From positions 1 to 13,426 of the forward strand of contig JBHHXT010000126.1 in NCBI GenBank assembly GCA_046757165.1: DNA of 13,426 nucleotides, written 5' to 3'. Under the pieces are notes generated by a model. The model was not told the origin of the DNA, did no database searches, and saw nothing but the letters and a program-made list of their open reading frames with translations. The translations under genes and the position numbers were made by a program. The stretch's first letter is position 1. The number at the start of each line of letters is the position of its first letter. Positions 1 through 13,426 of the stretch are shown piece after piece. The stretch comes from a bacterium. Lineage in GTDB: Bacteria; Zhuqueibacterota; Zhuqueibacteria; Oceanimicrobiales; Oceanimicrobiaceae.

Positions 1-60
1 GATTTCATTTTCAAGAATGGGCCAAAGAAAGGTGAAGTAAAAAGAAAAGTTAGAGTTTAA
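1..60 (+). pseudogene. 3' end of a probable GxxExxY-family (PD-(D/E)XK-like) gene or remnant, truncated by the window edge
   Basis: Frame 1 reads DFIFKNGPKKGEVKRKVRV*. The GPKKxEVKRKVR stretch resembles the GxxExxY C-terminus as I recall it (NFGxxxxExKR). It is followed by an ATCCTGT tandem array. Only 19 codons are visible. Confidence 0.4.
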
Positions 61-74
61 CCTGGAGAGGAGTC

Positions 75-108
75 ATCCTGTAAATCCGGCTTATCCTGTT
101 AGCCTGTC
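75..108 (+). repeat. Four-unit, 8-9-bp-period tandem array, consensus ATCCTGTWA
   Basis: atcctgtaa (75-83), atccggctt (84-92), atcctgtt (93-100), agcctgtc (101-108). Confidence 0.8.
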
Positions 109-195
109 AAAAAAAGATTAATACCCTGTGATCGGTTACTCCTGGCAGGCCGGAACCAGAGAGAAAAACATACATGCAAAGACGCGACTACTTGA

Positions 196-1638
196 ATGAA
201 TAAGCAAACGGTGAGCGCAATTCCTAAAGATGACCCAATAGCAACCCATGTCGAAGCCCCATTGGTTGAAGGCCTGGCGACGTTTTCTTCAGTAACCGAA
301 GATATCAGTCGCATCAGCGAAGCCAGGGCTTTCAGGGGCTGGTATGTCGCGTTTGCGATCGCAGTCACGACCATGCTCGTGGGCTTTGGCATGATGGGAT
401 ATTTGTTCTGGGAAGGGATCGGCATCTGGGGCGTACAAAATCCCGCGGGCTGGGGCTGGGCCATCGTAAACTTCGTCTGGTGGGTCGGGATTGCCCATGC
501 CGGAACGCTCATTTCGGCCATTCTGTTTCTGTTTCGACAGCGATGGCGTACGGCTATCAACCGTTTTGCCGAAGCCATGACGGTTTTCGCGGTCATGTGC
601 GCGCTCATCTTCCCGGCGATTCATGTTGGCCGGGTCTGGTTAGTCTATTATATGTTTCCTTTACCCAATCAAATGGGAATGTGGCCGAACTTTAACAGTC
701 CGCTGCTCTGGGATTTTTTCGCCGTCGGCACTTACTTTACCGTTTCCCTGCTTTTTTGGTATGTCGGGATGATCCCGGATTTGGCCACCCTGCGCGACCG
801 TGCAAAAAGTCGAATCCGGAAGCTCTTTCTGGGGCTGTTCTCCCTTGGCTGGCGCGGTGGCCATCGCCAGTGGCAGCACTACGAAAAAGCCTATCTCATT
901 CTGGCAGGGCTGGCAACGCCGCTGGTGGTTTCGGTGCACAGCATCGTTAGTTTTGACTTTGCCGTGAGCATCATTCCAGGCTGGCACAGCACCATCTTTC
1001 CGCCATATTTTGTCGCCGGCGCCATCTTCTCCGGCATGGCGTTGGTGATGACTTTAGCCATCATCGCGCGTCACATTCTCAGAATCGATCATCTCATCAC
1101 TTTGAGCCACCTGGAAAAGATGAACAAGATCTTGCTGCTCACCAGCCTGATTGTGACCTATGCGTATGCCTGCGAATCTTTCATCGCGTGGTATAGCAGC
1201 AATGAGTACGAGCAAGCCATCTTCATCACCCGGGCCACCGGCCCCTACGCCTGGGCCTACTGGACCATGATCTTCTGTAATGTCATCGCCCCACAGGTAT
1301 TGTGGGCACGTAAGCTGCGCCGAACGATTCCGGTGATGTTTGTTGTTTCGATCCTCATCAACATCGGGATGTGGTTCGAAAGATTTGTCATCGTGGTCAG
1401 CTCACTATCTAACGATTTCCTGCCTTCGAGCTGGGATTATTATACTCCCACCATTTATGATATTGGCATTTACCTGGGGACTTTAGGCATATTCTTTACG
1501 GGCTTCCTGCTCTTCCTTCGCTTTTTGCCCATCGTTGCCATGAGCGAAGTGAAAGGGGTGTTGCCGCAAGCCGATCCCCACTCCTACAACCATAATGGTG
1601 ATTCTAACGACCAGAAAACTCAGAAAAGGGCTGTGTAA
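196..1638 (+). CDS. actC: Alternative complex III subunit C (NrfD/PsrC-family quinol-binding membrane protein)
   Basis: 480-aa polytopic membrane protein with [74 protein letters not shown] and GMWFERFVI. Precedes actD/E/F. Confidence 0.95.
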
Positions 1639-1639
1639 C

Positions 1640-2197
1640 GTGGGAAAAACCGATTCCACAAACGCGAAACATACTGTCGGTCTTCTGGCGGAATTTAAAA
1701 ATCCGGCGGCGCTTTTAGGGGCGGCCAGAAAAGTCCGGCGGGCCGGTTATCGGGATTTTGACTGCCATTCACCATTTCCCATTCACGGTTTGGACGAGGC
1801 CATGGGGATGAAAAGATCACCGCTGGGCTACGTCGTGTTTTTTGCGGGACTTTTAGGCGCAGCCGGAGGATTGTTGCTACAGTGGTGGGCCAGCGCTGTA
1901 GAGTACCCACTTATCATCTCCGGTAAGCCCTATTTCGCCTACCCGGCGTTTGTACCGGTCACCTTCGAGCTCTGCATTCTATTCGGGGCATTTGGCGCGG
2001 TATTGGGCATGCTCCATCTCAACCGGCTGCCGATGTTCTTTCATCATGTTTTTTATTGCGACAAATTCGAAAAGGTAACCGACGACGGTTTTTTTATCAG
2101 TGTTGAGGCTTCGGATCCGAAGTTTGATACCGAGCAATCACAGGCCTTTTTCGAGAATTTAGATTGCGATTACGTGGAGCTCATTCGGGAAGAGTGA
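1640..2197 (+). CDS. actD: Alternative complex III subunit D (DUF3341)
   Basis: Motifs LLAEF, DCHSPFPIHGLDEAMG, YPLIISGKP, FVPVTFEL and TDDGFFI, with two TM helices. Likely start is GTG 1640, 1 nt after the actC stop with AAGGG upstream, rather than ATG 1595. Confidence 0.93.
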   Translation: MGKTDSTNAKHTVGLLAEFKNPAALLGAARKVRRAGYRDFDCHSPFPIHGLDEAMGMKRSPLGYVVFFAGLLGAAGGLLLQWWASAVEYPLIISGKPYFAYPAFVPVTFELCILFGAFGAVLGMLHLNRLPMFFHHVFYCDKFEKVTDDGFFISVEASDPKFDTEQSQAFFENLDCDYVELIREE

Positions 2198-2214
2198 TGT
2201 AAAGAAAAACGTAA

Positions 2215-2257
2215 CTATTAAGCTCTTGGCATTTAGCTGTTAACTGTTGGCCATTGT
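2215..2257 (+). repeat. Degenerate 7-bp-period tandem array (about CTNTTRR x6)
   Basis: ctattaa-g-ctcttgg-catttag-ctgttaa-ctgttgg-ccattgt. Confidence 0.6.
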
Positions 2258-2268
2258 TCCCGAATAAA

Positions 2269-2299
2269 TCTCAAGTTTCAAGTTCCAATGAATTACAAG
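2269..2299 (+). repeat. Degenerate 7-bp-period tandem array (TYYCAAG)
   Basis: tctcaag-tttcaag-ttccaat-gaa-ttacaag. A similar stretch, tcaagattaagagttccaa, lies at 4869-4887. Confidence 0.5.
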
Positions 2300-2331
2300 T
2301 ACTTGTGCAATAAATCATGCATAAAATTTTC

Positions 2332-2429
2332 ACCACGAAGAACACGAGTTCACGAAGATATAAAACACTAATTACATCCAAAAAATAAGATTCATAGTTC
2401 TTCTTCGTGTCCTTCGTGCGCTTCGTGGT
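2332..2429. mobile_element. MITE-like empty cassette with triplet CACGAAG / CTTCGTG inverted arms and a 43-bp AT-rich spacer
   Basis: Left arm accacgaagaacacgagttcacgaaga (2332-2358). The right arm (2402-2429) reverse-complements to accacgaagcgcacgaaggacacgaaga. Mobility is inferred. Confidence 0.7.
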
Positions 2430-2502
2430 TTATGAATCTTTAAGGTTTTGTACTTAGACTATGAAAACTTTGCTAAAAAAACACAATGTTGTCGGCTTGT
2501 AG

Positions 2503-2649
2503 TACGGATTGAACACCGATAAAATGAGTTTAGAAAGAGTAGCAGAACTGAAAGTAGGACTACTCATGAATTTCAGAAAAGAGAATAGAATTCAAACGCT
2601 TCATTTATCATTAAAAAAATCCGTGTTTCATCAGCGTGAATCCGTGCCT
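2503..2649 (+). mobile_element. Cassette with CACGGAT / ATCCGTG tandem inverted arms enclosing a gene remnant
   Basis: Left arm: tacggat (2503-2509), caccgat (2514-2520). Right arm: atccgtg (2619-2625), atcagcg (2630-2636), atccgtg (2640-2646). Confidence 0.6.
2524..2614 (+). pseudogene. Internally deleted, frameshifted GxxExxY-like gene remnant
   Basis: ATG 2524 gives MSLERVAELKVGLLMNFRKE (to 2583). The +1 frame from 2585 gives IEFKRFIYH* (TAA 2612-2614). Joined, this matches the family C-terminal pattern GLLxNFGxxxxEFKR. Confidence 0.7.
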
Positions 2650-2661
2650 AAACATTTTAGA

Positions 2662-3294
2662 TTGGTACTGAGGTACTTACTGACTGCTCGAAGATTTTTT
2701 CTTTCTTTTGGCTCTATTTTCCTGCTTACCCTTGCTATTAGCTGCTCGCGGGGAAAGCCATCCGAGAAGCCGCCCATTCACATCAACCTGAATATGGATT
2801 CACAGCCTAGGTATAATGTGCAAGGCTGGAGCGCGTTTTTTCCGGATCATTCGACAATGCGCCAGCCCGTCGCCGGAACCGTGGCCAGAGGCGAACTGTT
2901 TGCGGATGATGTCTTTTATCATGGGAAGACCGCCCGCGGCGACACGGTCAGAAAAATACCCGTGCCGGTGACCATGCAGCTTCTCGAGCGCGGGCAGGAC
3001 CGGTATAATATCTTCTGCTGGCCGTGTCACGGCGGGGTTGGCGAAGGCAATATGGTCTTTTTGATGCGCGGCATGATTCCGCCGCCGTCGTTGCATTTAG
3101 ATTATATGCGGAATTACACTGACGGACATATTTTTCTTGTCATCACCCATGGCATTCGCAATATGTCTGCTTATGGTTATCAAATCCCGGCACACGACCG
3201 CTGGGCCATCGTGGCCTACGTCCGGGCCCTGCAGCGCAGCCAACACGCCACCATCGATGATTTACCCGAAAAGATCAGGTCAGAATATGAGTGA
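2662..3294 (+). CDS. actE: Alternative complex III subunit E, monoheme cytochrome c lipoprotein
   Basis: Lipobox LAIS-C (Cys codon 2743), NMDSQPRY, MRQPVAGTVARG, heme motif CWPCH, likely axial Met in GIRNMSAY, DRWAIVAYVRALQ. Start uncertain: GTG 2644, TTG 2662 or CTG 2680. Confidence 0.92.
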   Translation: MVLRYLLTARRFFLSFGSIFLLTLAISCSRGKPSEKPPIHINLNMDSQPRYNVQGWSAFFPDHSTMRQPVAGTVARGELFADDVFYHGKTARGDTVRKIPVPVTMQLLERGQDRYNIFCWPCHGGVGEGNMVFLMRGMIPPPSLHLDYMRNYTDGHIFLVITHGIRNMSAYGYQIPAHDRWAIVAYVRALQRSQHATIDDLPEKIRSEYE

Positions 3295-4474
3295 TTCAAT
3301 CGCTAATGATTCCAAGCTGCCGGCCGCGGTTTCCCCCGGCAAGGCGGCCCTGGTTGTAGGCGGCGCCGGACTGCTCCTGAGTTTGGCTGGCGGCCTCGTC
3401 GATTCAAAACAATTCTTCTATTCCTATCTCACCGCTTTTGTTTTTTGGACAACCATCGGGCTCGGAGGGTTGTTTTTTGTCATGCTTCACCACCTGACCG
3501 GGGCGACCTGGAGTGTGGTGTTGAGAAGAATCGCCGAGGTTTTGATGATCACGTTACCGCTCATGGCTCTCTTCTTTATCCCGATCTTCCTGGGGCGGTA
3601 TGAGCTGTTTCCGTGGACTCATGCCGAGGCGGTTGCCGGCGACCATTTATTACACAAGAAGGCGCCCTATCTAAATACAACGTTCTTTGTCATGAGAGCG
3701 GCGATCTATTTTGGCATCTGGACTATCCTCGCATTCAATTTGTATAATAATTCTCTCAGGCAGGATGAAAATGGTACGCCCCCGGTGCTGCGGAAAATGC
3801 GCTCGACGAGCGCGCCGGGAATGGTCCTGTTTGCCTTCACTTTGACCTTTGCTTCGTTCGACTGGTTGATGTCGCTTGAACCCAACTGGTATTCGACGAT
3901 TTTTGGCGTCTACGTATTTTCCGGCACACTGCTTTCAGTTCTGGCGTTTCTCCTGTTAGCCGCGCTGTACCTGAGAAACAGAGGTGTTTTAAAGCAGTCG
4001 ATAACCACTGAACACTATCACGATTTGGGAAAATTATTGTTTGCCTTCACGGTTTTCTGGGCTTATATTGCATTTTGCCAATACTTTTTGATCTGGTACG
4101 GAAACATTCCCGAGGAAACGACTTTCTATCTGCAACGGTGGCAAGGATCTTGGAAAGCCGTCAGTCTGCTCATTGTGTTTGGACATTTTGCCCTGCCGTT
4201 TTTAGTCCTCATCACACGGGCTGCCAAACGGAATCTGGTTGTACTCCGGGTCATGGGATTGTGGCTCTTGTTCATGCACTGGGTTGATGTGCATTGGCTG
4301 GTCCTACCGCGTTTGCACGAGCGTGGTGTCAGCTTTTCCTGGATGGACTTGACTACGATGCTTGGTATCGGCGGCCCGTTGCTCTGGTTTTTCTGGAAAA
4401 ATTTGGCTGCCAACGCCCTGGTTCCGGTACGGGATCCGAATCTGAAGGCCTCTCTACAATTTATCAACGATTAG
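3287..4474 (+). CDS. actF: Alternative complex III subunit F (ActC-paralogous membrane subunit)
   Basis: Motifs HHLTGATWSVVLRRIAE, KKAPYLN, FDWLMSLEPNWYSTIFG, HDLGKLLFAFTVFWAYIAFCQYFLIWYGNIPEE and DPNLKASL. ATG 3287 overlaps the actE stop (ATGAGTGA). Confidence 0.93.
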   Translation: MSDSIANDSKLPAAVSPGKAALVVGGAGLLLSLAGGLVDSKQFFYSYLTAFVFWTTIGLGGLFFVMLHHLTGATWSVVLRRIAEVLMITLPLMALFFIPIFLGRYELFPWTHAEAVAGDHLLHKKAPYLNTTFFVMRAAIYFGIWTILAFNLYNNSLRQDENGTPPVLRKMRSTSAPGMVLFAFTLTFASFDWLMSLEPNWYSTIFGVYVFSGTLLSVLAFLLLAALYLRNRGVLKQSITTEHYHDLGKLLFAFTVFWAYIAFCQYFLIWYGNIPEETTFYLQRWQGSWKAVSLLIVFGHFALPFLVLITRAAKRNLVVLRVMGLWLLFMHWVDVHWLVLPRLHERGVSFSWMDLTTMLGIGGPLLWFFWKNLAANALVPVRDPNLKASLQFIND

Positions 4475-4480
4475 GTTATC

Positions 4481-4822
4481 ATGGACAAGACACAACAATC
4501 TCCAGACAACCCTCCTAAGAAGTACGCGGATAAAAAGGCAAGCGGAGTTCGCCGGAAATGGTTGATTTGGATAATTCCGATCCTGATTATCGGGGGCATC
4601 ATCGTCGTGCGATTGAATCACGATGTTACAACAGACCAGGAGCTGCAACCCACTGAGGCTGCTCCCGAAACCGAGGCGTTGCTGAAAGCGCAGGATTTCC
4701 GCGCCATGGAGCAGGCCAAACTCAATGGCTATGGCCCAAGTGAGCCCGCAAGCGGCATCTACCACATCCCGATAGACAGCGCCATGGTGTTGTGGGTAGA
4801 GGAGTCTCTGGAATCACGCTAA
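4481..4822 (+). CDS. actG: Small single-TM protein, ActG-like accessory subunit
   Basis: 113 aa, one hydrophobic helix (WLIWIIPILIIGGIIVV) and a C-terminal LNGYG...HIPIDSAM motif like the IPIxxAM of post-actF proteins. Starts 6 nt after the actF stop. Confidence 0.6.
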   Translation: MDKTQQSPDNPPKKYADKKASGVRRKWLIWIIPILIIGGIIVVRLNHDVTTDQELQPTEAAPETEALLKAQDFRAMEQAKLNGYGPSEPASGIYHIPIDSAMVLWVEESLESR

Positions 4823-4926
4823 CCTTTTTAGCTCCTATCATTTCAGGTGGTTTGAAGATTTTCTTCATTCAAGATTAAGAGTTCCAAAATAAAATAGTGA
4901 TTGACCGAAAACTCGTGTGACACGCT

Positions 4927-5030
4927 GCCATGGCGAGTCCCGCGTTTTTTGCGGGACGAAGTCATCTCCTGCCTTGCCTGAGATGGGGATTGCTTCGCTG
5001 AGAAGTCCCGAAGGCCTTTTGGACAATGAC
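4927..5030. repeat. Multi-hairpin REP-like palindromic element (GTCATTGCGAG...GAAGCAATC...GATTGCTTCG...CAATGAC type)
   Basis: gtcccgc/gcgggac stem (4937-4943/4951-4957). Imperfect stem cgaagtcatctcc/ggggattgcttcg (4957-4969/4985-4997). Degenerate ends gccatgg/caatgac. Confidence 0.65.
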
Positions 5031-5087
5031 CTCAAAATCGGAGTTTTCGGCCAATCACTAAATACTTGGTCGATAAGGAGTATTTGT

Positions 5088-6077
5088 ATGAGTGACAAGA
5101 TTGCACTTCCCGAGCCAGACCGTTTTTTTGAGATTCGTTTTGAGTCTATTGGCGGTCTTGGCGCCCATGCTGCGGGTCAGATTTTGGCTGCTGTTGCCGT
5201 GTTGCGAATGGGGCTGAATGGCGCCCACTTCTCCTCGTACGGGTCGGAGAAAAAGGGCTCGGTGGTGCGGTCCTACATTCGGTTGGGGACGCCGGAAATG
5301 TGTATTCGAACGAGTGCCCCCATTGATTCACCCGATGTCATCGTGGTTTTTCACAGTGCTTTGCTGGCGCACCCTGTTACTCGTGCAGGTCTCAGGGCGA
5401 CGGGAACATTTATTTTCCCTGCGGCAGAAGGGATTCTCCCTGAGGCGCTTTCGCAGTTGCCGGAAACGGCCCGGGTGATTCGGGTGGATGCCTTGCGGAT
5501 TGCGGCGGAGGAGAAATCAAGGCCCAATGCAGTTCTGTTGGGAACCCTCTCGGCAGCTGTACCATTCATGGACCCTTCTGTTGTTCTGGCTGCCCTCACC
5601 GACGAATTCATTCATCGTCATCCCGAAGCGGTTGCGTCTAATGAACGAGCCTTTCTGCGTGGAGCAAAGGAGTTTGAAGAGATTCAGGGGGTAGGCAAGC
5701 ACACAGGCGATCTGCCCATATCCCGACCCGCTCCCATTTGGGGATACGAGACAGCGCCGATAGGTGGCGTGCTTCCCAGTCCGGGAAATACGGTCTGGAA
5801 TGATCTATCCACTTCGCGAACCGGGTGGATCCCGGTGTTGGACCGGGATAAGTGCGTTCACTGCGCAATGTGTGATATGGTTTGTCCCGATTTCTGCCTG
5901 GTGTGGTCAGATGGAGACAGCGGCGACCCTCGGTTACAAGGGGTGGACTATCGTTACTGCAAGGCCTGTTTCCGCTGTGTGGAGACCTGTCCGTCAAAAG
6001 CGTTGACCAGGGAGATAGAGACGCCTGGTCTGGCGGAGCGTTTGGGGGTTCCCCTTTTTGAACTCAATGAAGATTGA
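5088..6077 (+). CDS. 2-oxoacid:ferredoxin oxidoreductase gamma-delta fusion subunit with 2x[4Fe-4S]
   Basis: Gamma motifs EIRFESIGGLG, SSYGSEKKGS, PDVIVVF and PNAVLLG. Ferredoxin motifs CVHCAMCDMVCP and CKACFRCVETCP. AAGGAG at 5075-5080 supports ATG 5088. Confidence 0.92.
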   Translation: MSDKIALPEPDRFFEIRFESIGGLGAHAAGQILAAVAVLRMGLNGAHFSSYGSEKKGSVVRSYIRLGTPEMCIRTSAPIDSPDVIVVFHSALLAHPVTRAGLRATGTFIFPAAEGILPEALSQLPETARVIRVDALRIAAEEKSRPNAVLLGTLSAAVPFMDPSVVLAALTDEFIHRHPEAVASNERAFLRGAKEFEEIQGVGKHTGDLPISRPAPIWGYETAPIGGVLPSPGNTVWNDLSTSRTGWIPVLDRDKCVHCAMCDMVCPDFCLVWSDGDSGDPRLQGVDYRYCKACFRCVETCPSKALTREIETPGLAERLGVPLFELNED

Positions 6078-6125
6078 TCTTACGATTACCACGTCTGCAA
6101 GGGGGTGATCGATGCGAATATACGA

Positions 6126-6157
6126 ATTGCTCCATTGTTCTATTGTTTCATTGTTTG
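6126..6157 (+). repeat. Four-unit 8-bp tandem array ATTGYTYN
   Basis: attgctcc-attgttct-attgtttc-attgtttg. Confidence 0.8.
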
Positions 6158-6287
6158 TCGAAAGAGATAGATTCGTTTCTGTGAGATTTCATTTTGTGTC
6201 CTAAACTTCATTTCATATTGTTGCCTTTTGAATTAGTTTGTAATTTTGTGCAAAATGTTGGAAATATTACCATAAATGGAGAGTGTC

Positions 6288-8609
6288 ATGCAACCTGCTG
6301 CTGTTATGGAAGATAATGCGTTAACCAGGGAAGTAAATCGGGAATCGAGAAGGCGGAGCATGGAACCCATTCGCCAGATTCCCGGTTTTGTTAGCGGCAA
6401 TGAGGCGGCTGCACTCGCGGCGCGAGATATTCAGTTCCACGTGATGGGATACTTCCCGATCACGCCCTCCACAGAAGTTTCCGAAAATCTTTCCAAAATG
6501 CAAGCCAATGGTGAGCACGAGATCGTCATGATTCCTGGTGATGGCGAACACGGAGCGGCTGGCATTTGTTACGGCGCGGCCCTGGGCGGCGGACGGGTGC
6601 TGAATGTTACGTCGTCGCAAGGTTTGCTCTATGCTCTGGAGCAGCTTCCGGTTCAATCAGGCACGCGTGCCCCGATGGTGCTGAACATCGCAACCCGTTC
6701 TGTGTCGGGTCCTCTGGATATCCGTTGTGATCATTCCGACATCTATTTCGCCCTCAATACCGGTTGGATCATGCTGCTCGCGCGAGATCCACAAGCCGTC
6801 TACGATCTAGATTTTGCCGCGGTGCGTATTGGAGAACACCCGGAGGTGCGTCTGCCGGTGCTTCTTGCTTATGACGGTTTTTTTACCAGTCACCAGAAAC
6901 GCCGCGTCCAGCTTTTTGACGATCAAGAAGCTATTCAGGCTTTTTTGGGGCAACCTGAAGCGCCGTACACAGCGTTAGACCCCAAGCATCCGGTAACCTT
7001 TGGACCGTACATGAATGACCCGGACCTTATTAACAATAAGATGCAGCTTTCACAAGCTATGGAAGCGGCGCGACGGGTGATTCCGGAGGTTTTAGCGGAA
7101 CTCGAAACGATAACGGGACGGCGTTACCCGGTGCTCGATGCGTATCAAATGGAAGACGCGGAGGTAGCGGTCGTCCTTATCAACTCTGCGGCGGAAACCG
7201 CCAAAGAGGTCGCGGACCGGTTGCGAGCCAAAGGGCAAAAAGTCGGTGTACTGTCGCCGAACGTTCTGCGGCCGTTTCCAGGTGAGGCATTCCGTGAGGC
7301 GCTCAGGAACGTACGCGCAGTTTTAGTCGGTGACCGCGCGGATTCCTGCGGCGCAGACGGCGGAAATCTTTCCCTCGAGGTGCGCGCGGCCCTGCAGCAA
7401 GACGCCGGGAACCACACCCGTGTTCTGGCGCGGATTTATGGGCTGGGTGGCCGGGACTTCTACGATACCGATGCCGAACAGTTTTTTGATGAAGCCCGGA
7501 AGGCGGACGAGGCGCCACTGTTTGCCTATCACGGGGTGTACGCGGGGGACGCGGCTAAGCACCCCCGCCGCGGTCTTCCCGCGATTGAGACAGAAGAAGT
7601 TTCTTGCGGCATGGCAAAGGTGGTCCAGGACCCCAAGACCGGACGCTTACAGGTAGATCTCGAGCCCTTATGGGCCATGACGACGGTTCCCAGCCGGATT
7701 GCGCCCGGTCATGGCGGTTGTCCCGGATGTGGAATTTTCCCGATTTTGCATCAGGTGTACAGCGTTTTGGAAGGAGATATCGTCGTGCTGTTCCAGACCG
7801 GCTGCGGTATGGTGGTGACTACCGGCTACCCCAAGACCGCGCATCGTATTACCTACATTCATAATCTGTTTCAAAACGGGGCGGCCACCTTGTCGGGACT
7901 TGTAGAGATGTACCACGAGCGGGTACGTCGGGGCGAGCTACCCAGGTCCACCGACATTACTTTTCTGATGGTTACGGGAGATGGCGGCATGGATATCGGC
8001 ATGGGAGCGGCACTTGGGGCGGCCAACCGTAATCACCGCATGATTATTCTCGAATACGACAATCAGGCCTACATGAATACCGGCTCACAGCTTTCGTATT
8101 CCACCCCAATGGGTCATCAGACCTCTACCAGTATGGTGGGTAGTAAGCTTGCGGGAAAGCTTTTTCACCACAAGGATACGCCCCAGATCTTTGCGGCCTG
8201 TCATCTGCCGTACGTTTTTACGGCCAGCGAAGGTTATCCGGAGGATCTCATGCGCAAAGCGGCCAAGGCACAATGGTACGCAAAGCGCGAAGGGCTGGTT
8301 TACGGCAAAGTGTTGTCGTTTTGTCCGCTAAACTGGCGGACTGCGGACGACGTTGGCCAGTCGGTTCTCCAGGCGGCGGTGGATTCCTGTTTCTTCCCAA
8401 TTTACGAAGTGGAGAAAGGGAAAACCGTGATCAATTATGATCCGGACATTTTGGGCCGGCGTATACCGCTCGGTGATTGGTTGAAACAAATGGGGAAAAC
8501 CCGGCATTTGTTGAAGCCTAAGAATGCCGAGATTCTTAACACGTTTGAAAAGGAAGTTGAACGGCGGTGGAGCCGTTTAAAAGCCATGCACGAACATGAA
8601 GAACTTTAA
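6288..8609 (+). CDS. 2-oxoacid (probably pyruvate):ferredoxin oxidoreductase alpha-beta fusion, TPP-dependent
   Basis: Alpha: SGNEAAA, YFPITPST, GEHGA, TSSQGL, DHSD, DGFFTSH, YGLGGRD. Beta: CPGCG, QTGC, GDGG, DNQAYMNTG, CP. Start uncertain among 6276, 6288 and 6360; GGAG at 6278-6281 favours 6288. Confidence 0.93.
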   Translation: MQPAAVMEDNALTREVNRESRRRSMEPIRQIPGFVSGNEAAALAARDIQFHVMGYFPITPSTEVSENLSKMQANGEHEIVMIPGDGEHGAAGICYGAALGGGRVLNVTSSQGLLYALEQLPVQSGTRAPMVLNIATRSVSGPLDIRCDHSDIYFALNTGWIMLLARDPQAVYDLDFAAVRIGEHPEVRLPVLLAYDGFFTSHQKRRVQLFDDQEAIQAFLGQPEAPYTALDPKHPVTFGPYMNDPDLINNKMQLSQAMEAARRVIPEVLAELETITGRRYPVLDAYQMEDAEVAVVLINSAAETAKEVADRLRAKGQKVGVLSPNVLRPFPGEAFREALRNVRAVLVGDRADSCGADGGNLSLEVRAALQQDAGNHTRVLARIYGLGGRDFYDTDAEQFFDEARKADEAPLFAYHGVYAGDAAKHPRRGLPAIETEEVSCGMAKVVQDPKTGRLQVDLEPLWAMTTVPSRIAPGHGGCPGCGIFPILHQVYSVLEGDIVVLFQTGCGMVVTTGYPKTAHRITYIHNLFQNGAATLSGLVEMYHERVRRGELPRSTDITFLMVTGDGGMDIGMGAALGAANRNHRMIILEYDNQAYMNTGSQLSYSTPMGHQTSTSMVGSKLAGKLFHHKDTPQIFAACHLPYVFTASEGYPEDLMRKAAKAQWYAKREGLVYGKVLSFCPLNWRTADDVGQSVLQAAVDSCFFPIYEVEKGKTVINYDPDILGRRIPLGDWLKQMGKTRHLLKPKNAEILNTFEKEVERRWSRLKAMHEHEEL

Positions 8610-8621
8610 AGAGTTAGGACC

Positions 8622-9494
8622 ATGCCAAGAATCATTGAAAAACGAACATTAACTCCGGTGACCAGGCTGTTTCGTGTCGAATCGACGTGGATCGCCGCGG
8701 CGGCGATCCCGGGGCAATTTGTAATCGTCCGGGTACACGAGGGGGGTGAACGCATCCCGCTTACTATTGCAGACTTCGATCCCAGAGCTGGGGTGGTGAC
8801 CATTGTAGTTCAGGAAGTAGGCGTTACCACTCGGATTTTGGGTGCGCTTCAAGAAGGCGAGGAGATTCTCGATATGGCTGGTCCGCTCGGTGAGCCTGCC
8901 AATGTTCCGCCGGGAGGACACGTAGTTGGCGTGGGTGGGGGATTTGGTGCCGCGGCGTTATGGTGCATGATGCGCGAGTTTAAGGAACGGGGTGACCGCA
9001 CCACGATCATTCTCGGTGCGCGCCAGCAGGATCTCTTGATTCTGATCGAGGAGCTGCGTGTCGTCTGCGACAACCTGGAATTGTGCACCGACGATGGCTC
9101 GGTCGGATATAAGGGATTTGTCACGGGCCGGCTTCAGCAACTGATAGATGGCGATGGGCCGGGACGACCCGATTATGTCGTCGCCATTGGCCCCATGCCG
9201 ATGATGCGCGCCGTAGCCGAAACAACCCGCTCCACGGGTATTCCGACCCAGGTTTCAATGGACCCCCTCATGATTGACGGCACCGGCATGTGCGGCGGCT
9301 GCCGGGTGATGGTGAACGGGGAATCGAAGTTTGCTTGCGTGGATGGCCCCTTGTTTGACGCCCATCAAGTGGATTTTGCCGAGGCGGTTCGGCGCAACAA
9401 GATGTACGTCAAAGAGGAAAAGCTGGCGGCGCAAAGACAGCTGGAACGGTTAGAGAGAAGGAGAACATCTGATGCCAGCAAAACGTTACGATAA
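8622..9494 (+). CDS. nfnA: NADH-dependent reduced ferredoxin:NADP+ oxidoreductase small subunit (NfnA/SudB-like; FAD, [2Fe-2S])
   Basis: PGQFVIVR, ERIPLTIAD, GPLG, GGGFG, TDDGS, AIGPMPMM, MIDGTGMCGGCRV...CVDGP. Confidence 0.9.
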   Translation: MPRIIEKRTLTPVTRLFRVESTWIAAAAIPGQFVIVRVHEGGERIPLTIADFDPRAGVVTIVVQEVGVTTRILGALQEGEEILDMAGPLGEPANVPPGGHVVGVGGGFGAAALWCMMREFKERGDRTTIILGARQQDLLILIEELRVVCDNLELCTDDGSVGYKGFVTGRLQQLIDGDGPGRPDYVVAIGPMPMMRAVAETTRSTGIPTQVSMDPLMIDGTGMCGGCRVMVNGESKFACVDGPLFDAHQVDFAEAVRRNKMYVKEEKLAAQRQLERLERRRTSDASKTLR

Positions 9495-10866
9495 AACGCC
9501 CATGCCGCAGCGAGACGGGAAGCTGCGGGCGGCGGATTTTTTCGAAGTCAACCAGGGGTATACGTTTGCCCACGCCCTGTTTGAAGCGGAACGTTGCCTG
9601 CGCTGTCAAGAGCCCGATTGTGTAGATGGCTGTCCCGTAGGTATTCCTATCCCTGAGTTTATTCACGCGATTGCGGCAAACGACTTACCCGGCGCCGCCC
9701 ATATTCTGCGGTCTGCCAATCCGCTTCCCGCTATTTGCGGACGGGTTTGTCCACAAGAGGAACAATGTGAGATCAAATGTCACATGGCCAAAGAATTTCA
9801 CCCGGTAGCCATTGGGCACTTGGAGCGGTTTGTTGCGGATTGGGAACGGTCGCAACCGATGACAGAAATGACCAACTCTCCAAAGCGCTCCCAGCGTGTT
9901 GCCGTGATCGGATCGGGTCCCGCAGGATTAGTGTGCGCGGGCGAGCTTGCACGCTTAGGGTATTCCGTAACGATCTACGAGGCGCTTCACGCACCGGGAG
10001 GTGTCCTGCGCTATGGCATTCCAGAGTTCCGGTTGCCCAAGGATATATTGGATTGGGAAATTGACATTCTCAAGCGAAATGGCGTGGAGATTGTCTGTAA
10101 TGTGATCGTGGGCAAAACCATCAAGCTTGACGACCTGTTCGAGCGCATGGGTTTTTCGGCGGTTTTTGTTGGCACGGGTGCGGGATTGCCTTCATTTCTC
10201 GGCATTCCGGGTGAAAATTACAATGGCGTCTACTCTGCAAACGAGTTTCTAACGCGCATTAATCTAATGCGGGCGTACCGCTTTCCGGAGGCGGACACGC
10301 CGCTGCAAGTTGGTAAACGGGTGGCGGTAATCGGGGCGGGCAACACCGCCATGGATGCGGTCCGTTGCGCGCTGCGTATGGGGGCGGAGGACGGCCTGAT
10401 AGTCTATCGCCGCAGCGAAAAGGAAATGACCGCCCGCGCGGAAGAGTATCACCATGCGCTCGAGGAGGGCGTGAAGTTCAACTGGTTAACCAATCCGGTG
10501 GAAATTCTCGGCGACGGGGAGGGATGGGTGACCGGGCTCAAGTGTGTGCAAATGAAGCTCGGTGAACCGGATTCTTCAGAAAGAGCACGGCCCATTCCGA
10601 TTGAAGGTTCGGAGTTCGTCCTGCCGGTGGACAACGTTGTGCTTTCCATTGGCACCTCGCCCAATCCCGTTCTGGTGAAAACCACTTCGGGATTGAAGAC
10701 GAACCAGAAAGGCGGCCTCGAGGTTGAAGGGGCACAGACTTCCCGCAAACGGGTCTACGCTGGTGGTGATGCGGTGACCGGGGCTGCTACGGTCATCCTC
10801 GCTGCTGGCGCCGGCAAAGACGCCGCCAAAGCGATTCACCGAGATCTTTCTGTGGAAACAGCGTAG
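9472..10866 (+). CDS. nfnB: NfnB/SudA-like large subunit (GltD-like flavoprotein, 2x[4Fe-4S])
   Basis: EAERCLRC...CVDGCP, ICGRVCPQEEQCEIKC, GSGPAG, YGIPEFRLP, GAGNTAMD, YRRS, AGGDAVTGAATVILA. Overlaps nfnA by 23 nt. Confidence 0.9.
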   Translation: MPAKRYDKTPMPQRDGKLRAADFFEVNQGYTFAHALFEAERCLRCQEPDCVDGCPVGIPIPEFIHAIAANDLPGAAHILRSANPLPAICGRVCPQEEQCEIKCHMAKEFHPVAIGHLERFVADWERSQPMTEMTNSPKRSQRVAVIGSGPAGLVCAGELARLGYSVTIYEALHAPGGVLRYGIPEFRLPKDILDWEIDILKRNGVEIVCNVIVGKTIKLDDLFERMGFSAVFVGTGAGLPSFLGIPGENYNGVYSANEFLTRINLMRAYRFPEADTPLQVGKRVAVIGAGNTAMDAVRCALRMGAEDGLIVYRRSEKEMTARAEEYHHALEEGVKFNWLTNPVEILGDGEGWVTGLKCVQMKLGEPDSSERARPIPIEGSEFVLPVDNVVLSIGTSPNPVLVKTTSGLKTNQKGGLEVEGAQTSRKRVYAGGDAVTGAATVILAAGAGKDAAKAIHRDLSVETA

Positions 10867-10950
10867 GATAAGCGAAGTTGTCCACAAAGGAGGTCGGCCA
10901 TCTCAGGTAGGAGAGTTAATTACCGTTACAGTTCAGCATCCAAGCAATGA

Positions 10951-10975
10951 TCGCGACATAAATGTCGCGTTACAA
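10951..10975 (-). repeat. Short REP-like palindrome
   Basis: cgcgacat-aa-atgtcgcg (10952-10969). On the minus strand it is preceded by TGTAA. Confidence 0.5.
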
Positions 10976-10983
10976 GTTGGGCT

Positions 10984-11020
10984 AAGTCCCCGGCACTTTG
11001 AAAGTGCCGGGGACTTTTCT
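10984..11020 (+). terminator. Perfect 16-bp inverted repeat between convergent nfnB and recQ; probable intrinsic terminator or REP-like element
   Basis: aagtccccggcacttt-g-aaagtgccggggactt (10984-11016), ending in ttttct on the + strand. Confidence 0.75.
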
Positions 11021-11054
11021 TAAATGGCATATTTCTCCCGTTTGTGTAAGCCTC

Positions 11055-13268
11055 TTATTCTGAGACCTCCACTCTATCCTCCCCGCCCTGGCGCGCAAGA
11101 TAGGCCAGACGAAGGCACTTCAAGACCTCGTAATCAATGCGCTCGTCAAAAGCTTCATAGACCGGCCTCAGGGCTTCCGTTCCCAGTTCAGAAAACTTAT
11201 CGCAGACCGCCTCGACCTCTTCCGGCAGCAAATTGGAAAGGTTGAACAGATAGTCAGCACGGTCCTCTCCGAAGGAGAATCCGTTCCTGACGAACCTGTA
11301 AAGATTATCCAGAACCGTCACGCGTTTGATGCCAAATTCTTTCTCCAGCTCCTCGAGGCGTTTGCCTTGATTAAAGGCTTCCCCAACGATGACAAACTTG
11401 CGCTTGCCGCCGGACAGGGTTCGGTCAGAGGACATCGTGTGCGCGCCGCCTGATTTCATATAGGTGCGGTCATGAATTCCTTTCCGTTTGCAGTAGCCAT
11501 AGATGTCATTGAGAAACCGCATGCCGTATTTGTTCAACTTGGTGGAGCCAACGCCATACATCTTCTGCAGGTTTTCGCGGGACTGTGGAAAGAAGGCCGC
11601 CATCTCGATGAGCGTCTTGTCCTGAAAGATGACATAGGGAGGCACTTCCTCGGCGTCCGCCAGCATCTTGCGCCGCTTTCTCAGATAGTTGAACAACTCG
11701 ATATCGTACTCCTGCTCCGGGCCTGCCGAAATTGTAACTTCCATCCGCTCGGCTTCGATTTTGCCAGTGACCTTTTCAGTGCCGCGGAGAACCAGGTAGG
11801 CCTTGTCGGTAAGCTTCAGGCTGCCATACTGCGGGTCCTGGTAAATCAGCTCCTTCTGAATAAACTGGCGTGAGAGGTGCATCCACTGCTTCTTGCTGAA
11901 CTCAGTGCCGATGCCGTAGGTGGAAAGGTGCTGGTGGTCGAAGCGAAAGACTTTTTGCGAGGCTGAGCCGCGCAGGACATCGATAATATGAGCCGCGCCA
12001 AACATCTCCTTTGTGCGTTTCACACAGGACAAGAATTTCTGTGCTGGAATCGTAATATCCTCCAGCTTCTTGTCGTCAGCGAGGCAATTGTCGCACATGC
12101 CGCAGTTGTCTTTCGAATACTCCTCGCCAAAATAGGTCAGCAGCGGGATTCGGCGGCACACATCTGTTTCGGCAAGATGCAGCATGGCGTTCAAATGCGT
12201 ACTCGCCACACGCCTTTCCTGACCCTCCTTCTGGTCGATGAGGAAGCGGATTTTCTGAATGTCGCTGTAGCCGAGCAGGAGCAGGCACTCTGACCTAAGA
12301 CCGTCCCGGCCGGCGCGCCCGATTTGCTGGTAGTAGCTCTCGATGTTTTTGGGCAGATCGTAGTGAATGACAAAGCGGACGTTGGGCTTGTTGATCCCCA
12401 TCCCAAAGGCAATGGTGGCAACGATTATCTGCACATCATCGCAGATAAAGAGCTCCTGGTTGCGCTGGCGCACATCGTCACTCATACCGGCATGGTACGG
12501 CTTGACCGACAACCCCTGGCTGTCCAGAAATTCGGATAAGTCCTCTACCTGCCGCCGGGAAAAGCAGTAGATAATGCCCGATTTTTCCGGAAATTCGCGC
12601 AGAAACTCGATGGTCTGAATGGCGGGATTCACCTTTTCCACCACGCGGAGAAAGAGATTGGTGCGATTGAACGAAGCCAGGAATTCGTTCGACTTGCCGA
12701 AGCCGAGGCTCTCCTTAATATCCTGCTGCACCCTCGGCGTGGCGGTGGCGGTCAAGGCGATGCACACAGCTTCAGGGTACGCTCGCCTGGCTTCGATGAG
12801 CTGTCGATACTCAGGCCGGAAGTCGTGCCCCCACTCAGAAATACAGTGGGCTTCGTCGATCGTAAAGCAGGCGAGCTTCTGCGAAGCAAGGAGAGTTTGC
12901 AGTCTGTTGGTCAGCAGCGTTTCAGGTGCAACATACAAAAGTTTCACCTGGTGGCTTCGAATCCGGTTGACATTTTCCTGGTATTGTGCTGGCGAGAGGG
13001 AGCTGTTCAAGTAGACGGCCGGCACACCCAGTGCCGTAAGCTGCTCCACCTGGTCCTTCATCAGGGAAATCAAAGGTGAAACAACAACCGTTAGTCCTTC
13101 AAGAATCAGCGCCGGGATCTGGTAGCATAATGACTTCCCACTCCCGGTGGGCATGATCACCAGCGTGTCTCGTTTGTGCAAAACATTCTCGATGATCTGG
13201 CGCTGCAAGGGTCTGAAGTCCTCATATCCGAAAATTGTTTTGAGGAGCTCCACGGCCTGGTTAGTCAT
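11055..13268 (-). CDS. recQ: ATP-dependent DNA helicase RecQ with RQC, HRDC and a probable C-terminal HTH domain
   Basis: PTGSGKS, SPLISLMKDQV, DEAHCISEWGHDFRPEY, LTATAT, ATIAFGMGINK, GRAGRDG, Zn site CRR...CGMCDNC, HRDC motif VPPYVIFQDKTL. Confidence 0.97.
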   Translation of the reverse strand: MTNQAVELLKTIFGYEDFRPLQRQIIENVLHKRDTLVIMPTGSGKSLCYQIPALILEGLTVVVSPLISLMKDQVEQLTALGVPAVYLNSSLSPAQYQENVNRIRSHQVKLLYVAPETLLTNRLQTLLASQKLACFTIDEAHCISEWGHDFRPEYRQLIEARRAYPEAVCIALTATATPRVQQDIKESLGFGKSNEFLASFNRTNLFLRVVEKVNPAIQTIEFLREFPEKSGIIYCFSRRQVEDLSEFLDSQGLSVKPYHAGMSDDVRQRNQELFICDDVQIIVATIAFGMGINKPNVRFVIHYDLPKNIESYYQQIGRAGRDGLRSECLLLLGYSDIQKIRFLIDQKEGQERRVASTHLNAMLHLAETDVCRRIPLLTYFGEEYSKDNCGMCDNCLADDKKLEDITIPAQKFLSCVKRTKEMFGAAHIIDVLRGSASQKVFRFDHQHLSTYGIGTEFSKKQWMHLSRQFIQKELIYQDPQYGSLKLTDKAYLVLRGTEKVTGKIEAERMEVTISAGPEQEYDIELFNYLRKRRKMLADAEEVPPYVIFQDKTLIEMAAFFPQSRENLQKMYGVGSTKLNKYGMRFLNDIYGYCKRKGIHDRTYMKSGGAHTMSSDRTLSGGKRKFVIVGEAFNQGKRLEELEKEFGIKRVTVLDNLYRFVRNGFSFGEDRADYLFNLSNLLPEEVEAVCDKFSELGTEALRPVYEAFDERIDYEVLKCLRLAYLARQGGEDRVEVSE

Positions 13269-13315
13269 CGGCTGTCAACCTGAGACGTAATCGTACATGC
13301 AATTAAAGTAATTAA

Positions 13316-13343
13316 AGTATAAAATATCGCGCCGGAAATGCAA
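13316..13343 (-). promoter_or_regulatory. Candidate sigma70-type promoter of recQ
   Basis: Minus strand reads TTGCAT-16 nt-TATACT, about 47 nt upstream of the ATG. Confidence 0.5.
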
Positions 13344-13426
13344 GTAGAAAATTCAAGGTTGTTTCTGTACGGTCTCACAATGCTCTAATCAAAGCGCCTA
13401 GATTTTTTCGCAGACTTCGCTGCGAA

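Follow-up and report, generated by a model that had tools for sequence, protein, structure and literature searches.

A GxxExxY gene remnant between inverted arms upstream of actE is an intermediate between intact copies and putative hairpin miniatures

Results and Discussion

Positions 2503–2649 of the window (the whole 13,426-nucleotide stretch of DNA analysed here) almost certainly hold the remnant of an internally deleted gene of the GxxExxY family (TIGR04256/PF13366) enclosed by inverted arms (Table 1). The remnant descends from genes that are intact in related genomes, has undergone two deletions, belongs to a series of deleted derivatives of which one form has multiplied in its own genome, and lies in DNA that is inserted relative to orthologous operons. 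Taken alone it is an ordinary pseudogene with an annotation side effect; its value lies in being an intermediate, the halfway stage between the intact copies of relatives and the near-empty copies of its own genome. As such it links intergenic hairpins that seem to lack a gene with a large, uncharacterised family of putative nucleases, and it adds weight to the proposal of a nuclease-hairpin element not described before. The best model overall, which we regard as reasonably probable, is a selfish cassette in which a nuclease gene sits between hairpin arms and from which non-autonomous derivatives arise. The window corresponds to contig C126, one of the 531 contigs of a genome of 6.09 Mb, and an alternative complex III (act) operon fills its first part.

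Table 1. Features of the first part of the window. The actE coordinates begin at the probable start codon.
Feature	Position	Strand	Remarks
Second GxxExxY-derived miniature with ACAGGAT-type arm, upstream of actC	1–113	+	Cut by contig start
actC, NrfD-family gene	196–1638
actD, upstream neighbour of the remnant	1595–2197	+	PF11821 ActD, E 4.9e-64; ORF as listed
Two degenerate 7-nt periodic arrays	2213–2305	+
Empty hairpin with ACCACGAAG-type arms (arm type of L001)	2330–2430	.	Arms pair, 0/500 shuffles as good
Dispersed 40-nt repeat replacing the outer left arm	2464–2503	.	26 genome copies, nearly always beside an arm, often cutting into one
Left arm, shortened to 2 of 3 10-nt CACGGAT-type words	2503–2523	+	2504–2535 identical at 31/32 nt to L110 and L081
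Codons 1–4 (MSLE) of the GxxExxY gene	2524–2535	+	Deletion junction after 2535
Codons 98–114 in the original frame	2536–2585	+	32–39/50 nt identical to 7 parents; 2 nt missing after 2585
Last codons and own stop (2612–2614), out of frame	2586–2614	+	18–21/23 nt identical to 7 parents
Right arm, three words (2619–2625, 2630–2636, 2640–2646)	2615–2649	+	Pairs with left arm
actE, monoheme cytochrome c lipoprotein	2680–3294	+	PF13442; Cys aligned in 119/119 homologues

Identity of the remnant

The frame of position 2503 reads MSLERVAELKVGLLMNFRKE and is open through 3291, and the +1 frame reads IEFKRFIYH up to its TAA, both as described in the earlier note on this DNA, which had proposed similarity to GxxExxY C-termini. 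That similarity is borne out at the DNA level, as ungapped block counts against the intact parent L110 give, besides the start block, 36/50 identical nucleotides for 2536–2585 and 19/23 for 2586–2608 with a 2-nt gap after 2585, or 55/73 over the 3′ part. It is also borne out at the protein level: when the window was split into 621 six-frame segments and these were scored on a profile built from 27 intact GxxExxY proteins, the two halves of the remnant ranked first and second, at the adjacent profile positions 97–113 and 110–121, and once joined, with an X in place of the break, they reach 24.1 bits on a profile of 20 distant members from which the close subfamily was left out, against 5.1 bits for the best of 1000 shuffles. 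A chance resemblance or an assembly error, with ActE simply having a long N-terminus, would agree with the weak scores of the single halves (8.6 and 4.2 bits) and with the 20-aa and 36-aa pieces matching no Pfam or NCBIfam profile, but it is refuted by the DNA identity to the parents. The shuffle control, the identical contigs in three sequencing runs and the lack of the extension in every ActE homologue compared argue in the same direction, leaving this explanation vanishingly improbable. The remnant is missing from the GxxExxY family search results of its own genome; it counts as a pseudogene of GxxExxY descent and not as a member protein.

As the earlier note had surmised, the internal deletion spared the start and the C-terminus: codons 1–4 and 98–122 of a 122-aa gene are kept, which makes 29 codons (about 30 had been estimated) of a gene whose parents encode 122–123 aa instead of the roughly 130 aa then assumed. 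The in-frame loss of 279 nt (codons 5–97) took with it the positions of parent residues G26, E29, D68, E78 and K80, so that motif and catalytic residues are absent, whereas the C-terminal G-L-L-x-N-F ... K-R block is kept and G105, N109, F110 and R119, invariant in the 27 sequences, are all present. The simplest origin of the ELK in the remnant is TEIK close to the gene end rather than the catalytic VELK. A deletion in two steps via the catalytic VELKV segment could also yield ERVAELKV, and multi-step deletions do exist in L102 and L074, but we prefer a single deletion because the two-step route needs an extra gap (judged by eye). Comparison with the related parents fixes no clear microhomology at the junction, and no second copy of this particular junction turned up in the own genome.

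The second deletion removed 2 nt. The earlier note had placed this loss at about 2584; the loss itself holds and falls after 2585, and since AG stands here in 4 of the 7 parents compared, the ancestral word was KEKVEF and not the KEKIEF then reconstructed. As a result the stop is bypassed and the frame runs through the right arm into actE. Contigs of runs X1–X3 span ~2487–3400 and are identical to the window, and one of X4 spans 2486–2667. These are contigs, not raw reads, of four runs of one study that perhaps includes the source sample, so the frameshift recurs beyond a single assembly, although this does not amount to independent biology. Another X1 contig matches 2550–2608 except for two letters and has the AG after 2585, which indicates a very close unshifted copy in the X1 sample.

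Intact parents in related genomes

A DNA search with 2460–2660 returned matches in 34 of 61 genomes, some of them on both ends of GxxExxY genes. The intact parent with CACGGAT/ATCCGTG arms that the earlier note had envisaged is thereby found in related genomes, for example at L110. Together with L073, L080, L081, L086, L088 and L083 it forms the set of seven intact parents. Among all loci retrieved, two proved to be one and the same and entered the counts as one. The L110 protein is a full family member, scoring 124.2 bits against a cut-off of 35 for TIGR04256 and 122.1 against 22 for PF13366, and its predicted structure (pLDDT 95.2) finds its best fold matches in the Cas4-like SSO0001, LHK-Exo and MGME1, at a TMq of ~0.5 and an E of 5e-4 at best. 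This modest match suggests a PD-(D/E)XK, restriction-nuclease-like fold, so that a nuclease activity would be proposed by fold likeness only; by sequence, no solved structure matches the parent (best E 0.18). In alignment A1 the residue four positions past the invariant Q92 is E or K in the parent clade and Y in the 20 remaining members (H/S in three of them), and L110 has S in place of the motif Y32. Parts of one published account describe the GxxExxY family as one of unknown function with multiple transfers (PMC3424549), while excerpts of another hold nothing on the family (PMC3733652). A literature search covering mostly open-access journals found no description of hairpin arms or miniatures around GxxExxY genes.

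The seven parents form one clade (support 100/99), and in five of the seven both flanks carry the word CACGGAT; in a further clade, of three GxxExxY genes, the word is ACAGGAT instead. As the members of a clade share ancestry, this agreement of arm word and clade is consistent with a pairing of enzyme and arm but is no proof of it. Flank pairing is weaker than z −2 in 7 of the 27 intact GxxExxY genes. In the 531 contigs of its own assembly no intact gene of the remnant's subfamily was found (best other match 34%), and the one intact GxxExxY gene there, L001, has ACCACGAAG arms. Two further GxxExxY remnants of the same genome, L002 and L003, one a C-terminal and one an N-terminal half, have other arm words.

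Deletion series and amplified miniatures

Independent internal deletions of the same cassette, with different junctions, exist in relatives: L106 keeps nt 1–160 and 271 to the end, L093 keeps 1–92 and 238 to the end, L112 keeps 1–240, and L074, L102 and L095 show larger losses, some in several steps. The series continues in the remnant's own genome, where 18 copies of the start motif stand beside an arm (21 matches initially, of which 3 without any arm were dropped) and the reversed genome has none. Thirteen of the 18 have one common junction that keeps the ~7 first and 3 last codons, and are thus shorter than the remnant in the window. As they are spread over 13 contigs and their distant flanks are unrelated, the deleted form multiplied after the deletion. 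An extra CAT before the stop of the window remnant recurs in these miniatures, which suggests a common local parent.

How they multiplied is a matter of inference, and we lean slightly towards a spread driven by the nuclease. The nuclease could instead be a passenger of the same remnant, the arms and miniatures having been spread within composite repeats through gene conversion or the action of other elements; their gathering at gene junctions would then reflect the targeting of hairpins there by other repeats. Six of the 13 miniatures have the same upstream GCCGCAAC hairpin and six touch the 40-nt repeat, so miniatures may travel inside other repeats. The lack of a cognate intact gene in the assembly also favours a passenger, as does the setting of the L110 cassette (630–660, 1138–1165), which by eye lies within a ~26-nt inverted repeat pair that is itself within another arm pair. 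However, another six of the 13 have neither neighbour and still show the common junction, the arm word tracks the protein clade in the two clades checked, and there are three arm types, each belonging to a different GxxExxY subfamily and each in many copies: right arms of the remnant type occur 24 times in the own genome, those of the ACCACGAAG type 22 times and those of the ACAGGAT type 9 times, with none in the reversed genome used as control. On balance we judge the passenger explanation rather unlikely and keep to the nuclease-driven spread.

The left member of the 26-nt pair of L110 also precedes several other copies. The second miniature of the window, at the contig start, retains the gene tail EVKRKVR, identical at 24/28 nt to L049; copies on C7 and C187 carry the same short tail and one on C155 a longer tail, pointing to a second, nested deletion series.

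Arms, hairpins and neighbouring repeats

The earlier note had seen an inverted pair of arms around the remnant. The pair is real, and its arms pair at −19.0 kcal/mol (2/500 shuffles as good), but the left arm is without its outer word, the place of which is taken by the 40-nt repeat, a sequence that we infer to resemble the end of an insertion sequence. The parent L110 has the full three-word arm, and its intact arms pair at −50.6 kcal/mol (0/500 shuffles). Such arms might act on RNA rather than DNA. Intervening sequences of 23S rRNA are cut out, and by analogy a long stem in the operon transcript could be looped out or cut, making insertion harmless even in essential operons while the gene spreads by recombination. 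The strong pairing of intact arms as RNA and the location of copies at respiratory operon junctions on the coding strand would suit such a role. However, the best matches of the parent fold are DNA nucleases, the whole 161-nt region folds no better than shuffles (z −0.68), and the window yields no Rfam or tRNA match; no RNA holder of the sequence is listed. A role at the RNA level therefore seems to us very improbable, and we continue with a cassette that acts as DNA.

The 7-nt arrays near the end of actD resemble, we presume (and as also judged by eye), arrays beside four-helix-bundle genes. An outer element pairing the 2213–2254 array with an arm at 2655–2700 was considered and rejected, as 212 of 500 shuffles paired as well, and no pairing partner for 2258–2310 found support (293 and 186 of 500 shuffles).

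Insertion into the act operon and the start of actE

The gene downstream of the remnant has the traits of ActE, namely a single CxxCH cytochrome c domain, a lipobox Cys and a position right after actD; its product is a cbb3-type cytochrome c, its closest named homologues come from Calditrichota and KSB1, and a membrane gene occupies the actF place of the operon. The true start of actD probably lies a little after that of the listed ORF. As far as the excerpted description of alternative complex III goes (PMC5928083), this actE is like the known one in being monoheme, following actD and having a lipobox Cys, and unlike it in having nested repeats between actD and its start region, which lacks an ATG.

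From the actD stop (2197) to the lipobox Cys codon (2743) the window measures 545 nt, whereas this distance is 44–167 nt in 26/26 orthologues of the same phylum, the nearest of which are 45–62% identical proteins from relatives that include no same-genus genome. The junction thus holds ~400–450 nt of extra AT-rich DNA, and this is a nest of the two 7-nt arrays, the empty hairpin, the 40-nt repeat and the remnant. Among relatives, L081 has an intact gene of the remnant's own subfamily between actC and actD, and L023 a GxxExxY gene of another subfamily at that same junction. A second act operon in the window's genome (L033, G000:C76:12186-12677) also has an actD–actE spacing of ~450 nt. L015, L016, L018 and L025 have inserts of 490–770 nt between actD and a paralogous actE, which by eye include four-helix-bundle-like genes or remnants with 7-nt arms, and in several of these the right arm reads in frame into the ActE signal peptide.

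The insertion bears on where ActE begins. In 26/26 orthologues an in-frame ATG lies 12–29 codons before the Cys; here the actE frame has none within 58 codons before the Cys and none between the right arm and the lipobox. The earlier note had called the N-terminus of the ORF false and had expected automated annotation to produce a chimera of 261 aa. A chimera is indeed on record, though of 256 aa from ATG 2524, next to an NCBI-derived form of 145 aa that is without the N-terminus and lipoprotein signal, the two calls sharing one cluster of 2 members; neither agrees with the likely protein. None of 119 ActE homologues matches the long ORF over its first 51 residues, so that the extension is not a feature genuinely carried by ActE, and the long N-terminus is likely a gene-calling artefact; because no ATG lies between right arm and lipobox, its falseness is likely but not proven.

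The start is probably CTG 2680, or else TTG 2662. From CTG 2680 the protein would have a 21-residue signal and Cys22. CTG is a rare start codon. This one has the strongest Shine-Dalgarno-like site of 8 candidates (−7.0, against −3.9 and −4.0 for ATG 2524 and 2566), computed with a generic anti-Shine-Dalgarno sequence that may not be the host's, as its sole genome match did not resemble 16S rRNA; the region is predicted to be only 38% unpaired. Exact look-ups of TTG-, GTG- and CTG-started forms gave no match, perhaps with the first codon not being read as M. The signal length is in line with the lipobox Cys24 of Rhodothermus marinus ActE, as given in the part of PMC5928083 that concerns it.

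A real protein fusion would require that the insertion displaced the ATG of actE and that the 2-nt loss was kept, with ActE made from ATG 2524 or 2566 and the long leader removed at the lipobox. The ATG shared by all 26 orthologues and lacking here, the frame open from 2503 and the retained heme motif of actE are what such a fusion would predict. Yet the leaders would measure 59 or 73 aa, longer than in all 119 homologues (median 22, maximum 51 residues before the Cys), CTG 2680 offers a leader of ordinary length with a better ribosome-binding-like site, ATG 2566 also occurs in L093, and the genome has its second act operon. Furthermore, in L094, L105 and L117 this frame likewise crosses the right arm without a stop, so read-through into actE needs no selection. 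We consider a fusion quite unlikely; as it concerns the start only, it is compatible with the cassette model. Repeat reading frames fused in frame to gene 5′ ends and disturbing annotation, as well as insertion of elements into other repeats, have precedent in the portions of Delihas 2011 (PMC3184786) that treat them.

At 2194–2203 an ATG overlaps the actD stop and is followed immediately by TAA. Speculatively, this could possibly be a relic of an original, coupled actE start, and coupled starts are present in L131–L133.

A candidate hairpin-armed nuclease cassette

The cassette consists of three-word inverted arms around a 122-aa GxxExxY gene of putative PD-(D/E)XK fold, and in the model that we favour it would be a selfish element. 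The nuclease would recognise and cut its own arms when these are folded back in single-stranded DNA, and host repair or replication would then copy arm-bounded units into gene junctions. Pairing of the arms would bring the ends of the gene together and so favour slippage deletions that spare its start and end, and deleted copies that keep both arms could spread in trans. In the window one copy has lost codons 5–97 in frame and then 2 nt, and ActE would still be made from the CTG (or TTG) start.

Such a cassette would act like REPIN-RAYT systems, and more closely like NTS-ssnA-NTS, but would belong to neither. REPINs are dispersed extragenic inverted doublets that form hairpins and are read as non-autonomous mobile DNA, according to Bertels and Rainey 2011 (PMC3116915). 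The cassettes likewise are dispersed, hairpin-forming inverted doublets tied to one small enzyme gene. Unlike the tyrosine transposase of REPIN-RAYT, however, the enclosed gene is a PF13366, putative PD-(D/E)XK member, the arm is a tandem of three words with the gene inside the arm pair, and empty copies still carry the first and last codons of the gene. In NTS-ssnA-NTS, as outlined in parts of PMC11893778, a small single-domain Ssn nuclease gene lies between hairpin repeats of which there are many gene-less copies, and its authors liken the layout to mobile elements. The GxxExxY cassettes share this repeat-gene-repeat layout with many gene-less repeats, whereas Ssn is a GIY-YIG enzyme with single-hairpin repeats and a demonstrated activity and GxxExxY is known by fold likeness only. 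By analogy, NTS-ssnA-NTS would serve best as precedent for a nuclease that cuts single-stranded DNA specifically at its arms, and a GxxExxY enzyme with such specificity would be the PD-(D/E)XK equivalent of Ssn. Like MITEs, the miniatures are terminal inverted repeats around a non-coding core from a gene-bearing element; unlike MITEs, their parent gene is a stand-alone nuclease by its fold and no transposase.

A bolder reading would link two claims, a new class of cassette and the co-option of a pseudogene. GxxExxY genes would be the engines of undescribed selfish hairpin cassettes that cut arms in single-stranded DNA in a subfamily-specific manner, settle at respiratory-operon junctions and leave swarms of miniatures with the first and last codons of the gene, and in the window the insertion would have removed the ATG of actE while the frameshift of the dead gene now supplies its start, the pseudogene being co-opted to keep the host gene translated. 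Both claims holding together strikes us as distinctly improbable.

Further repeats in the window

At 4895–5060, in the gap that separates the act operon from the oxoacid oxidoreductase genes, a second hairpin-like repeat is surrounded by inverted repeats of 20 bp that are 95% complementary. A perfect 16-bp hairpin at 10984–11016, between convergent glutamate-synthase-like and recQ genes, is possibly a bidirectional terminator.
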